Program-made: the position numbers and the translations under genes | Shown: positions 1 to 64,000 of the stretch, in pieces | Numbering within the stretch: position 1 is the stretch's first letter | How the letters are laid out: each line of letters opens with the position of its first letter | The notes under the pieces: generated by a model | Told to the model about the DNA's origin: nothing | What the model saw: only the letters and a program-made list of their open reading frames with translations | Databases searched by the model: none | Source of the DNA: Xylographa opegraphella | Lineage: Eukaryota | Length of the DNA: 64,000 nucleotides | NCBI GenBank assembly: GCA_022813865.1 | Contig: JALDZX010000009.1 | Span: 248,001-312,000 of the forward strand | Direction of reading: 5' to 3'

Positions 1-1044
1 TTTAATGATATTCTGGCCAAGATTTGATTTTCTGGTTATGTAAGGGCCAGCAATGCTTTGGGGGGAAAAAAGTCCGTGGAAGTCGGCAGCGAGGCGGCGA
101 TTGCTTTATGAGGGAATCTAATGCATTGATCAACGAGTCGTGGTTTTGCATGAGTGGCAGGAGAAATTTGAAATCATAATTGCAGTATTGTGCTTGAACA
201 GAGACTCCAATTTAAATAGAATGGTAGTAAATTTACTTTTCAACAATGTGCGGCTCTGATGATCCATGATGACGTTGTGATCACGGCTCCTCGTACTATC
301 AGGAGATTTGAACAGATGGAGCAGCATTTGATGCAGTGCAATTGTGCACGGAGATTGCACGTGTGAGTCATGCAGATGAGCTCAAGGTGGGTAAAGTGCC
401 TGGATAAAGGTGCCAGAATGGTATGACTGTCTCGTGGCCCAAGTCGCAACTTCCTGCCGCTGCACTCCGACGTGTCCGAGCGAGGATGGCTCGACGTAGC
501 ACAAGTTGACATCGTACAAGTCCACCATCTGAAGCCCCTTGGCCCATAAATAGAGAGATCTTGGCACTGTGGTCCCGGCAGCCAATCAGGGCGGAGGAAA
601 GTTACGCCAGTACGCGCCGGTCCAGGGTCTTGCTTTGCTTTAATGCATCTCTCCCGCAATGCTCCAACTCTCGGTGCAAAGACGCTCGGCCGCTGATTGG
701 TGTTCCTGACCACCACGCTCCTCATCTGCTGCCACGCCAGCATCGACGTCAAAGTATGTGGGCGCTTCGAACTCCGCTCGTCGACCTGACCGACGGCTCC
801 GTCGATCTAAGCGCTCTGGATGATGGAGACGATCTCCCATGGGCTCGAAGAAATCTCCCGCATGCCCTCCTCTTCTTCCCCTCGTTGCTTCAGCATCGCA
901 CAGAAGTTACTGCGCGGGTTTCTTCTGTCGCTGTGCTTGTGGAATTCGTCGTGTGTATCTGTTGTCTAGGGATGTGTTCGCGATAGTATTTCGGATCTCA
1001 ACTAAATCCAGGTCTTGACCAACGGCATCTACCAGACTCCCCCG

Positions 1045-3007
1045 ATGGCTGCCGTTTACCAGTCGTCTGCTCCGATGGCATCAGACGAAGATGGCGCAAC
1101 CTATAAACCTCTGGCGGTGGTCGAAGCCAACAAGGCGATAGGCGCGACATTCGAGATGATGAATCTGAAGGGGAATGATGTACGAGGAGTTGTCATTACA
1201 GTCGAGGAAGCAGCCCCTGCAACAGCCTTCATCACACCATCGGTCACCATCCAACCACCGTCCCCAGCTGGGACAACAACTCTTCAGGCGGACATCACAG
1301 ATACTGCACATACAAAAGTGGAACACTTCCCTCCACCACCGCCATTGAAAAACCCGCCGACGACCGCACAAAAGATCACGTCTCCCAAAAGGGCTCTCGT
1401 GGTAAACACAGGGCGACCTTCATCTCCTCTACGGATGTCCACATACCCAGAGCCACCCACAACTCGACCTAGCTCACCGGTACAGGGTTCAATTGGCCCA
1501 CAATCACACAGAAGCTCTCCAACCTTGGTCAGGAATGGTAGCATCGGCTCCACGGGCACACATTCCCCAATCATGAGGTCCATGTTCCCACGGTTCAATC
1601 CGGCTGTTCCACTAGCCAGGCAAGACTACATGCCTACAATAGAACGTGGGCAAGAGTCGACGCGGTGGCAAGTCGGAGGCTCTGCTCCCCAGGCTTACTC
1701 GCCCAGCTTGTACTCCCCACCGTCAAGTCCGCCAACCGCATCACAAAGCAACTGGAGGAACACAAGCTCTTGCTACAATGGTATCAATCAATCTCCACTG
1801 CGCGTTTCTGATGCACTCCCTTCCAATCTCTCGACTCCCGAAGAACTTCTCGACATGTGGAGCATTGCAAACGGCCAAGGGAGCATCGAAGCCGCCGCAA
1901 CTTACAAACTCGGACTTCAATGGTACACTCTCCTTCCTCACTCCAGCAGCCAAGTACTGACCCGTCTCCAGCGCTGATCTGACCCCTTCTTTCGAAACCA
2001 TCTCCTTCACCTCCTCTCTCTCTCCCGTCTACAGCCTCTGCGCCGCCTCCTCCGCCCTCACCATCACGCGCACCCACCCCCTTAACCCAACACCCACCAT
2101 CCCCATCACGAGCACCACCCTCACCACCCCATCGACCAGCTCCCCTCTCCTCGCCAGCATTTTCCCAGCCCTCGCCGAACTCTTGGCCCTGGACCAAGCC
2201 TCATCGATCGCCATCGCGCACAACCTCAACCGACACGACAGCGACGACCTGCAAGCCGAAGCGCTCCGCCGCACCCGCGAGACCGAGGCCGCGAACCTCC
2301 TCTGGGACAGCGACTCCTCGCGCTACTACCTCATCCATCCGACGCTCGCCGACGGCGAGCCTGCCACGTTCCCCTTCGCCATCGACACCGCAACACACAC
2401 CATCAGCCTCCTCTCCGCCACCACCCCCGGCGCCCCACCGCTGCTCACGCTGTCGCTCGCCACCGACACGCTGAGCATCCACACCCACGCCCTCACGGCC
2501 CCGGACGCGCTCTACGTGCTCGACACCCTCCTCGCCGCCCTCCTCACCATCCTCCTCCACCTCCACCGCACCGCCACCCCCTCCCACTCACACCTACACA
2601 ACCACCCCGCCATTCCCTCCCCTGCACTCACCCTCTCCTTCGCCCCGCCCCCAACATCCCCCCTGCCCGCGGCGCGCAAATCATGCCGCGCCTCCAAAGC
2701 CGGCAAGATCCTCACCACGCCCCGCTCGCTGCCGGGGCCCTTCGACTCCACCATCCTCTCGCCCAGCCAGACGCTCGATCTCGAAAAGGGCATTACCGTC
2801 GCGCCCGAGCTGCATCGCTCCACCGGTGTCGATCTCAGTCGTTTCCAGAGCTATGATCTTGAGGATCCGAAGCTGAATGCGGGCACGAGGGCTGTGCTGC
2901 GCGTGCTGTATTGGGCGTTTGGCGTCCTGGTGTGGTTGCTTGGTGTCGGGTTGGGGATTCTGGCCGCTGCCGTGGTGGCTGTGGGGAAGGGGGTGGGGAG
3001 GTTGTGA
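1045..3007 (+). CDS. Fungal hypothetical protein, Pro/Ser-rich N-half, C-terminal transmembrane helix (2 exons)
   Basis: ORFs 1015-1977 and 2183-3007 join in frame through a GT-AG intron at 1923-1971 (branch CTGAC). Hydrophobic C-terminus VLYWAFGVLVWLLGVGLGILAAAVVAVG. Start at ATG 1045 is assumed. Confidence 0.75.
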
Positions 3008-3554
3008 GGTCTTGGGGTATGGGGGATGTTAGGAAGAGGTTTGCGGTTAGGGGGTTCTTGGTACAGGGATAGGGGGATCCCGCTCCGTACTGGCCGCTGG
3101 TGGTTTGGAGACCGCTTGGTGGGCTGCGAGGAGATGGCTCGTGAAGGGGGTAAAGTCTTGGGCGTTGGCGGGGAGTTGTATATAGGTTTTTTGTAGTGCG
3201 AGCTTCTTGTCTGTTGCTTTGGTGGGATTAATTGTCGTTTGGGACGGGGGTTGAGGTATTTCCTTGGGGTGGTAGATTACCACTAGATTTTATTATTAGG
3301 GATATACTACGGTTACCTACTCCCCTTGCTCTTTCATCTGTTTATCCTCTTGGCTTCTGATTTTTCGTCCCAGAATGTAGTAGTCATTATGACTGTGAAT
3401 GAAGGATGTCAATCTATTCTAGTCTTTCTCTGTAATATCCCCACATATCTCCCACACCGCCACTCGTCACTCCCTACAACCTCTGTGCCAAGCAAAGCGC
3501 AATTTACACGTCATATAACCTCCTCATCACAAACACCGTACGAACCACCATATC

Positions 3555-6014
3555 CTACGTAGTCTGATGCCTCGGCAGCCTATTCTCGCCCTCCGCGTAC
3601 GGCTCCTCCGCATGCTCCCTCGCCATATCGTTGATCCAGCGCCCGTGCGGATCGACCTTCTCCCCTTTACTCAGCTTGGTAGCCAGGTAGAGCCAGGAAA
3701 GGGCGTTGCCGACGGTGCTGACTTCGTCGCTGACGGACCGGGCCGCGTACTCGCTCATACGCCTGTAGAGCTCGGCGTCGGTGAAGAGCGCGTACAGGTG
3801 CTTGGCCACGGCGTCGCTGTCGCCCGGCTCGACCACGAAGCCGTTCCTGCCGTGCTGGACCTGGAGTGGGATGCCGCCGGCGCTGCTGGCGATGATGGGG
3901 ATGCCTTTGTGGAGACTGGGGTGGCGGGGTTAGTCTTTTTTGAGAGGGAGGGGGGGTCGGGGGGGGGTTCCGGCAGGGGTTTGGGTTCTGGGGGAGACTT
4001 ACGCTTCGCTGACTTTGACTTCGAAGCCTTCCCGCGTCGATAGCTGACATGCGACTTTGGCTTCGGACATGAGGGCGTTGAGTTCCTGGTCGATGGGGCC
4101 TAGTCGCATGACCGAGACGTCGCCTTTGAGGTCGGGGTAATGCTTTTCGAGCTGCTTCATGATTTGATCGTATATCCTCGATGCATCCGGGTCGTCAATT
4201 GCACCGTGGCCGCATCTGCGTTGCGTTAGAACGAGTGAATATCGAAAAGGGGGGGTCGCCGTATGCTAGGGATTCCCTACATGACCAGCTGAGGCGTCTT
4301 CGCGACCGGTGTCTCTTTCATGTAATGTTGGCGCAGTCTCCCGTAGGATTTTACCAGATCCGGAATGCCCTTGGCAGGGTCGAACCTTGCTACTTGGATG
4401 ATGTACTCCCGAGCTGGATAAGCAAGCTTGGTCATCTCCCGGCTCTGGCATTCCACGTTGTAGTTGTGGATCTGAAATCCCCATGCCCACGCGTTGAGGT
4501 CTTTGTTCAGACCATCGAGCCTGGCAAAAGGTTAGCAACGTTGGACTGAATCTCATTCCTGTTCATGTACTACCAGTCCGTTGTCGCGGGCATATAGCCT
4601 AGAATCTCTTTTGGGACATCATCAGGGACGAAATTGCTGACAGGATGACTAATAAAGAGGTCTGCGTGCTTGATGTCATTCCACAGGTATTGCCATACAC
4701 CTTGGGCAGCGCTGCCTTGTTCCTTGACTAAGTCGGAACGAATCTGAATATGACTCCTATACAATACTTGCCTATCCGGGTCTGCTTTCTTGCAAAGTGG
4801 TATGAGGCCAGGCATCTGGGGGTCATCAATGTAGATTACATCGGCTCCCCCTTTGGAACGAGCTGACATTGGGCCTCCATCTTGTAGCCAGTAGCGTTGC
4901 GCATTGTGCTGAATCCAAGCTGTAATAGTGTTGGCCTGCTCATTAGATAGCTTCTCCCCAGGGTCATTCACACCTTGAAGTATGTTGTGGTTGGTCTTGG
5001 TGATCCGAAAGACCTCCGGCCTGGGGCGCGGAACATACCATTTGATATCAATTTTGAGTAATTTCAGAAATCGCACAAGAGCATGTCTCATCAATGCAAC
5101 TCCTCCGCCTTGAGGAGTACTATTGAAGAACGCTATCTTTATTTTTCTGCCCTTGAGCTCTTTCGCATACTTCATGACCGCAGCCCAACTCCGTGTTCCC
5201 ACGGTTGCCTCGTAGTCTTTCAGAGAAGCCAAAATTGCATGTCCACCAGCATCGACTTCGACCTGATTCATAAAGCCGACATTCACCCGGGGCTGCTGAC
5301 TTGGTCCAAAGTACCTATTCCCATCAATGGGCTTGGCAACACGGAACTAACAGAGAAAGACTCACATTACACACTTACGAGCCATCGAGTCTGCCTGCTC
5401 ATCGACTCTTTGGTTCTCTTCCATGTCGACGGGATAGTTCATCCCCACTCTGAAAATAAGGGGTACAACATCGAGCTCCTTCCAAAGTCTGGGAGGCAAC
5501 TCAGGGCTGATGTCATTGAATAGAGTATCTGTAATGCCTGCACCTAGGAATTTGCTGTTGCACATAAGTCAAGTATACCGTAGCATGCTTTTGAGACACC
5601 AGGGTGCGCGCCTACCACAAATGTTCATGTTGATACTTCTGCATTGTCTCAATAACGAAATCAGCAACCAGCTTCGATCGACCCTCTTCACTTTCCGATA
5701 ACTCCTTGAGGTGCCGGACAGTGAAATCTAAACTGTAGGTTGCATCGTTTGCGGATAAGCCGACCTCAATTCTGTCGCTACATACTATGGCGGATATACC
5801 GGCAAACATAGGCTGGAGACAATCAGCAATACTTTGAAGAGGAAGGCGGTTCCATCAGTTTTAGCAACGGTTGTACCTCCAGGTGCTTTCCGACGCTTGA
5901 TGCTTGGTCCTCGACCTTGTTCATCCGTTCCCTTTGGTGATTCGACAGCTGTCCCAAGAAATCATGCTGTCCTACAGTGCTTTCCTCTTTTTGATGCTTA
6001 TTGGTCTGCTCCAT
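3555..6014 (-). CDS. Trehalose phosphorylase / trehalose synthase (GT4 family, Neurospora ccg-9-like), multi-exon
   Basis: Motifs FFNSTPQGGGVALMRHAL, VFRITKTNHNILQG, IDDPQMPGLIP, YRSHIQIRSDL, SRFDPAKGIPD, QLSTREGFEVKVSE, SDEVSTVGNALSWLYLA across ORFs 5612-5809, 5362-5565, 4570-5286 and 3555-3836. Confidence 0.92.
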
Positions 6015-7092
6015 CCTGACTCTGGAGGTACGAGAAATCTGATGTTCACTCGTTTGTTGGATGGATATCTGAAGTATTTTACTTTGATCGGGAACATGTA
6101 CCTGACGTCGGTACGAATACTCTCGGTTCACGGACTGAAGCTCTCAATGACGATCTCCACAGCTCCACCGAAGCTAGCGCCATCCATCTCTGGACTGGCA
6201 CCTGAGACTGTTATTTATAGTGAATGAACAAGAGCACTATCGTGCCGAGTTACGAACACGCCCCTTCGAGACGCATGAACATGTCGCACAGACAATCCAT
6301 AGAGCGCCCTCCAGTCACTCGGTGTTTTTCTATTCTGTCTCTCCGAGAGGGGTTATTTCCCACTCGCGGATAATCGTATCACCGAGAGAAATGCTTGTCT
6401 GATCGCAGTTTGTCCCTTTTCCCTTGGTCGATCATTTGACTACCTATCTGGTCATCGATACACTTTGTAATACCAAAACGGCAGATTCTCTGTAGTCCGG
6501 GCGAGGTGCTCGGAGGTCTGCCGGAGTTGGTTATACTTGGTGCCGTGTGGCTGTATTGTTTGTACGATGACGCCAATGGAATGCTATGTCAGGCAGTCGC
6601 TCACGACCTTCAGAGAGTGTCCAACGGACAAAGGATGCCAAGGTCAACCATCCGGTGTTTTTTCCCGACTCGTATGTACGACTTTCCCCCAAACTTTCCA
6701 CTTTGCAAAACATATAGCACTGAGTACCGGAGCCTCCGAACTATGAACCTCAGGGTAGATGCTGTTTCCCCCCTTGCTTGATATGGAAGTCATGACTTAA
6801 ATACCACGAACAGTCCTTGAAGTGTCTTCACCGGGAGAGGGAGGCGATCCGCGTTTGTCATGCTCTTCGCTTCAGCATGCTTTTGAGTGTTTGAAATGGT
6901 CCCGAAGCATCAGTACCCTTTGTTATCAAGGAATTAGCACGACTCCTCGGACATCGGTCGATTATACAATTCACCTTCCATTTGTCTTGCTTATTACTTT
7001 GTATGACAAGGCTGCGAGCAGTCTGGGGGACCTGCAAGTTGTCTCTCGATTATACAGCAAACACACTCGGCTAAAGAACAACCCTTTCAATC

Positions 7093-7951
7093 ATGGACGA
7101 ACCAGACGTTTGAGTCAATTGAAGGATCGTTCGAAGACGAAGATATATATGGATTGATGAGCAATCTAGCCGATGGTATCGCCGCCGGTGAAGATGTCAA
7201 TGAGCTCTTGGGAGAATTTCTCAACATAGCTACGGACATGTGGGCACTATACAGTGCAGATGAAATAGACTACGAGGAACTGAAACGTGACATCGAAGAT
7301 TTAATTGGAAGCTGCGACAATTCGATACCCAAAATCGTGGCCACAACTAACATGAACAAATATATGGATTGGTTATGGCACCCTTCTAACCAGATTCCAG
7401 GCAATGAAAACGCGCTGAGGGTTTACGAATCACATCTCGCCACGGTTTACCAATTAGGGTACCTCCACGAGGAGGCATACGCCCACATAGCCAATGTCAA
7501 CGACGTACCCTTGACCCGGAGCAGGAGTCATACCGAGATTACTTCGTGTGGTGGATGGAGAAGTGAATGAGGGTTACACGGTATCCAGCCAGTCCTCCGC
7601 AATCCTATATGGCGAGGCTCTTGACAATGCTGGTTATGGGTAACAACTGGCACCCCTTTGCATGGGGATTAAGCGATGAAACCACGTTCAGGACTCATGA
7701 ATCGACCTAATCGATCGAAACCAATCACGTTCTATAATTATAATCGTGATTGGTGCGTACTTCAAGGCGCGGTATGTCTTGACCAGAATCTCAAAATGGT
7801 AGTTACATTTTGGCTCCCCTATGTTCCGAAGCTGCAGTCAGGATTTGATGAGCCGCCAGTACTTAATCATTTGCAGTATATTCCAGCTGCAGAGGCTTTG
7901 ACTGGAGCGTTCTCGCGAACGCCAGACGACAGTCTCTTGACCGCAACTTGA
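7093..7951 (+). pseudogene. Probable decayed gene for an acidic helical hypothetical protein
   Basis: ATG 7093 (MDEPDV) is one base out of frame with the acidic stretch ESIEGSFEDEDIYGLMSNL that runs into ORF 7154-7570; a second fragment lies at 7676-7951. Confidence 0.35.
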
Positions 7952-9910
7952 GGGGGGACAGCCTGTGGTTAATGGAATTTTCCGCTAATCCTTGCTAAGC
8001 CTGCCGTCATTACATAGGTACTTCCCAAAACTACCTATATAGACATGATGACCGCATATCATACGGTGTCACACCCGCTTCTCGAATTGATGACTGTCTT
8101 GCAAGCCTCTGACCGTAGAACAAGTGTACTACTACCAGTGCTAGACAGCTGACTAGTGAAGTGACGCCTGCTCTGGACCCTCCGCCAACCTTTTATCCGA
8201 GAATGCCCTTGTGTAGTCCCAGACTACTTGCCTATTTAGACGTCTCTCCTCCACCATGGGTAGTGAAACGACCAGATTCTCCCTATTCAGCTCTTCAAGA
8301 TTCTATTTGCGAGACAGTCTTGCGCAAGAGGGGTTCGGTGACCAGAGGCTGCAAGAAAAATAATGATTAAAGAATACATTATACCCTTCGTTATCAGCTT
8401 GTTCTGTGATCTAGCCATCTTGTTATTACTATGCCGATACCTTGCCTGAGCACAGCTGATCGAACACGCTGTTTTTGCCCCTTTCTATGTCCCGGCTTAT
8501 CGTCTCCCCATATGCTCCCCACGCAAGCGAAGCGTGTAGTTGGACTTTTCTCCTCGTCCAGCAATGATTAATCGCGTTGGTAAGAACGCCCCTTCATCGA
8601 CAGACTTCGATCACTCTCAGACCACGCAGAAACCAGAGTAACAGATCAAGTATGGTCATAACGCGGTGATTCATCGCCGCTACAGCATCTCTCTTAGTCG
8701 TCATGCCGGGGTTTGGTGCATCTACTTTGTCACCCTCAAATATACATCAAGGCTCGAACATCAATATCAAGAAATCTCTTTTTAGTCGTTTGATCAACTA
8801 TACGTTCTCAGAGACTCCCGTGTCTCAACCACAGCTCACCTCTCCGAATTTTCGCCCAATTTCTCTATATCGTCGCCGCCTTTTCATTATTGTTCGGTAA
8901 ACCGCGACACACATCTGAAGTTCCCTCACAAGAAGGCTCTACATACGCCAAGAGTAGTGCGCTCGACAGTCTGAATCGTGTTACTCGCATCGTCAGTCGC
9001 GCAGCATACGCACTATTTCCTCGAGGATCGGATCTCCTCGCAGCAACGCTAGTCGTGCCTGCACGCATACAATGTGGTCAGTGTCGGTTCCATCTCCATT
9101 CTATCCGGTGTCAAAGGAAACTACGATCTTCCAGCACTTGCCCCATTCGACTATTTCAAACCCAAAGGCCTCTCCCCTTGGACCACCTTGTTCAGGATCT
9201 CCATTTTTCTCCGGCCGTGCTCGAGTCGCCATTCCGCTATAGTATCCGATCTAACATTGCACTCGCTTAGGATAGCCCGACATGGCTTTGGCCATCAAAT
9301 CATCGCAACAGATAATCGGGAAATCGTCTTTTGTTCCCACTACCACACCCGAACAAATTTTTGTACATAACAGATTACCACCACTCAACTTGCAATTTCA
9401 TCAAGGCTCCGAGAGCGTATATATGTTACATAAGTCCTCGACTTAGGATCTGAGATTGCCATTTTTGACTGAGAAAGGGAGCAGAGCTGCTTTATAGGAA
9501 GCACCATGGAAGCGAAGGAGCGCATCAAGGGAGCAGCAATGGAACACAGTTGGTTAGTACAAGAGATCAGCTGATGCACAATTGAACTGGCGTCCTTAAA
9601 ATCCGCTAGGGCTGTCAGTTCTGCTTGGGCCACTGTACATTTCAGCTATATATAACCAGTAAATTACATCATTTACTAGCAGAGCAATTACATAGCCTGA
9701 AAGAAATAATAGGGAAGCTCGAATACTGTGCATGATAATGAATGAATCGTTTTCGTCAAATCTTCTCTTTCAAATTTACAAGATGCGTGGATTTGTGCTC
9801 AACTGCTCGCTTTCATACAATATGCAGGATCGCCTGATCAAACTCGATCTACCCTCGTTCCCATAGCGAGTATTCAGCGGGTGCTCGCGGTTCGTACTGG
9901 AATACCGGGA

Positions 9911-11007
9911 TCAACTTTGATACGGGCCTATTGAAGCCACAACAGTAAGCAAGACTGCCATATACGCAGCCGACAGCGCTACAAGCTCTTGACCCTTCGC
10001 GGTGGTGAAGATTCCCAGCAGCGCCGAGAACAACACGGCCATCGCTAGGACGAATCCCAAAGCCAACAGGCGATTCACATTCACCATAAACAGGAGCACG
10101 ATGTTAGGTATGATGAGTAATACGCTTCCAACAATGGCCATGAAGAACTTCGCCAGGCCCCGAATGATTGGTGAGGTCCTCGACGGAGTTCGTTCGGCGT
10201 TGAGGACGTTGAGCAGCTTCACTGGTCCCGTGAAGGTCTTAGCCCCCCTGCTTTCACTTTCCTTACGAGGACTTACATAATAATTGGTACCTTGTCGCCG
10301 TGGACATTGACCAGTACTGTCGATAATGTCGCATGGCGGAGACCACCAGCCTGGAAGAACGCAGCGCTTGGGTGATTGAGCGAATACGGTTCGCCTCAAC
10401 CTCCGTGCTGAGATCGACCCCAGCCATAGAGTCGACATGCAGCACATAATTCGGCTCCTGTAACTTCTTCGCGATCAGAGTCATGTCCTGGGCCATATCC
10501 AGCGGCGGCGGCTCTTTGAATCCCATGGTCCGATTCCACCGGTAGAGCGCGTCCTCTGTAGAGCTCCCGCATCAGCTGGATTCCAACCCAAATCGCGCGA
10601 CTCTTACGATATTCACGCAGCAGGGTGCGCAGCCAATCGAGCTCATCCGCACTGCTCGCACCCTGCGCATCGACGACTCGGCCTTCGAGCTCCACGAGCT
10701 GCTGCTGATAGCGGAATAGATCGAACAGCACCAGGCGTTCGAACGTTTTGAAGCTGTAGTTCTCCTCGCGCCACCGATCGTCCGCGAACTGGAACAGCTT
10801 GCGTGCTTTTTGCTCCTCCGCGAGTCGTTCGGGAATCCCGTTTGGTGCTGCGAGCACCGCCTCTGGCGCTAGCGCCCTCAGCAGTTGATCATGTATGGTG
10901 TAGAACACGGTGGGACTGCTTTGCCTCGGACGTCCCATTTCTTCTGCTTTTCGGGCGTCGGGTACTGCGTGCGAACGCGGCTCCATGTTGATGACCACTG
11001 GCGTCAT
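9911..11007 (-). CDS. Hypothetical membrane protein, DUF6594-like (three C-terminal TM helices), multi-exon
   Basis: N-part FERLVLFDLFRYQQQLVELE...LRTLLREY, then a GTAAG intron; C-part LAKFFMAIVGSVLLIIPNIVL...ELVALSAAYMAVLLTVV is typical of this fungal family. Confidence 0.65.
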
Positions 11008-11637
11008 GCCTCGAAATTATATCGATCGCTCCGTGAACGACAGATTGTCTGATACATCGACGATCCGCGAGACTTCCAGTAATACCACTTTGTAAGTCTT
11101 ATGGCGAGTGAGAGTCAGTCCAACTCGGGGCCTGAAGATGTTGCAGCCTCGCCACTATGCTTAGTGTCGATAGCACCAAGCCACACCGTTCTCTCCGCCA
11201 CAGACAACTCATGAAGAGTACATCCATTCATACTTTCGTGAAAACATTGGTACTGCAGCATAACAAACCAAGATGAAAGACAACTTTGAAGTTCTGACGA
11301 GGTCGTACAAGGTCAGCTGATAATCGCTCGTGCTATATGTGCATACCTTAAGGTACTGCCTCGTGTACCTTGCTTGATACAGGATGCATTATTGCTTGAA
11401 GCCTCGTGACAGCCGCATTAAGCTATGGGCCCGTGCATGCCAAGGCTGCGGTATCTGCCGCCTCGGCCCCTGCCAAGCCATCTCATTGGATCCCTGCTCC
11501 GTCATGATTCGTGTCACCAATGAAAAAAGGTGTCTCGATTCTCCCCTTCTCTCCTGAACGGCATTGTCTGAGAAACGCTCCCGCGAGCTGTCTCCAGCCT
11601 GGCCCCGCGTATCGATCATGCGTATATCTACTCCATA

Positions 11638-13188
11638 ATGTCTGCCACCATCAGTCTCCTGAGTAACGCCAAACGGGCCATCCAGCGCCCCTTCACCGAC
11701 CATGCACTTCAGAAGACCGCAATGCAAGATAGCAGCTGGGCAGATGTGAGGTCCCCATTACCCAGTCCTCATGTCCTGATCCTCTAACGTTTACTCGCTT
11801 CATTTTAGGGCCTCCGCGGCATCGCCTCCGTCTTCGTCGTCTCCTCTCACCTGGTCCTCTGCTTCGCCCGCCGCCTCGTGGTCCCATGCTGCAGCTCCGA
11901 CGAACGCACCGTCGCCCTCTTCCAACGGCCCATCCTCCGCCTCGTGGCCCAAGGTCAAGCATGGGTAGCCCTTTTCTTCATCCTCTCCGGCTTCGTCAAC
12001 GCCCTCAAGCCGCTCAAGCTCGCCCGCGCCGGCCAGATTGAAACAGCGCTCACCAACCTCTCCCTCAGCTCGTTCCGACGCACATTCCGGCTCATGCTAC
12101 CGGCCGCTACGGCCACCGTGCTGAGCTGGTTTGTGACCCAGCTAGGGGCCTACCAGATGGCCCGTCAGAGCAATGCGTACTGGCTCTACACGTACACACC
12201 GCTGCCGAGCAGCTCGTGGATCGCGGCGCTGGAAGATTTGGTGAACGGCCTGAGGGCGACGTGGACGATCGGCGTGATCAATACGTACGACCAGCCACAG
12301 TGGGCACTGATATACCTGCTGCAGGGGTCGATGATGGTGTTCTGCGCACTACTGATTGTGGTCAATCTGACACCTTTATATCGGACACTAATGCTGGGGA
12401 GCTTCGCGATGTGGTCCTTTGACTGGAGCTACAAGCATTTTGATCGTAAGTACAGATCCCCCGTCATCAACTACGTCCATCTCCCCACAGACGCATCCCC
12501 CTCGACCACAACAAGCCGTCCGCTAACTCCCCACCGCCTCACAGCCCTCGTCGGCTTCACCGTCTTCGCCGGCATCCTCCTCGCCGAGTTCTCCCTCACC
12601 ACCACGCCCACCCTCCTCGCTTACTACTCCCCCTTCCTCACGCCCCCACTCGCCACCCTCGCCCTAGTCCTTATGTCCTTCCCCTCGGACGCCCCCCTCT
12701 CCGCGCCATGGTCCACCACGCTCCTCACCATCGGCCAACGCCTCCTACCCCCCCAACTCGACTTCGGCCGCACGTACGGCTCCCTCGGCGCCCTGCTCCT
12801 CGTCCTTGCCATCATCATCTCCCCGCACGCCCGCGCCGCCCTCGCCTCCCCGCCCCTCGCCCTGCTCGGCCGCCTCTCCTTCCCCATCTACCTTTTGCAC
12901 GGCACCTTCCTGCGCAGCCTGTTCGCCTGGTGCATGTTCGCCGGCACGGGCCTCGCCGTCGTCGAGGAGCGCAACGCCGACGGCTCCGTCACTACCAGCC
13001 AGCGCCTGCCGCTGCCGGGAGCGTGGCGTACCGCGGGTAGTGTGCTGCTGAGCATGGCGGCCTGTGGACTCGCGAGCTATGCCTGGGCTGTGCGCGTCGA
13101 GCCGTGGTTCGGGAGGTTCACCCGCTGGGCGGAGGAGACGATGATGGGAAAGCGGGGCGGGGAGGCGTTGCCGGTGCGGAAGGAGTGA
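11638..13188 (+). CDS. Acyltransferase family 3 (OafA/Cas1-like membrane O-acyltransferase)
   Basis: Spliced WAD|GLRGIAS motif (intron 11746-11808), VALFFILSGFV, FRRTFRLMLP, LGRLSFPIYLLHG; second intron about 12446-12544. Confidence 0.88.
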
Positions 13189-13899
13189 GAGCGTAAAAGC
13201 GAGGGCGTGGGGTTGCAGGCGTTTCGGCAGGGTTTTTTGGAGGGCGGTGCGGCGTTGCATTTACATGGCGGCTGTTTTTTTCTGGGATTTGTGCGGCATG
13301 GCGGGGCGCTTGCTCCCATTGCGGGTTGCGGTAGAAGATGCATTTAGAGAAGTGTAGCGGAAGGGGGCAGGGCAGCTTTCTTGGTTAGACTTTTTGGGGC
13401 GCGGGACTGCATAGGTTCTGGTTGAGGATTTGGGAGCTTGCTATCTAGATTGGAGATTGGAGATTGAAAATCAAAGGCTGCTGCTGTATGGTATCGTGCT
13501 GTGATCTTTTGTGAGGCATGAGCGCTGTGCTTCGTGGTGCGGGTGAGCCGCGGGCGTGAATTGCTCGATGTTCATGGCTGCTCGATAGATCGGATGTCTG
13601 ATGTCTGGGCAGTCGTCACGATGAATACGGATGAATTGATATGAGCGTTGGAGACCTTGCTATACGGAAGCGTGCTTGAACCCAAGTGAGCGGTTGCGCT
13701 ATTGATTTGATTGCTAGCAAAGAAAAGAGAAAAAAAAAAGAAAAAAGAAAAAAGAAATTGGACAGTCGTGCGAAAGTTGTAGTATAGTATACCACGGCCA
13801 CTCCCGTTCGGGCAGAGCAAGATCCAGATAGCCTACCTAGGCACCCACCGGAACGGTACAATGCCTACCTACCAAGGCCACCAGGCTTCTCACCTCCTC

Positions 13900-15430
13900 C
13901 TCCACCTTCCCCACCCGCCCTTCCCATCACGCTCCCTCGTCGAGCACAGAGGTCCTGCCAGCTCAGAATTGCAACACCAAATGTCCGTGCATGCTCACAT
14001 AGAACCCGGTTGGCTCCGGAGCCGTTCCCCACCTCAACGCATCGGACCGTATCAATGCTGCTTCTTCTCCGTGGGTATGCGTGGCCGCGAGCTGTGCCCT
14101 GCGACGAGTGTTGGGGTAGCCAGGTCGCGATACTAGCGGGAGCAACTGCTCAGATGGTGGAGGTTGATGTCGGTTGTGTTTCCTTCGGTACCGGGATATG
14201 GCGATCGGGTTGGGTTCGGCGAAAGCGTTCGCGCTTGGCGATGTAGGCTCGATCGCGGGTATTCGTTCCAGCTGCGGTTGTGGACAGAATCGCCGCGCGT
14301 TTTGCGTTGTTGGTGATGGGAAATTGGCTTTGCCGAAGGCTGCTGTGGTGGTGATGCCTGAAGACTGGTGGGTATGCCCTCCCTCCTTGCGAAGGAGACG
14401 TCGTTGGTGTGGTGTAGCTTTCACGGCTCTAGCATTTCGTCTGGTCTCTCGAGGAGGAGGTCGATGGGAAGCTGGGCGAGCAAGACTCTTTCGACACAGC
14501 GCAAGAGGATGGTGTTTTTGAGCAACTTACATTCCGGCGACTGCTTGGGTGGTGGCGTCCATGATGGCTGTTTGGGAGCGTTGTCGCTCCGATTATGCAG
14601 TGCGGTAAACACGTTAATTTGAGCGTTCAGAAAAAAGTCTTGACGTCTTGATTTGACGCACTGAATCCCAAGCTTGAAGCTGTTCTCGATCTCCCGCTGA
14701 ATGATAGGTATCAAGCGTGGTGTAATGATTGGTTTTACGGTATCAGAATTTTGGAGAAAATCCAGAAGAATGAAACTACCTAGCCATCAGGGCCACTATA
14801 TCTTGGCCTTTGAGGTCGACCTGACAATCAGCCGTTGAGAGACTACTGTTCCGAAGTACTCTATGTCAGCTCTGTAGACCGAGGAAGCTTTGATCTTCCT
14901 GTAATGCTAAGCTAGAGATAGCCTTCCGGCCTTCGATCACTTCCATGATCGACAAGATGGCCTTCCTCTCGTACCCCCAAATGATAGTCTTTGCCAAACG
15001 GTTCAGGCTACTTACAGGCTCATCTTCAAAAGCCAGTTTCTCCAGGAGAGCGAGCTTGAACTGTACCTGAGCGTCATTGGGCAGTTGCAAAGACCGCAAG
15101 ATAATATTTCCGTCCCCATCGGCCCATCGGGTGGTTCCTGGGATACTGTCTCCCTAGATGTTGAGCATACCAATTAGTCTGATCACCTCACTTGACAGTC
15201 TCCGTCGTTCATTGAGAATAGCTGTTTCGGCAGAATCAAAGTAATAGGCAACAATTGATGTGAGCTCTGATTCCGCAATAATGCTCCTTCATCAACTGAG
15301 GCAATCTGCCACACTGTGAAGCACAGAATATGTTCTGTACAGGAAAGCTAAGCAAGGCTTGGAATGGCCCAGAGTCTCATGCTCCTTTCTCGATTTCGTG
15401 CTGACCACCCTCTTTGTCAGCCCATAATTC
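13900..15430 (-). pseudogene. Degenerate protein-coding gene with multiple in-frame stops
   Basis: A frame from ATG near 15432 continues through TGA-TGA and TAG stops into ORF 14866-15099. ORF 14421-14714 and further stop-interrupted protein-like sequence follow. Family not recognised. Confidence 0.45.
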
Positions 15431-16780
15431 ATGCAACACTCTTCTCAGCGACTGGACCGCGGCGAGGATGAAGAGTTCGGGATACACAGGAGCGGAGGAA
15501 TGATATGATGGACATTAGTGAAGTAGCACATCATTTCGAAGGAATCCTGAGTCGCGCCTCAGGCCACCAGACGTGCAACAGAAATTGCGACTTTTTTTAG
15601 GCTCTCTCGGCTTTCTGCAGCGACCATTGGTCTCATAATTACACAGGGAGGGTATGTGGGAGCACACGTGGCAGATCGACAGGAACCAGGGATCGACAGT
15701 CATCCTTTCGGGGCGGAGCAGCGCGGCAGAGCAATCATCATGCAGGCGGCCCGTCCAACATGAACGGGCTTGTCCTCCATCACATTTTCGATGTCTGGAC
15801 TTTTATCCGAAACCGCTGCACTCACACGCGCCCCGAGGAACGAAGAGTCCACGCCACCAGGGCCGGGAACACAGTCGGTCTAGCTTCCCGCCGAGAGCCT
15901 CATCACTTTCTTAGTGTACGAGACTGTTGAGCTCCGGAGCGGGCGAAAAGCTTTTCATCGAACGAATTTCTGCGGACTTGCGGCCAAATGATGCTTAAAT
16001 ACGCCGCGCGTCATTTACTCTTCGTATTAATAGCAAGAGCTGTCCGCGAACTCCAAGAAAAGGCATGAAAGGCCCAACGTTCGGGGATGAAACGCTTCGT
16101 CTACGTCCCCAGACCGTTTGACGCTCCCCGCCTTCCCATTCATGCCTGAGTGGCAAGGATCCAGGGATCAGGGCTGTCGAATTGCGTTTGAATCTTGAGT
16201 CTTGAATCTTCCACGTTTTAAATCCCCGGTCCGTTCAGTTGAAGCGAGGTGTTCATTACCTCATCGCAATCTTCCTTCACCAAATATGATTCGGTTCGAA
16301 GTACGGATCGTGAAATGAGCTCTTCGTTAGGCGGGTGGCGCTCAATATTGGGCTTACGGCGAGCCCAGCCATGGCTGAGGCAGGAAGCTTTTTCTGTTTA
16401 CCGGCAGCGCGTGGCCTGATTGGCTGGCCCTGGTCGCTAGGGTCTTGTTTTGGTATGTGTGCTTTGTTACGGTACGGCACGCTAAAAAGAGAATTGCTGC
16501 AGCACCGCTAGCTCGGCTTACCTGGGACTGGCCTTTAGTCTAGCGCGCCTCCCAAGCCTCGACAGCCGGCCCACACCCCCCCTTCACCCTTATATTAGAA
16601 TTCCAGTCCCCCAAAACATCCCGAACTTCCTTCTCCCACCCGCTCGCTCGCTCTCTATCTGTACAGTTGCTTCCACAGTGATTCTTGCTGCTGCTCGCCG
16701 TACCGCCTTCAGTCACTACTTCATCGACCAATCCAATCTTCCACTCGTTTTAAGAAGATCAGATTCTTTCACTCGCCAAA

Positions 16781-17527
16781 ATGCAGTACTCCAAGATCGC
16801 TTTCCTCGCCGCCTTGGCTGCTCCCCTCGTAGCTGCCCAGGACCTGTCCGGCCTGCCGTCGTGCGCTGTACGTTGCTGCATTTGATCCACCCATTCGTTA
16901 TGCGACTTCTGACTTTGATCCCTCCAGTTGACGCCTGCCATCAGTGCTCTCAGCTCCACCGGCTGCGCTCTGACCGACGTGGCGTGCATTTGCGCCGACA
17001 CTTCCTTCCTGCATTCCCTGCAGACCACCGTGGAGGCAGTCTGCAGTCCGGCTGACCTGACGAGTAAGATTGCTCCTCGCTCAATCGTGGCCGTGCGGCA
17101 GATTCATTGACACCTTCGTGCAGAGGCCCTCCAGTTCGCGCAAACTCTCTGCCTCAGCGCCGGTGTTACGTTGACCGTCGCGACGCCCTCTGCGCTCGCA
17201 CCAGCCACGACCCCGGCTGCAGCGTCGACCACTCCCATGATGACCACCACCGCCATGGCATCGACCACCATGACCACCACCATGCCCATGTACTCCTCCT
17301 TGACCAGCGCCATGATGTCCAGCAGCGCCATGATGTCCAGCGCCACCCCATCATCCGCCGTCATCGTGTCCGTCATCTCCGATGGCCAGCCTCAGGTTCC
17401 CACCAACGCCACCACCCTCGCCTCCGCCACCATCACCCCCTTCCAGGGCGCCGCCGCCACCAACAAGGCTCAATTCGCCGGCGCCGCCATGCTGATGGGT
17501 GCCGTGGGTGCCGTGTTCGCTTTGTAA
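16781..17527 (+). CDS. Secreted CFEM-domain, Ser/Thr/Met-rich, probably GPI-anchored cell-wall protein with one PIR repeat (3 exons)
   Basis: Exons 16781-16867, 16928-17063, 17124-17527 give a signal peptide MQYSKIAFLAALAAPLVAA, CFEM LPSCA..GCALTDVACIC..VCSPAD..LC, PIR-type VISDGQPQ and a hydrophobic GPI-type tail. Confidence 0.9.
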
Positions 17528-17873
17528 AGGGGAGCTGCTCACAGCAATTGCATGGCGATTTGTTTTCTAGATCATTGAAATTACGTGAGCATGTGTGTGA
17601 CCGGAGAACCATCGTGGATGGTCGGTGGGGAGGGAAGGCGGGGTGGGGGGATTCTTTGCCCGGTGTATCATAATCAGAAAACTCGCGTTTGGCTAGGATG
17701 CGTCGGTAATGAGACGGATGGTGCATTCTACATAAAGTTTTCCTCGAAAAGAGAAAAAAATAATACACTTTGGCTATACTACCCCTTTCCACCCCCCCGC
17801 CCCCTCTCCCCCTCTTTAATCAATACATGCACGGTGAACGATGATGATAATAATGCTGCTGCTGCTCCTCAAT

Positions 17874-18388
17874 TCAATGCGGCAACCGCATCGCCCGCTC
17901 GCCCCACACGTGCCCGCACCCGCCCTCCGCCATGACGCACACGTACATCTGCGTCTTCTGGCCGCCGCCCGTCGTCGTCGACAGGAAGACGTGGCCCGCC
18001 CGATGGCAGCCCGGGCACGTCACGCTCGGCTGCCGCACTTTGTTGTTCGTCACTCGCTTGCGGAGCGGCGAGTGGAGAGTGTCTCTGGAGGCAATGGGTT
18101 TGTTAGCTGGGAGGGATCTTGGGGAGACGGATATCGGAGGCGGGCTTACGGCTCGTGCAGATGTTGCGCGTTTGGTACGAGGGCTGCGGTATCGCGTGCG
18201 TAGAGCTTGTTGGGGAAGCTATCGTCGAAGATGGCGGCTTCGCGCGCGTATAGATGCTGCTGCTGGTGGTTCTCGGCTATGGGGTGGGCTTCTCGGGCGT
18301 GGAGGTGGGGCTGTCCGGAGGTGCTGCCGGGGTGGCAGAGGGCGAAGGGGGCGGTTAGGGCGAGGAGGAGGGTGCGGGGGAGGTGCAT
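17874..18388 (-). CDS. Small secreted prepro-protein (149 aa): LxAR pro-repeats, LRKR site, C-terminal C4 zinc-ribbon-like domain
   Basis: Exons 18388-18150 and 18084-17874; intron GTAAGC...GCTAAC...CAG. Signal peptide MHLPRTLLLALTAPFALC. TATA-like TATATAAAA about 100 bp upstream. Confidence 0.8.
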
Positions 18389-18504
18389 GGTGCTGGACTG
18401 TGGAGGATTAGTGGATGGTTGGGAAGGGGAGATGTCTGCTGCTGTTGTTGTTGTTGTTGTGTGGAGGATATTGGGGGGNGGTGATGGGGCTTTTATATAG
18501 TGAG

Positions 18505-18775
18505 GAGTGGGACATGGTTGCTGTGTATCCTTCTGCATATGCGTGGATGGATATGGGATGCTGAAGACGAGAAATGGTACAGCCCCGAGGGAGTTGCTGA
18601 CCCGGTCGTACGGGTCGTGGTCGTGCTGGAGCTGCTTGGGGAGTTGGGACATGGTTGCTGTGGTTTCTTCTGTACACGTTGATGGGTATTACACCCTGAG
18701 GGCGATTACGGTACAGCCCCGAGGGTTTGCTGACCCGGTCCTTCGTGTCAAGGTCGTGCGGGAACTGGTCGAGCA
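18505..18775. repeat. Imperfect tandem duplication, unit about 135 bp
   Basis: GGGACATGGTTGCTGTG at 18509 and 18646; GGTACAGCCCCGAGGG..TTGCTGACCCGGTC at 18576 and 18710. Confidence 0.8.
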
Positions 18776-19976
18776 GAGGAATATGTGACCGGGCCCGAGT
18801 CGTTGGGTTTCCACCCAGCGGACGAGCATGTGGGGAATGACCCGGCCGTGAGGAAGGGCTGCTTGACGGGGGCGGAACGATGGAGTCTCCGCTGATGGCA
18901 TGGTGCTGTGGTCGGGGTTTTGGAAGAGCTGGTCGTTGGGGACGGGGGCTTGAGGGGCTGACCAACTGGTGTTTGATTGATGATCGTGGTATAGCCTTGA
19001 GTGGCGGTGCTTTGGGTGAGAAAGAGTTGTTTGCCTTATGTGAGGGGACTCATAAAGGGCATGCCGAACATGGGGTGATGCTTTAGAGTTCTTCACGGGC
19101 GTGAGAGCCCCTGGACCTTGCCTAAATCCTGGGGGCAGCTTTTTGAGTGCCGCTATTTCGTGGTCTTCCCCGGGAACGCTTCAGTGGGAAGCCCCCTGAA
19201 CTCCTGACTCCTTGCCAAGAGCTTCTTGGGAATGCTTGTTTATCTTTGGGTTCCTTTGGCAGAATCTAGTCCCAACACGGACAAGATGACAGATTCGGAG
19301 CGGAACAATCTCGGCGCTAACAGTTCTTGACTCTTGAGACTCCTCCACCAGAGCAACTACGCTGCACTCAGAAAATATCTCAAAGTACCCATCCGTACCC
19401 AGGCGGCCGAGTAGTGTAGAGCCCAGCCAATCATCTTACCATAAAACAGCCACGGCTCACCTGCGAGTCTGGATGTGGAAGAGGGGAACGTGTTCCGTGA
19501 TGATGTCGAGAGAAGGTGGGCTGATCAAGGGCGATCTTTCTGCTCTTTGGTCCTTCGGGTGCTGCGGATGTGCTTCTTTGAGAACGGCACCACCGTCACT
19601 GACAGGATGATTGAATCTGCGACCATCAGTTCGATCTCGTTATTAGCGCTCGCGTCGCTCACGACCACTGCCTTCGTCTAGCCGCTTTACAAGTGTACAG
19701 TACACACATGTAACACGCTCCCGAAAATGAACTCATTGGGTAAATCCACAAGAAGGGTTCTGCTGTGCTTAGATTTAGAAAGAACGCCATTGACCGGAGG
19801 GCTCTGATGCCGGCGACGCTACCTTCCGTAGCAGGATTGATTCCATGGTGACGAGGATGAAGCATTTACTTCCAGCATGTGCTTTCACTCATGCTTGATT
19901 CCCTTGCTTGATGATGTTTGTTTTGATATCCTGCTTTTCGTTGACTGTTTCCATGACCTCTTGAGCGGTCGTTACC

Positions 19977-22077
19977 ATGACTCGAATCACGCCTCGAACT
20001 TGTCTCTACCCTCTCACTGGTAGTCTCCTTCTCACCTTCACTCTCTCCATCGCACTCACCTTCCGTTCTGACCACTACTGTTATGCTGGCACCTGTGGCG
20101 AATGGCTCTTCCCCCTCCAGGCACGACTACACGTTGTGGTATGGTACTTCTGGGTCTCCATCTCTGTCGCTTTCCTCGCCGTGCGCGCTTTTCACCCGCA
20201 GCTGCGGCGCTTCCTTGTACGGCCTGTGCTGGATCGCAAACTTCTACTACTGGGCAAACGTCTGACGATTAGCGGGCTATTGGCTTTCATATCGGTTGTC
20301 TCACTCTACGGTATTGTTGTCGGTATCTGGTGGATCAGGTTGAGAGACTACTTTGAGGCACGCGGTAGCGCCGCTGGTGTTTATGAGGGGAACAAGCGTC
20401 TCGCAGCCATTGCCCTGACCGGTCATTTTTGCGACATCACTATGGGAATGGTCTTGATTCCGATTTCTAGACATAGCGCACTGGCCTCATTTTTCAAGCT
20501 TTCCGTGTCCACGACGCTTGCTTTTCACATGTTGATTGCATATACACTCTTCACTCTGGTCCTTTTGCATGCATTTCTTTACGTGTCGTGGATCCCTGTA
20601 TTCGAAAGTCTTTCGCAAAATCTTCGGATGGTTTACCCGATCCTGAACCCTACATATCTATACAACGAGACCTGGCCTGGCAATACTTCTCCATTAGGGG
20701 TCTGGCGCGCTTCTCTGATATTTACCGGTCTCACGGCTACCACAATAATTTGCCTAATATTCCTCACCACGCTACCTAGAATTCGAGGAAAGCATTTTAA
20801 CTTATTCTACTTCACTCATCTTCTAAGTATCGTGGCCGTTATCGTTATATGCCTCCACGCAAGCACGATGTTCTACTGCACAGCTCCTGGACTCGTCATG
20901 TGGGTCCTCGATTGGGGCATGCGACTGTATGAATTGAGGAAGAAATTGGATGGCAAAGTCATACACTTGGGAAATGGGTGGTACAGGTACAAACCATTTA
21001 CGATTATCCGGTCCAATGCAAACTGGCTAACAAATACCAAGCTTGATCTTGGGACTTCCTCGACACCGTCTCGACGGCTGTGCGTGCAAATCCCCACTGG
21101 CTCATTTCTACATACATCATGCCGAGTCGTCAGTACGAGAGCTCCATCCATTCACGACCATCACCCATCTCGCGTCCCAGAACAGGCTTACCCCTCCAAC
21201 GGAAAACGATCTGCCGGTACAGTTTCTCTTCCGTAAACGCGGTATAGCGACCGCTTCTGGAACCACGCCTAAGAAATATGCATGGATATCAGTGCTCAAT
21301 TTCTTCAGTATGAGACTGAAGCCATCTTTTCAATGGACGGACAAGCTCGCCGGCCTGGCTGACCGCTCTTCATCCATACCAGAAGATGTCGAGAAGATCG
21401 CATTAGACCGTTCAAGCTTGACACCCCGATCTGGTCAATTGCAAACCAGCAATATCGACCAAGCCCAGCCCGTGGCAATGGTAGACATCGGCCTCCGCCT
21501 TGAAGGCCCATATTTTACCCCAGCCGATCCTTCGCGTTATAAGACAGTCATCTGTTTCGTCGCCGGTACCGGTGTCAGTGGGGCGATCGCCATAGCCGCC
21601 GCATTCATCGATCTCAAGAGGCAGCAAGTGGCCGTCCAGAAAGAATATACTTCGTCGAATACCAAAGAAGCGTTATCCGTGCCCGCTTCATGCTCGTCAT
21701 CGAAGTCGTCCGCCTCGAGTACATGGCAACGCTGTGTTGTTTTCTGGAGCGTGCGGGCCGACGATTATGTCGAGCTACCCTTTTTCAACGGTAATTTCCT
21801 CGCTTCAACCAAGAGTTTCTTTCATGCGTTCCTTGACCAGGCTAATAGCTTCGACTTCTCAGACCCTTCCGCCTCACTCGAACTCCGCATCCACCTCACC
21901 GGCAAAGACCGGCCGCGACTTGACGTCGCCGAGGCCCTTGCGTCCATATGCAACGAGATGCCGGGAGGCTCAACTTGGTGTTACCTTTCCGGCCCCAACG
22001 CCTTCATCGCTGCAGGCGAGGCGGCGTGTAAATCCCGCCCAGGAGTGGACTTTTATGGGGCCAGGTGGGATATATAA
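19977..22077 (+). CDS. Ferric reductase-like transmembrane oxidoreductase (FRE/NOX superfamily)
   Basis: Heme His pairs (FHMLIAYTLFTLVLLHA; THLLSIVAVIVICLHA), FAD motif HPFT, NAD(P)H motifs EGPY and VAGTG; introns about 20987-21041 and 21791-21861. Confidence 0.9.
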
Positions 22078-23373
22078 TGGCCAGATGTACAAAAGGTCGG
22101 AAGTGCAAGGACGGGGTTTTGCATCATGAAGAGGGGCAGACTCGGTCAGCGTGGTGTAACTGTAGCGCCCTTGGTCGTGTCGGGGTCGTATGTGTCGTAC
22201 TGGGGGTATGAGGGCTGTCGCAGCACGTTTTGAGGGTATAGTGGTCGGATGCTTGCACTGTGGGGAATCTGGGTGGACGATGCTTGAAAAATATAGTATT
22301 TCTGGAAAACATAATTTATTCTTCTGATATGTGCGTAGCATGTGTTCTGAATTTAGGATTGAGGACCACTCATGGAATGGAGCACAGCAGCTCCCACCGG
22401 TAAACCTTCGCCGCTTTTGGGGGCGTTCCGCTGCTCAAACTTGGTGCCAAGCCTCACACTAATTGGCCGCCTCGAGACCATTTATGACAACTTTCATCTC
22501 CATGCTCACTCTTTGCTTTCTCGTGCTTGCCCGTATGCCATTATACTCAATCATGGACAGTGCGCCTTCTGCTAGGTCTGAATACTATGTCGCTGCCAAC
22601 CCTCGCATCTATGAGTCCTGCGCATGACCTGCGATCTTTCATCAAGTTTAAAATTCCACTCAATTGGTGGCCGTTGTACTGTCAACTAATGAGCAGTCAC
22701 TCCGATGATCACTCCTTATTAACTATCTGCAGGTATTCCACCTTTTCAGCTGTGTCTGCAATCGTTTCTACGCCTTGCGTTTGGCTGTTCTGATTTAACT
22801 GGTTACTGTCTGTCGAAAGTCGTCCGAAGCGACGGTGTGACATTTCACGGCAGGCCTGCTTGCTGCAGGAGCTCCAGCCACCACAAGGACGACTTTCAGC
22901 GGACTTCGGATGTCTATCTTTCCTTTAGGCGCTTTTGCCTCGTTGATCGTGTGTTTTTCTGCTGTGCTTTGCAGCTCGGGACATTTTCCCCCACTAAGGG
23001 CTCCTTTGCGACCGTAAGCCTCTACGTACTGCTGCTGCGCATTCTGGTACCGGGGCCCTCGGTGTCCATCATGAAATTAAACGTCTCGGACTTGAAGCGT
23101 TAGTGTCAATAATCCTGAACTGCCGTGTGTATTTTCAGCCACAGAGCTGAGAATTCTGGGAAAGCGCTTTAAGGTAATCTTTCCTGGAACGCCTTGCTAC
23201 GTGCGTTGTTTTAGGTCCGCATAAAGATCCCCCCGCGCGTTCACATGCCAATGGGATCACGCAACGCCCTTTATAGATGGATATAACCCACGCAATACCG
23301 CAATGCGGCGCTCAACATACAGAGGACCTCACTTGACCATCGACGCCTGAATTGAATATTCTCGTTACGCAAT

Positions 23374-24723
23374 ATGGAGACTCCGTCGTCCCGAAGCTCC
23401 ACGAGTTCTGCCTCCAGCTCTATAAAATCAGTACCCGGCAGTCCCACGAGCTCCAATTCCAGCATTGAAGATGCCGGACGGTCTCGACGAAACACTGCAA
23501 AAACTCTCTCTGCAACTCAATGTGCAGCTCTCAGCGAATTGAGAAGCCTATGTCGCACCAAGAACGTATATTGGAATTCTGCAGACCATGAAGGCTGCAG
23601 GATACCGCCAAGCAACGACGATGTTACATTATTGTATGTCATTCGATTTAAGCCTGCTTGCCCAATTTAGCCATCAGGACATCTGTCGATGCCATCTTGC
23701 AAGTATTGATTGAGTATCACCTAGGCGATATCTCCGCGCCCGCGACTTCGCCCCACAAGCCGCCTTCAAGCAATACAATGCCACTGTCATATGGCGGAGG
23801 AAGCTCGCACTGGATGAAATGTATAGGACCGCTGAGATTTGCCACTTTGAGGCGATAAGACGACTGGTAGATCTCTCCCATTACCTGTTTTTGACTTCTA
23901 TGAAGCATTACTGATGCTGTATGGCTATCAGATGCCACAATGGACAGGTCGACGAAGTCGGAATGGCGTACCCATATTCGTGTACTCGGTCTCCAAAACA
24001 CGGCCCGAGGACTTGCTCACGACAAGTAAAAAAGACCCCAGCCTCTCAAGCGTCTTCCTGCCAGCAGAATACTCGACGCAATTCGTGCAGCCACTATGTG
24101 CGCGATTACACGTCGACCGTGTCATGCCGTGCTCGATCTTCATCATCGACCTCACGGGCGTCGGGGTCCGCCATTTTTGGAACCTGCGCGCACATTTGCA
24201 GAAGGCCAGCACCATGGCCACGTCGCACTACCCAGAGTCCGTGGACAAGATATTCGTAAGTTCTCAGCGGCATTGACTCCATAGCTAGCCCCATCTTCTG
24301 ACATCTTTCGCTTCCACCCAGATCCTAGGCGCGCCATCCTTCTTCCCCGTCGTGTGGGGCTACATCAACAAGTGGTTCGAACCGAACCTGACCTCGAAGA
24401 TATCGGTCCTCGCCCACGCCGAGGCGAAGGCGGTCTTGTCACAGCACATCGATCTCGCGGACCTGCCTGCATCCTACGGCGGTACCTTGCCCTGGGAGTA
24501 CGGCACGAACCCGAACTTGGACGACGAAGCTCGAGAAATGGTTGGGAGCTTTGCGGATAACTGGATCGAAGGGCCGACCAGGTACGTCTCGAAGGAGGAC
24601 GGGGACGAAATCCACGCTGCGGGCACGGAGGGAAATGGTTTGCGGCGGACGGTTTTGGCGAAACTGCCCGTGCGGAGGGAGGAGCCGGGGGTGCTGTTCG
24701 GGGACGGGGAGGGCTGTGTGTAG
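23374..24723 (+). CDS. CRAL/TRIO (Sec14-like) lipid-binding protein, multi-exon
   Basis: DDVTLL|RYLRARDF, GVPIFVY, IIDLTGVGVRHFWNLRAHLQ..HYPESVDKIF, LPASYGGTL. Confidence 0.9.
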
Positions 24724-25505
24724 TCCCGCGGTGTCGGTAAAGGGTAGCTGCTTTGTGGTTCGATACCCTGAGCGGAGGCGAGGTGCGTCGCATATACACC
24801 CGTGTATGGGTAATGAGGAAGCGGCATGCATGGCGGGAAGCCGAGCGTCTGCGCTATTTCACCTTATGATCCCCGGGTCGGTGACGATGAGGATGAAGAT
24901 GAAGATGAAGCTTGCTGCCTTTTCTCGTCTGGGTCTGTTTATTGCATGCAGTGAGCCCCGTCCGAGTAAACGCTTCTTTCCTGGTCGATAAAGTGCACCC
25001 GCCGTTACCGAGTTCCCTACCAAGCCAAAGGTTCCTTAAGATTACCGAAGCTGGCTCTCGCTAGACTACTTCGAGGCTAAGATTGGTTGGGCTTCATAAC
25101 GACCTGTTTGCTCTCGGCGTATCTCGTTACCAGCAGTAACCAGACCTCCCAGACAGGCCACCCACTCGATAGTCTGCGTCCTGATCACCATATCTACCTT
25201 ACACGACAACAAGAGGCCAATCACCATCCCCAAACCCCAACCCAAAAAAATCAGGCTTTGCACAAAGAGCATGGATTTCCATATATACTGTCATCCTAAG
25301 GTAACCCACTGTCTCACTCCGCGCACCCCCCCCCGCGCCAACTTATCAAAAGCATAACCAGCAAACGCCCGCCCTAATGAGTTCCCCCGATGCCCACCCG
25401 ATCCTCCCACCCTGATGCGCCCCAGTCCCGCGCACTGAAATGCGATGTCCTTCTGTGCCCCACCCGAACCTTTTCCATGTCCCGGATCCAATTTACGGCT
25501 CCGCT

Positions 25506-27217
25506 TCACGCTTTCGCTTCCGCCTCAGCCAGCGCCTCGGCATAGGCGTCGGCATAGGCTTCGGCATAGGCGTCCGCGGAGCGCTGCATGTGGTGGTGGT
25601 GCCCGGCGCCGTGTTTGGCATCACGTCTGTGGGACAATAATATTAGCGAATGTCCGGTCAAGGTTGGTCGAAGAGCTAGGTGTCGTACTTCTGGGGAGCG
25701 TCTGGAGCGGCAGCGCCGGGTGCACCTCCACCTGGGGGTCCGCCGCCCATGCCGCCTGGTGGGCCTCCTCCCATGCCACCAGGGGGGCCTCTGCCCATGC
25801 CGCCTGGAGGGCCTCCCATCATACCGCCTGGAGGGCCGCCAATCATACCGCCTCTACCGCGGCCGCCCCAGCCACCTCTGCCACGGTCACCGCCGCCTCT
25901 TCCACGGTTTGCATCTCGTCTGTAGTGAAACACTGTCAGTGAAAGTCTGCGGGAAATGGTCGAAGAGCGATCGTACTTCTGAGGAGCGTCTTGTGCGCCT
26001 CCGCCTGGTGCACCTCCACCTGGCGGTCCTCCGCCCATGCCACCAGGGGGCCCTCCACCCATGCCACCTGGTGGGCCTTCTCCCATGCCACCTGGAGGAC
26101 CTCTCATCATACCGCCTCTACCCTGGCCGCCCCAGCCACCTCTTCCGCGGCTACCGCCGCCTCTTCCACGGTTTGCATCACGTCTTGATCAGCATCAGTG
26201 TGAGCGTTCGACAGAAGAGAATGCAACAGCGTACCTGACATGGTTGTGGTGTGCGCCGCCGTGTGCTGCTCCGCCGTGGAAGGCTTCTGCGTAAGCGTCT
26301 CGTCTGAAGAAGAGAGACGTTAGCATATATATGTACGATGGGATTTCAGGTGAGCTTACTTTGACGGTGGGGGTCCTCCGCCCATGGCTCCCATCATTCT
26401 CCCACGACCACGATCGCCGCCTCCGCCTCCTCGTCCACCGCCTCGTCCACCGCCAAATGGGTAGCCTGCTTCGGCGTCGGGGTATGCATCGCGTCTGGAC
26501 AAAAGTCAATGGACATCAGTCGGTAGCGCTGACAGTGACAGTGTCTCACTCTTGGTGGTGGTGGTGGTGGGGGTGATGGCCACCAGATCCGTGTCCATCT
26601 CCGCCGTGGCTGTGGAATGGTTCCGCATCACGTCTAACCACATGTCAGCCAATGTTCGGTAGTTTTGTTGTGAGAATATTTTCTTTACTTGTGGTCGTGA
26701 TGATGAAATCTACCTTTACCACCGTAGCGTGCTTCAGCGTCGGCCACTGCTTCCGCCTCCGCTTCGGCCTCTGCTTTTGCTTCTGCTTCTGCCTCTGCTT
26801 CTGCCTCTGCCTCTGCTTCTGCCTCTGCCTCTGCTTCTGCCTCTGCCTCTGCTTCCGGCTCCGCTTCCGGATAAGCTTCTCGCCTTCCAAACAAGTCAGC
26901 ATGCAAGTCTTCATGGTAAAAGACCAGTAAAACTACTTGTGATGTGCTTTTCCTCTCTTAGCGTCGGCGTCGGCGTCGGCTAAAGCTTCTCGTCTTCAAA
27001 GGTGTCGTCAGCAAGAAAACCCTCAACAGTGTCATAGGTGGACCTACGCATGGTGCTTGTGAGCATAGGCCTCTGGGTATGCGTATGCTTCAGCCTCAGC
27101 TAATGCATCCGCATACGCTTCTGGGTAGGCTGAAGGATCGGCCCAGGCCAGTGGGTTTGCGATCGCAACAGCTGTGAGAGAGAGAAAGGAAAGGACGACG
27201 GCACGTGAGAAATACAT
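25506..27217 (-). CDS. Secreted Kex2/Ste13-type polypeptide precursor (KEP-like), about 422 aa, 9 exons, His-rich and Gly/Arg/Met-rich peptide units
   Basis: Exons 27217-27048, 26993-26937, 26883-26689, 26633-26550, 26494-26360, 26303-26235, 26183-25977, 25919-25689, 25626-25506. All introns are GT..AG, 51-62 nt, with CTRAY branch sites. Signal peptide MYFSRAVVLSFLSLTAVAIA; KR/RR/AR/ER followed by EA/DA/YP/EP dipeptide runs. Confidence 0.88.
25627..26183 (-). repeat. Tandem duplication of an exon+intron cassette, with internal GPPGGM minisatellite
   Basis: Exons 7 and 8 both encode RDANRGRGGGxRGRGGWGG...(GPPGGM)n...DAPQK; the introns following both begin GTACGA and contain GCTCTTCGACCA. Confidence 0.9.
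26750..26870. repeat. Coding 6-bp microsatellite (GARGCA)n encoding a long (EA)n spacer
   Basis: Plus-strand runs of TGCCTC/TGCTTC. Confidence 0.9.
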
Positions 27218-29817
27218 GGTAAGAAAGAGATTGATGACGTGAATGAATTTAGAGGAGTAGTAGTGGAGAGAAGAAGCAGACGGTCTGTATCTCCAGTATG
27301 CTTCCAAGTGTGCTTTTAATGCTGAATAGGACCAAGGGGGAAGCCCTAGGATTTATACTGGTGTAGGAGATATGCTCTCCGTGGATACATCTTGATACAA
27401 CAAAAATTTCACAAACAGTTTGTTTCAATTCATTGATACTGCACTCTCCACGCCATTCCGTTCAATGCCCCAACAGGCGTGTCATTAGTGAAGGTCGATC
27501 AGGCGTGATTCATGGGTTTGTGGTTGGTGACCCAGGTTTCGGTCGAGAACAGAGCGGGCATGCAGAAAAGACAACATATGACATCCGTACATTGGGCTAG
27601 AGCAGACAGGAATGGACGCCGTGGCTGGCAGGGTCCGTGACGCCTTGAGCCATACGCGTTACTCGTTGCCGCGAAGTCCCAACGAGTAACAGACCTCAGA
27701 AGCGGGAGTATCAGTGGCGAGGCACAGTATGGTGCGGTTGACAGCCTCCACATTCAGTTGACGATGTGGTAGCCAGAACCAAGCATACCTCATTGATGTG
27801 GTCTAGTGCCCGGTTGGGTAGTCTAGTCGTAGGCCCACGCGTAGTCTTTCGAAACAAACAAGTAATATTTGGGAGAGATGTATCGTGTGTTAGGTCCACA
27901 ATCTTGAACGTTGAAAGACATAATGAGGACAAGCTCGAGCTTTTACTATGATGACTCGTGGGCTTGAGCGTTAGCGGGAAGGCAGCTAGACAGTCCCCTA
28001 AAGTGCTGCCTAATAGTTGAACTTGATACCATGCAGATCCCCCCCGGACGTCCATCGCGGCTGGGTTTCCAGGGGGATGGTCAGCCCCTAAACCGTTGCG
28101 TGATCCCGCCCGCCCGCTTTTAATGCACGAGGGTGGGGACGCGCGCATGTTGTGGATTCTTGCGTAATTCCAACATCTCCTCCACCTCAGCAGGGCCAGA
28201 CGGAGGCTGGGACTGCGACCCAAGACAGGGTGTACCAGATATTGCTGCATGACAATCACGTCTCCAGCCTCACACGGCCGAGGCCTGTACTCACTCGTGC
28301 CACAGCATCAGACCAAGATAACAGATCGGACAGCAAGTACGCCGCAACATGTCCCCCAAAATCTTCGTCCGATGTCCCACAGGCACAGTCTATACGACCT
28401 GAAGAATTATGTACTGGATTCAATGAGCCTGTTGATCCTTACAATGCGAAAAAGCACATGGTGGTAGTGCAGGCATGTGTAACTTGAGGCTGCGTAAAAC
28501 GAAGATCCTGCCATGATTTATTTCATATGAGGGTCTACCTGGTACCGCTCACGCACGACATCGGTCCTGTAGCAAGATTTGGGTGAGCAGTGGTCTAGAT
28601 CACCGCACCTGTGCGGCGTAACGGGGTCGCCTCATGCCTGTCTATCCACGTATCTACAGTGCACAGCATTCGCAAGATGCATGCCGTATTCAGCATAGCG
28701 TTCACTCATGATTTTATTCTGTTGCTACATTTTTCTGGATCTTATAACCACTGTATCTCCTTGTCAGTCTTGATATCCCAGTCCAAGCTGTTTCGCCATG
28801 TGCTCATGTTATGACCCCGTTGCCTTATTGCTCCACTTCATCCTCTGGAGCTGTTCTCAAACAGAAAGTGTCTTCCCAGACGGGCTCCACCATTGTGATA
28901 AGAAGAGCAACTATGTCCAGGTACTCGAGACACGTCCAAAGCACGCAATTTAATGCTACTCTGTATACAATACCCCGGTAAGTTTGTCTCGTTCGCCTGA
29001 AAGTCTCCAAGCAAATCCCGCTGTATCTATCGTCTTTGTCCTTGCTTTATATCCTACTCCGCAAGTATTGGATATACTGCCGCGTCAAGTCAGCATGATA
29101 ATATACTCAACTCTCCCTCTCGTGCGTGAAGAGCTTTCCGTCTGAACGATCAAAACCATTAATCGATGCCATCTTATACCTGACACAACACTCGGTGCAA
29201 TATGTCACGATCAGAGTCTCCATGGCCCAAACCTCTTCTCTGTCAGTCCTACAAATCAATCCGCCCCACTCCCCTATACCGTCCCTCTAAGAGCTGTGCT
29301 CAATACCCGAGATCCAAGCACTGAACTCCCTCTGCTCTCAAACGACCAGAGCAAGGCCCCAATCCGCGTCCTGGTAGATAGCCAGGCTTTTCGGCTCGAG
29401 GCTGCTCTCTACAGTAGACGCCGTGGTGCTGGCGACGATGACACAGTATCCTAGCTTCTAAGCGGTGAGAAAGGCGAGAAAGAGGAGGTGGCAGATGGTA
29501 GCAAGATCCGGCACTCAAGCAACGTTTGGCAGTTCAAAGATTCACAGGTCCAAGCACCCATATCTCAGCAGCACCGGCGCCTTAGTGATTTGCCATGATG
29601 TACAATTAGAAGCTATGTATTGCCCGACGGCGCCGTCGCCTGTATCGCGTCTATCTATCGAAACAAGAGTCGTAACATCGTGCTATCCAGATCTATCCCC
29701 GCTTCGAAAACCACAAAAAACGCCGTTATGTATGCTTGCCCCACCCGCCATGCTTATGCTTTTCAACCCTTAGACCCGTCTCTCGTACAGCCACCACGGT
29801 GCCAACGTCAGCAGCAC

Positions 29818-32289
29818 TCAGGCCCTTCCGAAGCCAAGGCCCATCCTGCCTCTCCACCCACTATCCGCCCTCTTTCTCGTCCCTTCTTCTTTCTTTTCTA
29901 CGATGACCTCCAGCTCCCCCACCCAGTCCCCGCTCTCGACCCTCTTGGCTTCGCTCTCCCTCCGCGCCTCGCTCTCCCTCCTGCTCCCCTTCCTCTCCCG
30001 CTCCAGCCCTCTTTGCCCCGCATACCACGCTTTCCGCTCCGCCCGCTTCTTCTCCACCCACGCTTGCGCCACGCCTCCCCTTTTGCAGGCCACACCCATC
30101 AGCTCGCCGACGCCCAGCATCTTCCTCGGCAAGCCCTGCACGACCTGGAATATCTCCATCGGATCGCTGACGGCCTTGATCTCCGCCTCGCCTAGTTTGA
30201 AGACTGCCAGCGCGACGCGGAACAGGGTGCGGCTGCCCTCGTAGAAAAGAACGTCCCATACTCGCAGGACGCTCTCGATGGGAAGGGTGCCGATGTAGAG
30301 GCTCATGAACCAAGAGGTTGTACAGAGGGATATGGGAGGCAGGCGAGTCGTAGACGTGGTAACTTCACCGCCAACCTTAGCCCAGATGGAGGGGAGAGCT
30401 TCCTTGAGGGCGAGCATGAGGACCCAGAGATCAACGTTCGCGCCCTCGAGGCTGAGCTCGTGGGTACCAGGCAAGTGGGTAGTAGTGAGGATGTGGAGGA
30501 GCCAAAAGGCTTTTTCTTCCGGAAGGAAGAGTAGGAGGAGGCCGGCAAGGAAGTTGAGTGACTGGCAGTAGCCGATCCGGGGATGGTGGATGGCAAATGC
30601 GGAGAGGACGCGGCGAAGGGATGAGAGAAGAGGTGTTTCGGTCGTGGGGGATTGAGGCATAAGAGGCTTGAAGTGTATGTTGTCAGGAAATGTACGGTGC
30701 AGGTCACGTTCGATGGCTTCGCGGTCGGCAGGATTGAGCTTTGGTGTCTGGGACTGGAGGACCAGCTCGGCGTAGAGATCGGGGCGGCGAAGTAGATATG
30801 ATTCGCCACCAGCGTAGTGGAACCAGGCCGCCCCTCTCCAGGCGGGTGGAAGACCCTTCCGTATAAAGCGCTGGACTTTGGCGGAGCGTTCCGGGAATCG
30901 AGTTGGGTCATGTATGGGAAGTCCCTGGTCTTGCATGAATGTTACCCATTTAGCACTGCGGCGTTCTTGGACATGGGCATACTCCGTATACCAGGCATCG
31001 TACTGAGAGGTGCTTATGTCTCGAGAAAACTTTTGAAATCCGTATTGATCATGAGTAGTATCGGGTACTCTTATTGATGGCGGCCGGGGGAAAATGCTTT
31101 TGAACACTTCTCCAGAAAAAATATCCGTCGAGTCTCGCATCTCTGGTGCTTTCAGCTTGGGGGGTTGTGACAAGAGTGTGTCGATCGTGTCATTCATCGC
31201 CTCTGCGATCTTCAGCGATCTCCTTTGTATCTCACTATCATTTGGAGACTTCATGATGTCTCCCTCGGCCAAACCAAAATCGTCCTCGAAACCCGCCGAG
31301 TAGAGATCAATTGCATCGTCGACTGTCATGCTTCCATGCTTGGGCAATTGATGTTCGTCAAGATCTATGCTGATATCACTCACCGAACTCAGTTTCGTGA
31401 ATATACTGCTGTGCTCAGTGCTTCCAGTGTCCGGCAGACTGGATGCACTGCTCAGCCCGGAGTGAATGCTGTCTTGTATGTCCTCTCGAACATACGAAGA
31501 TTTCCATCTCACCCAGTGCTCAGGGGTTGGTGATCTTCGCTTAGCCAAAGCCTCTTCATTCGCTTTTCTGGCACTGCCGACAAGCATCGGAGTGTGCTGT
31601 GATTCGTCCCCAATACTATCTGAAAATTGAGGTTGTATTGCGGTATGGGGTCTTGGAGGTAGCGCCCGGGTTGTAAGCAGCTGCTTTGGCTGTCGTTGTT
31701 TGGGAAGTCCATCGATCTGATTGGGGGCCTTGAAGGCTAAATGTTCTCTCTTGCGGTGAGGTCGCTCGTTGGATGTAGTCTCATCAGCTGAAGACTGTAA
31801 CGGCCATGAGCTTCCTTGTGAAATCCCAGCTGTTTGTGCTCGTAACTCAAAATCTTCGTGCTCGTCATATGGCTTAGGATCCATATCATAGCCTCCCGAG
31901 TCCAGAAGACTCCCACCAGACCTATCCAGGCCAATCCCGGTTATGTCACGAGGAGAATATTCCGTTGCTACTCTAGCATTCCCATCTGTCACCCGTAGCA
32001 CTTGACGGCTACTGACTCTACCCGATTTTGTAATATCTGAATCGAGGCTATATGCTGATCCATTGCCAGGTTTTCCAGACGGAGTCCGAGCGAGAGGCAG
32101 TGGGTGGACATGGTTGGCAGTATGAGGAGATTGAGGACTCGACCTGAAGCTCTTTTTCCTTCCAAAAATCAACAGTCGTGGCAGGCTCTTCTTTTTCTTG
32201 AGAGACTTCCCAGCAACTATAGTGCCGTCTGTTATCGTTCTCGAGCCTTCGGTGCCCATGTGCGTAGCGTCCATTCTGTGTACCGTCAA
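29818..32289 (-). CDS. TBC-domain Rab GTPase-activating protein (Msb3/Gyp3-like)
   Basis: IRKGLPPAWRGAAWF, IERDLHRTFP (Arg finger), GYCQSLNF (Gln finger), LRVWDVLFYEG; long disordered N-terminus. The 5' end is uncertain. Confidence 0.92.
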   Translation of the reverse strand: MTVHRMDATHMGTEGSRTITDGTIVAGKSLKKKKSLPRLLIFGRKKSFRSSPQSPHTANHVHPLPLARTPSGKPGNGSAYSLDSDITKSGRVSSRQVLRVTDGNARVATEYSPRDITGIGLDRSGGSLLDSGGYDMDPKPYDEHEDFELRAQTAGISQGSSWPLQSSADETTSNERPHRKREHLAFKAPNQIDGLPKQRQPKQLLTTRALPPRPHTAIQPQFSDSIGDESQHTPMLVGSARKANEEALAKRRSPTPEHWVRWKSSYVREDIQDSIHSGLSSASSLPDTGSTEHSSIFTKLSSVSDISIDLDEHQLPKHGSMTVDDAIDLYSAGFEDDFGLAEGDIMKSPNDSEIQRRSLKIAEAMNDTIDTLLSQPPKLKAPEMRDSTDIFSGEVFKSIFPRPPSIRVPDTTHDQYGFQKFSRDISTSQYDAWYTEYAHVQERRSAKWVTFMQDQGLPIHDPTRFPERSAKVQRFIRKGLPPAWRGAAWFHYAGGESYLLRRPDLYAELVLQSQTPKLNPADREAIERDLHRTFPDNIHFKPLMPQSPTTETPLLSSLRRVLSAFAIHHPRIGYCQSLNFLAGLLLLFLPEEKAFWLLHILTTTHLPGTHELSLEGANVDLWVLMLALKEALPSIWAKVGGEVTTSTTRLPPISLCTTSWFMSLYIGTLPIESVLRVWDVLFYEGSRTLFRVALAVFKLGEAEIKAVSDPMEIFQVVQGLPRKMLGVGELMGVACKRGGVAQAWVEKKRAERKAWYAGQRGLERERKGSRRESEARRESEAKRVESGDWVGELEVIVEKKEEGTRKRADSGWRGRMGLGFGRA

Positions 32290-33158
32290 CGAAGATCCAG
32301 TCTTCCAATTGGCATGAACCGCGAGGAGAAGGCCAGTTCTCTCGAGTGAAGTTGTGCAGAACTTCCCGCAGAGATGGTGGAGTTAGTTGGTCGACCAGTC
32401 CCCAGCATTATGTTCAGTCAGGTCCAAATATTTTCTAACGACAGTTGTGGTGAGTGTTGGTTGGAGCTACCGGGTTGGAGCACTAATGAACCATTGTTGC
32501 TATAAGAGTTGATCTGCACAAAGAGCTATTGATTGTTGTGCGCTGAATCAATAGCACAAATGAATGTGAATAGAAAGAAACCTGTACAATAGTAAAACAA
32601 TGAGGGGCAAAGGCCAGAGAGTGATGTTGAAGCTCAATCGTCGGAGGAAGATCCGGGTTTCACCTCCCGCCCAATTTCCGGTGGCGTCCAGGGGAGATTA
32701 AAAGCGGCCGAATTGCAAGGAAGTGCAAGCGAAGACCTGGATTTTATCAGTAGTCTACTCCGTAGTGATGTCCGTTGACAGCTATTATTTCCAAGCTGGG
32801 AGAGAGACCAGATCCACCATCCGTCAGGGTTTCCCTGCTCATCAGTGCAGGCCGCCCAGTGACTATTTATCGTGAATAATAAGTTCTGGCGGGTTCCGGC
32901 ACTTGGACTTCAATGTTCCGCAGCACGTCACGGTGCGCCGATGACCATGGTGGGGATAACTCATGGTAAGGTCACGAAGACGTCGCTGTGGGTTGTTCTT
33001 CGAGCTCTTTACAGATACGCAGATGACTCGAGCGCAGTGGTTTTGGAAACGCTTCACCAAACGATAGCCGATTACAAGCCAAACTCCCATCGTCATTCGT
33101 CCATCTCCGAGATCTCATCTCTATATTTGCCTACAAGAACCACGATAGCCCACCTCCA

Positions 33159-33841
33159 ATGCCCATATCTGTTGCTCATTCTACACGAAAGCACCTCCGT
33201 TCGGTACTTCCTTTCATCACCGTTCTTGTCACTGTCGCCGTATACTTCCTTTACAGGGCACCATCTGCACAGAAGATGCCGCCAAAAGCCCCCCTAAACC
33301 CATTCACCTTCCCCCGCCCTCCTCTCCTCGAACGCACTCCCCGTCACCTTCAGGTCAAATGGCAAGATATTGTTATTGCTGACACTAAAGACGCGTTCTG
33401 GGTTCTCGAAACTACTCATCCGCCCACCTACTACTTGCCTCCATCGTCCATACTTGCACCTCTCGCCAAATCCTCTCACTCCTCGTTCTGTGAATGGAAA
33501 GGAAGAGCTACCTACTGGGACATTGTACTACCGAAAAAGGCAAGCGCCATAGAGGATTTCAAGGAAGGCAAGGGAGAAAAGGTTAGGAATCGGATATGGA
33601 GTTATGAGGATCCCACAGACGGGTTCAAGTCAATCAAGGACTACGGTATTTTTCAGAATCCATAAGATCCTAATATGTCCACCACTGAGAACAATCTGCA
33701 GTGAGCTTTTACGCAGGGCCTTGGGACTGCTATGTCGATGGGGAACTGGTCAAGCCGCAGCCTGGAGATTTCTATGGGGGTTGGGTCACAAGTGAGATTG
33801 TAGGACAGGTCAAGGGTGGCCCGGGTACCTGGGGCTGGTAA
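33159..33841 (+). CDS. DUF427 family protein (2 exons)
   Basis: VLETTHPPTYYLPP, SFCEWKGRATY, WSYEDPT; last exon FYAGPWDCYVDGE..FYGGWVT..KGGPGTWGW ending at TAA 33841. The start may be the later ATG of MPPKAP. Confidence 0.9.
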
Positions 33842-34116
33842 GATAGCAGGCCGGACTGCTCATTGGGTAAAAAGCCCAAGCATTTGGAATTAGCACGGCG
33901 GATGAAAACCAGTTCAAGAGCGTGCGAGATTGTTCGTGAGCTGGCAAGGATCGATTCTCCTCTTATCGCAGATTAGATCCTTCAAAAGATACATTAGTAG
34001 GTCAACCCGATTGGTTTTTCTTTATCATGATTGCTTGCGTTATGTCTCGTGCTATCGAGTTTCTTGGCTATGAACCATCTCTTGAATTGTTTCAGCCAAT
34101 TCCATACCTTGACGTG

Positions 34117-35244
34117 CTATGTTTTCATCAAGTCCTCATGACATGCATGCCCCAGTCTGCATGTCTCGGGGTCGCTCGAGCCACAATTCTTGCCTATAGA
34201 ACGGCAATGCATGTTTGCCATGACGCACTTGAGGCATAGAGGCTTGGCCAGTGATTTCAGATTGGATTTGAGCTTCCACAAGACTCTCACTAGGTCTAGG
34301 CCGCAGATCTGGCAGCAAAGTTTGAGGGGGACCAAGTATCTGAACACTCTCTGCAAGGAGCAAAGGTTTTCAACGATTATCATAAGCGGTGTTTCTGAGA
34401 AACAAGGTGGCCACAAGTTGAGTTTGGTCATCTCGCGATGGCAAGTTGCGACTATTTGCCCAGCCCTACACAATCGTTCGGCCGATGTCCATGGCTCAAA
34501 GATATTCTTTGCTCGGTATGTGCTAAGAGGCTTGAATGCCGATACCATCATGTTTTCGCATCTGGCAGCAATCAGTTTCTGAAACTCCGAAAGGTAATCT
34601 GTTGTATTAGTGACAGATTAGTAAGGTAATTGTTAAAATCAAGCTGTGAAGAAGTGTGTACCTAGGATGCCTGACGGTAAGGGCACATGTTTTTGCTCAT
34701 ATTGTTCTATCTGGGAGCGTGTTGTGGAATCCCAGGTATAAAGAATATCCTGTGAAACACGCGCAAATCCAGCGTGATTCTTGAAGGCGTAGGTGACGTA
34801 GAACAGCCGAACACATCTTTCCTGATGCATGTCTCTCTCAACACTACTAAAAAGAAATGGCGTGTACCACAAAGGAGATTTTGACAGATAGCTCTCCAAA
34901 TGCAAGCTGCTCCACAACATGGCCGCATCCGTGGCGTCATACTTGTCGCAGAAGATACTCATATCTTCGATTAGTTCGAGGGATCGAGGTCGAACAGCTT
35001 TGAGCCCTTGGAAGTGAATGATACTGCAGAAGGTTTTCACTGTATCAAAACTATCGTCCGGCAGTCCTACTTTTTTCTCCCCAGAAGGGAACTTCGATGC
35101 CCCTTCGATGAATCTGGAGTTGAGCATTGCTTTGAAAACCGGAGAAGCGAGACATAAAATGTGGGATGATACGCGCAACATCTGCTTCTGCTCTGCAAAC
35201 CCAATCTCAAGGATTAGATTCCCTGAGGGGCAGATGTCGTCCAT
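34117..35244 (-). CDS. BTB/POZ-domain protein (2 exons)
   Basis: LRVSSHILCLASPVFKAML..FIEG..LPDD..FCDKYD; intron about 34660-34601 joins ORF 34117-34551. Confidence 0.85.
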
Positions 35245-35538
35245 AGCGGAGTGTTTGTTCACTGTCCTCAGGAGCTATTGGCGGCTCCGCCACGATGGAG
35301 AGATACCGAAGGTACATGATGTTATACGTTTAGAATTTGCTCAATCCGTCTAGGTAGTTCCTCTAATGCAACAACACATGTTATGTTGAAAGGTCGCCGT
35401 GGTCATGAACGACAGATGCGGCGTTGCCCTGCCAACAATCTCGGCTGTGGTCAAAATACAATTTCTGAGAAATATCATGTCTAACATGCTTGAAACCATT
35501 CTTTCATAGTAGATAGAAGCCGCAACTATCCTTTCACG

Positions 35539-38191
35539 ATGGAGGCTCCAGTTAAACCAGTATCTACGTCGCTCTTTCAAGTCTACCTGCGCCTTCGACC
35601 CCCGCCAGTCACAACTGCATCACAACCAGCGCAACAATTTTTCTCTCCTCAGCTCAACGTTGCAGAGAGATTCTTGACCGTTGAACCGCCAGAACGAGAT
35701 TCTATCGATGGCTCGCGGACTCATATCACACTGCAGCCACCTAGCGACTCGAGGAAAAGAGCTGTGGAAAAATTCGCATTTACCAAAGTGTTCGAAGAAG
35801 ATACATCACAATTAGACATTTTCAAAGGAACAGGTGTCATTCCTCTGGTGGAAGGCGTTCTCGGAGAAGGTAGAGATGGATTGCTTGCTACACTCGGAGT
35901 CACTGGCTCAGGCAAGGTCGGTGATTGTGCTAACGAGAATCTACCTGGAGCTAATAAAAATGCTAGAGCCATACGATACTGGGATCGAAGTCGCAACGAG
36001 GTCTAACTCAATTAGCACTCGATTTAATGTACCGATCGCTTGATCGAAAGATTATACATCCCAACACGAATCCATATCTTATCTCATCCTTGGTTGCGGC
36101 GGATGGCTCCGAGGCGCATATTCTACCAGCTGCAGGGTTCTTGGACGGAATATATGGAGACATGTTACAGGACCGCAATATCTCAAGAGCTGCAACCCCA
36201 ATGACGGTAGGCGAAGAAAAGATTTCATACAACACCCAGAAAGATAGAGGCCTTTGGAATCAATGGTCGATCCTTGGGCTCAGTACCGGGCCATCGACAG
36301 ATAGGCCTGAGCCGCAGCATAAGAACAAGCACACCCTCATCCCTAAACTCATGAATAATTTCCCAGATAACTCACAAGACAATCCTGAAATTCCCTCCAA
36401 ACTACCTTTTTGGAATTCCCCAAGAATTACGAGAACGAAAGCTAAATTACGCTTCGGCAATATTTTACAGGACACCACGTTCATCCCGACGATACCTCGA
36501 CGCCATATTCCACAGAGGCCCTCGTTGCTTCCTCAAGTACCCGACATCAGTACATTTGTGCTACCCAACAGCCCAGATACTGACTATGCAGTCGTGGTTT
36601 CTATGTATGAAGTATATAACGACCGCATCTTTGATCTCTTAGCGCTTCCATATAATCCGAAGGACACTCGCCGGAGACCTCTACTATTCAAATCCACCGA
36701 AGGATCCCCTGACCGCAAAATCGTGGCTGGCTTGCGCAAAATTGTTTGTGGTAGCTATGAAGAAGCGCTAATGGTGCTCGAGACAGGTTTGATTGAACGA
36801 AGGGTTGCAGGTACTGGAAGTAATAGTGTGAGCTCCAGAAGTCATGGCTTCTTTTGCGTTGAGGTGAAGAAGCGAGCAAGGGGCGGTTCGCCGAGTTTAT
36901 GGCACGGAGCACAATTGACTATCGTGGATCTCGCTGGTACTACCTATTCAACCTGACGTGGAAGCGCAACTTCTGATTTTATCATAGGTTCAGAGAGAGC
37001 GCGGAATGCAAAAACAGCGGGTACAACTCTTGTAGAAGCCGGAAAGATCAACGAGAGCTTGATGTATCTTGGGCAATGTTTGCAGATGCAAAGTGACTGC
37101 AACGATGGCAACAAAGTAAGGCTCTACACCACTCAGGGTGAGAGGAAACTGACAAAAGTGAAGTCGTCCATCGTTCCCTTCCGCCAGTGCAAGCTTACCG
37201 AGCTTCTCTTCTCCAACTCTTTCCCTTCATCATCCCAGCATGCTTCAATGCATAGTCATAATCACCGAAATCCACAGAAAGCTGTCATGATAGTCACTGC
37301 TGATCCCATAGGGGATTTCAACGCTACATCACAGATTCTCCGATACTCAGCCCTTGCTCGAGAGGTAACTGTTCCTCGGATACCATCTGTCGCAAGCACC
37401 ATATTTTCTACCAATGGGAATCAAGACAACAGCAAGCCACCTTCTCGTGACGGTGAGCGAGCTAAGCCTCTTTTCAATGCACGAGATGTGGAGGTGCTTG
37501 CTATGGACGTGATTAGACTGGGTGATGAAGTGGAAGTGCTAACGGTACGGCTGTCAGAGGAACAAGCAAGAAGACGAGAAGCAGAATTGGGATGGCAGCG
37601 AGCTGAGGAGAGGGCCGAGGAGATAGAAAGAGAAGTTCGTGAAGAATACTGGATCGATATGGAGAAGAGAGTAGAGGAGGAGAGGAGACGATGGATGGGA
37701 GCTTTGGGAGACGAAGTATGGAAATTATTTTCAATTTAATAGTAAACAACTGACTGTTGTCTAGGCCGATCGTAACGATGAGCACCTGGATCGCAAGCTG
37801 GAGATACTATCGCGTGGAATACAAGGCAAGGAACTCGCTACGGTATTTTGGAAGAGCTTTGCTGACCTATGCAGTCCACGAGGATCAACCGGTAGACACG
37901 GAGCAACGGGTATCAGAGCTCGAACAAGAAAATGCCGGTCTACTTCGCCGATTGGCGGCTCTCGAGCAAGAGCTCCAGTGCCGCTCGCCGACCAAAGCAC
38001 CCAAGGTCAAAATGTCCCATGACCTGAGCAACAGCCGTGAAGTCGACGATGGAGACGTACTTCGTGTCAGACCAGCGGACCTCAATCAAACGGTCCCGTC
38101 AGTCAAGACCCCAGGACGGAAAATCCGAAAGTTGACACCACGAACCCCGGCTTATGCCGATGAGAATTTTGATCTGCTGAGTAGTCCATAG
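35539..38191 (+). CDS. Kinesin motor protein, probably kinesin-6 (MKLP/Klp9-like), multi-exon
   Basis: VYLRLRP, P-loop GVTGSGK|SHT, switch I NSVSSRSH, switch II VDLAG|SER, VPFRQCKLTELL; very long insertion between the P-loop and YEVYNDRIFDLL; C-terminal coiled coil. Confidence 0.92.
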
Positions 38192-39603
38192 AGGAGGTTA
38201 GGATAGTGCACGGTCGGAGTTGGAGTGGCGTTGTAACTTCTTAGGATACCCCGAACTGGATGTTATGTTTGGTGCCAACAGACACGGGGATTTATGATTT
38301 GCTAGTTGCCCTGAACACCAATCACTTAATTCTGGAAACATTTCATGTACAGATAAGCTTATTCGTCTCAGCATATGGTCGTCTTTCGAAAGGTGAAAAG
38401 CTCGTTCGTCCCACAGCCTGGCGCGTAGCTCTTCAGAATAATATAAGCGACAGCCCCATATGATGGAGGATCCGACCACTTCTCAATCACACGATCTTGC
38501 TGCGCAAACGAAACAACATCCGTGTACGGACGCAAATGCAAGTTGGCATCTCAGATTACTCTGTCGCATTTCCTCCCAGCCGGAGCATAATCAGTCCTCC
38601 AAATCCACCCGTATTATATTCTGGCAGAAAGCAACAGTCGAATTTTGCGCTGCGCCTCACCATTATCCAAGACAACGAGACCGCCGAACATTTATGTGTT
38701 TTGAAGTACGCAATCATTGTTCGTATTTGGAATGGTAGCTTTAGAATCAATCTGTATTCGAACCTCGTAGAGGCAGTTCTTTAACGAAGAATGGAGCAGA
38801 GTAGAGTATGCAGGATCGAATAACACGTGGCACTAGCGCGTTCTAGAATTTCTACACATGATCGTTATTATTTGCAGTTTCCAACTTCACAAGCTACCTT
38901 ACGATGTCGCATCAGCTGAATGAATAATTTCAGGAAATAGGTGCGCCTCGAGGACATCACCATACATGCACATTGCCAGAGTAAGTCCAGACAACGCATA
39001 GTCATTCCACAGGGTCAGGCATCCATCGTCAATGGTTCTGCAATACCAGACTTTCATGTCTCATCGCTCTGGCTTATAGGTCCCAGTGTTCCAGAGCGAT
39101 GCTTCAGTCTGTCTCACTCTTGGACAGGCAGTTGTATAAACACCTGTTGTATATGTCTCTCGGTTCGTCTTGCATTATTATTGCTTCTGGTAGTCGACTG
39201 AAGTGTGTCACGATATAGAAATATTGCTACATCGGTAGGGCTGCTCGCCGCCCAACTCTGCCTTCCTTATGACCCCGTCTCTGACTTTGAACCATGAGAA
39301 TTGGCTGTCATGTCTTCCAGCTTCACAGTCGAGTGGTATTGTTTCTCGCAATTGTTACGCAACGTTTTACGAGCAATAGCGCTGGCATTACTTGTAGGAT
39401 TCGTGCGGGTCTGTGTTTGCTGTTTAGGATATCCGACCTGGGGCTCATGGTAACGGAAGGATACCATCGCGGGTCATCTCAAACCAACAAGCAACTTGTC
39501 TTAATACTTGTCCTGTCTAGTCTATTAGCTACCTCGATATTTTTCTGCAATCAACAGAATCAGGGCTACTAATGACAACCTCTTCTTCGACCGATTATGC
39601 AGA

Positions 39604-40900
39604 ATGCTTTCCTACGCTTCGTCGTTCAAGCGTTACGATGTTCTGATATTGTTTTTCATTCTTATTCTTATATGGCAGATCACACATTTCATACCGTTGG
39701 GACCATATAGCCTTCCCAATCTCGATGACATCGTCACTCATGCTGGACATCATGATTCCACTGACTTGACCGCTGGCAACGCGACCCTTGGTGTATGTTC
39801 TCAACAACTATGTGCATGTATATTATCCTAACAGTTTGGGCAGTTCCAAGCCATCATCTCAGTATCAGCTGAGAATCGCAACGATGCACATGCTTGGCGG
39901 CAAGATGGCCTGATCAAAGCCGCCAACAGAACAGGACTCTTTGTTCATATTCCCCGGCAAAGAGATGTCACCTTCAAAGAGCTCAAGGATCTTCGAGATG
40001 GCAAAGTCGATGGCGATGGTAAAGCTGTCGAGGATTCCCCCCACCCGAACGAAGGTCAGGCTCTGGCATGGCTTGCTCATATAAACACCCTTCAAAAGTA
40101 GGTCACATTGACGAGACGCCACACTGCGACTCTGTCTGTCGTGACTGGACTAACTCAACCTGTCCCTCAGCATCATCGACACCAACACCACCACAGCCCT
40201 CATCATCGAAGATGACGCTGACTGGGATATCGCCATCCGCTCCGAGACCCTCCCCATCGCCTCCGCCGTCCGCTCACTCACGAACGCCTCCTCCCAGCCC
40301 GAACTCTACCCCTACGGCACCGACTGGGACGTCCTCTGGCTGGGCCACTGCGGCGACATCTTCGGCACCACCAGCCCCTCCACCATCCAGTTCTCCGACC
40401 CTACCGTCCTGGCGACCAACCTCCTCCGCAACGTCTGGATCGGCACCTCCTATGCCGCCTTCCCGAACCACACTCGCAACGTCCACTATGCCGGCGGACC
40501 GATGTGCACCTTCGCTTACGCGGTCACCCTCCACGGTGCGCGGAAGCTGAAGCAGTGGGCCTCCACCACCGGCGAGGCCTTCGACGTCAAGATGCACCGC
40601 GGCTGCGTCGATGGCGCCCTGACATGTTTGACCGCCACGCCGGAGGTGATGCACCATCAGCGCATGCTGGGCGCGCAAGCGCTGTCGAATGCCGATATGG
40701 TCGGCGATGATGAGAGCGAAGGGGACGCGGGGGCTGGAGGCGAGGAAGGGCTGCGCGGTAGCGATGGAATCACGCTTAGGGGCCACAGGGTCTTTACGCA
40801 CAACATCATGCACAGCGCGCGCTGCAATTGGGACAGAGGGGACGAGGAGCTGGTGCAGTGCTTGCCGAACGAGGAAGAATGGGAGCGGTTCCAGACCTAG
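39604..40900 (+). CDS. Glycosyltransferase family 25-like protein, multi-exon
   Basis: N-terminal anchor, NATLG|FQAIIS, GSGMACSYKH, ALIIEDDADWD, PYGTDWDVLWLGHC, MCTFAYAVTLHGARKL. Confidence 0.8.
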
Positions 40901-41684
40901 GCGAACATTTGATATGCACGTGGAAGCTCGGATGCTGGCGCCTTGAGCTCAGCGCGCTGCTGCTTGCTAGCACATTATCCTTTCGAAGAACACGGGGGCG
41001 TTGGGAGTCCCAAGGACCGGTTACACCGGCTTTGCTTTCAGGATCCAAACCGCACCGGATGGGAATCGGTATCGGATAAGTCCATACCTTTGCACTGGTG
41101 GTACGCTGTGTCGACTCTGGGAGCTAGGAATGGCGGGCTGGCCTTCCTCCCTGTGCATCTCGCGCCCCTCCGTTCGCCACGACGGCGTGCTCGTGGATCC
41201 TCTGGCAGTGCTGGCGCGAGCGGGGCGCCCCGACCGGAACGGGCTGCCAGTTCAGCGCTGAGACACTGCGCGGTGGAGCTGGCTCCAGGAAAACCTGGTA
41301 GCCATGTTACTGAGACCTGTTGGGCATAGTGGAGCCAGAAGACAGGGCGGAGCCTCGTGCGTGGGGAAGGCAGGGATTCTATGAGACAACAAGCTCTCAG
41401 CCGAGGTCAAAGCGAGAAGAGAACTGCCTCCCCGATGTATATTCTGAGAACAAGGCTGCTGATTCACTGCATTGTGTGAAGAAGAAATACTGGTTCGTGT
41501 GCAGAGGAGGCTAAATGCTACAAAACTAAATAGTTCGCTTGCCGCTTGGGCTCGTGCCCCGGTCCTCGATCGTCTGATATGCATGCCACTATTCACAACC
41601 CACACCTCTCGAGCTCCCCTCGGGGCAAGAAAATGCATGTGCCCAGACCCCAAACCCTATTTTTACAAATCGTCCAACACTCCT

Positions 41685-43592
41685 TCACTCCGACACCACC
41701 TGCACGGCATGCTGCGTTTTGCCCCACAACCCTTCTACCAGCGGCTGCGGAGGCCCCACACCCAATTGCGACTCCTCCCGAATCACATACCCATTCACCA
41801 GCGCCGGCGTATCCACCTGTGCGTGCGAAGGGCCCACCTTCTCCTCTTCTCCTCCCCTCAGCTGACACCCCTCCCCCACCCCCCCCTCTCGCCCCTCCCC
41901 GTCCCTCAAAAACCGCCTCAACACCTTCCCGGCCGCATTCCTCGGAATCTCGCGCACGAGACTCACGCCTTCGACCCACTTATACCGCGCCAAGTCAGCG
42001 GCCATGAATGCCTGAATCTCGCGCAGCGACAGAAGCGGCTGCTCGTCGCTCACCGGGACCACAAAGGCGTGCGGCACCTCGCCGGAGAGGCCGCGACGGT
42101 CCGGGACGCCGACGACGGCGACGTCGCGCACGCGCGGGTGCCGCAGCAGGACGGCCTCCAGCTCGGCGGGCGACACCTGCCACGCGCGCACCTTGATGAT
42201 GTCCTTCTTGCGGTCGACGATGTAGACGCGGCCGGCGCGCGCGTAGGCGACGTCGCCGGAGCGGACCCACCCCGGGGAGTGGTACAGCGCCGCGGTGGCG
42301 GCGGGGTTGCCGACGTAGCCGAGGGTGGGGTGGCGGGGGCGAACGAGCAGTTCGCCGGGGTGGTTGTCTGCGGTGATGGGCTCGCCGGCGTCGTTGACGA
42401 TTTGGAGGGCGAGGCCGGGGACGGGGGCGCCGACGCTGTCGTCGGTGGTGTCGTCCGGGTAGACGAGCGAGGTGATCCAGCCGCATTCGGTCATGCCGTA
42501 GACGGGGACGATGTGCGCGGCGGCGGGGAGGAGGCTGCGGAACTGGTTCTGCACGCCGAGGCTGAGGGGGGCGCCAGCGGTCCAGACGTGCCGGATGGAG
42601 GCGAGCCGAGTGAGGGTGAAGAAGGGGGAGGAGATGGCCGCGAGCATCATGGCGGGGACCATGGGGATTTCTGTGATCTGGAAGCGCTCGATGGCGGCGG
42701 AGAAGGCGGCGAGGTCGAAGCGCGGCATGAGGTAGGTGGGGATGCCTTCTCGCAAGGCAGACATGTGCACGATGGGTGCTGCGAAGGCGTGGAGGAGTGG
42801 TAAGGATACTAGGCGAGAGATCTGCCAGGGTGTTAGCTGAAGTTGTCGGAGGCTTTGAGGTGATGGGATACTTGGTATGGTTTCCCGACGGAACTCTGCT
42901 CGATGAACGAGGCCACATCGATGCAGTGAGCGTGTGACATCATGGCTGCTTTGGGTAGGCCGGTTGTTCCGCTGGTGGAGTATAGCATTGCTGCTGTGGT
43001 CTCTGCTTCGTGAGCGTTGAGCGTCACCCACTCGCACGTCCCGTGCTGGAGGAGCTCAGTCCACGAACGATACTCCCTAGGTAGTGGCTGGTCGACGGGG
43101 TCACAGATGTAGATGTTCGAACTTGGAATTCCAGACTCGTTAGCGGCCGCTTGTGCTTTCTGGTACAACTGGGACTCCGTGATGATATATTTGGGGTTGC
43201 ATCCCCTAAGCTGACTGGCGAGCTCTGAAACTGTGTGGCCTGGATTGCCTCCAGTGACGCAGCCCCCCGCGCCGATTATGCCCAGGCAAAGAAGTGGATA
43301 GAATACCTTCCCGTGGTCAACGACTTGTGTGATTGAAGTTTACATAGTGACATACATGGTTGTAGCTTAGGATACAGACATAGTCACCAGTCCGTAGTCC
43401 AGTAGCCTTCAGTCCAGCAACGATGTGCCTGACAAGTCTTCTGGCTTGCGAAGCTGAGATTGACCTATTGGGTCGAGAGGTATCAATGATGATCTAGGGA
43501 GGTAAGTAGACATAAGATTCTTGGCTTTTGTCCCTTACTGCTTTCTCCTGATCATATCCGGTGTTCCCCAATGTCCATGACACAACATCCAT
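41685..43592 (-). CDS. 4-coumarate:CoA ligase-like adenylate-forming enzyme (AfeA-like), multi-exon
   Basis: YSTSGTTGLPKA, YGMTE, GELLVR, SGDVAY, IVDRKKDIIKVRAWQVSPAELE, IPRNAAGKVLRR; ATG 43592 (MDVVSWTLGN). Confidence 0.92.
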
Positions 43593-45145
43593 TGCAGCAG
43601 TTAATTCAAAGACGTTCGCAGCTTGATGACAGAGAGCCTTGCGATGATTGGAATTTGATTTTCAATTCACCCCTGAGATGTGCAAGTGGAATGTCTTTAC
43701 CCAACCGCCTGGAGGATGATGTGCAATAAGTTTTCTTTTGATTGTCGGGGTGTCCCGCGCTCTAGAAGCCAGAGCTACAGGACAGTACTCACAAGAGGAT
43801 GACATAGCTTGAGGGTGAAGGATATATAATATGACAGCGAACGTCATGAGCTACACAAGGATAACAGTACAAATGACCTGAAAGAGTGAATGACAAATAT
43901 GAAACGTCGACAGGATTCATTAAGTGGGCATAGGCTTCCATGAAGCGAGAGTAGTCCAACGCGCAATGAGCACAGTAAGGTGCTCCATCACTGTTACCTT
44001 CATTGGTAGCTAGCAGTGCGGCTGAGGAATCGTGGAGAGGGCAAACCCTGGCATTGACTGCCGACGAACGACACCATGAAAAGAACACGCAGGGTAGGAT
44101 GGATTCCTGTTCAGCAGGGTGACGGCACAATAGTGCTTTGAATCGTGGGGAGCACAGCAACGGCACTGGAAGGATTCTTAATCCATCGAAGGAATCAACC
44201 GACCACAACCGAAGTCGACTTGATGCAGTAAGGGTCTAGACTGCGCAGCCGGGAGACCCGCTAGGCTGTTTACGGAACCTCGGTGAAACATGGATGAATT
44301 CCGGCTCTCAAGTTAAGCGCGGTGGGACTGCTTTGGATATCTCGTGCACGGCTTGTTCGTGGCGACCATGGCCGCCCAGCGGTCCAAGCAGCTGGCTCGG
44401 ACTTATATTCCCATGCCGAGAGCTGAATGGCCGCCGCCTCTAGGCGACGTCAAGGACGGCAGAGATATCACTAGAATGCTTGGTAGTAGCTGATGTCAAG
44501 CCGTCCACTTATGATACAAGAGCAGACCACTTCGAGGTGAGTTATCTGCGAGGCTGCCGTGCCACCGCCCAGAGCTTCTCAAGGATTTTGGGGATCCTGC
44601 TTGAAAAATGGACTAGTTAAAGTGGCTGATGGTGGAAGGCCTGCTCGTCGATCTTAGTGGAGTTGACCCGCACCACCATCTCGCCTTCGGCACTTCGGAC
44701 CACTTCTGAATCACCACTTGAACAAAAAGGCGGGAGGAGGGTGTAATCCTTCGTTCTGATCCTTTTACCTTTCCATTCACCATGTTTGCTTTGATGCGGA
44801 GACCTGAGTCCTCCGCAAGGATCTAGGGTAAATGTTGGCCTCGTGATTGCACAGATAAATGGTGCAAGAACACGAGGAGGCACGGGAGAAAGACTCCACA
44901 CCAAAAATAGGGCACTCCAATGGCTAAGTATGAGCCGAATGGAGCTGTGAATCTCCCAATGTCCACCAGGCCGAGGATGTCGCGGCTACCACGTCTTCCT
45001 AATGATCCATGTTTTGTTGAGGGATGCAAGTTCAAGGCTGAATCGCTGGTCTGGTTAGAGCTTCCTCAGACCTTATCCCTGTATGCGTGCGTCTTCATAA
45101 GGAAGTCGAGTCTCTGTAAGCTATATCTATCAGGCTTGCTGGAAG

Positions 45146-46723
45146 ATGGCTTCGTGGCACGATAACCGAGGTTCTGTATTGAACGATGAAAGAGCTTTTC
45201 GAGGTGACCTATCTTCAATAATTGGAAGGCTTGACTATCATCCTATATTTTTACCGGAGCTTTTCCACGACTCCCCGAAGCCCTCGAGGTCGCCGATAGT
45301 TCACGATGCACCTTCAATCGTAGCTACGGCGTCGCTGTCCCGATCGTCAGCAGAGGATGTCGAGGCCGTACTCCCATACAAAGACGTGGAAATGCAATTA
45401 CCTGCCAAACGACAAAACCGTCTGCTAAGAAACATTCGACACAAGTTCCTGAATGTCTACAAGAGACTTTTTTCCATATACGTGGTTGCAAATCTTATCG
45501 CCCTGGTTATCGTCCTGTCTCAAAGCAACACGGGCAGTTTGAGCTCGGCATCGAATCTCAGTATCCCTATTTCCATAAATGTCCTTGTCGCGGCGCTCTC
45601 AAGGACAGAATACGTTATCAACATGCTTTTTACTTCGGTCGTATGGATTCCTCGGACGGCTCCGCTAAGACTCCGACGCGTTGTTGCCAAGGTGTATGAA
45701 TATGGCGGCATTCATAGCGGTGCCGGTTTCTCTGCAGCCCTCTGGGTGGTCGCTTTCACCATCCAGATGACTCGAGCCTTCTTGTACGATGAGACTTTCG
45801 AGTCATCAATACTGGCCTTCACATATCTCTTGTTCTTCTTCCTTTTGGCTATCAGCATGTCTGCGTATCCCACCTTTCGCCGAATGCAGCACAACTCCTT
45901 CGAAGCGATCCATCGCTTCGCTGCTTGGATATCTGTAGCACTTTACTGGGTATTGATTATGCTGATATCGAGCTCGCTCCATAAGCAAGGCGGAGTCTCG
46001 TTCGGTCATGTACTTATCATCTCTCCATCTTTTTGGATCTTGTGCGTCTTGAGCTTCCTCATTGTCCTACCTTGGCTTCGCTTGCGCACGGTCAGCGCTC
46101 GGCCAGAACACCTCTCGAAACATGCGATTCGGCTTCACTTCGACTATACGAAGATTGGACCCTGTCAAGGATTACGAATTTCAACTCGGCCATTGCTGGA
46201 GTGGCACTCCTTTGCGACAATTCCCTCTAGAAGCTCCGGAGACTTCTCTATCCTCGTCTCAAACGCGGGAGACTGGACGAAAGCCAACATCCAATCGCCG
46301 GTTCCAAAGTATTGGGTCAAAGGAATCCCTGTAACTGGCTTTCTCCGCGTAGTCCAACTTTTCCGAAAGGTTGTAATCGTCACAACTGGTTCAGGAATTG
46401 GCCCTTGTCTTTCTGGCTTGATTTATGCGCAACAAGCTGGCACTCCATTACAATGTCGCCTGCTCTGGTCAACGCGGGACGCTGAACCAACGTATGGGAG
46501 AGAAGTTGTTGAGGAGGTACTTCGAGCAGACCCACGGGCCATCATACTCAATACAAGGCCTGGTTCGCCAAGGCCTGATCTGGTAGCACTCACATATCGA
46601 CTCTATATCGAGTCGGGAGCAGAGGCGGTGTTTATTATTTCGAATCCAAAGCTAACTTATAAAGTGAAATACGGTATGGAGAGTCGTGGCGTTCCCGCTT
46701 ACGGACCGATATTTGATTCTTGA
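45146..46723 (+). CDS. TmpA-like membrane flavoprotein (TM helices plus FAD/NAD(P)-binding domain), no introns
   Basis: KVYEYGGIHSGA, HNSFEAIHRF, LEWHSFATIP, SNAGDWT, TTGSGIGPCL and terminal YGPIFDS. Confidence 0.85.
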   Translation: MASWHDNRGSVLNDERAFRGDLSSIIGRLDYHPIFLPELFHDSPKPSRSPIVHDAPSIVATASLSRSSAEDVEAVLPYKDVEMQLPAKRQNRLLRNIRHKFLNVYKRLFSIYVVANLIALVIVLSQSNTGSLSSASNLSIPISINVLVAALSRTEYVINMLFTSVVWIPRTAPLRLRRVVAKVYEYGGIHSGAGFSAALWVVAFTIQMTRAFLYDETFESSILAFTYLLFFFLLAISMSAYPTFRRMQHNSFEAIHRFAAWISVALYWVLIMLISSSLHKQGGVSFGHVLIISPSFWILCVLSFLIVLPWLRLRTVSARPEHLSKHAIRLHFDYTKIGPCQGLRISTRPLLEWHSFATIPSRSSGDFSILVSNAGDWTKANIQSPVPKYWVKGIPVTGFLRVVQLFRKVVIVTTGSGIGPCLSGLIYAQQAGTPLQCRLLWSTRDAEPTYGREVVEEVLRADPRAIILNTRPGSPRPDLVALTYRLYIESGAEAVFIISNPKLTYKVKYGMESRGVPAYGPIFDS

Positions 46724-49035
46724 ATATGTAATGATTTTGTAACTATCATGTATGCTATCGATTTTTGTAGATAGAGATGGCTATTCGGTCATGTTGTACG
46801 TAGATAAAGAAACGAGACGGCATTCGTGCTGCTGTTCCCTATCATTCAGTCCATTTAGAGCACATCGAATGCGACTACCCAAGCTGGTGAGACAGAACTG
46901 AATCAGTCATCATACTCTCGGGCAAGATTCCCAGTGTTCCATGATCAGATCATACTGAAGAATTTCAAGTGCCCAATGTTTAGAGCGACCACATGTTTCA
47001 TCGCCATCGGGCAGAATACTGAGAATCTAGCCCTTCCGGCAGTCGTGACCCTAACATAGCCTGGAACACATGACACGGTATACAGCTCGTAGTGCTAACT
47101 GATATACCTGATCAAGAAGGATCGTAGCCGGATTTGATTCGCTGCGTGCTTCAGCTGGAAGTGTGGACAACGCGCTCTCTTGAGTTCTTTCGTCACCCAT
47201 TTTATCTTATTTGGGAATTGGGTGTATGGCGGCAGGACAGTTTATCTTGACCGTTTTTATGCCATGAGTGAGATGATTGAGGCCCTCGTCACTATTTTAT
47301 GTTATTTTTTATCGTCCAGGTGTACGAACGATGGGAGATGTACTATGGTAACTGCTTTCTCCCGTACGAGTACTAAACTTACCTTATCTAGGATAGTATA
47401 GAATATAGTGTATCACGTGAGCGGCTTGGCTATGACTCTCATAACACAACGGTCGCATTACTACAGCGCTGTAGAGATCGAATCCAACAGCCTGACTATG
47501 TTCTCTTTCGCGCTTCGGCCAGCTGAGCCGGAACAGGCTCTCCTCCCGTTGTCCAGTCTCAGAATGTTCTGACGTAAAAGCTGTTCGTGGACGCAGAGAA
47601 TGAGCTCGATTGCGAATGGCGTGTGCGGCTTATGGCCGCCACAACACTATTCCCGAATAATCCACCATCCACCGCTTTCAATAGACAAGATTTACTGAGG
47701 AATTACGGAGCCTAATGTCTATGGCGCCTTTGATCAGCACGAGCAATATGGCACTGTCGCTGATTTGAATTGACCGGAAGAGGTCATTAGTAGAGGATGA
47801 TCGCTTCAGGAAATACTTGAAAGCCCAGATAAATCATCCGGTATTACATATGGACCTAAGTCTTTGTAGGGCGTCGTGTAGGCTGTGGATTACTACGCTT
47901 TAAATTACTTATAATTCTAAAGGATAGTCCAGTACCTAACACATCAGGTGATCAAAGAAAAGCACCTCAGAAACGCCTGGTGAAGCTACTATGGTGTATT
48001 AGGGAATGCTATTGGCCTTCTCAAATGCACATCCAGGCGCTATTTCGATAGTGAAGACGCTATCTGGCAAGAATGACTTTCTTTCGACCGACCAGTCCGA
48101 TCGACGGAGTTGAGCCTGTAAACCAGTTGGAGAACATTCAGAGAGTTGTCAAGGTACCCAAGCGAAAAGTATTGGGGCTTGCTTTGATGGCCGCGAAACA
48201 AGTCCTTACGCTATTACCGCCGCTTTTCGCGCACAAATCCGTCCATCCAGCACTATAAGGCCGAGGATTTTGAAAAATACCCTTTCAAATCCCCATTTCC
48301 GCTGATTCTGTGCTCATGACAATGTACTGAGCCGGAGCATAAAGTACCACGACCGTATCAAGTCAAGGGACATTCCTTGTCAAACGAAGAAGATTAGGTT
48401 ATTGAGGAGAGCCGAGCTCCCATTACAGACGAGGAGGGAATTCAAGCCTACTACCAGTAGTAACTCTACACGGAACTGCAGACTATGGCTTAACCAGCGA
48501 TTGTCTTCGATACCGAGGCGCACCGGATTGGTATTGATCTTGTTTTGGTGGAACTCAGCTAGCTCTTTAGCGCAATATAAGGCACACTAGCGTTTAGTGG
48601 CAAGCCCGTGGCTGTTGCTGAAGCGAGGTGGGATAGTACCGTGGCCCCAGACGCTTAGTCAACAGCATAAGTACTACCAGTATCGTTGCTATGCCTTCAG
48701 AATGGCATCGTATAAATCTCTGACAGAAACAGTGCTCGGGAAGCGACAATTTATTTGATTCCTCCAAAACGACAATGTCAATACGAGCGTGGTGAAACTT
48801 GCTTGAGATGATGTAGTGCACCGCCAGCACATCAAAGTTCACCGGACTGCCTCTCGCCAAGGAAAAGCCTACGTTCTAGATGGCCATATCCGATCAACCT
48901 ATCCCAAGAATTCCAGCTACCTAACTTATGGACACAGCCAGCCGGGGCTGACCAGCGTGTTAAAGAAATGCAAGCCCCAGTATTTAAGAGCCCTGAATAG
49001 CCTTCTATATCGTCTAATGAAGTTGTGCCGCGAAC

Positions 49036-49785
49036 ATGTCTATATCATTGTATACAACACTCATTCTAGACCTGGGCGATGTGCTCTTCCATTGGTCACC
49101 GGTCACACGAAGCGCCGTCTCAGCCAAGGATCTGAAGAAGATGATATCTTCCAGCATTTGGTCCGAGTATGAACGCGGATTCTTCTCCGAGGAGTGCTGT
49201 TGCGAGAAGCTAGGTCATGCTTACAATTACTCCACTACCGATATCAGAGAAGCGATGGCAGTTGTCAGATCCTCGTTCCAGCTGGACGAGAGCATGTATT
49301 CAGCAGTCTGCGAGCTGAAAAAGGCCTACAATCTACAGGTGATTGTTATGTCTAACATGTCTATACCCGATTATGCTTTGGTCAGAAATCTTTTTCCGGA
49401 TGAGACTGTCTTCGATGAAGTGTTTATATCTGGATTGGTTGGGATGAGGAAGCCGGATCACCAGTATTTCCGTCACGTGCTGGAGGAGACTCGCATTATA
49501 CCACTAAGCGCCATCTTCGTGGATGACAAACTGGTCAACGTGGAATCTGCTCAGTCGTTGGGAATCAAAGGGCTGGTTCGTAAGAACACTGCAGACACGA
49601 TTTGCGAACTTTGGGCCACCCTCGACCACTCGGCAAAACTTTGTCAACAGGTCTTCTATGCTGCATCGAAAGGATTTAGCTCAACTGTCGCCGAAGTAAA
49701 TAGCTTCGACGACGATTGGTCGCCGGTGCAGATTTTGGACATCGATCAAACTACATATGACGACAACGCTACAAACTCTACGTGA
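49036..49785 (+). CDS. HAD-superfamily hydrolase/phosphatase
   Basis: Motif I LILDLGDVLF, motif II MSN, motif III GMRKPD, motif IV IFVDDKLVNV. Confidence 0.88.
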   Translation: MSISLYTTLILDLGDVLFHWSPVTRSAVSAKDLKKMISSSIWSEYERGFFSEECCCEKLGHAYNYSTTDIREAMAVVRSSFQLDESMYSAVCELKKAYNLQVIVMSNMSIPDYALVRNLFPDETVFDEVFISGLVGMRKPDHQYFRHVLEETRIIPLSAIFVDDKLVNVESAQSLGIKGLVRKNTADTICELWATLDHSAKLCQQVFYAASKGFSSTVAEVNSFDDDWSPVQILDIDQTTYDDNATNST

Positions 49786-51645
49786 TCACATCGCCCAGAA
49801 ACCTGCCCAGATGACTAGCCTCTGCAGCACACCCTGCTCAAATCTTCAGACCTACTATCGATTTCAGATTGTGGGGTTCTCACCTACCAGTCGAGACATG
49901 ATCCCCGCTATTCTCGGAATGTGGTGATCTACTTGTACGTACCTCGATGCCCTTCCTACAGCACATGCACTAATAGTCACAGTAAAGCTATACCGGCATC
50001 ATGTATAACCCCTATCGTCGGTTTCGCATATGAACATCTTGGCCATGGCGAGCATCGCCGCCTCCAAACGTTTATGTTTATGTTATTCTCTCCTGAGAAT
50101 TCCAGCGCCACATTATAGCTACATGTCGCTTCAACATATTCGCAGTCGTTAGGAGTATACGTGATTATGGTTTCTCCGGGAGATCTCTCGGCGAGGTCGT
50201 GTCGATGACGGGCACTGGTACCGCATTAGAACCTTGAACAGATAGGGGCTGGGCGAAAATCAATGAACGTAGTAATATGGAGGACTGGATGATAATGTGT
50301 ATACTGCTAACATGTTTGTAAATTATTTCGGTCCTTGTATGATAACCAATATTCTTATACTTGAAAAGAACCAGCTCGTGTCCACGGAGACCCACTCCCA
50401 AAAGCTCACTCAATCCTAGCGCTTCAAATGTGTCATACGGTCAAAGCCATGTCCGGACTTGCCTAACCCTAGGTGGCAACTTTCCCCCGTCCTGGCGAGT
50501 GATAAATGAAGATGAGTCCATGCTACAGCGCTATTCTGAATCAAAGTGCTACGGAAGTGAACTTGTTGATAGACATTACAGCTATGCTTTGCGATGCCGG
50601 AGGTAAGCACGAGTCATCCTTCGCTTACGGAGGCCCGAATTACTCAACTTGACCTTCAGCGCCTTCCCTATACCTTCACGATCATGTCTCTGAAGGACCA
50701 TCCAGCCCCATCATTTCCATCAAGTTCAGTTTACAATGAGTCAGTGCCTCTGAAACGCATGACTCACCCAGGTTGCTCTCAGAAATGTCACCAGGATCTT
50801 CAATGCAAAGCTACGCGTACTGTATCTTCGGCTCCAAAGATGCGTTCCTCTACGCCAGACACTGCTCACTTTCGCATCTACGCAACGGCTGGGTGGACTT
50901 CTGGTCCTGAGCGTGCTTTCACTCCCTTCTTACTCACTCTCGTCGTATCTGCTCGGTCTACCGCTGCCCCTCAACTTCTCTCATGATCCTTTCTTGCTGC
51001 TCTTGTGGGTAGATTAGCTCGATGTTGTAAGATATGCGAGCACACTTGAACCCCCTGGGGTTGATACACACGATGCACATGCTCCATGAATCATGTATGA
51101 CATTCTGCTATGCACGAGTCTGGTAGCTAATGCTTGCAGACACGGTGTGCTGCTCACGGAGAAGCCCACGCGGGATGATCATTGACTGGCTGTTCATACC
51201 GCTGGAAAAACAGCCGCCACCACCAGAAGCAGTCAGGATTAGGAATATACCTTAATGCTTTGGGCTCGGGTGGATAGCTTGTTTTCAAAGGTTGGGGGCA
51301 TCCGGTTGCCAAAATTTCAAAAGCATGGTATGTTGTTATTACAAAGCGAAAAGCGATTGGTCAGTGGTATAGGACTAATCCCATACTAGACTAGTCGCAT
51401 ACTTTACCCTAAATTTCGCTAACCAGATAGCATTAAAGCCTTCGTTTCCGCGTGATGATTGGAAATTCAGACCACTCGAAGTCTCCCTTCACGAACCTAT
51501 TGATAATCGGATTATAAAGATCGAAACCTATCGAAGTCTTACTGATGCCTTGAAGTAAGTGGAATGTCACGTTTGTTTCCTGAAATAATTGCAACGACTG
51601 CGTGCTAAGCTGTCATCCCCCATCCTTCATTTACACATATAAATT

Positions 51646-52448
51646 ATGTCTAACCGATCACCAGTCGTTCTCATTCTTGGTTACGGGCCCATATTGGGCA
51701 GAACGTGTCTCGAGCTTTTGCTGCGAAAGGCTACAAAGTCGCTCTAGCATCGAGAAGATTAAAGGAAGAAGACAGCACGTCGGATCAAGTCAATATCTCG
51801 AGTGACTTGTCAGACCCAAACTCTGTTATCAAGATATTGTCGAAAGTTAAAGTATTACTGGGCCCCCCAAGCGTTGTTGTTTACAATGGTAAGATGAACG
51901 TCGACCCCTTAATGCTTCACCGACATGTTGTTAACATTCTTAAAGCTGCTGCAGCAACCTTGAGTGACGAGAAGAATCCACTCTCTCTGGCTCTGGATAA
52001 TTTCGTTCGAGATTTGAATGTCAATACAACCAGCGCCTTTGTCGCTGCTCAGCAAGCCGTCGTAGGATTCGAGCAGCTCCCAGACTCTGCGTCAAAAACA
52101 TTTATCTATACTGGCAACATATTGAATACGACGACCATGGTACCCTTGATGGATGCAGGTGCCGGTAAATTGGCGACAGCCCACATAATTGAATGTGCTG
52201 CAATAGCATATAAAGATCAAGGATACAAGTACGTTTTCCTCACTCCGATCTTGCCTGCGATGAAACTGACAAAGTACAGATTTTATTATGCAGACGAACG
52301 AAAAGCCGATGGTTCGGCTGCATGCTTCGACATTGACGGAGAAGCACATGGAAGTTTATATATACAGCTCGCAGAGGGCCGATTGCAAGGGCCTTGGCTG
52401 CAGACATTTGTCAAAGGGGTTGGATACAAGCACTTTCAAACCGGCTGA
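51646..52448 (+). CDS. Short-chain dehydrogenase/reductase with an apparent 1-nt frameshift near 51688 (pseudogene or sequence error)
   Basis: ATG 51646 MSNRSPVVLILGYGP is out of frame with HIGQNVSRAFAAKGYKVALASR; VVVYN, TFIYTGN, FYYADER; two short introns. Confidence 0.8.
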
Positions 52449-53194
52449 TAACTGCGGTCATGGGCTTTAAGACTGCGGTTGTGGGGTTATTCTGGGCTCT
52501 TTTCGATTCTACACTAGATCTAGACCTTCGAATAACAAATTGAATCGAAAGTGTGTAAGAATCGGTTCTTCTATTTGTTGAACGATTGGTTTGGGGCTTA
52601 TCCGTGGAATTCCCAGATCCCAGGTTAATTGAGGTAACAGACCTGATTTAAAAAGCTTTTATGTGTTGGTTTCATGTAGCATTGCCATTTTTACTATGTG
52701 CTGGTTGCAGTGTAGCTGCTCTAACACGATAAGTTGATCGAGGGGGTTCAAAAGCTGGTGTTCGGAGACTAGTGGTGCACATTGTTCCGCGCCGAAGGGC
52801 TGGCTTCCCCTTTTGCGGCTTAGATCTCTTCCATATTAGCACTCTTCTGTACGGAGTATGCGAATTTAACCGACCACTTGCATCATATGGCCTTTTTTTG
52901 GTATCACATTCTTTTGCCTGTTGTCTCAACTTCAGACGATGAAGCACAAGAGTCTATCTAAGAACTCTGAGGCTCATTTAACACTGTACTTTCCGAGGCT
53001 ACGTATGGACGAGGCCGAGTTTGCCGTCACTCATCGTTTGCAGCATGTCCATGCGACATGTTACTCAAAGTGGTAAGGATCGTCAACGTGCTGTCATATC
53101 GCCTGGCTCCAGTGTCATTGCTCTTGAAGCAAGACCTCGCTGAGTGGCTCCTCACCAACATTCTGTATACGTTCAAAGCTGTGGTAAAAGCAGA

Positions 53195-54633
53195 ATGACT
53201 CGAAATCAGAGTATTCCCCTCCAGGGCTCGTTACCGCCAGACGTTGGCGAGCAACATGCCCACGATACTGAACAACATGCACCCAACCTCGATCCTGCCC
53301 AAGCAAGGCAATGGGACTCGAGTAGGAAGAGGGCTTGCGTTCTCGTGGGCTCCGCCGTCTTGCAGCTACCGATATGGGGTAGGCAAAGGCCCACATTCGG
53401 ATCGCAATTCTACTCACAAGTACAGGCTTCGCCATGAATTACGGCGTCTTTCAAGAATATTATTCCGATAAGTGGACGCTGCAGGGGAGTCAAGAACTTA
53501 CCGGTATCATTGGTACCACTTCTAACGGCGTCATGTATCTCTCTATGCCTTTCCTATTCGCGCTGTTCACTAAAAGATGGGCTCGTAGGCGCCAGACCGC
53601 TGCTCTTTGCGGCGCGGCGCTTACATCTATCAGCTTTCTTTTGTCCTCCTTCAGTACTCACGTGTGGCATCTAGTTGCGACACAGGGAGTCATGGCAGCG
53701 TTAGGATGTGCTCTTATCTACAGCCCCATCACACTGTCACTCGGCGAATGGTTTAACAATAGAAATCGGGCTGTGGCCTACGGAGTGGTTTTGTCCTGTA
53801 AAAACATTGTGGGGTCTGCTTGTCCGTTTCTGTTGCGCAATCTTCTTGATCACTATGGCTTTCGCACAACATTGAGGATATGGACCGCTATTGCAGCCGG
53901 AACAAGCATTCCGGCAATCTTCTTGATATCAACTCATCCTTCGAGTATATCCTCGAACGTTCATCAGATACCGAAGATCCCCTGGCATTTCCTGAAACAC
54001 CGGACCTTCTACATCTATAGCGTCGCCATCATACTTCAAAGTTCTGGTTACGGTATACCGCAAACTTACCTGAACACGTACGCCCACGAAGTCACTCTGC
54101 TGTCTCAGAGCTCGGCCACCATTTTGCTCACCCTCTTCAACATCCCTGGCATCATCGCCTCGTCCTTTTTTGGCTACTTGAGCGACAACAAGCACTTCCC
54201 GCTGTCCGCTACGACTGTCACTTCCATCTCCGCCGTCAGCTCTGCCCTGTCTGCTTTCCTTCTTTGGGGCCTGGCGTCACAAGGAAGCATGACGCTTTTG
54301 GTCTTGTTCTCAATCACCTTTGGCTTCTTTGCCGGCGGCTACAGCGCGACATGGGGAGGCGTCATCAATGAGCTCGAAATCGAAGCCGCGCAGAGGAACG
54401 AGGCCATTGACACGGGAATGCTGTACGGTCTGCTGAACGGAGCCAGAGGCATTGGATATGTGAGCGGTGGGCTTGCAGGTGTCCCGCTGCTCAGAGCTGG
54501 GAGTTCTAGCGCGTTGGGAAGCTTTGGTTATGGGACGACTTATGGACCGCTTATCATATTCACTGGTCTCTCGTCAGTCTTCGGCGGCTGGGGTTTACTG
54601 TGGAAGTGGAAGCAGTTGCTGCATTTGATGTGA
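53195..54633 (+). CDS. MFS transporter, monocarboxylate-porter-like (2 exons)
   Basis: About 12 TM helices; QLPIWG|FAMNYGVFQEYY, TQGVMAALG, EWFNNRNRAVAYG, FGYLSD. Confidence 0.9.
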
Positions 54634-56965
54634 TAACATCATGATCACGGTCTTCGCGGCAGGTCACTCCCTGTAGCCTGATTCTGCGCCGCATCAGAGG
54701 ACAAACGGGACAACCTTGTGGTTTAGCCATGCTCTGAGGTAGAATTATAGCAGTCGAGAATGTTGATCGAATGAATTATGGGAGAAGACGAGATGAACAA
54801 GCTCCAGAAGGGGGAGTTGCAATTGCATTCGCACAATTTATCATAATAGCAATGCCACGATGTCCTCCGTAATCACAGACCATGAAACATTCTTTTCCTC
54901 TTCGCAATCCGGGCATCACCATCACGTATACAGTAGGTAGGTACACTTATATCATAAACCTTCTCACAAAAGAAATTACCACAGCTTAGACGATCTACCA
55001 ACCGCGGAAAAAGAAACAAGTCTGCACTAGTCTACTTATCCACAGTCTCATGCTATACTCAGCGAGGAGGACAATCTATTCAAGCGATATAAGAAAAGTA
55101 CGATCTCACACGCCGCCCGACCATCGTTCTTTCCACCGACAGGACCGATTTCGAAAACACCACGCAGACACCACACAGCGACAAGAAATCCCGCCTCCCA
55201 AACGCATGCGCATCAGCAATTCCAGCACGCCGAAACAGGCCATAAGCAAACACAGCCCGCCACTGACGAACTTCTCCGCCCGGATGGAGAAAGTTGATCG
55301 TGAAGCCAGCGTATCGCAAAGGGCGTTACCACCCGACAACCACCCATACTCCGTACAAGACCACAAACACTCATCGCAGCAAAACAGCAGAGACTTGCCA
55401 TACCCACCACACCCGCTCCCAAGCACAAGCCGCACATTATTGTTTGTGGATTCTTCGTAGACTACAGTACCTTGGACACCAACCACCCCCCTCGGAACAC
55501 GTGCCCGCCACGCACCGCTCTCCACTCCACGCACCTTACGTTATCGACAACCACCCGCTCCCGGGTCCACAGCGGCGGAGTCGCACAAGCGGCAACCCAC
55601 CAACCGGCATTCGATTGGGGGAGGCGGCGCCTCCCCGATGTACCATGTAGATTATCGTTAATCGAAGCCACCAACAGGTGGGGGATAAGGTTACCCGGGC
55701 CCGGTACCACGATTCGGGAGATGGGCGCGGGAAAGGGTTTGGGCAAGTCGATAAGATGATTTCCGTAGGGAATGGGGTGCGTGGGCAGTGGGTACCTTAT
55801 GGTGGGTAGTTTACCACAAGGGAGATACTACCTACGCACAACAACTTCACGTGATATACGAAATTACACTTCTGACCTCCAACCACGGTAAAGTCCAGCA
55901 CGAAAAACTGCATCCACGCACCCGACACAACCGATGCGGAGAACCCCGTTTTATCCGGGCAGCGGGTCGGAATTTTCCAATTGCCTCCTTCGATCCCCAT
56001 GCCCCCTGAAGGAGCAAGGACCGAGGATCTGGGCGAAGTAGCGTGGAATTGTGCGGGTGGGGAGGCAGCCCAGATGCAGTGGGTGGGAAAAAACCAGCTG
56101 CAAGCAGGGCACTGCTACGGGATCCATGGTAAGGTAGATTCCTTGAGTCCACACGCACGCCCAGGTGTGCTCCGCGACTCTGGGATTTCCACAAGCGGTG
56201 TTTTTGCCTACCGCAGTAAAGGTAGGTAGGTAGAATAGAGACGGGGATGGGGGTGTTCTCCGCGGGGTTTAGCCGTGGTTGGGTTTGGGCGGTGTGTGGG
56301 GACGTCGGGGATGGGGGAATGGCTCTTGTCCTATGGGATCGGTGGTGGTCGCAGACCGATGGTTGCGTGCATGAGGTGGGTGGATGGACAATTCATGTGC
56401 CAGAGGGCCCCGTTGTTTGTGAACAGTTACCGAAGGTATGTGCCCGAAGCGACGATGCGGCCGGGAAGCGTGCGTTTCGTGTGTGCGACGTCGTTGTAGA
56501 CGACGTCTCGTGGTCACTTTTAACGACGTCGATAGTGATAGGGGTGGGGTTGGGAGCAGAGTAGAGGTTCACGACATGTCATGGTCACACACAGGCATAG
56601 ATAGTGAGTGATAATGAAAGATTTAGATTTGGTCGTGGGTATAGAGTGGTTCAGCCGTTTCAAGGACATTTGGTCCGTCATCCCAGCGACGCATTGCGCT
56701 CCTGATCGTTAAAAAAGCCCCGTCCACTGGGCGCGTAACGGCTGCCAAAACCCCCTAAAAGTCTATGTACCGTTTGAAGTGAAGAAGGAGAATAAGCACC
56801 CATCATTCGTAGGGAAGGGGGGTTCGTCGTGCGAGGAAAAAAAAGTCCCAGCTTTAGGTCGTCCATCAATGAAAGCCCTATCCTATTGACAACAGAAGAA
56901 AGCGTGAACCAGCCATGCGGCGCAATCGAGCCTCGGGCTCAAGATTGGCGTGGATACTGCCTCTT

Positions 56966-57574
56966 TCATCTGCGCATGCCCATCTGACCGCGGGGTGCAC
57001 GACGCGCGTGGTCGTGGAGGGAGCGCGCGTCGTTACCGTGTGCGCGTGCATGGGCGTGAGCTGCCGCATCTCTCTTGGACGCGGTCAGGTTGGGGCAAAG
57101 AGTCATGGTCAAGTCCGAGCTCGACTCGCACACGGCAGTGGCCCAGTTGTCCTCGGGGAGCGTGTAGGCAGCGTGACAAGATCCTTGGCCGGCAGGGCAG
57201 GTGACTTCGCGGCAGGCTGACTCCGATGGGACGAGTGCAAGGCCGTCGTCGGAGAATGGGAAGCCGTTCACGTTGGAGACGTCGTACCAAAGTTGACTAC
57301 CGTCCAGGGTGTATTCGAATTGCGTGATGGTGTCCTCGTTGCCGAGAGCCGTGGAGATTTTGATGGAGATGCCACCGCCCTCGGAACGGGTCTGGTACTC
57401 TTCCTTGTATGGCTTTCCGTGCGGCTCAATGGTGACCATCTCACTGGAGCTGTCCCCGACAGACCAAAGATACACTGGGTAGGCACATTCGTTGTTGACT
57501 ATGGCCGAGCTTGCTTGAGCATTTGAGGCGAAGGCTAGCACTGCTGCCAACGCGCTGATCTTCGTGAACTGCAT
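56966..57574 (-). CDS. Secreted Bys1-family (thaumatin-like fold) protein with His-rich C-terminal tail
   Basis: Signal peptide MQFTKISALAAVLAFASNAQA; AIVNNECAYPVYLWSV, GGISIKIS, TQFEYTL..LWYDVSNVNGFPF, AYTLPED. Confidence 0.85.
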   Translation of the reverse strand: MQFTKISALAAVLAFASNAQASSAIVNNECAYPVYLWSVGDSSSEMVTIEPHGKPYKEEYQTRSEGGGISIKISTALGNEDTITQFEYTLDGSQLWYDVSNVNGFPFSDDGLALVPSESACREVTCPAGQGSCHAAYTLPEDNWATAVCESSSDLTMTLCPNLTASKRDAAAHAHARAHGNDARSLHDHARRAPRGQMGMRR

Positions 57575-59388
57575 GATGAGAACTGGAAAGGATCGTGATG
57601 GTCTTTTATATTGTAATTTGATTCGATGCGCCGGGCTTGATTCGTAGAGTATTGGTCGCGCAAATGAATATATATAAAGGGGCGAGCGAATAAAGACTTC
57701 CAGAAGTAGGAGAGGGGAATTGATCTCGTGAGAGAATGAGTAATGCTGTATGAGCAAAGGAGTGTGAGTTAGATGGCAATGGCACAATGAGTGTGGCCTG
57801 CAGTGAATGAAAGACTGATTGTGATAGAGGACAAAGGAGGAGACTGGGCGCACCATTCCTTTATCCCCTCGTCCCGTGGCAGACCAGCCTAGCGATCAAG
57901 ATTTTCCTCCGCTTCCATTCCAATTCATGATAATTGGACGAACATGACGCGAGAAGGGTTTAGCCAGGGGTGTCCGAGCCGTCTGGCGGCAGATCCCCGT
58001 TCTGACAAGGTTATAGCGTCGGTAGGTTGGAAAGCCCACTCACGAACAAGGCCCCAAAGGTTGCCTACCCCTGTCGTAGGCCCTCGCGCCCGAACCGTAC
58101 CTGATCCTTGGGCTGCGCCCAGTCGGAGGCCTGCAACGATCGATGCCGCATGCAATTCGTGGCAGACAATGGCGTCCATGTGTCGCGAGTCGCGACAACG
58201 ACAACTTCAGTGGTTCGCTAAGTGGTCAAGCCATGGAAGCGCAAAGGGAATGGACAGCGCACGAGTCTCTACTCTGCAACCAAATATTGAAGGCTCCCAA
58301 CCGAGAAAGTCTTTCACTTTTTGGACGGTTCACACATGGTTGGCATATCGAAAAGGCATGCGCTGCCGCGGTTCCTGTAATAAGTGGGCCGGGCCCACAT
58401 GCTCCGTCGACTCCGCTGACGTTAAGATTTGCTATTTCGTCAAGTCATAACGGTTCAACGGCGCGAGCCGGCTCCTGTTGGGAGTTGATCTCCCGCTGAT
58501 GTTCTCCGATCCCACCCTTCCTACCGGCGTCGAGCTTTTCAGTCGGTAAAGCCTTTCGGAGGATTTGCTGATGGGCGATGGCCCGGGGAGAGTGCCGTAA
58601 TAGGGTTGCTACCACTGGCTATTATCAGACCAATCATATTTATCTCTCATACTAAAACAGATCCACTTGACACTTCACATGAAATGTACGCAGTGGGAAG
58701 CACATCATGTGAAGTCGCACAAAACAGCGGCAATTTGAAGGCCTGTCAATAGCACCGTGGAGATCCATACCTTACAAATAGGAAAACTTCAAACAATCGG
58801 CCAACGTTTCCACAATCTTTCATGACAAAGTGACGCAAAGCGAGTTGATGGCATGCACATTCATCAGAAAATACGGAATAGAGGGCGCCTGAGCCAACGA
58901 GCTGACAACGCATATTGGCGACGCACCTTTATCTTCAATCGTGGCCAATGATTCCATAAACATAACTCATTGGACAAGAGACACCAAGGGATTTTCCACT
59001 CGCAGTAGGACAGTCATATGCTCGCGCACAAGGATGGCGGTCAGGAAAGATGTTCCAATTGTGCTTCCACCCACCAAAAGGCTGTGCAAAAGCGTGAAAG
59101 GCCTTTGTATGAATTTTCTAAGTAGGTCGTGCTGAGAACTACCGAGCAAGCTGAGATGTGCTGGAAACCACAGCATGCATGTTCAAAGCTACGCTTCTAC
59201 GCGAATTGTTCGTCCCGAAAGACTAAATTTTGACCTCATTTGCGTCATTTGTGTAACTTGAATCCACAAGACCTGTTGTTTGGATATTTTGACGCCGATG
59301 AAACACAGCATTCAGCAGCGCTGAGCTGTCCCGACATCTGCCTATTCGTCTTCTGTCTCTTCCTTTCTAAGCACATCACTCTCAAGCC

Positions 59389-60873
59389 ATGCGGCGCAAT
59401 CAGGGCTTCCTCCCTTCCCATGAACCACTCCGCGAAAACCCTCACCTGAACATCCGCCACGAGCTCACAACCGGTCCCTTTCCCTTCCTGAACCCCACAC
59501 GCGCACACTACATCCACTCCTCGCTCACACACCCGCTCACCGGCCACGCTCTGAACCCAGACCCTACGACGAAAACCCCCTTACCAGACAATCCGGAACC
59601 CACCACAAGCTCCGCCCCCGACGTCGAAAAATCCAGCTTCCCCAACAGCAACGACCAGCTCTCCTCCGACATAGAATTCCGATGGCGATCCCGCGACAAC
59701 CGTAAGGGGCGCCACACCCTCGTCATCACACGCGCCAAAGACGACAGCTCCGCCAGATACATAATCCCGAAATGCACACACACGCTCCGCGAGGCCGCGC
59801 ACGGCATCTGGAGAATGTGCACGCAATTCCCGTACTGGGACGTCTCCTGGCTGGTGGCCATAGTATTCACCTTGGGCTCCGTGATCTGGTGTATCAATGG
59901 CTGCTTCGTCTGGCTGCCCGACGTCGCGCCGAGCTCCGAGTTCCCCACCGAGATCGTGCAGGGCGGTGGCATCACGGCCTTTATCGGCGCAACGGTGTTT
60001 GAGATCGGCTCCGTGCTGTTGATGGTCGAGGCCGTGAACGACAATCGCACGGGCTGCTTCGGGTGGGCGGTCGAGCAGGTGCTGGAGGAAGGGAGGACGC
60101 GGCTGCGGCCCAGCAGAAACGAGTGCTGCCATCATCACACGAACCCGAAGAATTTCGTGGGAAAGGGGGTCGTCAGTAAGGCGGAGACGGCGCTGAGTTC
60201 GGCGTCGTCGGAGGCATCGGCCAACGTGCATGGAGACAAGGCGGCGCAAGACACACGCGAAGCAAGGTCGTGGCAGTGGTTCCCCTCCGCACACGAGCTG
60301 AAGATGCATTACCTGCGGGACATTGGCTTTCTCGCCTGCTCATCACAGATGTTCGGGGCGTCGGTGTTTTGGATCAGCGGCTTCACGGCGCTGCCAGGCA
60401 TCAACAACAAAATGTCCCAAGGGCTGCTCGACGGCATATACTGGACCCCACAAGTCGTCGGAGGCATGGGCTTCGTGGTCTCCGGGTACGTATCGTCCTG
60501 TCCCCCAAAAACACCGGAGTGCAAGGCTGACAAACGACCGACAAGCACGCTCTTCATGCTCGAAACGCAGAAGAAGTGGTACAGACCCGCCTTCGGCGTC
60601 CTCGGCTGGCACATCGGCTTCTGGAACCTGATCGGCGCCATCGGCTTCACGGTGCGTTGGCCCCCTTGAACCAGCACTCTCCTACTATACTCCATACTGA
60701 TAATCTGCCAGCTGTGCGGAGCCCTCGGGCCCGATTATCTCAACGGCGGCGCGCAGTACCAAGCGAGCCTCGCCACCTTCTGGGCAAGCTGGGCTTTCCT
60801 GATCGGGAGCGTGATACAGTGGTACGAGAGCCTGGACACGCACCCCGTGGAGGAGAAGGGGGAGGACGACTGA
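59389..60873 (+). CDS. Fungal integral membrane protein (YrhK-like repeats), 3 exons
   Basis: WRSRDNRKGRH, PYWDVSWLVAIVFTLGSVIWCING, GWHIGFWNLIGAIGFT|LCGALG..TFWASWAFLIGSVIQWYESL; stop at 60871-60873. Confidence 0.85.
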
Positions 60874-63286
60874 GGGATGTATAAAGATGATATCATAGCG
60901 GCCATGTATATACACCCCATATCCCAACAGCGCCTACAGGCATTCAGGTCAGGAACATCAGTTTGCCTCGTATCCTGTCGTCGAGTATCAAGACTTCCTC
61001 CTCTCCCTTGCAGCCTCACGAGTGGCACTCGCGCCCCCGACACATCTCTGCCCCGTGCATACTCCCGAGCAGCAAGCCGCCCTATCTATACTCCCTCCAT
61101 CCCCCTACGTTTCCCGCAGCCCAGTGCTCCCGCGTCGCCCCGGCGGGAGGACCCAGTCTCTAGCACTCCCAGCAACCAGTTTTCCAAAACGGCCGACTTG
61201 GCCGCACTATGTACAATCCCCCACAATACCTCAACCACGCCCCGCCCCCCGACTCGCACAGCCGGATCCGAGCGCTGCGTCGCCCTTGCCCGACGGCGCG
61301 GCTTGAGAGCTTCAAGACGAGACGTGGTAGCCCTGTTCACCGGCGAATTAGGACCCGAGCACGCGTTTCCTATTGTTGATCCTTGCGGCTGGAGGACGCT
61401 CTGCGGCCTGCCTGCCAAGGGGGGGGGGGAGATTTTCAATAACGCTTGTTACCATAAACGGGCGATGGCACCTCTTGCCAGAAAGACGTGATGTTGACGC
61501 GTTGCGAGAAGGAGGCTATGAGATGCAGACTCGTGAATCGCAGTCTGCGGATTTCCCAGATGTCAGAGCAGCAGCAGCAGCAGCAGCAGTCACATTTATT
61601 CCGGAACGCCCGACCGCGAGCCTTGCACGGCTGCCCCCATCACCGGCTGTTGGTTCCATGATCCCGTGCCCGGTGGAGGCGTGGTGAGGTGAGCGCGTTC
61701 GCACGAGGAGGAGGCTTGTGTGCAGGTTACACGTTTCTGGATGGTGTGGTGGAGTAGATGCAAAGGTAGGTAGATAAAAGCTCGGCACAAGAGTAGTATT
61801 GTGACTGTAGTATTTCCAAGCCGAGTCTTCCAATTCTGGGGAGCAGAAATGATATTTTTTCTCCTGGTTTCGAATTGCTTGTTTGGGAACTAAGGTAAGA
61901 TGCTGCCTGATTTTTTCGAAAGAGGGGGGACTGTGGGGGTAATAGGGGCGCTGAAAAGCAAGATACCTACCTATGTTTCTAGCCCTAATGCCATAACCCT
62001 AAGCGCTGGAACCGTCATCTACTGGACTTAGCCCGGATCAAGCTACGCTTTGAGCGCGTGTAAGGCGTTCGTAGAGTTCTTGATTGTATATCCACAGTGC
62101 GTAAATCGTTTATTTTTCGGAGAGTTTGGGGGGCCATACAATGCCTCATGTCTGCAAAAAAGCTCGGGTATATCGTTGTTGTTGTAGATAGCCTTCGATT
62201 TTCTACTACGGAACTACGCTACTGTGTAGGCTAGGGCTTATACACGCCGCTAGTCTGAGCACGTGATCCTTCCTCCTACATCGGTAAGCACAATCCCTCC
62301 ACCGCGAGGTCGATATCTAGCCATACTTTATTCTCAGCGCTTATAGCACGCTTTCATTCCTCAAGTCCCGTTTGCCAATCAACCCCTCCGGTCCTCCGGT
62401 CCTCCGGTGATCAATAGCAGGTGCTCCCTCCGCTGCATGCTTCAGACTCCATCCCCTCGCCACAAAAGTGCCGCCAAGCCTACAACCGAGCGACTAGATA
62501 CGTCTCGTCCGCTGTAACTGGTCGCTGCTACGTGCGGGATATCGTTGTCAATGGGAAGGATGTTTTAATCACCGAGTACGGGGACGGCTGGGTATCGGAC
62601 TGAACCAAGATGGATATAGTGCTTTGCAGAGCCGAGGGGCGGATGGTTTTGCTGCTCGGCGGTTGGGATACCAGATAGGTGGGACATCGACACCATGGAG
62701 CGGACGCTGGGAAGGTGGATGAGAGCGCCGGGGGACTTTTGTGGGAGGTACGCGCGCTCTTTGCGGGCCACTATGCCACTATACATGGAGGCCATTTGCG
62801 TGGCAGCACCGCTGCTTGGCCTGTAGCGTAGTATCAAATACGGTATCTACAATAACTCGTCCTCAGGAGCGGAAGGCGCACGTTGTACGTGCTCTCCCAT
62901 CATGGATTTGAGGCAAGGAGCACGATTTTATGTAGTACACTATTAGACTGGCAGACGGTCTGGCAAGTCAGTCGGACAGAAAGGAGTTACCGCCGTAGAG
63001 TCCCGTAGCCTCCTTGCTCGACCTGTATTCGCCATATCCTGTCGTAGCCCGAAGGGCAATATGCCCCGCTCAACCACCGGTCGGCGAGAACACCTGACAC
63101 TAGAATGGGCATTATAACCACGAGCATCGCGGGATGGGTGCTTGAGTGCCATTGGCGAGCTTCGATATCAAAAGTGCTCTGCACAGATAGATATGTATAG
63201 GGGTGTCATGCGGACTGGGAGGTTGGCAGGACCGTCCCGTACTTCGCCGCTGGAGTCGTTGCTTGGATGGTTGCGGTCCATGGATT

Positions 63287-63443
63287 GTCCCAGGACGAGG
63301 TGCGTATCATCGCAACCTGTACTCTTGCTGGAGACCCACTATCATGCGGCATCAAGGCTTCCTAAGTCCTAGGACTATGTCCGTATCATCGTAACCTGTA
63401 CTCTTGCTTGAGACCCGCCATCGTACGGCATAAAGGCTTCCTG
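63287..63443. repeat. Imperfect 79-bp tandem duplication
   Basis: CGTATCATCGYAACCTGTACTCTTGCTKGAGACCC at 63303 and 63382. Confidence 0.85.
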
Positions 63444-64000
63444 GGTATCCTTCGATCTCCAGGCATCGCCGCAGAAGTAGCAAAATGATCACTCACGAAA
63501 CTATAACGGCGAACTGGAGAAATGTAAAAGGCTGATCTGCCATCACGCCCGCTCTGCACTGTCAGATTGTCGGTCTGGACACGCACGTAAAAAAAGTTAT
63601 CGAACAGAAGGAAGCGCAGTCCGCGACGGGTAGTGCGGGTCTCGTCTCTCGCATCCAGTGGAATCGGAGACTACCATAGGCAGTGCGAACAAGTTTCCTT
63701 CCTCGGATCGGGGTTTGGTGTGCATTGGATACTTGCTCAACAGTAGCATGGAGAGATGGCCTGAGTCGATGTTGACGAGGCGATCTCCGGTGCTACGAGC
63801 ACACACCCTCGGAAGCCGCCTGTCGCTCGAGAAAAGTTCAAGACGACAATAGACAAAGAGAAAAAGCTGCACGTCTCAAGAAAAAGAGGGTATTGAGTCC
63901 GCTGGCTTCCGGTCCACGTCTTGCGTGACGAAGGGGCGAAAGGGGATGAAAACAAGCGTGGACATGCACCTGCGAAAGAGAAGCAAAACAAGCCGACGAG

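Follow-up and report, generated by a model that had tools for sequence, protein, structure and literature searches.

The gene under study lies on the minus strand of the window (the whole 64-kb stretch of Xylographa opegraphella DNA analyzed here). It runs from an ATG at 18388 to a TGA stop codon at 17874–17876 and contains one intron; the spliced product is 149 aa long. Exon 1 (18388–18150, 239 nt) translates to MHLPRTLLLALTAPFALCHPGSTSGQPHLHAREAHPIAENHQQQHLYAREAAIFDDSFPNKLYARDTAALVPNAQHLHE followed by two bases of a Pro codon; the phase 2 intron (18085–18149, 65 nt) has a GTAAGC donor, a GCTAAC branch site, and a CAG acceptor; and exon 2 (18084–17874) reads on as (P)DTLHSPLRKRVTNNKVRQPSVTCPGCHRAGHVFLSTTTGGGQKTQMYVCVMAEGGCGHVWGERAMRLPH to the stop codon. 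Without splicing, the exon 1 frame ends immediately, at the TAA within the GTAAGC donor. The start codon, with A at position −3, opens a predicted signal peptide (residues 1–18, MHLPRTLLLALTAPFALC, 18335–18388). A TATA box (TATATAAAAG, 18490–18499) is located about 100 nt 5' of the ATG, and the region between the two has no codon periodicity. The promoter also contains an imperfect tandem duplication of about 135 nt (18508–18776; copies at 18508–18643 and 18645–18776, repeat families D1 and D2, spacing 133–137 nt, 78–89% identity). Both neighboring genes are on the plus strand: a gene for a CFEM GPI-anchored protein (about 16781–17527) is situated tail to tail with the gene described here, and a ferric-reductase-like gene (about 19977–22077), with a Ferric_reduct domain and an HPFT motif, shares with it a divergent intergenic region of 1.6 kb.

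The spliced product coincides, letter for letter, with MCJ1282594.1 (P0003), deposited as “hypothetical protein MMC26_001919” of X. opegraphella; therefore, the same gene model was picked by independent annotation. At the three codon positions, exon 1 has a GC content of 0.75/0.43/0.80 and exon 2 one of 0.61/0.54/0.91; the profile is flat in the intron (0.52/0.67/0.57), in the 3' flank (0.47/0.41/0.44), and in the in-frame upstream extension 18389–18652 (0.55/0.51/0.57), which backs both exons and the start at 18388. By codon log-likelihood, the sense frame of exon 1 is the best of its six frames; in exon 2, sense and antisense are not told apart by codon score. An alternative in-frame start, the upstream ATG at 18652, was rejected, as the stretch it would add shows no codon periodicity and holds the TATA box. 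Given the frame-restoring canonical intron, the periodicity confined to exons, the TATA box, the A at −3, and the independent annotation, this is, as judged from sequence, a genuine, lineage-restricted, two-exon gene. A preliminary description had proposed a spliced gene here, its second exon being absent from the track of open reading frames, and all features that it listed are indeed present on the minus strand where it had placed them.

The protein consists of the predicted signal peptide, a 72-aa Cys-free His-rich pro-region, the LRKR site, and a basic 59-aa domain. Hydropathy, calculated in 9-residue windows, peaks at 2.14 for residues 7–15 and then falls below 0; from this profile and our reading of the −3/−1 rule, signal-peptide cleavage is predicted after Cys18. 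The whole pro-region (residues 19–90) has nine His, no Cys, and pI 6.8. Its exon 1 part (residues 19–80, 18150–18334) is His/Ala/Pro-rich and Cys-free, and its end (18054–18084) carries the Kex2-type site PLRKR, with LRKR at 18054–18065. L..R is seen at residues 29, 46, 62, and 87, the LxAR motifs being encoded at 18293–18304, 18242–18253, and 18194–18205, and the protein has a single dibasic site, KR at residues 89–90. The pro-region repeats form three units of 16–25 aa that have in common only xL(H/Y)AR(E/D)(A/T), with no dibasic site between units; hence, the tandem conserved peptide units split by dibasic sites that are characteristic of Kex2-processed repeat proteins (KEPs) are not seen here. 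In the AlphaFold model, the pro-region has no secondary structure (pLDDT about 30), and the KR site with Leu at P4 marks precisely where the unstructured stretch, free of Cys, gives way to the beta stretch that contains Cys.

PMC8528282 describes the K2PP class (Kex2-processed pro-domain proteins) and its LxxR/KR processing rules. PLRKR fits the rule given there (P4 Leu, P2 Lys, P1 Arg); the LxAR sites have Ala at P2, a residue missing from the five alternatives that the paper lists for that position. The K2PP architecture, that is, a signal peptide, a disordered pro-domain with KR/RR or LxxR at its end, and then a folded mature part, is predicted here, the site being at residue 90 of 149, beyond the first half of the protein used by the search rule of that study. 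The preliminary description was right about the anatomy: a predicted signal peptide, the repeats with LxAR, the LRKR site, and a Cys4 domain of 59 aa.

The predicted mature domain (17877–18053) has 59 aa, 6.3 kDa, pI 9.25, and four Cys, and includes the ribbon core CPGC...C-x6-CGHVW (17904–18017). For the 69-aa exon 2 peptide, AlphaFold predicts strands at residues 30–38, 41–52, and 55–62 with low confidence (mean pLDDT 51.4), and for the 149-aa protein, strands at 110–117, 123–133, and 136–138, also with low confidence (mean pLDDT 36.4). The top Foldseek match is the RPC10 chain 7d58_I (E 0.25, TM 0.37); no Foldseek match has E ≤ 0.001. Among the ESM Atlas features, the best score is 0.77, within the stated chance range.

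Homology searches retrieve essentially the protein itself. HMMER with the exon 2 peptide against 1.84 billion representatives yields five proteins at E ≤ 0.001, one of them being the query protein; the other four (P0004–P0007) were rejected as repeat artefacts rather than homologues. P0004 and P0007 are translated low-complexity repeats; P0006, a cadherin-like adhesin of 4889 aa from a bacterium, has repeats that align without any Cys; and P0005 from Hymenopellis radicata has five 65-aa four-Cys units between RRE sites and shares only three Cys positions. Three word-indexed searches, using the whole protein, residues 91–149 (4 candidates), and the exon 1 ORF translation P0002 (residues 1–80, at “longer” lengths, 304 candidates), found the protein itself alone, so that it stands by itself among about 15 billion proteins. 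A paralogue, which the preliminary description had suggested looking for, is not found by tblastn in the 64-kb window, where the next best match has E 1.5. By the 1.84 billion representatives and the word-indexed searches, the protein is an orphan, known from one lichen fungus only.

The preliminary description had likened the mature domain to the ribbons of TFIIS, RPB9, and RPC11. Unbiased scans do recover these ribbons. The only NCBIfam match is TFS_arch (TIGR01384; E 7.2e-4), at profile positions 59–99 of 101, that is, the C-ribbon, with 20.2 bits against a cut-off of 64.75 set for the whole protein. Zn_ribbon_TFIIS (PF01096) is the second of two Pfam matches (E 0.28, profile positions 2–38 of 39), with 11.5 bits against a cut-off of 21, and is not reported for the 69-aa or 149-aa query. 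In PDB, seven of nine matches at E ≤ 10 are RPB9/RPC10 C-ribbons, the best RPB9 having E 0.07.

Two of three shuffle tests show the same trend. In pairwise alignment to 74 distinct TFS/TFIIS ribbons, the domain attains a top score of 65, while Cys-fixed shuffles have mean 33.3, s.d. 5.0, and maximum 63, so that none of 20,000 reaches it. Alignment by hhalign to 79 aligned ribbons gives a probability of 62.9% and a score of 23.6 (shuffles: mean 11.7, s.d. 2.9; 0 of 400 reach 23.6). The third test is negative: our own HMM built from the 79 ribbons scores 5.2 bits with the first knuckle alone aligned, and 186 of 3000 Cys-fixed shuffles score equally or better; this HMM is narrow (effective sequence number 1.77), and its ribbons were picked by the acidic-hairpin motif, which is absent here.

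The TFIIS-type ribbon pattern is C-x2-C, about 24 residues, and C-x2..5-C. The domain has C-x2-C, 22 residues between the knuckles, and C-x6-C, and so departs from the family spacing: among the 79 ribbons, 24 residues separate the knuckles in 72, 25 in four, and 29 in two, and the second knuckle has x2 in 77 and x4 in one, with one ribbon mis-parsed in each count. All four Cys align to the ribbons if two gaps are permitted. The acidic hairpin tip (SADE) is absent, as the preliminary description had correctly noted, the hairpin sequence in the alignment being STTTGGGQKT. Since the acidic pair is missing from RPB9 ribbons too, the lack of the tip excludes a TFIIS-like catalytic function, but not the fold. 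Exon 2 as the last exon of a housekeeping RPB9/RPC10 gene was considered and rejected, there being no conserved match to such a protein in the HMMER search of 1.84 billion representatives and no N-terminal ribbon upstream.

On the whole, the resemblance is seen in the scans and in two shuffle tests; against it are the scores below cut-offs, the spacing (22/6 vs 24/2), the negative third test, the low AlphaFold confidence, and a Pfam match to a Cip1-like core that is about as strong. We read the TFIIS/RPB9 likeness as real but sub-threshold, and too weak for placing the domain in that family.

The reading that we prefer, with a probability of about 0.5, is that the gene encodes a lineage-restricted, Kex2-processed, small secreted prepro-protein with a zinc-ribbon-like Cys4 mini-domain. 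The N-terminal signal peptide would direct the precursor to the ER; the pro-region (19–90), disordered, rich in His, and without Cys, would be cut off in the late Golgi at LRKR|V, possibly being trimmed also at the weaker, degenerate LxAR sites; and a basic 59-residue all-beta mini-domain would be set free outside the cell. This mini-domain would be a three-stranded ribbon clamped by two Cys knuckles, CPGC and C-x6-CGHVW. It appears to follow the sequence grammar of zinc ribbons, its nearest relatives probably being the C-terminal ribbons of TFS/TFIIS/RPB9/RPC10, and may be read as a highly diverged or exon-captured ribbon that has lost its nuclear context and acidic hairpin. The four Cys could bind one metal ion (Zn or Fe) or form two cross-knuckle disulfides after oxidation in the ER; a Cys4 zinc site is unusual for a secreted protein. 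The likely role would be that of a small stable binding module, not an enzyme.

The Pfam match mentioned above suggests another origin of the domain, which we consider rather unlikely: the likeness to ribbons would be convergent or due to chance, and the mature peptide would be a disulfide-stapled beta-hairpin remnant, derived from or resembling the N-terminal strands of Cip1-like proteins (PF21340), with C26 and C56 of the exon 2 peptide bonded. The Cip1-like core is the best Pfam match (E 0.02–0.029), and its alignment at profile positions 12–52 of 209 is ungapped; in PDB, 3zyp has E 0.14 with 13 of 40 identities, counted by hand, CGH(V/I)(W/F) included. The two aligned Cys are exactly the pair forming the Cys22–Cys52 disulfide of Cip1 (PMC3764139), and Cip1 is secreted, in line with the predicted signal peptide. 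These matches are profile and PDB scores, the shuffle tests covering the ribbon comparison. Against a Cip1-like origin, the match covers only 41 of 209 profile positions and scores 14.7 bits (cut-off 27); the remaining two Cys, those that make the CPxC and CxnC knuckles, have no counterpart; the minus-strand frames 3' of the stop (17351–17819) contain no Cip1-like match at E ≤ 10; and the exhaustive HMMER search contains no Cip1-family protein at E ≤ 0.001.

The protein may instead be a small basic antimicrobial resembling AFP/PAF, or else its activity may reside in peptides freed from the pro-region at LxAR, as in Kex2-processed repeat proteins; we regard this pair of options as quite unlikely. 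The AFP/PAF antifungal proteins of Aspergillus and Penicillium are made as prepro-proteins, and the prepro layout with a basic 59-aa product, predicted to be all-beta and Cys-stabilized, is similar, but Pfam at E ≤ 10 yields no match to an antifungal-protein family, and there are only four Cys. For the pro-region, each of the three degenerate repeats has L-x-A-R, and KEPs are reportedly widespread among fungi (PMC7329392); however, conservation among the repeats is poor beyond the motif, and the P2 residue is Ala.

The positions of the neighboring genes raise a functional alternative to which we assign a small chance, namely that the protein is an extracellular metal-handling factor acting together with its neighbors, with the Cys4 site and the His-rich pro-region, in which 9 of 72 residues are His, binding Fe, Cu, or Zn. 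The gene is flanked by the CFEM and ferric-reductase-like genes, and in Candida, as described in PMC9635878, CFEM hemophore and FRP ferric-reductase-like genes lie head to head and act jointly in heme uptake; the CFEM and reductase genes here, however, are not head to head. The basis for this alternative is gene position in a single genome, and SreA-type ATCWGATAA sites with at most one mismatch are not found in 18389–19977, the total for the window being 25 vs 24 expected.

It is similarly improbable that the gene lacks a selected function, being a young proto-gene or an artefact of annotation. Its status as a singleton in about 15 billion proteins and the low AlphaFold confidence (mean pLDDT 51.4 and 36.4) agree with such an origin; nevertheless, GC3 is high (0.80 and 0.91) inside the exons only, the intron signals are canonical, and the coherent order of signal peptide, pro-region, dibasic site, and Cys domain is unlikely for a random sequence.

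It would be most surprising, finally, if an RPB9/RPC10/TFIIS-type ribbon had been captured, set downstream of a signal peptide and Kex2 pro-domain, and were exported against the transcription machinery of the alga or of competitors, an effector type so far undescribed, the released ribbon conjecturally entering a partner or competitor cell (e.g., the algal photobiont), taking the TFIIS/RPB9/RPC11 site of the polymerase, and modulating transcription: the ribbon likeness (PDB, Pfam, NCBIfam, pairwise and hhalign shuffles), the small, basic mature product (6.3 kDa, pI 9.25), and MoHTR1–3, fungal secreted zinc-finger proteins reportedly active in host nuclei, are consistent with it, but the hairpin is not acidic and is two residues shorter, the N-terminal domains that anchor genuine factors are missing, descent from a true ribbon is itself conjectural, and the literature searched holds no precedent for an effector combining a TFIIS-type zinc ribbon with a signal peptide.

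Small secreted proteins of lichen fungi are almost entirely uncharacterized and are obvious candidates for fungus–alga signaling. Here, an orphan gene combines a clean prepro architecture with a mini-domain whose nearest sequence relatives seem to be nuclear zinc ribbons. If this relation is true, a housekeeping nuclear module has been recruited into the secretory pathway, and the question is whether a secreted Cys4 ribbon retains its metal or changes to disulfides; if it is false, the protein is one more orphan small secreted Cys protein, ordinary for fungal genomes.

Of the known systems, the Cip1-like core (PF21340; 3zyp) belongs to a secreted fungal protein, as the X. opegraphella protein is predicted to be, with an ungapped 40-residue match including the disulfide pair and the CGH motif; however, it is a 209-residue beta-sandwich, of which only the first fifth is matched, with a score below the cut-off. 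The K2PP effectors (SnTox3, ToxA, SIX1/4/6), as presented in PMC8528282, share with the predicted layout of the X. opegraphella protein the signal peptide, the disordered pro-domain, KR with Leu at P4, the small Cys-containing mature protein, and additional LxxR motifs; they belong to plant-pathogenic fungi, whereas X. opegraphella is a lichen mutualist, and its protein is related in sequence to none of these effectors. The C2H2 proteins MoHTR1–3 of Magnaporthe oryzae also have a signal peptide ahead of a normally nuclear zinc-binding module; they represent another zinc-finger class, no pro-domain is described for them in the accounts available, and their function has been shown by experiment, whereas the X. 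opegraphella protein is known from sequence.

Compared with the ribbons of TFS, TFIIS, RPB9, RPC10 (RPC11), and RPA12, the X. opegraphella domain has a hairpin two residues shorter and without the acidic tip, and nine more residues after W-x-E; it stands behind a signal peptide and a pro-region, whereas the polymerase ribbons stand behind an N-terminal polymerase-binding domain. In common are the CPxC first knuckle, a second knuckle with CGHxW-x-E after it, close to the C-terminus, the aromatic-x-C ahead of the second knuckle, the three predicted strands, and the span of the 39-position Pfam profile; one Asgard TFS (L071) has an identical CGHVW.

The gene lies on the minus strand at 17874..18388 and consists of two exons. 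The open frame of exon 1 runs from the ATG at 18388 through 79 codons and two bases up to a GTAAGC donor at 18149, the TAA within this donor being the stop of the unspliced frame; after the 65-nt intron at 18149-18085 (minus strand; GTAAGC donor, GCTAAC branch site, CAG acceptor) the frame continues for 70 further codons, ending with TGA at 17876-17874. The 149-aa spliced product is identical to MCJ1282594.1 ("hypothetical protein MMC26_001919"), deposited for the lichen-forming fungus Xylographa opegraphella; the cluster of this entry has a single member. Because of this identity, the splice model proposed in the preliminary description equals that of an independent annotation, and it is further upheld by the canonical intron and by GC content by codon position (0.75/0.43/0.80 in exon 1; 0.61/0.54/0.91 in exon 2), which is flat in the intron, the 3' flank, and the upstream in-frame stretch reaching ATG 18652. 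Of the six frames of exon 1, the sense frame has the highest codon score; in exon 2, this score taken by itself cannot tell the sense strand from the antisense strand.

Without a stop, the frame of the gene extends upstream as far as 18688; it passes an in-frame ATG at 18652 but shows no codon periodicity there. This ATG was rejected as the start: the upstream stretch is flat in codon-position GC and holds a TATA box (18499-18490, minus strand) and a CAA/CAG microsatellite; therefore, the start is placed at 18388. Trinucleotide runs are seen in the presumed 5' leader (CAA/CAG, 18440-18470) and directly past the stop (CAG, ATT, and ATC, 17845-17870), and a single N, at window position 18479, interrupts a run of C located between TATA box and start codon. 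In the promoter, a segment of about 135 nt is imperfectly duplicated in tandem (window 18508-18776, 78-89% identity), and both copies contain a short minus-strand frame that begins with ATG.

A signal sequence of typical character is predicted for residues 1-18 (a single Arg followed by TLLLALTAPFAL; hydropathy peak 2.14), with cleavage, on our reading, after Cys18. The pro-region (residues 19-90), unstructured in the AlphaFold prediction, has no Cys, nine His among its 72 residues, and pI 6.8; it comprises three degenerate units (residues 28, 45, and 61) with the common xL(H/Y)AR(E/D)(A/T). The L-x-x-R pattern recurs a fourth time as LRKR (87-90), which carries the only dibasic pair of the protein. 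The predicted mature domain (residues 91-149; 59 aa, 6.3 kDa, pI 9.25) has four Cys arranged as CPGC-x22-C-x6-CGHVW. The layout initially described, that is, a signal peptide (here by hydropathy), three LxAR repeats, LRKR, and a 59-aa Cys4 domain, is thus recovered in full.

Unbiased library scans point weakly to a ribbon of the TFIIS/RPB9 type. The only NCBIfam match of the exon-2 peptide (69 aa) is TIGR01384, archaeal transcription factor S, on the C-terminal ribbon (E 7.2e-4, 20.2 bits). In Pfam, the 59-aa domain hits, under the cut-off, Zn_ribbon_TFIIS PF01096 (E 0.28, profile positions 2-38 of 39) and Cip1-like PF21340 (E 0.02). RPB9 or RPC10 C-ribbons make up seven of the nine PDB sequence matches at E<=10 (best E 0.07), the other two being Cip1 (E 0.14) and a nanobody. 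The AlphaFold model of the exon-2 peptide, built without an alignment, has three strands at low confidence (mean pLDDT 51.4); Foldseek ranks human RPC10 first with this model, but at E 0.25, and yields no matches at E<=0.001.

For likeness beyond the cysteine pattern, the domain was compared with 86 loci from prokaryotic genomes, picked by the conserved hairpin motif and yielding 79 ribbons (74 distinct), and with shuffles holding the four Cys in place. In Smith-Waterman alignment, the real domain scores at best 65, which none of 20,000 shuffles reaches (average 33.3, sd 5.0, maximum 63); hhalign against the 79-ribbon alignment gives probability 62.9% and score 23.6 with all four Cys aligned, and none of 400 shuffles reaches this score. 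A plain HMM built on that alignment assigns the real domain 5.2 bits, with the first knuckle alone aligned, a score that 186 of 3000 shuffles equal or exceed. The hairpin is two residues shorter than in 72/79 ribbons, and the second knuckle is C-x6-C, compared with C-x2-C in 77/79 and C-x4-C in 1/79; in line with the initial description, the hairpin has no acidic tip. Hence, the claimed TFIIS/RPB9 likeness stands in the scans and in the pairwise and hhalign shuffles, but not in the cut-offs, the HMM test, or the spacing: at the sequence level it appears to be specific, and to exceed chance, in the local motifs CPxC, aromatic-x-C, and CGHxW-x-E, while family membership is not established.

Among the fetched loci, 17 contigs with bacterial or unclassified MAG labels, one of them Methanobacteriota (L010, L013, L017, L020, L026, L030, L040, L045, L051, L055, L058, L059, L066, L067, L070, L075, and L077), carry a stop-to-stop frame of 166-167 codons that closes with a TFIIS-type ribbon, the motif being at the same position, 140, in all of them; these contigs look like DNA of eukaryotes or giant viruses that was binned into the MAGs. 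Two further loci, L006 and L018, hold RPC11-like ribbon fragments.

Alternatively, the nearest kin of the mature domain may be a Cip1-like protein instead of a polymerase-factor ribbon; Cip1 is itself secreted. The Cip1 match is ungapped across 40 residues and pairs C26 and C56 (exon-2 peptide numbering) with Cys22 and Cys52, two residues joined by a disulfide in the Cip1 crystal structure (PMC3764139); however, it spans just a fifth of the 209-residue sandwich, the rest of which was not found downstream of the gene, and leaves two knuckle-creating Cys unexplained.

An exhaustive HMMER search of the exon-2 peptide against 1.84 billion representatives retrieved five proteins at E<=0.001, one being MCJ1282594.1 itself; the other four were rejected on inspection as repeat-driven artefacts. 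Word-indexed searches of 5.8 billion clusters with the whole protein, the mature domain, or P0002 (the exon-1 translation, residues 1-80; against longer proteins) returned self only, and the window holds no paralogue; on the evidence of the protein databases, the gene is therefore an orphan. Two secreted-looking basidiomycete proteins were also noted: P0005 of Hymenopellis radicata (358 aa), with five tandem 65-aa units of four Cys each and SRRE...EAR linkers between them, is reminiscent of a Kex2-processed repeat protein whose units are unusually large and contain Cys; P0008 of Mucidula mucida (366 aa) is listed as a cluster member.

The orphan gene is flanked downstream by a convergent gene for a CFEM-domain protein (~16781-17527, plus strand), whose product, with a signal peptide, a Ser/Thr-rich tail, and a hydrophobic C-terminus, is probably GPI-anchored, and upstream, ~1.6 kb away, by a divergent ferric-reductase-family gene (~19977-22077, plus strand). 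This position suggests, as a lead only, a metal-related role, although the intergenic region shared with the ferric-reductase gene contains no SreA-type GATA site. In Candida, according to PMC9635878, the genes for CFEM hemophores and for ferric-reductase-like FRP proteins are head-to-head neighbours that act jointly in heme uptake, whereas both Xylographa genes are on the plus strand, one on either side of the orphan gene. Elsewhere, the window contains an ORF with a Bys1 (Blastomyces yeast-phase-specific protein) domain (56966-57895, minus strand; E 1e-38) and genes for trehalose synthase N-domain, Acyl_transf_3, RabGAP-TBC, kinesin, AMP-binding enzyme, HAD hydrolase, MFS transporter, and DUF6594 proteins.

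Gene structure, order of sequence features, and borderline ribbon similarity are demonstrated; beyond these, the precursor would go into the ER and be cut by Kex2 after LRKR, releasing a basic 59-residue ribbon, which two knuckles would clamp via metal or via two disulfides made in the oxidising ER, and which might serve as a binding module. That it is a polymerase mimic, as first proposed, seems most improbable. The reported secreted C2H2 zinc-finger nuclear effectors MoHTR1-3 offer a distant precedent; a literature search for TFIIS zinc ribbon, signal peptide, and effector found no such report.

The gene would be of high interest if ribbon homology and export are both true, and ordinary otherwise. 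It is best grouped, as a new orphan form, with the Kex2-processed small secreted proteins, and its zinc-ribbon-like Cys4 domain is of uncertain ancestry. A class of Kex2-processed pro-domain effectors is described in PMC8528282, where Kex2 is stated to prefer Arg at P1, Lys/Arg at P2, and Leu at P4; compared with these, LRKR is a full fit, whereas the LxAR sites have Ala at P2, outside the five alternatives listed there.

Follow-up and report, generated by a model that had tools for sequence, protein, structure and literature searches.

A gene of nine exons, laid out as one peptide unit per exon, was identified on the minus strand (27217-25506) of the analysed window, a 64,000-nucleotide stretch of the genome of Xylographa opegraphella. 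Xylographa is a lichen-forming genus. Judged from its sequence, the locus is probably a real spliced protein-coding gene, whose product would be a secreted polyprotein of 422 amino acids, cut by a Kex2/Kex1/Ste13-type route into what may well be a cocktail of defence peptides. The exon-per-peptide-unit layout was confirmed, and the interpretation given to it in an earlier, sequence-only reading is partly supported.

Structure of the Gene

The spliced reading frame starts with the ATG at 27217, which is the first ATG in the open frame, and ends with a TGA at 25508-25506 on the minus strand. The nine exons and approximately 422 amino acids of the sequence-only reading were borne out, and its lengths for the internal exons (57, 195, 84, 135, 69, 207, and 231 nt) were reproduced exactly. 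The features of the locus, all on the minus strand, are as follows.

27352..27357: TATAAA box at -140 relative to the ATG
27140..27217: first 26 codons, with the ATG and the predicted signal peptide
27217-27048: exon 1, 170 nt; predicted signal peptide and 13 X-Ala/X-Pro dipeptides before a core of 5 aa, 3 of them His
26994..27047: intron 1, 54 nt, phase 2, GTAGGT..AG; GCTGACG 14 nt from the 3′ end
26993-26937: exon 2, 57 nt; Arg, 5 dipeptides, internal Lys-Arg, short core, 2 His
26884..26936: intron 2, 53 nt, phase 2, GTAGTT..AG; GCTGACT 12 nt from the 3′ end
26883-26689: exon 3, 195 nt; Arg and 25 dipeptides (mostly Glu-Ala) before a core of 13 aa, 4 of them His
26634..26688: intron 3, 55 nt, phase 2, GTAAAG..AG; GCTGACA 11 nt from the 3′ end
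26633-26550: exon 4, 84 nt; Arg and 2 dipeptides before a core of 23 aa, 10 of them His and 6 Gly
26495..26549: intron 4, 55 nt, phase 2, GTGAGA..AG; ACTGATG 21 nt from the 3′ end
26494-26360: exon 5, 135 nt; Arg and 4 dipeptides before a core of 35 aa, among them 18 Gly, 5 Arg, and 3 Met
26304..26359: intron 5, 56 nt, phase 2, GTAAGC..AG; GCTAACG 16 nt from the 3′ end
26303-26235: exon 6, 69 nt; Arg and 3 dipeptides before a core of 15 aa, 5 of them His; ends Arg|Arg
26184..26234: intron 6, 51 nt, phase 2, GTACGC..AG; ACTGATG 11 nt from the 3′ end
26183-25977: exon 7, 207 nt; Arg and 1 dipeptide before a core of 65 aa, among them 33 Gly, 6 Arg, 5 Met, and 10 Pro
25920..25976: intron 7, 57 nt, phase 2, GTACGA..AG; ACTGACA 16 nt from the 3′ end
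25919-25689: exon 8, 231 nt; paralogous to exon 7 but longer by one 24-nt unit, 73-aa core
25627..25688: intron 8, 62 nt, phase 2, GTACGA..AG; GCTAATA 16 nt from the 3′ end
25626-25506: exon 9, 121 nt with stop; Arg, 1 dipeptide, 11-aa core with 5 His

All eight introns are bounded by GT and AG, have a length of 51-62 nt, lie in phase 2 and split the codon preceding an arginine. The residues of the split codons are, from intron 1 to intron 8, A, K, K, E, K, R, K, and K, each followed by Arg, exactly as it had been read before (AR, KR, KR, ER, KR, RR, KR, KR). Thus, exon 1 ends with the first two bases of the split alanine codon and exon 4 with a glutamate that precedes the next arginine. The motif R-[D/E]-A occurs eight times in the protein, and all eight occurrences are the first full codons of exons 2 to 9.

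The core of exon 9 is followed by an arginine, 12 X-Ala dipeptides and the TGA, which is embedded in the donor-like sequence GC|GTGAAG. A tenth exon past this stop was considered and rejected: the five candidate GT..AG introns lack a branch motif, and no extension starts with R-[D/E]-A. In the 783 nt scanned upstream of the gene, the TATAAA box is the only one, and a CCAAT motif was found at -378. Two antisense ORFs of 167 and 222 amino acids overlap the gene region.

Splice Signals and Coding Constraint

A CTRAY branch motif was found 11-21 nt from the 3′ end in all eight introns, where shuffled introns gave a mean of 1.04 of eight and a maximum of five (2000 shuffles). The GC content is 0.54-0.72 in the exons and 0.36-0.51 in the introns. 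Judged on these splice signals, the introns look real. The chance of eight phase-2 introns would be (1/3)^8, approximately 1.5e-4, if they were independent, which they are not, given that units 7 and 8, at the least, arose by duplication.

Evidence for coding constraint was obtained from the repeated parts of the gene. Over the 68 codons compared between exon 7 and exon 8, 19.5 synonymous and 9.5 non-synonymous differences were counted (dN/dS 0.15), which are distributed over the codon positions 1, 2, and 3 as 3/6/20. The same bias appears when nine 24-nt units of the GGMGGGPP type, which is contained in the core of exon 7, are compared with their consensus (3/4/25). Synonymous codons are also mixed in the Glu-Ala spacer of exon 3, with 11 GAA, 10 GAG and four different alanine codons. 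By these patterns of substitution, the frame is under protein-level constraint.

Signal Segment, Spacers, and Cores

The N-terminus of the protein consists of Arg5 and a 15-residue hydrophobic stretch with a mean Kyte-Doolittle value of 2.41, followed by A-x-A motifs which end at residues 20 and 26. The dipeptide register is kept with either cut. As in the KEPs, an N-terminal signal peptide is thus predicted, by inspection by eye and hydropathy only, for which a survey of KEPs used SignalP (PMC6339444).

Each unit is composed of an arginine, X-Ala/X-Pro dipeptides, a core rich either in His or in Gly, Arg, Met, and Pro, and mostly a Lys-Arg. Six of the eight junctions are dibasic (K-R or R-R), to which an internal K-R in exon 2 is added, and two are monobasic (A-R and E-R). 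A further basic site inside an exon is the Q-R of exon 9. An X-Ala follows directly after the arginine of all eight junctions and after the Q-R of exon 9, which is the STE13 signature. The in-register runs comprise 13, 5, 25, 2, 4, 3, 1, 1, 1, and 12 dipeptides. The earlier description of each exon as an arginine, a series of dipeptides and a peptide needs the qualification that exons 7 to 9 have just a single D-A dipeptide after the opening arginine. One exon per peptide is approximate, because exon 2 has the internal K-R and exon 9 the Q-R with its 12-dipeptide tail. A scan of the window for runs of at least four dipeptides returned 17 matches, 10 of them on the DNA of this gene and the other seven all of minimal length. 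Sense-frame runs longer than four were found nowhere in the window outside this gene.

All 29 histidines are located in six short cores, where they form clusters of two to five, and the Gly-rich units carry a methionine every eight residues. The protein consists of 24.4% Gly, 19.2% Ala, and 8.5% Pro and is of low complexity throughout, which weakens every argument drawn from its composition. Within the 422 amino acids there is no cysteine, no N-glycosylation sequon, no Ser/Thr-rich stretch and no hydrophobic C-terminus for an anchor.

Proposed Processing

The combination of a signal peptide, dibasic sites and X-Ala/X-Pro spacers had been recognized before as the logic of Kex2, Kex1, and Ste13, and the sequence supports this. 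In the proposed route, the signal peptide would direct the precursor into the secretory pathway, and a Kex2-type convertase of the Golgi would cut after the arginine that opens each of exons 2 to 9. A Kex1-type carboxypeptidase would then strip the trailing Lys and Arg, and a Ste13-type dipeptidyl aminopeptidase would trim the acidic X-Ala/X-Pro spacers by two residues per step. Roughly nine short peptides are predicted to result, which fall into two classes, namely six His-rich cores of 5-23 amino acids and three cationic cores of 35-73 amino acids rich in Gly, Arg, Met, and Pro. They would form a host-defence-type cocktail with metal-ion-linked activity, released into the thallus or its surroundings. 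A host-defence role in which metals are involved seems to be the most likely one for these peptides.

Some units may stay fused, because A-R and E-R are poor Kex2 sites. The 25 dipeptides of exon 3 would exceed the 11 of promelittin, which appears to be the longest known case of stepwise removal. In addition, proteases of other kinds might act on the numerous Gly-Arg-Gly sites of units 5, 7, and 8.

Proposed Origin by Duplication

The sequence-only reading had proposed that the gene grows by exon duplication. For units 7 and 8, which are 90% identical, this was demonstrated for an exon together with its downstream intron: aligned as DNA, they are identical in 84% of the columns and differ by a single 24-nt indel, and they remain similar into the introns, which are 71% identical (z 4.9). 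Among the 28 comparisons of intron pairs, two others reached z 3.1-3.4 and the other 25 stayed at z ≤2.5, so that intron homology beyond the pair 7/8 is not demonstrable.

For other exons, a common origin is suggested by short DNA repeats. Such repeats are common to exons 4, 6, and 9, of which D10 joins exons 4 and 6 and D9 joins exons 6 and 9. Taken together, D7-D10 suggest a duplication origin of exons 4, 6, and 9 and of the starts of exons 2, 3, 5, and 6. Exon 5 carries one GGMGGGPP-type 24-nt unit and has its Gly/Arg theme in common with units 7 and 8.

The gene would accordingly have been built by tandem duplication of a unit of one exon and one intron, followed by divergence. Such a duplication would explain why every intron has the same phase and the same place in the cleavage motif. 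As the duplicates 7 and 8 include introns, descent is the best explanation of the common intron position, and this position need not reflect selection at each site.

Possible Consequences for Splicing

The internal exons are in phase 2 on both sides, and the same residue is restored before the arginine whichever donor is spliced to whichever later acceptor. Exon skipping, which the sequence-only reading had proposed as a source of variation, is thus shown only to be compatible with the frame, as computed from the splice phases; it would shorten the precursor and leave the cleavage sites intact. Retention of intron 1 gives a stop after one codon, and retention of any of introns 1-5 or 8 gives a stop 1-4 codons past the end of the core, so that it would truncate the precursor exactly at the unit boundary. 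A retained intron 7 is in frame and has no stop, which results in a frame of 170 amino acids over exon 7, intron 7, and exon 8. Intron retention is the common mode of alternative splicing in fungi. That the choice of splice sites at this locus sets which peptides are made is nevertheless quite unlikely.

Homologues and Genomic Neighbourhood

Database searches were carried out with exon 1, exon 5, and exons 7 and 8 together as queries. For exon 1, none of 928 candidates among longer proteins was found at E ≤0.01, and its top score in the ESM Atlas was 0.80, which is under the lead threshold. Exon 5 gave no match at E ≤0.1 among 8000 candidates scored. For the 170-amino-acid frame of exons 7 and 8, no true homologue was found among 1.84 billion representatives. 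Four matches to this query at E 1e-5 to 1e-3 were rejected, as they are PPGGMGG-like low complexity in unrelated proteins. As the homologue searches were blank, conservation cannot back the gene model. In Pfam, no family reached its cutoff for seven pieces of the gene at E up to 1, MF_alpha included.

In the surroundings of the gene, 73 ORFs were scanned, comprising 37 of 139 ORFs of at least 110 amino acids and 36 of 130 of at least 75 amino acids in 14-36 kb. No DUF3328, tyrosinase or methyltransferase family was found among them, where split exons could hide a domain. Compared with three species of Xylographa, a neighbouring RabGAP gene reaches identities of 84, 82, and 79%, which places the fungus among lichen-type ascomycetes close to this genus. 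A ferric-reductase-type ORF is located at 19965-21236, and a CRAL/TRIO gene stands between it and the precursor gene. Regulator motifs for copper, zinc, and iron, from a small set, were absent from the 783 nt upstream.

Relation to Known Precursors

The scheme of Kex2, Kex1, and Ste13 is described in passages on alpha-factor and on KEPs with a STE13 signature (PMC6339444, PMC9769878), and P. pastoris is reported to have trimmed the XA/XP motifs of a KEP (PMC9769878). Like such KEPs, the precursor has a predicted signal peptide, K-R or R-R between its units and X-Ala/X-Pro after the basic site. It differs from the KEPs in its heterogeneous cores of two composition classes instead of near-identical repeats, in two monobasic sites, in spacers of up to 25 dipeptides and in one intron per unit. 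A KEP is further defined by at least three similar repeated fragments between its sites (PMC6339444); the observations that bear on this are the 90% identity of units 7 and 8, the Gly/Arg theme and 24-nt unit of exon 5, and the short DNA repeats of exons 4, 6, and 9. The earlier wording that it is unlike the KEPs was too strong, since 79 of 1193 KEPs in a survey of 2019 have two or three motif types (PMC6339444) and the candidalysin precursor is treated as a KEP (PMC9769878). For the lichen fungus Umbilicaria pustulata, four KEPs are listed in the portion of a supplement concerned with it (PMC7329392). The precursor shows neither the match to a mating-factor Pfam family nor the copies of one pheromone that would be expected of the alpha-factor type, and among the 73 ORFs of its neighbourhood no DUF3328/UstYa-type or other tailoring gene was found, such as would be expected for the dikaritin type.

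The logic of a dibasic site and an acidic dipeptide spacer is also that of the honeybee apidaecin precursor. The apidaecin gene is described, in the sections of the source that deal with it, as having several exons which each hold a complete peptide, and splice variation has been proposed for it (PMC1847501). Since this gene is itself built of one exon per peptide, the exon-cassette architecture is not unprecedented. The lichen gene has one exon per unit of spacer, peptide, and basic site as well, except for exons 2 and 9, and this likeness is one of architecture only. Neither a Pfam match above cutoff nor an insect peptide was found in the database searches that would point to homology, and apidaecin is an insect gene encoding variants of one Pro-rich peptide, whereas two unrelated classes are found here. 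By its sequence, the precursor is thus an analogue of apidaecin and not a member.

Batteries of peptides encoded by tandem-duplicated exons are also reported, in the portions of a study on frogs that cover these genes, for the magainin and caerulein genes of Xenopus and for the hymenochirin of Hymenochirus, with a signal peptide and an acidic spacer before the peptides of the duplicated exons as in the lichen gene, and alternative splicing among these exons has been proposed (PMC3899252). The frog genes differ in being of vertebrate origin, in a repeat that spans two exons and in peptides which hardly vary within one gene. Ant hymenoptaecin resembles the precursor in its glycine-rich peptides and repeated R-R/K-R, and its spacer is E-A-E-P; however, all its repeats lie in a single exon and its sole intron, in phase 0, is in the pro-region, according to the text on this gene (PMC3415428). 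Similarity in chemistry was further noted for shepherin I, a Gly/His-rich antimicrobial peptide of plants whose activity is given as Zn(II)-dependent (PMC10698721). Both shepherin I and promelittin belong to single-product or plant/insect systems, and their likeness is one of chemistry only. The long X-Ala/X-Pro pro-part of promelittin was reportedly found by Kreil et al. in 1980 to be removed stepwise.

In the literature search, no description of a fungal precursor with one exon per peptide was found. The words intron and exon do not occur in the main texts of two KEP surveys (PMC6339444, PMC7329392), and the examined texts with both "Kex2-processed repeat" and "intron" make no link between the two at the relevant passages. 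In a 2026 preprint on lichen antimicrobial proteins, the terms histidine, glycine-rich, precursor, dibasic, and Xylographa do not occur.

Alternative Interpretations

The same processed precursor could instead supply His-rich and Met-rich peptides which are not antimicrobial and buffer or scavenge Cu, Zn, and Ni for a metal-exposed thallus. The restriction of all 29 histidines to clusters in the six short cores and the regular methionines of the Gly-rich units are consistent with this, as are four of the six His-rich cores, in which His would occupy position 2 or 3 after trimming of the dipeptides. High-affinity N-terminal sites for Cu(II)/Ni(II) have this geometry. However, this pattern hangs on the predicted trimming, the ferric reductase that would fit such a function is not adjacent to the gene, and the empty upstream motif scan, a weak test, speaks against it. 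Pure metal handling is therefore rather doubtful, and it is not exclusive of the preferred reading, since it overlaps with metal-dependent antimicrobial action.

It is unlikely that the product is mostly an unprocessed, disordered protein of the matrix, an adhesive or a fibril coat, with incidental basic sites. Its extreme low complexity would suit such a protein, a weak procyclin-type acidic-repeat likeness was recorded (20.6 bits vs. a cutoff of 100), and Kex2-released Rep1 peptides of Ustilago are stated to form fibrils in the passage on them in PMC9769878. But R-[D/E]-A is confined to the unit starts, and the spacers keep a strict two-residue register despite a varying first residue, which a structural repeat does not need. 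The lack of Ser/Thr-rich stretches, cysteines and a C-terminal anchor also argues against it.

A precursor of signalling peptides, pheromone-like, hormone-like or aimed at the algal partner, is very unlikely. KEPs with a STE13 signature are considered good candidates for peptide hormones in the corresponding part of the survey (PMC6339444), but the cores are heterogeneous and of low complexity instead of being copies of one ligand, and MF_alpha and the other Pfam families all stayed below cutoff.

A chance spliced frame in a low-complexity region or a decaying pseudogene would explain why no homologue or annotation was found and why antisense ORFs extend over the region, but is most improbable in view of the third-position bias in both comparisons, the low dN/dS, the complete set of branch motifs, and the TATA box, first-ATG start and signal-like N-terminus. 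Finally, a ustiloxin/dikaritin-type RiPP precursor with cores cyclised by neighbouring enzymes is scarcely credible: the layout is KEP-like and di-His motifs are mentioned in two KEP types beside DUF3328 genes (section in PMC7329392), but the scanned ORFs encode no such enzyme family, the cores are not near-identical short repeats, and STE13 signatures are reported, in the lines on this type, to be absent from ustiloxin/dikaritin-type precursors (PMC6339444).

Significance

Catalogues of fungal multi-peptide precursors have been drawn from lists of proteins, an approach designed to detect repeats of a single peptide and blind to gene structure. The processed defence-peptide precursor proposed here indicates that duplication of a unit of exon and intron can provide a fungus with a mixed set of peptides, and gives the design of one exon and one peptide known from bee and frog a fungal counterpart. 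Such genes may escape both annotation and repeat-based screens. Short introns of the same phase in front of R-[D/E]-A units provide a search pattern which could uncover more of them. If the choice of splice sites did set the products, this would be the first fungal peptide gene with a product mix tunable by splicing, convergent with the splice variation suggested for the apidaecin of bees and the skin peptides of frogs. In a symbiotic fungus, a cocktail of metal-dependent peptides could then police the thallus microbiome. To our knowledge, secreted defence or metal-binding peptides are hardly known in lichens, and the locus offers a concrete candidate for them.

Gene Structure and Coding Constraint

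The span 25506..27217 is the stop-to-start span of the gene for the predicted secreted multi-peptide precursor on the minus strand.

27217-25506, minus strand: precursor gene, ATG at 27217, TGA at 25508-25506
140 nt upstream of the ATG, minus strand: TATAAA

The open frame has no earlier ATG, and splicing with the exon lengths read earlier gives a 422-aa product from nine exons. GT directly follows every exon, and for seven of the eight introns the frame is restored by a single acceptor 51-62 nt downstream; intron 6 has a second candidate acceptor at 119 nt, inside exon 7. The introns are 54, 53, 55, 55, 56, 51, 57, and 62 nt long, all in phase 2, with the split codons A, K, K, E, K, R, K, and K, each followed by Arg. 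The protein contains exactly eight R-[D/E]-A motifs, one at the start of each of exons 2-9, where they form the first full codons. The nine exons, 422 aa and eight phase-2 introns before Arg proposed in the sequence-only reading were thus confirmed by in silico splicing, the strand being the only addition.

A CTRAY branch-type motif lies 11-21 nt from the 3′ end of all eight introns (shuffled introns: mean 1.04 of eight, never more than five in 2000 trials). The G+C content is 54-72% in exons and 36-51% in introns. The paralogous exons 7 and 8 (68 aligned codons) show 19.5 synonymous and 9.5 non-synonymous differences (dS 0.46, dN 0.067, dN/dS 0.15), distributed 3/6/20 over codon positions 1/2/3. 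Nine 24-nt units encoding GGMGGGPP-type octapeptides likewise deviate from their consensus by 3/4/25 differences, and the long Glu-Ala spacer uses GAA 11 and GAG 10 times, together with four Ala codons. Judged from its sequence, the gene is taken as real and translated in the nine-exon frame.

Two open frames, of 167 and 222 aa, lie antisense across the gene (25439-26238, plus strand), their length being due to the low complexity there; gene prediction that is naive or ORF-based could choose them over the spliced minus-strand gene. The stop codon lies within GC|GTGAAG (25504-25509, minus strand), a sequence that looks like the phase-2 donors of all eight introns and may be the relic donor of a lost unit. 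Five GT..AG candidates (45-119 nt) for a further unit beyond the stop were rejected, as none had a branch motif or opened an R-[D/E]-A unit.

Anatomy and Proposed Processing of the Precursor

Residues 1-26 are signal-peptide-like: Arg5 and a hydrophobic core of 15 residues are followed by A-x-A motifs whose last residues are 20 and 26. Whichever of the two putative signal cuts is used, X-Ala/X-Pro dipeptides follow in unbroken register. Each unit is ordered as Arg, dipeptide spacer, core and basic site, and the spacers comprise 13, 5, 25, 2, 4, 3, 1, 1, and 1 dipeptides along the precursor, which closes with a last Arg and a 12-dipeptide tail without a core. All of the protein's 29 His lie in six His-rich cores (5, 7, 13, 23, 15, and 11 aa); three further cores, cationic and rich in Gly/Arg/Met/Pro, have 35, 65, and 73 aa. 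Neither Cys nor an N-glycosylation sequon was found in the 422 aa. Within the window, sense-frame dipeptide runs above the four-dipeptide minimum are confined to this gene.

A Kex2-type protease would cut the precursor after its basic pairs, Kex1-type trimming would remove the basic residues from the released pieces, and a Ste13-type peptidase would take off the X-Ala/X-Pro spacers dipeptide by dipeptide. The A-R and E-R junctions are presumably poor Kex2 sites, and the very long 25-dipeptide spacer and the numerous Gly-Arg-Gly sites are further weak points. The same three steps are described for alpha-factor and for KEX2-processed repeat proteins (KEPs) with the STE13 signature, i.e., X-Ala/X-Pro dipeptides directly after the basic site (PMC6339444, PMC9769878), and a Coprinopsis KEP lost such motifs in Pichia (PMC9769878). 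The precursor fits this route feature by feature. The Kex2/Kex1/Ste13 processing suggested earlier is a prediction well founded on sequence, each cleavage step of which we infer.

Possible Splice Variation and Probable Origin by Duplication

All internal exons are symmetric, and the same residue before Arg results from every pairing of a donor with a later acceptor. Retention would lead to a stop after one codon for introns 1-5, after four for intron 8 and after thirteen for intron 6; the immediate stops are an automatic consequence of a phase-2 donor that reads GTA/GTG. Intron 7 (25920-25976, minus strand; 57 nt) is a stop-free multiple of three that reads through in frame, and its last bases recreate an R-R-D-A site with the next exon. 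Its retention would lengthen the product by 19 residues, with a dibasic site still ahead of the next unit. These properties would do no more than permit variation of the products by splicing.

Exon 7 plus intron 7 and exon 8 plus intron 8 share 84% column identity with one 24-nt indel, the similarity extending into the 5′ half of each intron. Between introns 7 and 8 the identity is 71% (z 4.9); two of the remaining 27 intron pairs reach z 3.1-3.4 and the others z ≤2.5. Short DNA repeat families link exons 4, 6, and 9, and such families also connect exons 2, 3, 5, and 6 over their initial 24-29 nt. The simplest account is that a unit of one exon and one intron was duplicated in tandem and then diverged. 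The shared phase and position of the eight introns would therefore be inherited, not eight independent coincidences, and need not reflect selection at each site. The core-less trailing spacer would fit a partial unit closing the array; its likeness to the exon 1 spacer is modest (72% over the aligned part) in low-complexity sequence.

Genomic Neighborhood and Relatives

Several features surround the precursor gene:

29818-32382, minus strand: RabGAP-TBC frame
downstream of and convergent with the precursor gene: CRAL/TRIO (Sec14-like) gene
19965-22077, plus strand: ferric-reductase-type transmembrane ORF, about 3.4 kb past the 3′ end of the precursor gene, with the CRAL/TRIO gene in between
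18388-18150 and 18084-17874, minus strand: second small secreted-protein gene, two exons, 149 aa

The ferric-reductase-type ORF could matter should the His-rich peptides be involved in metal handling. The 73 ORFs scanned in the window yielded no DUF3328 or other peptide-tailoring family.

The second small gene, 7 kb from the precursor gene, encodes a signal-like N-terminus and is interrupted by one phase-2 intron of 65 nt, which carries a CTAAC branch motif. Its pro-region carries three [H/Y]-A-R-[E/D] motifs and then a canonical K-R, followed by about 60 aa containing four Cys, two of these within C-P-G-C; Pfam gave no family above its cutoff. The triple A-R-[E/D] hints that cleavage may occur in this fungus at A-R before an acidic residue. 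A Thr/Ala/Met-rich open frame (17111-17527, plus strand) adjoins the gene and shows a weak, sub-threshold match to the PIR cell-wall repeat (18.6 bits, cutoff 20.9). A single N lies at 18479.

Queries with exon 1, exon 5, and the exon 7-intron 7-exon 8 frame found no relatives in protein libraries, nor did exon 1 in the ESM Atlas. The RabGAP-TBC neighbor is 86% identical to one database protein and also matches proteins of Xylographa vitiligo (84%), X. bjoerkii (82%), X. trunciseda (79%) and Lambiella insularis (69%), which places the window in a lichen-forming lecanoromycete close to Xylographa. Since none of its matches is labelled as the window's own, the absence of the precursor from these libraries says little about annotation. 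The gene is apparently lineage-restricted, a reading we hold tentatively.

Possible Role and Comparison With Known Systems

We favor a defence-type cocktail with metal dependence as the role of the products; the pairing of acidic spacers and cationic cores is a classical trait of antimicrobial peptides, as are the Gly-rich and the His-rich peptide class. The main rival is pure metal handling: after the putative trimming, four of the six His-rich cores would carry His as their second or third residue, which is the geometry of high-affinity N-terminal Cu(II)/Ni(II) sites. As to the metal dependence of the favored defence cocktail, the Gly/His-rich shepherin I requires Zn(II) (PMC10698721).

The protein is KEP-like in its STE13 signature, but differs from most KEPs in its heterogeneous cores; of the 1193 KEPs reported in the 2019 survey, 1114 have one motif type, 77 two and two have three (PMC6339444). 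The words "intron" and "exon" do not occur in the main texts of two KEP surveys (PMC6339444, PMC7329392), and no fungal exon-per-peptide precursor was found in the literature searched. Animal precedents exist. For the honeybee apidaecin gene, several exons with one complete peptide each have been described and splice variation has been proposed (PMC1847501, PMC3415428), an exon-per-peptide layout like the one here. The peptide exons of the Xenopus magainin and caerulein genes are duplicated in tandem (PMC3899252), as those of the present gene probably are. The ant hymenoptaecin precursor shares the protein logic, but its repeats are reported to lie in a single exon (PMC3415428). The observation of the layout is sound; given the apidaecin, magainin and caerulein genes, an unprecedented design is an overstatement. 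On its sequence, the gene is best assigned to the Kex2/Ste13 multi-peptide precursor class, as a fungal member that is heterogeneous and exon-modular.

Follow-up and report, generated by a model that had tools for sequence, protein, structure and literature searches.

Kreil et al. reportedly found in 1980 that the pro-part of promelittin consists of X-Ala and X-Pro dipeptides only, which are removed stepwise by dipeptidyl peptidase IV. Shepherins I and II both come from one precursor. In the Kex2-processed fungal precursors known as KEPs, which include the yeast alpha-factor precursor, a signal peptide is followed by several peptides set between Lys-Arg or Arg-Arg sites, and mass spectrometry has revealed KEP peptides with trimming of the Ste13 type (PMC9769878). 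The precursors of ant hymenoptaecin and bee apidaecin are reported to combine RR/KR sites with EAEP spacers, and the apidaecin gene to have several exons, each for a distinct peptide (PMC3415428). Shepherins are described as Gly/His-rich antimicrobials with Zn synergy, and the activity of both the shepherin and histatin families as linked to Zn or Cu (PMC10004757). Linear, Cys-free, His-rich secreted peptides are already known from plants, insects and human saliva; our search of the literature found no such peptide from a fungal Kex2/Ste13-type precursor, and the term 'histidine-rich' does not occur in the KEP papers PMC7329392, PMC6339444 and PMC9769878, in whose accessible text the word 'intron' appears 0, 0 and 1 times, respectively.

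Here we describe a gene whose product is probably a heterogeneous, exon-modular variant of the Kex2/Ste13-processed fungal precursors. It was built from the sequence of the window (the whole 64-kb stretch of DNA that was analyzed), and its features are given below in the direction of transcription.

27343..27352, minus strand: TATA-like box, TATAAA at −135, about 130 bp upstream of the start codon (motif scan)
25506..27217, minus strand: whole gene, nine exons and eight introns, encoding a 422-aa protein
27217-27048, 26993-26937, 26883-26689, minus strand: exons 1-3 (gene model)
26633-26550, 26494-26360, 26303-26235, minus strand: exons 4-6 (gene model)
26183-25977, 25919-25689, 25626-25506, minus strand: exons 7-9 (gene model)
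27158..27217, minus strand: signal peptide, residues 1-20, predicted cut after Ala-Ile-Ala (read by eye)
27062..27157, minus strand: N-terminal pro-region of 16 consecutive in-register X-Ala/X-Pro dipeptides (parse)
27050..27061, minus strand: His unit 1, 4 aa with 3 His, then Ala-Arg spanning intron 1
26939..26992, minus strand: exon 2 cassette, consisting of Arg, five X-Ala dipeptides, an internal Lys-Arg and His unit 2 (parse)
26939..26953, minus strand: His unit 2, 5 aa with 2 His (parse)
26730..26879, minus strand: exon 3 spacer, 25 in-register X-Ala/X-Pro dipeptides, mostly Glu-Ala (parse)
26691..26729, minus strand: His unit 3, 13 aa with 4 His and 3 Arg/Lys (parse)
26552..26617, minus strand: His unit 4, 22 aa with 10 His, after Arg and two dipeptides, then Glu-Arg
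26362..26466, minus strand: Gly/Arg unit A, 35 aa with 5 Arg, 3 Met and no His, after four dipeptides
26237..26281, minus strand: His unit 5, 15 aa with 5 His, after Arg and three dipeptides, then Arg-Arg
25979..26173, minus strand: Gly/Arg/Met/Pro unit B, 65 aa, no His, a tandem duplicate of unit C
25691..25909, minus strand: Gly/Arg/Met/Pro unit C, 73 aa, no His, in exon 8
25584..25616, minus strand: His unit 6, 11 aa with 5 His, after Arg and one dipeptide, then a single Arg
25509..25580, minus strand: C-terminal tail, 12 X-Ala dipeptides in register right up to the stop codon (parse)

The frame is open throughout and the encoded protein is Cys-free; the six His-rich units listed in the original prediction were all recovered from this one spliced minus-strand reading frame. 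All eight introns are of the GT-AG type, measure 51-62 nt and have CTRAY-like branch sites, and the intron of a nearby ferric reductase gene is of similar size (about 57 nt). Each interrupts, in phase 2, the P2 codon, i.e. the codon preceding the P1 Arg, and because all of these introns lie within the P2 codon, one exon equals one processing cassette. The 11-nt junction motif AGACGNGAYGC was found six times in the window, always at an exon start of the precursor gene, against a chance expectation of 0.23, and none of 100 shuffles reached six occurrences. Units B and C are the only near-identical repeats in the precursor. Their exons 7 and 8 share 176 of 207 aligned bases (85%), with one 24-nt indel, and the duplication takes in the intron following the exon; these introns are less alike (38 of 57 bases, 67%) than the exons. 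The 31 differences between the two exons are distributed 4/7/20 over codon positions 1/2/3, and the changed codons comprise 15 synonymous and 10 non-synonymous cases. This is a coding pattern of change, suggesting that units B and C are under purifying selection.

Searches with exon 1 gave two matches from seven candidates among proteins of 30-98 aa, and none at E≤0.01 from 928 candidates among proteins of 99-2000 aa. Three relatives of exon 1 are available: ORFs P0124 and P0125, which are bare ORF calls, and P0126 of Lambiella insularis, a partial submitter model (MMC13_002528 / MCJ1473873.1, hypothetical protein, 113 aa). The last is a true relative, with about 73% identity across the stretch formed by the signal peptide and the 12 dipeptides after it. 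The signal peptide is conserved in all three, and the dipeptide register begins exactly at residue 21. Within the first 12 dipeptides the A/P position is invariant in all 11 that are ungapped and the X position varies at 4 of 12; the sole indel relative to P0124 is exactly one dipeptide. The cassette grammar recurs in MCJ1473873.1, down to Asp-Ala after Gln-Arg and Ala-Arg sites, and, judging from the read-through ORF P0125, the first two Lambiella cassettes appear to lie within one exon. The relatives preserve the dipeptide register and the cassette order, not the cores: those of the partial Lambiella protein are unrelated or His-poor, with 1-2 His. A Gly-Gly-Trp-Gly-Gly / Gly-Arg element is the only core feature common to the precursor and Lambiella, where a Gly/Arg/Trp unit occupies the position corresponding to the unit A cassette; at the N-terminus, His unit 4 and the Lambiella unit at the same cassette position both begin with aromatic-His-Ser.

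Other searches covered the remaining exons. The read-through of exon 7, intron 7 and exon 8 (164 aa) gave no phmmer match at E≤1e-10 among 1,835,955,588 representatives, and three matches at E≤0.001 were set aside as Gly/Met/Pro low-complexity stretches of unrelated proteins. Exon 8 had no usable match in the ESM Atlas. Pfam returned nothing at E≤1 for exons 3-5 and 8 save low-complexity matches far below the cutoff, such as that of exon 3 to a PARP EP-repeat, which was rejected as low complexity only; nothing was found at E≤0.01 for the ORFs holding exons 1, 6, 7-8 and 9, or above the cutoff for P0126.

Could the frame be a chance opening in GC-rich, low-complexity DNA? Low-complexity repeats do occur at the locus, there is a longer ORF (222 aa) antisense to exons 6-9, and the exon 7/8 sense-frame protein is absent among 1.84 billion representatives, where it meets only low-complexity matches. 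However, chance would have to account for eight GT-AG introns of identical phase, an enriched junction motif, exon 7/8 substitutions biased to third positions and an exon 1 conserved, with its dipeptide register intact, in three other sequences. We consider this explanation very unlikely, with a probability close to nil.

The predicted signal peptide, read by eye, has Arg at position 5, a hydrophobic core of 14 residues and small residues at −3/−1. Lys-Arg makes up six of the ten x-Arg sites downstream of it, and the other four are Arg-Arg, Ala-Arg, Glu-Arg and Gln-Arg. All but the internal Lys-Arg of exon 2 (9 of 10 sites) carry the STE13 signature, in that an acidic X-Ala/X-Pro run follows directly. 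The runs stay in register as far as the first residue of each core and number, after the signal peptide or successive sites, 16, 5, 25, 2, 4, 3, 1, 1, 1 and 12 dipeptides. At the DNA level the exon 3 spacer is a hexanucleotide microsatellite (tandem repeat of period 6, 18.3 copies, 26743-26852). The whole precursor contains 56 Asp+Glu versus 44 Lys+Arg, and each core is neutral to cationic before His is counted (hand count). All 29 His of the 422 residues fall in the six His units, which total 70 aa (41% His) and include a His5 run in unit 4 at 26569. A loose Gly-x-Gly/Ala-His-His-x-His pattern common to the six suggests that they diverged from a single cassette. Units A, B and C account for 173 of the 422 residues and are very Gly/Pro-rich and of low complexity; 14 of the 16 Met lie in these Gly/Pro units (hand count), spaced at one per 8 residues. 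This other half of the cargo, three His-free Gly/Arg (Met/Pro) units of 35, 65 and 73 aa, had been omitted from the original prediction.

By reference to the alpha-factor/KEP pathway, a Kex2-type protease would cleave after Arg in the Golgi, a Kex1-type carboxypeptidase would remove basic C-terminal residues, and a Ste13/DPP-IV-type dipeptidyl aminopeptidase would strip the spacers stepwise. Six short His-rich peptides of 4-22 aa would result, together with three long Gly/Arg(-Met/Pro) peptides of 35-73 aa; the acidic spacers may keep the cationic charge of this cargo neutralized until release. The anatomy of the precursor and its conservation strongly support the course proposed originally, from signal peptide through dibasic cleavage and dipeptide trimming to short His-rich peptides, and as far as sequence goes we regard the gene and its processing logic as well supported. 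Several particulars need amendment. The carboxypeptidase takes basic residues only, so the C-termini first listed would change, unit 1 retaining Ala and unit 4 Glu. No cleavage at the Ala-Arg before unit 3 is needed, this Arg being exposed as first residue once 25 in-register dipeptides are removed. The Glu-Arg site, called non-canonical, is one base away from Lys-Arg (GA/A versus AA/A in the same split codon). The three sites with a non-basic P2 (Ala-Arg, Glu-Arg and Gln-Arg, 3 of 10) might be cleaved inefficiently or by a different protease.

How the precursor relates to described classes was assessed against the KEP pipeline definition of Le Marquer et al. (2019), as set out in the accessible text of PMC6339444. 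In-silico cleavage at KR/RR gave 8 fragments, where at least 4 are asked for. An N-terminal signal peptide and no transmembrane segment are a further requirement; the N-terminus of the precursor, judged by eye, is signal-peptide-like and is conserved in three relatives. The definition also asks for at least three similar fragments covering at least 15% of the protein; here two are near-identical (exons 7/8, 85% DNA identity), and beyond these the third Gly/Arg unit and five His units are similar by loose patterns only. Whereas KEPs contain three or more near-identical repeats, this precursor has nine different cores in two classes. It further differs from KEPs in its extremely long spacers (up to 16, 25 and 12 dipeptides), its His-rich cargo, the three sites with a non-basic P2, the lack of an alpha-factor Pfam match, and an exon structure in which single cassettes are separated throughout by phase-2 introns. 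As in promelittin, the pro-region is purely X-Ala/X-Pro, but promelittin has a single cargo peptide and no dibasic sites between units. The apidaecin and hymenoptaecin precursors likewise repeat an RR/KR site, an EAEP-type spacer and a cationic peptide, and their maturation has been proposed to take three Kex2/Kex1/dipeptidyl-aminopeptidase steps (PMC3415428). They come, however, from another kingdom, lack sequence similarity to the precursor and carry Pro-rich or 97-aa Gly-rich cargo, and their antibacterial activity has been shown, whereas the present precursor is known from its sequence. Neither Pfam, for the exons, nor phmmer, for exons 7-8, revealed homologous mature domains, and the likeness is one of design, not descent.

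An alpha-type mating pheromone precursor, or one for another signaling peptide, would fit the signal peptide and the Lys-Arg and X-Ala/X-Pro grammar, the classical alpha-factor signature, and ascomycete KEPs with such grammar are mostly taken as pheromones in the accessible text of PMC6339444 and PMC9769878. Yet such precursors hold copies of one 9-13 aa peptide, while the nine cores here, of 4-73 aa, are low-complexity and all different, with neither a repeated short core nor an alpha-factor Pfam match (exons 3-5 and 8 at E≤1; exon 1 ORF at E≤0.01), and we find this origin barely credible. Nor does a ribosomal, enzymatically modified peptide of the ustiloxin/dikaritin type seem at all probable. 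KEP types G-3 and G-8 do have a di-histidine motif and lie beside DUF3328 genes, according to the accessible text of Umemura (2020, PMC7329392), but here a Pfam scan of the 64-kb window found no DUF3328/UstYa, tyrosinase, methyltransferase or P450 in 160 ORFs, a count that exons shorter than 100 codons might escape. These were 160 of the 164 stop-to-stop ORFs of at least 100 aa, the other four being plus-strand ORFs antisense to the precursor gene. In addition, the cores are heterogeneous where one repeated short motif would be expected, and none of six strings from the precursor was found in three supplementary files of PMC7329392.

The original prediction drew attention to His at position 2 or 3 of the trimmed peptides. 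Predicted trimming indeed gives an X-His start in three of the six His units, one of them with a Lambiella counterpart, and His-Lys-His in unit 1; of the other two, one reaches its first His at position 4 and the other lacks His near the N-terminus. His at position 2 or 3 is expected from composition alone when units are 30-75% His. The reading of His-Lys-His as an ATCUN-type start (X-Z-His at a free N-terminus) fits the sequence of unit 1, but unit 1 is the sole case: in the closest relative, P0124, the third residue is Asn (His-Lys-Asn-His) and the X-X-His start is lost, and in the more distant P0125 and P0126 the unit is absent, with an unrelated core instead. The resemblance to histatins and shepherins holds for composition, the units sharing with shepherins and histatin 5 a linear, Cys-free, Gly- and His-containing makeup; it does not extend to homology with these plant and human peptides, as unit 4 matched no PDB chain at E≤1 and no Pfam family. 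Moreover, shepherins have regular Gly-Gly-His repeats, whereas the units here end in His clusters.

The precursor gene is flanked directly by genes of the CRAL/TRIO and RabGAP types, with no gene for an uptake transporter or receptor next to it, and at a distance of 4-9 kb there are genes for a ferric reductase and a CFEM-domain protein. The ferric reductase has no match at 100%; its best matches reach 85-92%, and the named ones, at 69-76%, are scattered among Penicillium, lichen-associated fungi and Leotiomycetes, so that the link to Lambiella comes from the precursor gene. A six-frame scan found no other KEP-like gene in the window, the 21 dibasic+[DE][AP] words comprising 9 inside the precursor gene and scattered singles. 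Over 1200 bp of upstream sequence, seven Zn/Cu/Fe/pH-responsive patterns were looked for and not found, and an Ace1-like pattern occurred once against 1.05 expected. The test is a weak one, in that the motifs come from other fungi and had no positive control, and the iron motif is absent from the entire window, the ferric reductase promoter included.

Our best guess, made by analogy, is that the gene encodes metal-assisted antimicrobial peptides, with a metallophore role as a live rival. The most speculative step is that an extracellular peptide cocktail of the shepherin/histatin plus glycine-rich type would serve in pH- and metal-assisted antimicrobial action or control of competitors; antimicrobial activity is argued from the composition and precursor design, and the peptides are not amphipathic. 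The functional reading is weakened because the X-X-His start is lost in relatives, Lambiella is His-poor and the promoter is without metal motifs, and favored because the aromatic-His-Ser start is common to unit 4 and the Lambiella unit. Taken jointly, the claim that the gene is real and lineage-restricted, encodes a secreted multi-peptide precursor and has an antimicrobial role appears to us, on balance, somewhat probable.

Metal handling as the primary role is possible although we lean against it. In this reading Cu, Zn or Ni would be bound outside the cell by the released His-rich units, perhaps along with the Met-bearing Gly/Pro units, which would work either as metallophores that scavenge the metal or as a sink that buffers and detoxifies it. 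Such a role would account for the 41% His (29/70) with His5 and His4 runs, the three X-His starts and one X-X-His start after trimming, the recurrence of aromatic-His-Ser in Lambiella, and the 14 of 16 Met in the Gly/Pro units. Cu(II) is reported to be bound by X-Z-His (PMC10515390) and X-His (PMC11591581) N-termini, and the Ctr1 exterior to use His and Met motifs for Cu(II)/Cu(I) (PMC9117721, PMC8867124); Met here, by contrast, is spaced at one per 8 residues, not as MxM/MxxM. The ferric reductase and CFEM-domain genes, and the fact that L. insularis is a lichen fungus and lichens are described as noted metal accumulators, also speak for metals, and the lack of upstream metal/pH motifs (0/7, the weak test above), of an adjacent transporter or receptor gene, of the X-X-His start in the closest relative and of much His in Lambiella against. 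Alternatively, the Gly/Arg/Met/Pro units, or the unprocessed disordered protein, might be structural, as a matrix, surface coat or adhesive likened to the Kex2-derived Rep1 repellent peptides of Ustilago, which are reported to form amyloid-like fibrils (PMC9769878), with the His units as by-products or cross-linking points. The 173 residues in three low-complexity units, the apparent purifying selection on the sole near-identical repeats and the Gly-Gly-Trp-Gly-Gly / Gly-Arg element common to Lambiella would suit such a role. It nevertheless seems unlikely: the precursor has no GPI signal, no Cys and hardly any Ser/Thr for glycosylation, and five cassettes of short His-rich cores sharing a pattern would be left unexplained.

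A more novel reading is that a lichen-type fungal lineage evolved, independently of apidaecin, an exon-modular peptide-cocktail gene with extracellular Cu/Zn-handling or metal-armed antimicrobial cargo, pairing His-cluster peptides with Met-bearing Gly/Pro peptides; we hold this joint claim to be doubtful. If it were true, the use could be control of bacteria or of the algal partner, or coping with metal-rich substrates. The gene itself is a clean natural case in which every exon holds a single processing cassette. Since the exons are symmetric (phase 2) and each brings its own Arg, acidic spacer and core, exon duplication, loss or skipping would re-mix the set with frame and sites intact. Comparison with the relatives gives evolutionary evidence of selection on the X-Ala/X-Pro register as such. 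Genes of this kind escape KEP screens that look for repeats and gene callers that rely on ORFs, owing to their heterogeneous cores and to the longer antisense ORF that overlaps them. The peptides, if real, would be easy to synthesize and to test for metal binding and antimicrobial action, and the precursor family may be relevant to the management of metals or microbial partners by lichen-type fungi.

The precursor gene begins with an ATG at 27217 on the minus strand, and joining its nine exons and eight introns by script gave 422 open codons ending at 25506; a TATAAA sequence precedes this start codon by about 130 bp. All eight introns (51–62 nt) are of the GT...AG type and carry a CTRAY-like branch element close to the 3′ end, and every one of them is inserted after base 2 of the codon preceding an Arg. 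Exons 1–8 thus close on the first two bases of a P2 codon that the following exon completes (AA in five cases; GC, GA and AG in one each), P2 being the residue before the terminal Arg of a putative cleavage site (x-Arg site), and exons 2–9 each open with one base, Arg and then Asp/Glu-Ala. The corresponding motif AGACGNGAYGC (acceptor plus Arg-Asp-Ala) occurred six times in 64 kb, always at an exon start of this gene, against an expectation of 0.23, and six was reached in none of 100 shuffles. All seven internal exons (57, 195, 84, 135, 69, 207 and 231 nt) are divisible by three; skipping or duplication of any of them would preserve the frame and re-form an x-Arg site. Intron 7 (25920–25976, minus; 57 nt) is itself in frame and stop-free, and a read-through protein retaining it would still carry Arg-Arg sites.

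The 422-aa precursor contains 103 Gly, 81 Ala, 36 Pro, 35 Glu, 32 Arg, 29 His and 16 Met, but no Cys. Its first 20 residues, judged by eye, resemble a signal peptide, directly after which 16 X-Ala/X-Pro dipeptides in unbroken register lead at once into the first His unit. Behind the successive x-Arg sites, the in-register runs comprise 5, 0, 25, 2, 4, 3, 1, 1, 1 and 12 dipeptides, the last extending exactly to the stop codon. Removal of spacers and sites leaves nine cores. Three are Gly/Arg cores (35, 65 and 73 aa) that hold 14 of the 16 Met and no His; the other six (4, 5, 13, 22, 15 and 11 aa) contain all 29 His. The latter are the six short peptides listed in the original prediction as candidate metallophores or antimicrobials, and their presence in the spliced precursor is confirmed, at 27061–27050, 26953–26939, 26729–26691, 26617–26552, 26281–26237 and 25616–25584 on the minus strand. 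Five of the six align on one pattern, Gly-x-Gly/Ala-His-His-x-His, and so look like diverged copies of a single cassette.

The exon 7–intron 7 and exon 8–intron 8 blocks are tandem duplicates: 176 of 207 exon bases (with one 24-nt indel) and 38 of 57 intron bases are identical. The 31 exon differences fall at codon positions 1, 2 and 3 in the ratio 4/7/20, and 15 changed codons are synonymous versus 10 non-synonymous. This third-position and synonymous majority is the signature of purifying selection in the sense frame. The 164-aa read-through of exons 7–8 matched nothing related in 1.84 billion representative proteins, giving three low-complexity hits (best E = 4.5e-5). Antisense to exons 6–9 runs a stop-free ORF of 222 aa (25570–26238, plus), longer than every sense ORF there. 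Many assembly-derived entries of the protein library are single-ORF calls; ORF-based gene callers would probably favor the antisense ORF, and this preference may explain the missing sense-frame protein.

Exon 1 had no relative among longer proteins, but proteins of 30–98 aa included two related ORF calls, P0124 (93–96% identical) and P0125 (73–78%). The 90% cluster of P0125 includes P0126, a partial hypothetical protein of the lecanoromycete lichen fungus Lambiella insularis (MMC13_002528, MCJ1473873.1). Across the first 12 dipeptides of the window protein and its relatives, the ungapped Ala/Pro positions are invariant (11/11) while four of the 12 X positions vary, and the sole indel relative to P0124 removes exactly one dipeptide. 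The exon 3 Glu-Ala spacer, whose DNA is an 18-copy hexanucleotide microsatellite (26743–26852), is likely to be variable in length; in exon 1 a difference of one dipeptide already separates the closest relative. P0126 reads core, Gln-Arg, Asp-Ala, core, Lys-Arg, two dipeptides, a core with an aromatic-His-Ser start, Ala-Arg, six or seven dipeptides and a Gly/Arg/Trp unit, its last two cassettes being ordered as in exons 4 and 5 of the window gene. A non-basic P2 recurs at sites of both the window and Lambiella proteins, always with X-Ala next, which suggests that the Arg and the dipeptide after it are what matters. Residues 8–50 of P0126 (signal peptide and dipeptide run) gave a sub-threshold Pfam match to GEO12453p1-like, PF22861 (E = 0.023; 16.2 bits versus a cutoff of 32.2), which is probably compositional.

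According to PMC6339444, Kex2-processed repeat proteins (KEPs) are cleaved by Kex2 behind a dibasic site, relieved of basic residues by Kex1 and stripped of X-Ala/X-Pro dipeptides by Ste13; for other KEPs, mass spectrometry has revealed trimmed products of the Ste13 type (PMC9769878). Because the cassette grammar matches this alpha-factor/KEP pathway and is conserved, processing of the same type is most likely here: Kex2-type cleavage would act behind the dibasic sites, Kex1-type trimming would remove basic residues from the released units, and Ste13-type removal of the spacers would expose the cores. The precursor would work like KEPs bearing the Ste13 signature and agrees with several published criteria, but the published pipeline wants three repeats, and because only two here are near-identical, conformity with that rule is doubtful. 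A pro-part composed only of such X-Ala/X-Pro dipeptides follows the principle of promelittin, reportedly described by Kreil in 1980. The long acidic spacers of the precursor, which face cationic cores, and its layout of one cassette in each exon recall insect antimicrobial multipeptide precursors: ant hymenoptaecin and bee apidaecin combine RR/KR plus EAEP spacers with the same three processing steps, and the several exons of the apidaecin gene are described as encoding one peptide each (PMC3415428). The precursor is not a homologue of alpha-factor, shepherin, histatin or apidaecin. A RiPP precursor reading was likewise unsupported, with no DUF3328, tyrosinase, methyltransferase or P450 among 160 scanned of the 164 window ORFs of at least 100 aa.

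The following neighboring genes and other features were identified in the window:
16928–17065, plus strand: CFEM-domain exon (Pfam CFEM, E = 5.4e-7)
17111–17524, plus strand: Ser/Thr/Met-rich ORF whose hydrophobic end is GPI-like, with a weak PIR-repeat match, following the CFEM exon
19977–22074, plus strand: ferric reductase gene, with the CFEM exon and Ser/Thr/Met-rich ORF (16928–17524) about 2.4 kb upstream
56969–57895, minus strand: Bys1-domain gene (Blastomyces yeast-phase-specific protein family)

The CFEM and ferric reductase genes, which look like an iron-uptake-type pair, lie 4–9 kb from the precursor gene with a CRAL/TRIO gene in between. The ferric reductase ORF has library matches at 85–92% and none at 100%; the one intron that a full-length homologue allowed to be placed in it (~57 nt, GTA...CTAAC...AAG) resembles those of the precursor gene. 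A Lys-Arg-Asp-Ala word in a minus-strand frame at 57076, within the Bys1-domain gene, could be a pro-peptide processing site. The single N of the window, at 18479, is surrounded by overlapping ORFs without a Pfam match.

A metal role for the released peptides would fit the His clusters, the predicted X-His starts of three units and the X-X-His start of one, and Met-bearing units that recall the way His and Met handle copper on Ctr1. The His at position 2 or 3 that had been put forward as a metal clue should not be given much weight: units of 30–75% His will often have it there anyway, in P0124, the closest relative, the one X-X-His start is replaced by His-Lys-Asn-His, and the Lambiella cores are poor in His. 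Seven Zn/Cu/Fe/pH-responsive patterns were absent from the precursor-gene promoter in a scan run without a positive control. The proposed resemblance to histatin 5 and the shepherins, whose activity PMC10004757 ties to Zn and Cu, extends to the Gly/His-rich composition of the His units and not to homology.

Fungal His-rich peptides derived from a Kex2/Ste13-type precursor were not described in the literature searched, although subscription journals and supplements outside that search may contain such a description. The original interpretation is partly supported: its processing logic is strong, given the grammar and its conserved register, and its functional part is unproven. Taken from sequence, the gene would encode a heterogeneous, exon-modular Kex2/Ste13-type multi-peptide precursor carrying His-rich cargo, a member of an uncharacterized family so far found in Lambiella insularis, as the sole named lichen fungus, and in two further assemblies.

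Follow-up and report, generated by a model that had tools for sequence, protein, structure and literature searches.

A nine-exon gene predicted on the minus strand

The DNA analyzed here is a 64,000-nt stretch of the Xylographa opegraphella genome (the window). On its minus strand lies what, judged by its sequence, appears to be a fungal gene for a predicted secreted protein that is cut into about nine distinct His-rich and Gly/Arg-rich peptides. The predicted spliced coding sequence runs from an ATG at position 27217 to a stop codon ending at 25506 and constitutes a single open frame of 422 amino acids; a TATAAA box (27352..27357, minus strand), recognized by its match to the consensus only, is located 140 nt upstream of the ATG. 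Splicing by coordinates yields nine exons of 170, 57, 195, 84, 135, 69, 207, 231, and 121 nt, and all eight predicted introns start with GT, end with AG, are 51 to 62 nt long, interrupt the frame in phase 2, and contain a branch motif of the CTRAC, CTGAT, or CTAAT type. The residue pairs spanning junctions 1 to 8 are AR, KR, KR, ER, KR, RR, KR, and KR. All figures given in the first-pass annotation, as well as the position of each phase 2 intron directly before an Arg, were reproduced, and the nine-exon model is confirmed in silico as a prediction of splicing. The protein is of low complexity and has no Cys, and its exon pieces gave no Pfam match except for a subthreshold PARP match to a Glu-Ala run.

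Exon 1 (27048..27217) encodes a signal of about 20 amino acids, a ladder of 16 X-A/X-P dipeptides, and a His-rich core of 5 residues, and intron 1 (26994..27047; 54 nt) splits the Ala codon of AR. The subsequent exons open with the Arg of a putative processing site. In exon 2 (26937..26993), this residue is followed by a 5-dipeptide ladder, an internal KR, and a His-rich core of 5 residues; across intron 2 (26884..26936; 53 nt; KR), exon 3 (26689..26883) carries a 25-dipeptide Glu-Ala ladder and a Gly/His core of 12 to 13 residues. Intron 3 (26634..26688; 55 nt; KR) leads to exon 4 (26550..26633), with 2 dipeptides and a core of 23 residues including 10 His, and intron 4 (26495..26549; 55 nt; ER) leads to exon 5 (26360..26494), with 4 dipeptides and a Gly/Arg (RGG) core of 35 residues. 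Exon 6 (26235..26303), located between intron 5 (26304..26359; 56 nt; KR) and intron 6 (26184..26234; 51 nt; RR), specifies 3 dipeptides and a His/Gly/Ala core of 15 residues. Exon 7 (25977..26183) has a single dipeptide and a 65-residue core with RGG and Gly/Pro/Met 8-mer repeats; intron 7 (25920..25976; 57 nt; KR) is open in frame, its retention giving 441 amino acids, and resembles intron 8 (25627..25688; 62 nt; KR). Between these two introns, exon 8 (25689..25919) is a duplicate of exon 7 with one extra 24-nt repeat and a core of 73 residues. Exon 9 (25506..25626) extends to the stop codon and encodes one dipeptide, a His-rich core of 11 residues, a QR, and a 12-dipeptide ladder without cargo. 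The C-terminal 24 residues (25506-25580, minus strand) are pure X-Ala spacer like the exon 1 leader; full trimming would leave nothing of this tail, which may serve to balance charge or reflect the loss of a final exon. The assignment of one peptide to each exon in the first-pass annotation is broadly correct but does not hold for exon 2, with its internal KR, or for exon 9, with its internal QR and spacer tail. That all introns lie within processing sites also stands, but only six of the eight sites are dibasic, AR and ER being monobasic.

The protein contains eight R-[D/E]-A motifs, every one of them at an exon junction. Random placement would produce this arrangement with a probability of about 6e-21. 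Since the data themselves supplied the motif definition and introns that arose by duplication do not count as independent, this value means no more than that some cause underlies the pattern. The window contains 172 candidates resembling introns; RCGNGA follows 7 of them, and all 7 belong to the precursor gene, whose intron 2 was left out by the donor pattern used for the candidates; the background was 24 of 5,652 HAG sites in the window. A donor-branch-acceptor-R[DE]A pattern matched three junctions of the gene and had no match in 100 shuffles. Both counts are partly circular, since the patterns were derived from the precursor gene itself.

By domain, the neighboring genes encode RabGAP-TBC, ferric reductase-like, CRAL-TRIO, kinesin, and Bys1 proteins; this fungal set of neighbors and the short GT-AG introns are those of a filamentous ascomycete. 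The CRAL-TRIO gene (23851-24720, plus strand) lies in convergent orientation to the precursor gene, at a distance of about 0.8 kb from the latter's stop codon. About 3.4 kb past the same stop codon lies the ferric reductase-like transmembrane gene (19965-22077, plus strand), and a possible link to metal-binding peptides may be due to chance. An open frame of 525 amino acids (45146-46723, plus strand), apparently with multiple membrane segments and with no Pfam match at an E value of 0.001, is adjoined by an AMP-binding enzyme gene (41685-43055, minus strand). The Bys1-domain protein (56966-57574, minus strand; 202 amino acids) has a C-terminal tail that opens with KR-DA and continues as a His/Ala/Arg-rich stretch, and this tail is possibly a second His-rich peptide that would be released by Kex2.

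Predicted processing signals and peptide cores

The signal peptide was predicted from hydropathy and the -3/-1 rule. Residues 7 to 17 form the only hydrophobic stretch (maximum KD11, 2.39), and the maximum KD19 after residue 25 is 0.09, so by hydropathy a later transmembrane or GPI-like stretch is absent. The putative signal site, A-I-A|N, would be cut after residue 20, and the first ladder, of 16 dipeptides, follows directly and in register with it. In total, the protein has 70 X-Ala/X-Pro dipeptides, corresponding to 140 spacer residues. The ladders after junction sites 1 to 8 comprise 5, 25, 2, 4, 3, 1, 1, and 1 dipeptides, and that after QR comprises 12, such that the signal site, the eight junction sites, and QR all carry ladders (1 to 25 dipeptides). 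The internal KR of exon 2 carries none and precedes Gly-Lys, not an acidic residue. Ladders as long as the three longest (16, 25, and 12) were not reached in any of 20,000 composition-preserving shuffles. The logic of signal peptide, xR site, and X-A/X-P ladder proposed in the first-pass annotation is supported by this register. At position 14241 on the minus strand, we noted a further run of six X-A/X-P dipeptides; its frame has no signal-like start, and it was judged a chance occurrence.

Predicted cleavage and trimming would leave two kinds of cores side by side, in agreement with the mixed cargo suggested previously. Six are His rich (5, 5, 13, 23, 15, and 11 residues; 29 His together), and three are Gly/Arg rich (35, 65, and 73 residues; about 50% Gly, with RG/RGG motifs). 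Tyr is present in two of the nine cores, which are unrelated to each other, and apart from exons 7 and 8, the similarity among the cores is limited to composition. His at position 2 or 3 is an N-terminal Cu-binding layout. Four of the six His-rich cores would have it on their trimmed ends, which is no enrichment over chance (P = 0.73). The spacers hold 48 of the 56 acidic residues of the protein and 2 of its 44 Lys/Arg residues; the remaining 42 Lys/Arg and the 29 His are located outside the spacers.

Duplication of exons 7 and 8

Exons 7 and 8 form a tandem duplicate pair, distinguished in length by a single 24-nt repeat. In an alignment of 68 codons, third positions account for 20 of the 29 base differences (P = 9e-5), and the dN/dS ratio is 0.146, indicating that the protein frame has been kept under selection. 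Introns 7 and 8 are identical at 42 of 55 aligned bases, and with a z score of 5.0, they rank first among the 28 intron pairs; the next-best pairs reached 3.9 and 3.7, and 25 of the 28 pairs remained below 3. The similarity of both the exons and the introns indicates that an exon-plus-intron unit was copied. Growth of the gene by exon duplication, as put forward in the first-pass annotation, is thus supported for this pair, but common descent of the remaining exons is not demonstrable, their cores being alike in composition only.

Relatives of the leader

A search with exon 1 among 1.84 billion 50%-cluster representatives returned four matches, of which two are real; the other two, P0002 and P0004, were discarded as long, unrelated repeat proteins. 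Exon 1 is conserved in P0001, in P0003, and in P0005, a cluster-mate of P0003. P0001 is 96% identical to exon 1 and shorter by one whole dipeptide, with the register kept, and its last residue coincides with the point at which exon 1 runs into the stop codon of intron 1, which indirectly suggests the presence of the same intron. P0003 and P0005 share the signal and the ladder, here of 12 dipeptides, and have other cargo behind ER, QR, KR, and AR sites; in P0005, the ladders behind the QR, KR, and AR sites comprise 1, 2, and 7 dipeptides. In P0003, the sequence continues through the first site without interruption, which was counted against a fully conserved layout and means that the record either stems from spliced RNA or has no intron there. 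P0005 is a partial hypothetical protein of Lambiella insularis (MCJ1473873.1), a lichen fungus of the Lecanoromycetes and the source of the only named homologue of the precursor gene. It resembles the predicted precursor in its homologous signal and leader ladder, its xR-D[AP] units, and its Gly/Pro-rich last unit, whereas its cargo peptides are entirely different.

Against longer proteins, none of 927 candidates scored with exon 1 and none of 8,000 with alignment A1, and among proteins of near length, alignment A1 recovered P0001 and P0003 only. A metagenome scan with alignment A1 confirmed 0 of 378 stretches. The architecture pattern was found at 17 metagenome loci, which are chance matches because none has a second such junction or a peptide precursor frame. 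The absence of a full-length relative from these searches is a weak result. The best scores in the ESM Atlas were 0.80 and 0.79, below the 0.9 line used for leads; the latter belongs to an MF_alpha cluster that is a weak neighbor of P0005.

DISCUSSION

We consider it likely that this gene encodes a fungal prepro-polypeptide that gives rise to linear secreted peptides on processing by Kex2, Kex1, and Ste13, and that the gene arose through successive copies of a single unit. The copied unit would consist of an intron, the Arg codon, an acidic X-A spacer, the cargo, and bases 1 and 2 of the P2 codon, and the introns would lie inside the cleavage sites because the duplicated unit started and ended there. 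By default, all eight introns would be removed constitutively. Based on established knowledge of the pathway, signal peptidase would then cleave after residue 20, Kex2 after the Arg of the seven dibasic sites and probably also of AR, ER, and QR, Kex1 would trim the basic C-terminal ends, and a Ste13-type dipeptidyl aminopeptidase would remove the ladders, giving six His-rich peptides of 5 to 23 residues and three Gly/Arg-rich peptides of 35 to 73 residues. The concentration of acidic residues in the spacers and of Lys/Arg outside them further suggests charge masking in transit, by which the 48 Asp/Glu residues may neutralize the 42 Lys/Arg and 29 His residues elsewhere during secretion. AR, ER, and QR are noncanonical Kex2 sites, Glu and Ala at P2 being cleaved slowly in vivo, and they are counted against this processing scheme. 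Among Kex2-cleaved sites, acidic P1' and small P2' residues are enriched and varied P2 residues are tolerated (PMC2515848). The Kex2/Kex1/Ste13 scheme with its KR-EA/DA logic is that described for KEX2-processed repeat proteins (KEPs; PMC6339444), and detection of KEP-derived peptides trimmed by Ste13 is on record for other fungi (PMC9769878).

The mixed cargo, its fast turnover behind a fixed leader, the precise trimming, and the cationic His/Gly composition make defense and metal binding the best guess for a function. Provided that processing takes place, a role of the freed peptides as metal-binding (Cu/Zn), cationic defense peptides at the hyphal surface has, judging from their composition, somewhat less than an even chance; a matrix or adhesive role is clearly less likely, a signal or effector role slightly less so again, and a small share is left for other roles.

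It seems unlikely that the precursor is processed into structural products, with Gly/Pro/Met repeats and His-rich pieces forming a metal-cross-linked or coacervate hyphal cement. Such a role would have a precedent in Ustilago Rep1, from which Kex2 releases surface peptides that coat the hyphae (PMC4617103), and it would suit the lack of Cys and the exon 7 and 8 cores with their high Gly content and 24-nt tandem repeats. However, Rep1 is described as having no Ste13 signature (PMC6339444), cores of 5 residues are ill suited as building blocks, and the precise trimming of N termini suggests that the free ends are important. A still less probable reading is secretion of the protein mostly intact, as one disordered polyampholyte in which the xR-DA motifs are relics of duplication. 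Three of the ten predicted sites are monobasic, cleavage is predicted only, and SP7 of Rhizophagus is described as acting whole despite its Kex2 motifs (PMC5293756). Against intact secretion stands the dipeptide register, which is strict behind the signal site as well as behind each processing site and is kept in the relatives; without exposure of N termini, it has no evident purpose. SP7-like effectors resemble the predicted precursor in being secreted by a symbiotic fungus, in having hydrophilic repeats with [KR]R motifs, and in occurring in several splice forms (PMC4617103, PMC5293756); they are specific to the Glomeromycotina and have repeats of one family, and the comparison carries no claim of homology.

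The first-pass annotation proposed that the peptide library could be varied by exon skipping, and a cassette gene of this kind, in which skipping or retention of introns 1 to 5 shifts the peptide mix by tissue or condition, is unlikely. With any of the 128 combinations of skipped internal exons, the frame stays intact and the upstream P2 residue and the Arg are retained; skipping rebuilds the Kex2 site because each downstream exon opens with a wobble-position purine followed by the Arg codon. Likewise, retention of any of introns 1 to 5 leads to a stop codon directly after the P2 codon. Splice variation has been proposed for the apidaecin gene (PMC1847501), and SP7 has five splice forms (PMC4617103). 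Yet frame symmetry is an automatic result of duplicating a phase 2-2 exon-intron unit, and the stop codons result from ordinary GTAG, GTAA, or GTGA donors in phase 2. Furthermore, among alternative splicing events in 23 fungi, 61% were intron retention and only 3% exon skipping, and short introns are recognized via intron definition (PMC3925392). Both features are expected as by-products of unit duplication and ordinary donors, and variation by skipping, although permitted by the frame, is not supported. We attach equally little credence to a more elaborate version, in which a fungal counterpart of the apidaecin gene is used as a splice-programmable library of His-rich metal-binding versus RGG nucleic acid-binding peptides aimed at the photobiont or microbiome, as part of an as yet undescribed family in lichens that combines a constant leader with interchangeable exon-encoded cargo.

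Yeast alpha-factor and Ascomycota alpha-pheromone precursors share the KR-EA/DA logic with Kex2, Kex1, and Ste13 (PMC6339444), and the precursor of an alpha-type mating pheromone or of a dikaritin (a cyclic RiPP) would have the same processing signals as those seen here. The MF_alpha cluster below the lead line in the ESM Atlas would also favor a pheromone. Both identities are nonetheless highly improbable. An alpha-type pheromone was rejected because the protein has no Cys, its short cores are not repeated or near identical, and there was no MF_alpha match in the eight exon pieces tested (exon 2 being too short). An ustiloxin-type dikaritin was rejected because a repeated Tyr-containing core is absent, the two cores with Tyr being unrelated. 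Among the neighboring frames tested, there was no tyrosinase match, and DUF3328 had no match in the 81 frames tested of the 132 between 12 and 41 kb of the window or in 24 long frames, a search in which genes with short exons can be missed. That the locus is a pseudogene or a mis-spliced model, as the predicted nature of the junctions and, weakly, the lack of a full-length protein with exon 1 might suggest (cluster representatives can be short fragments), is hardly credible in view of the intact frame, the low dN/dS ratio of exons 7 and 8, and the leader conserved in three further records.

The preferred reading, a Kex2-processed precursor of linear peptides, invites comparison with known families. 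To our knowledge, Ece1 of Candida albicans, the precursor of candidalysin, is intronless and has no Ste13 ladders. It is a Kex2-cut precursor with eight moieties, only some of them repeated, and in this respect is similar to the predicted protein, but its known product is a membrane-damaging peptide (PMC7329392), whereas the cores here are hydrophilic. As in KEPs, there is a signal peptide and no transmembrane segment (here by hydropathy only), cleavage at KR and RR would give 8 fragments of 5 to 75 residues (the rule being at least 4, with none of >100), and X-A/X-P dipeptides stand behind the cleavage sites as in KEPs with a STE13 signature. In contrast to KEPs, the spacers are very long, and only two fragments are similar, whereas three are required; this is an approximate test, in which Umemura's grouping thresholds served as a proxy and 1 of 28 fragment pairs, that of exons 7 and 8, passed 65% identity and 70% coverage. 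Because the three-repeat rule was missed in this approximate test, we do not file the precursor as a formal KEP. The first-pass annotation had set the gene apart from KEPs made of near-identical repeats; similar repeats are indeed few, but the distinction was overstated, since KEPs often hold several repeat types and Ece1 is mixed (PMC7329392). In the main texts of two KEP surveys (PMC6339444 and PMC7329392), the words "intron" and "exon" do not occur, and their supplements gave no motif matches, the Umemura tables consisting of accessions and the Le Marquer table perhaps being a picture. The accessible text of a study of lichen RiPP clusters (PMC12048977) contains "intron," "KEP," and "Lambiella" 0 times. 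In the literature searched, which covered few subscription papers, we found no description of introns inside the Kex2 sites of a fungal precursor.

The resemblance to the honey bee apidaecin precursor that had been pointed out is well founded. There, a conserved N terminus is followed by exons that each encode one distinct peptide, with a dibasic site and an X-A/X-P spacer, and a variable exon number and splice variation have been described or proposed (PMC1847501; PMC3415428). The differences are that apidaecin is from an insect and has 28-residue units of one Pro-rich family, whereas two unrelated cargo classes of 5 to 73 residues are predicted here. The likeness would be one of gene layout, with no claim of homology, and the position of an intron inside the apidaecin site is not part of it; the precursor gene works like that of apidaecin but is not a member of the apidaecin family. 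The arrangement represents a neat variation on established peptide precursors, as the concepts of one peptide per exon and of mixed precursors have already been published.

The gene illustrates how a precursor can grow and diversify by the copying of exon-intron units whose borders lie inside a protease site. Should skipping be demonstrated, the gene would represent a rare case of regulated cassette exons among fungi. Because all nine predicted cores are linear, short, and easily synthesized, they lend themselves to direct tests of metal binding, antimicrobial activity, and effects on algae. FIMO and seed-scoring KEP pipelines could be misled by the shared spacers, and since published KEP screens require three similar repeats, mixed precursors may escape them. 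With the screens possibly blind to such precursors, a class of secreted peptides in lichen fungi may so far have gone uncounted.
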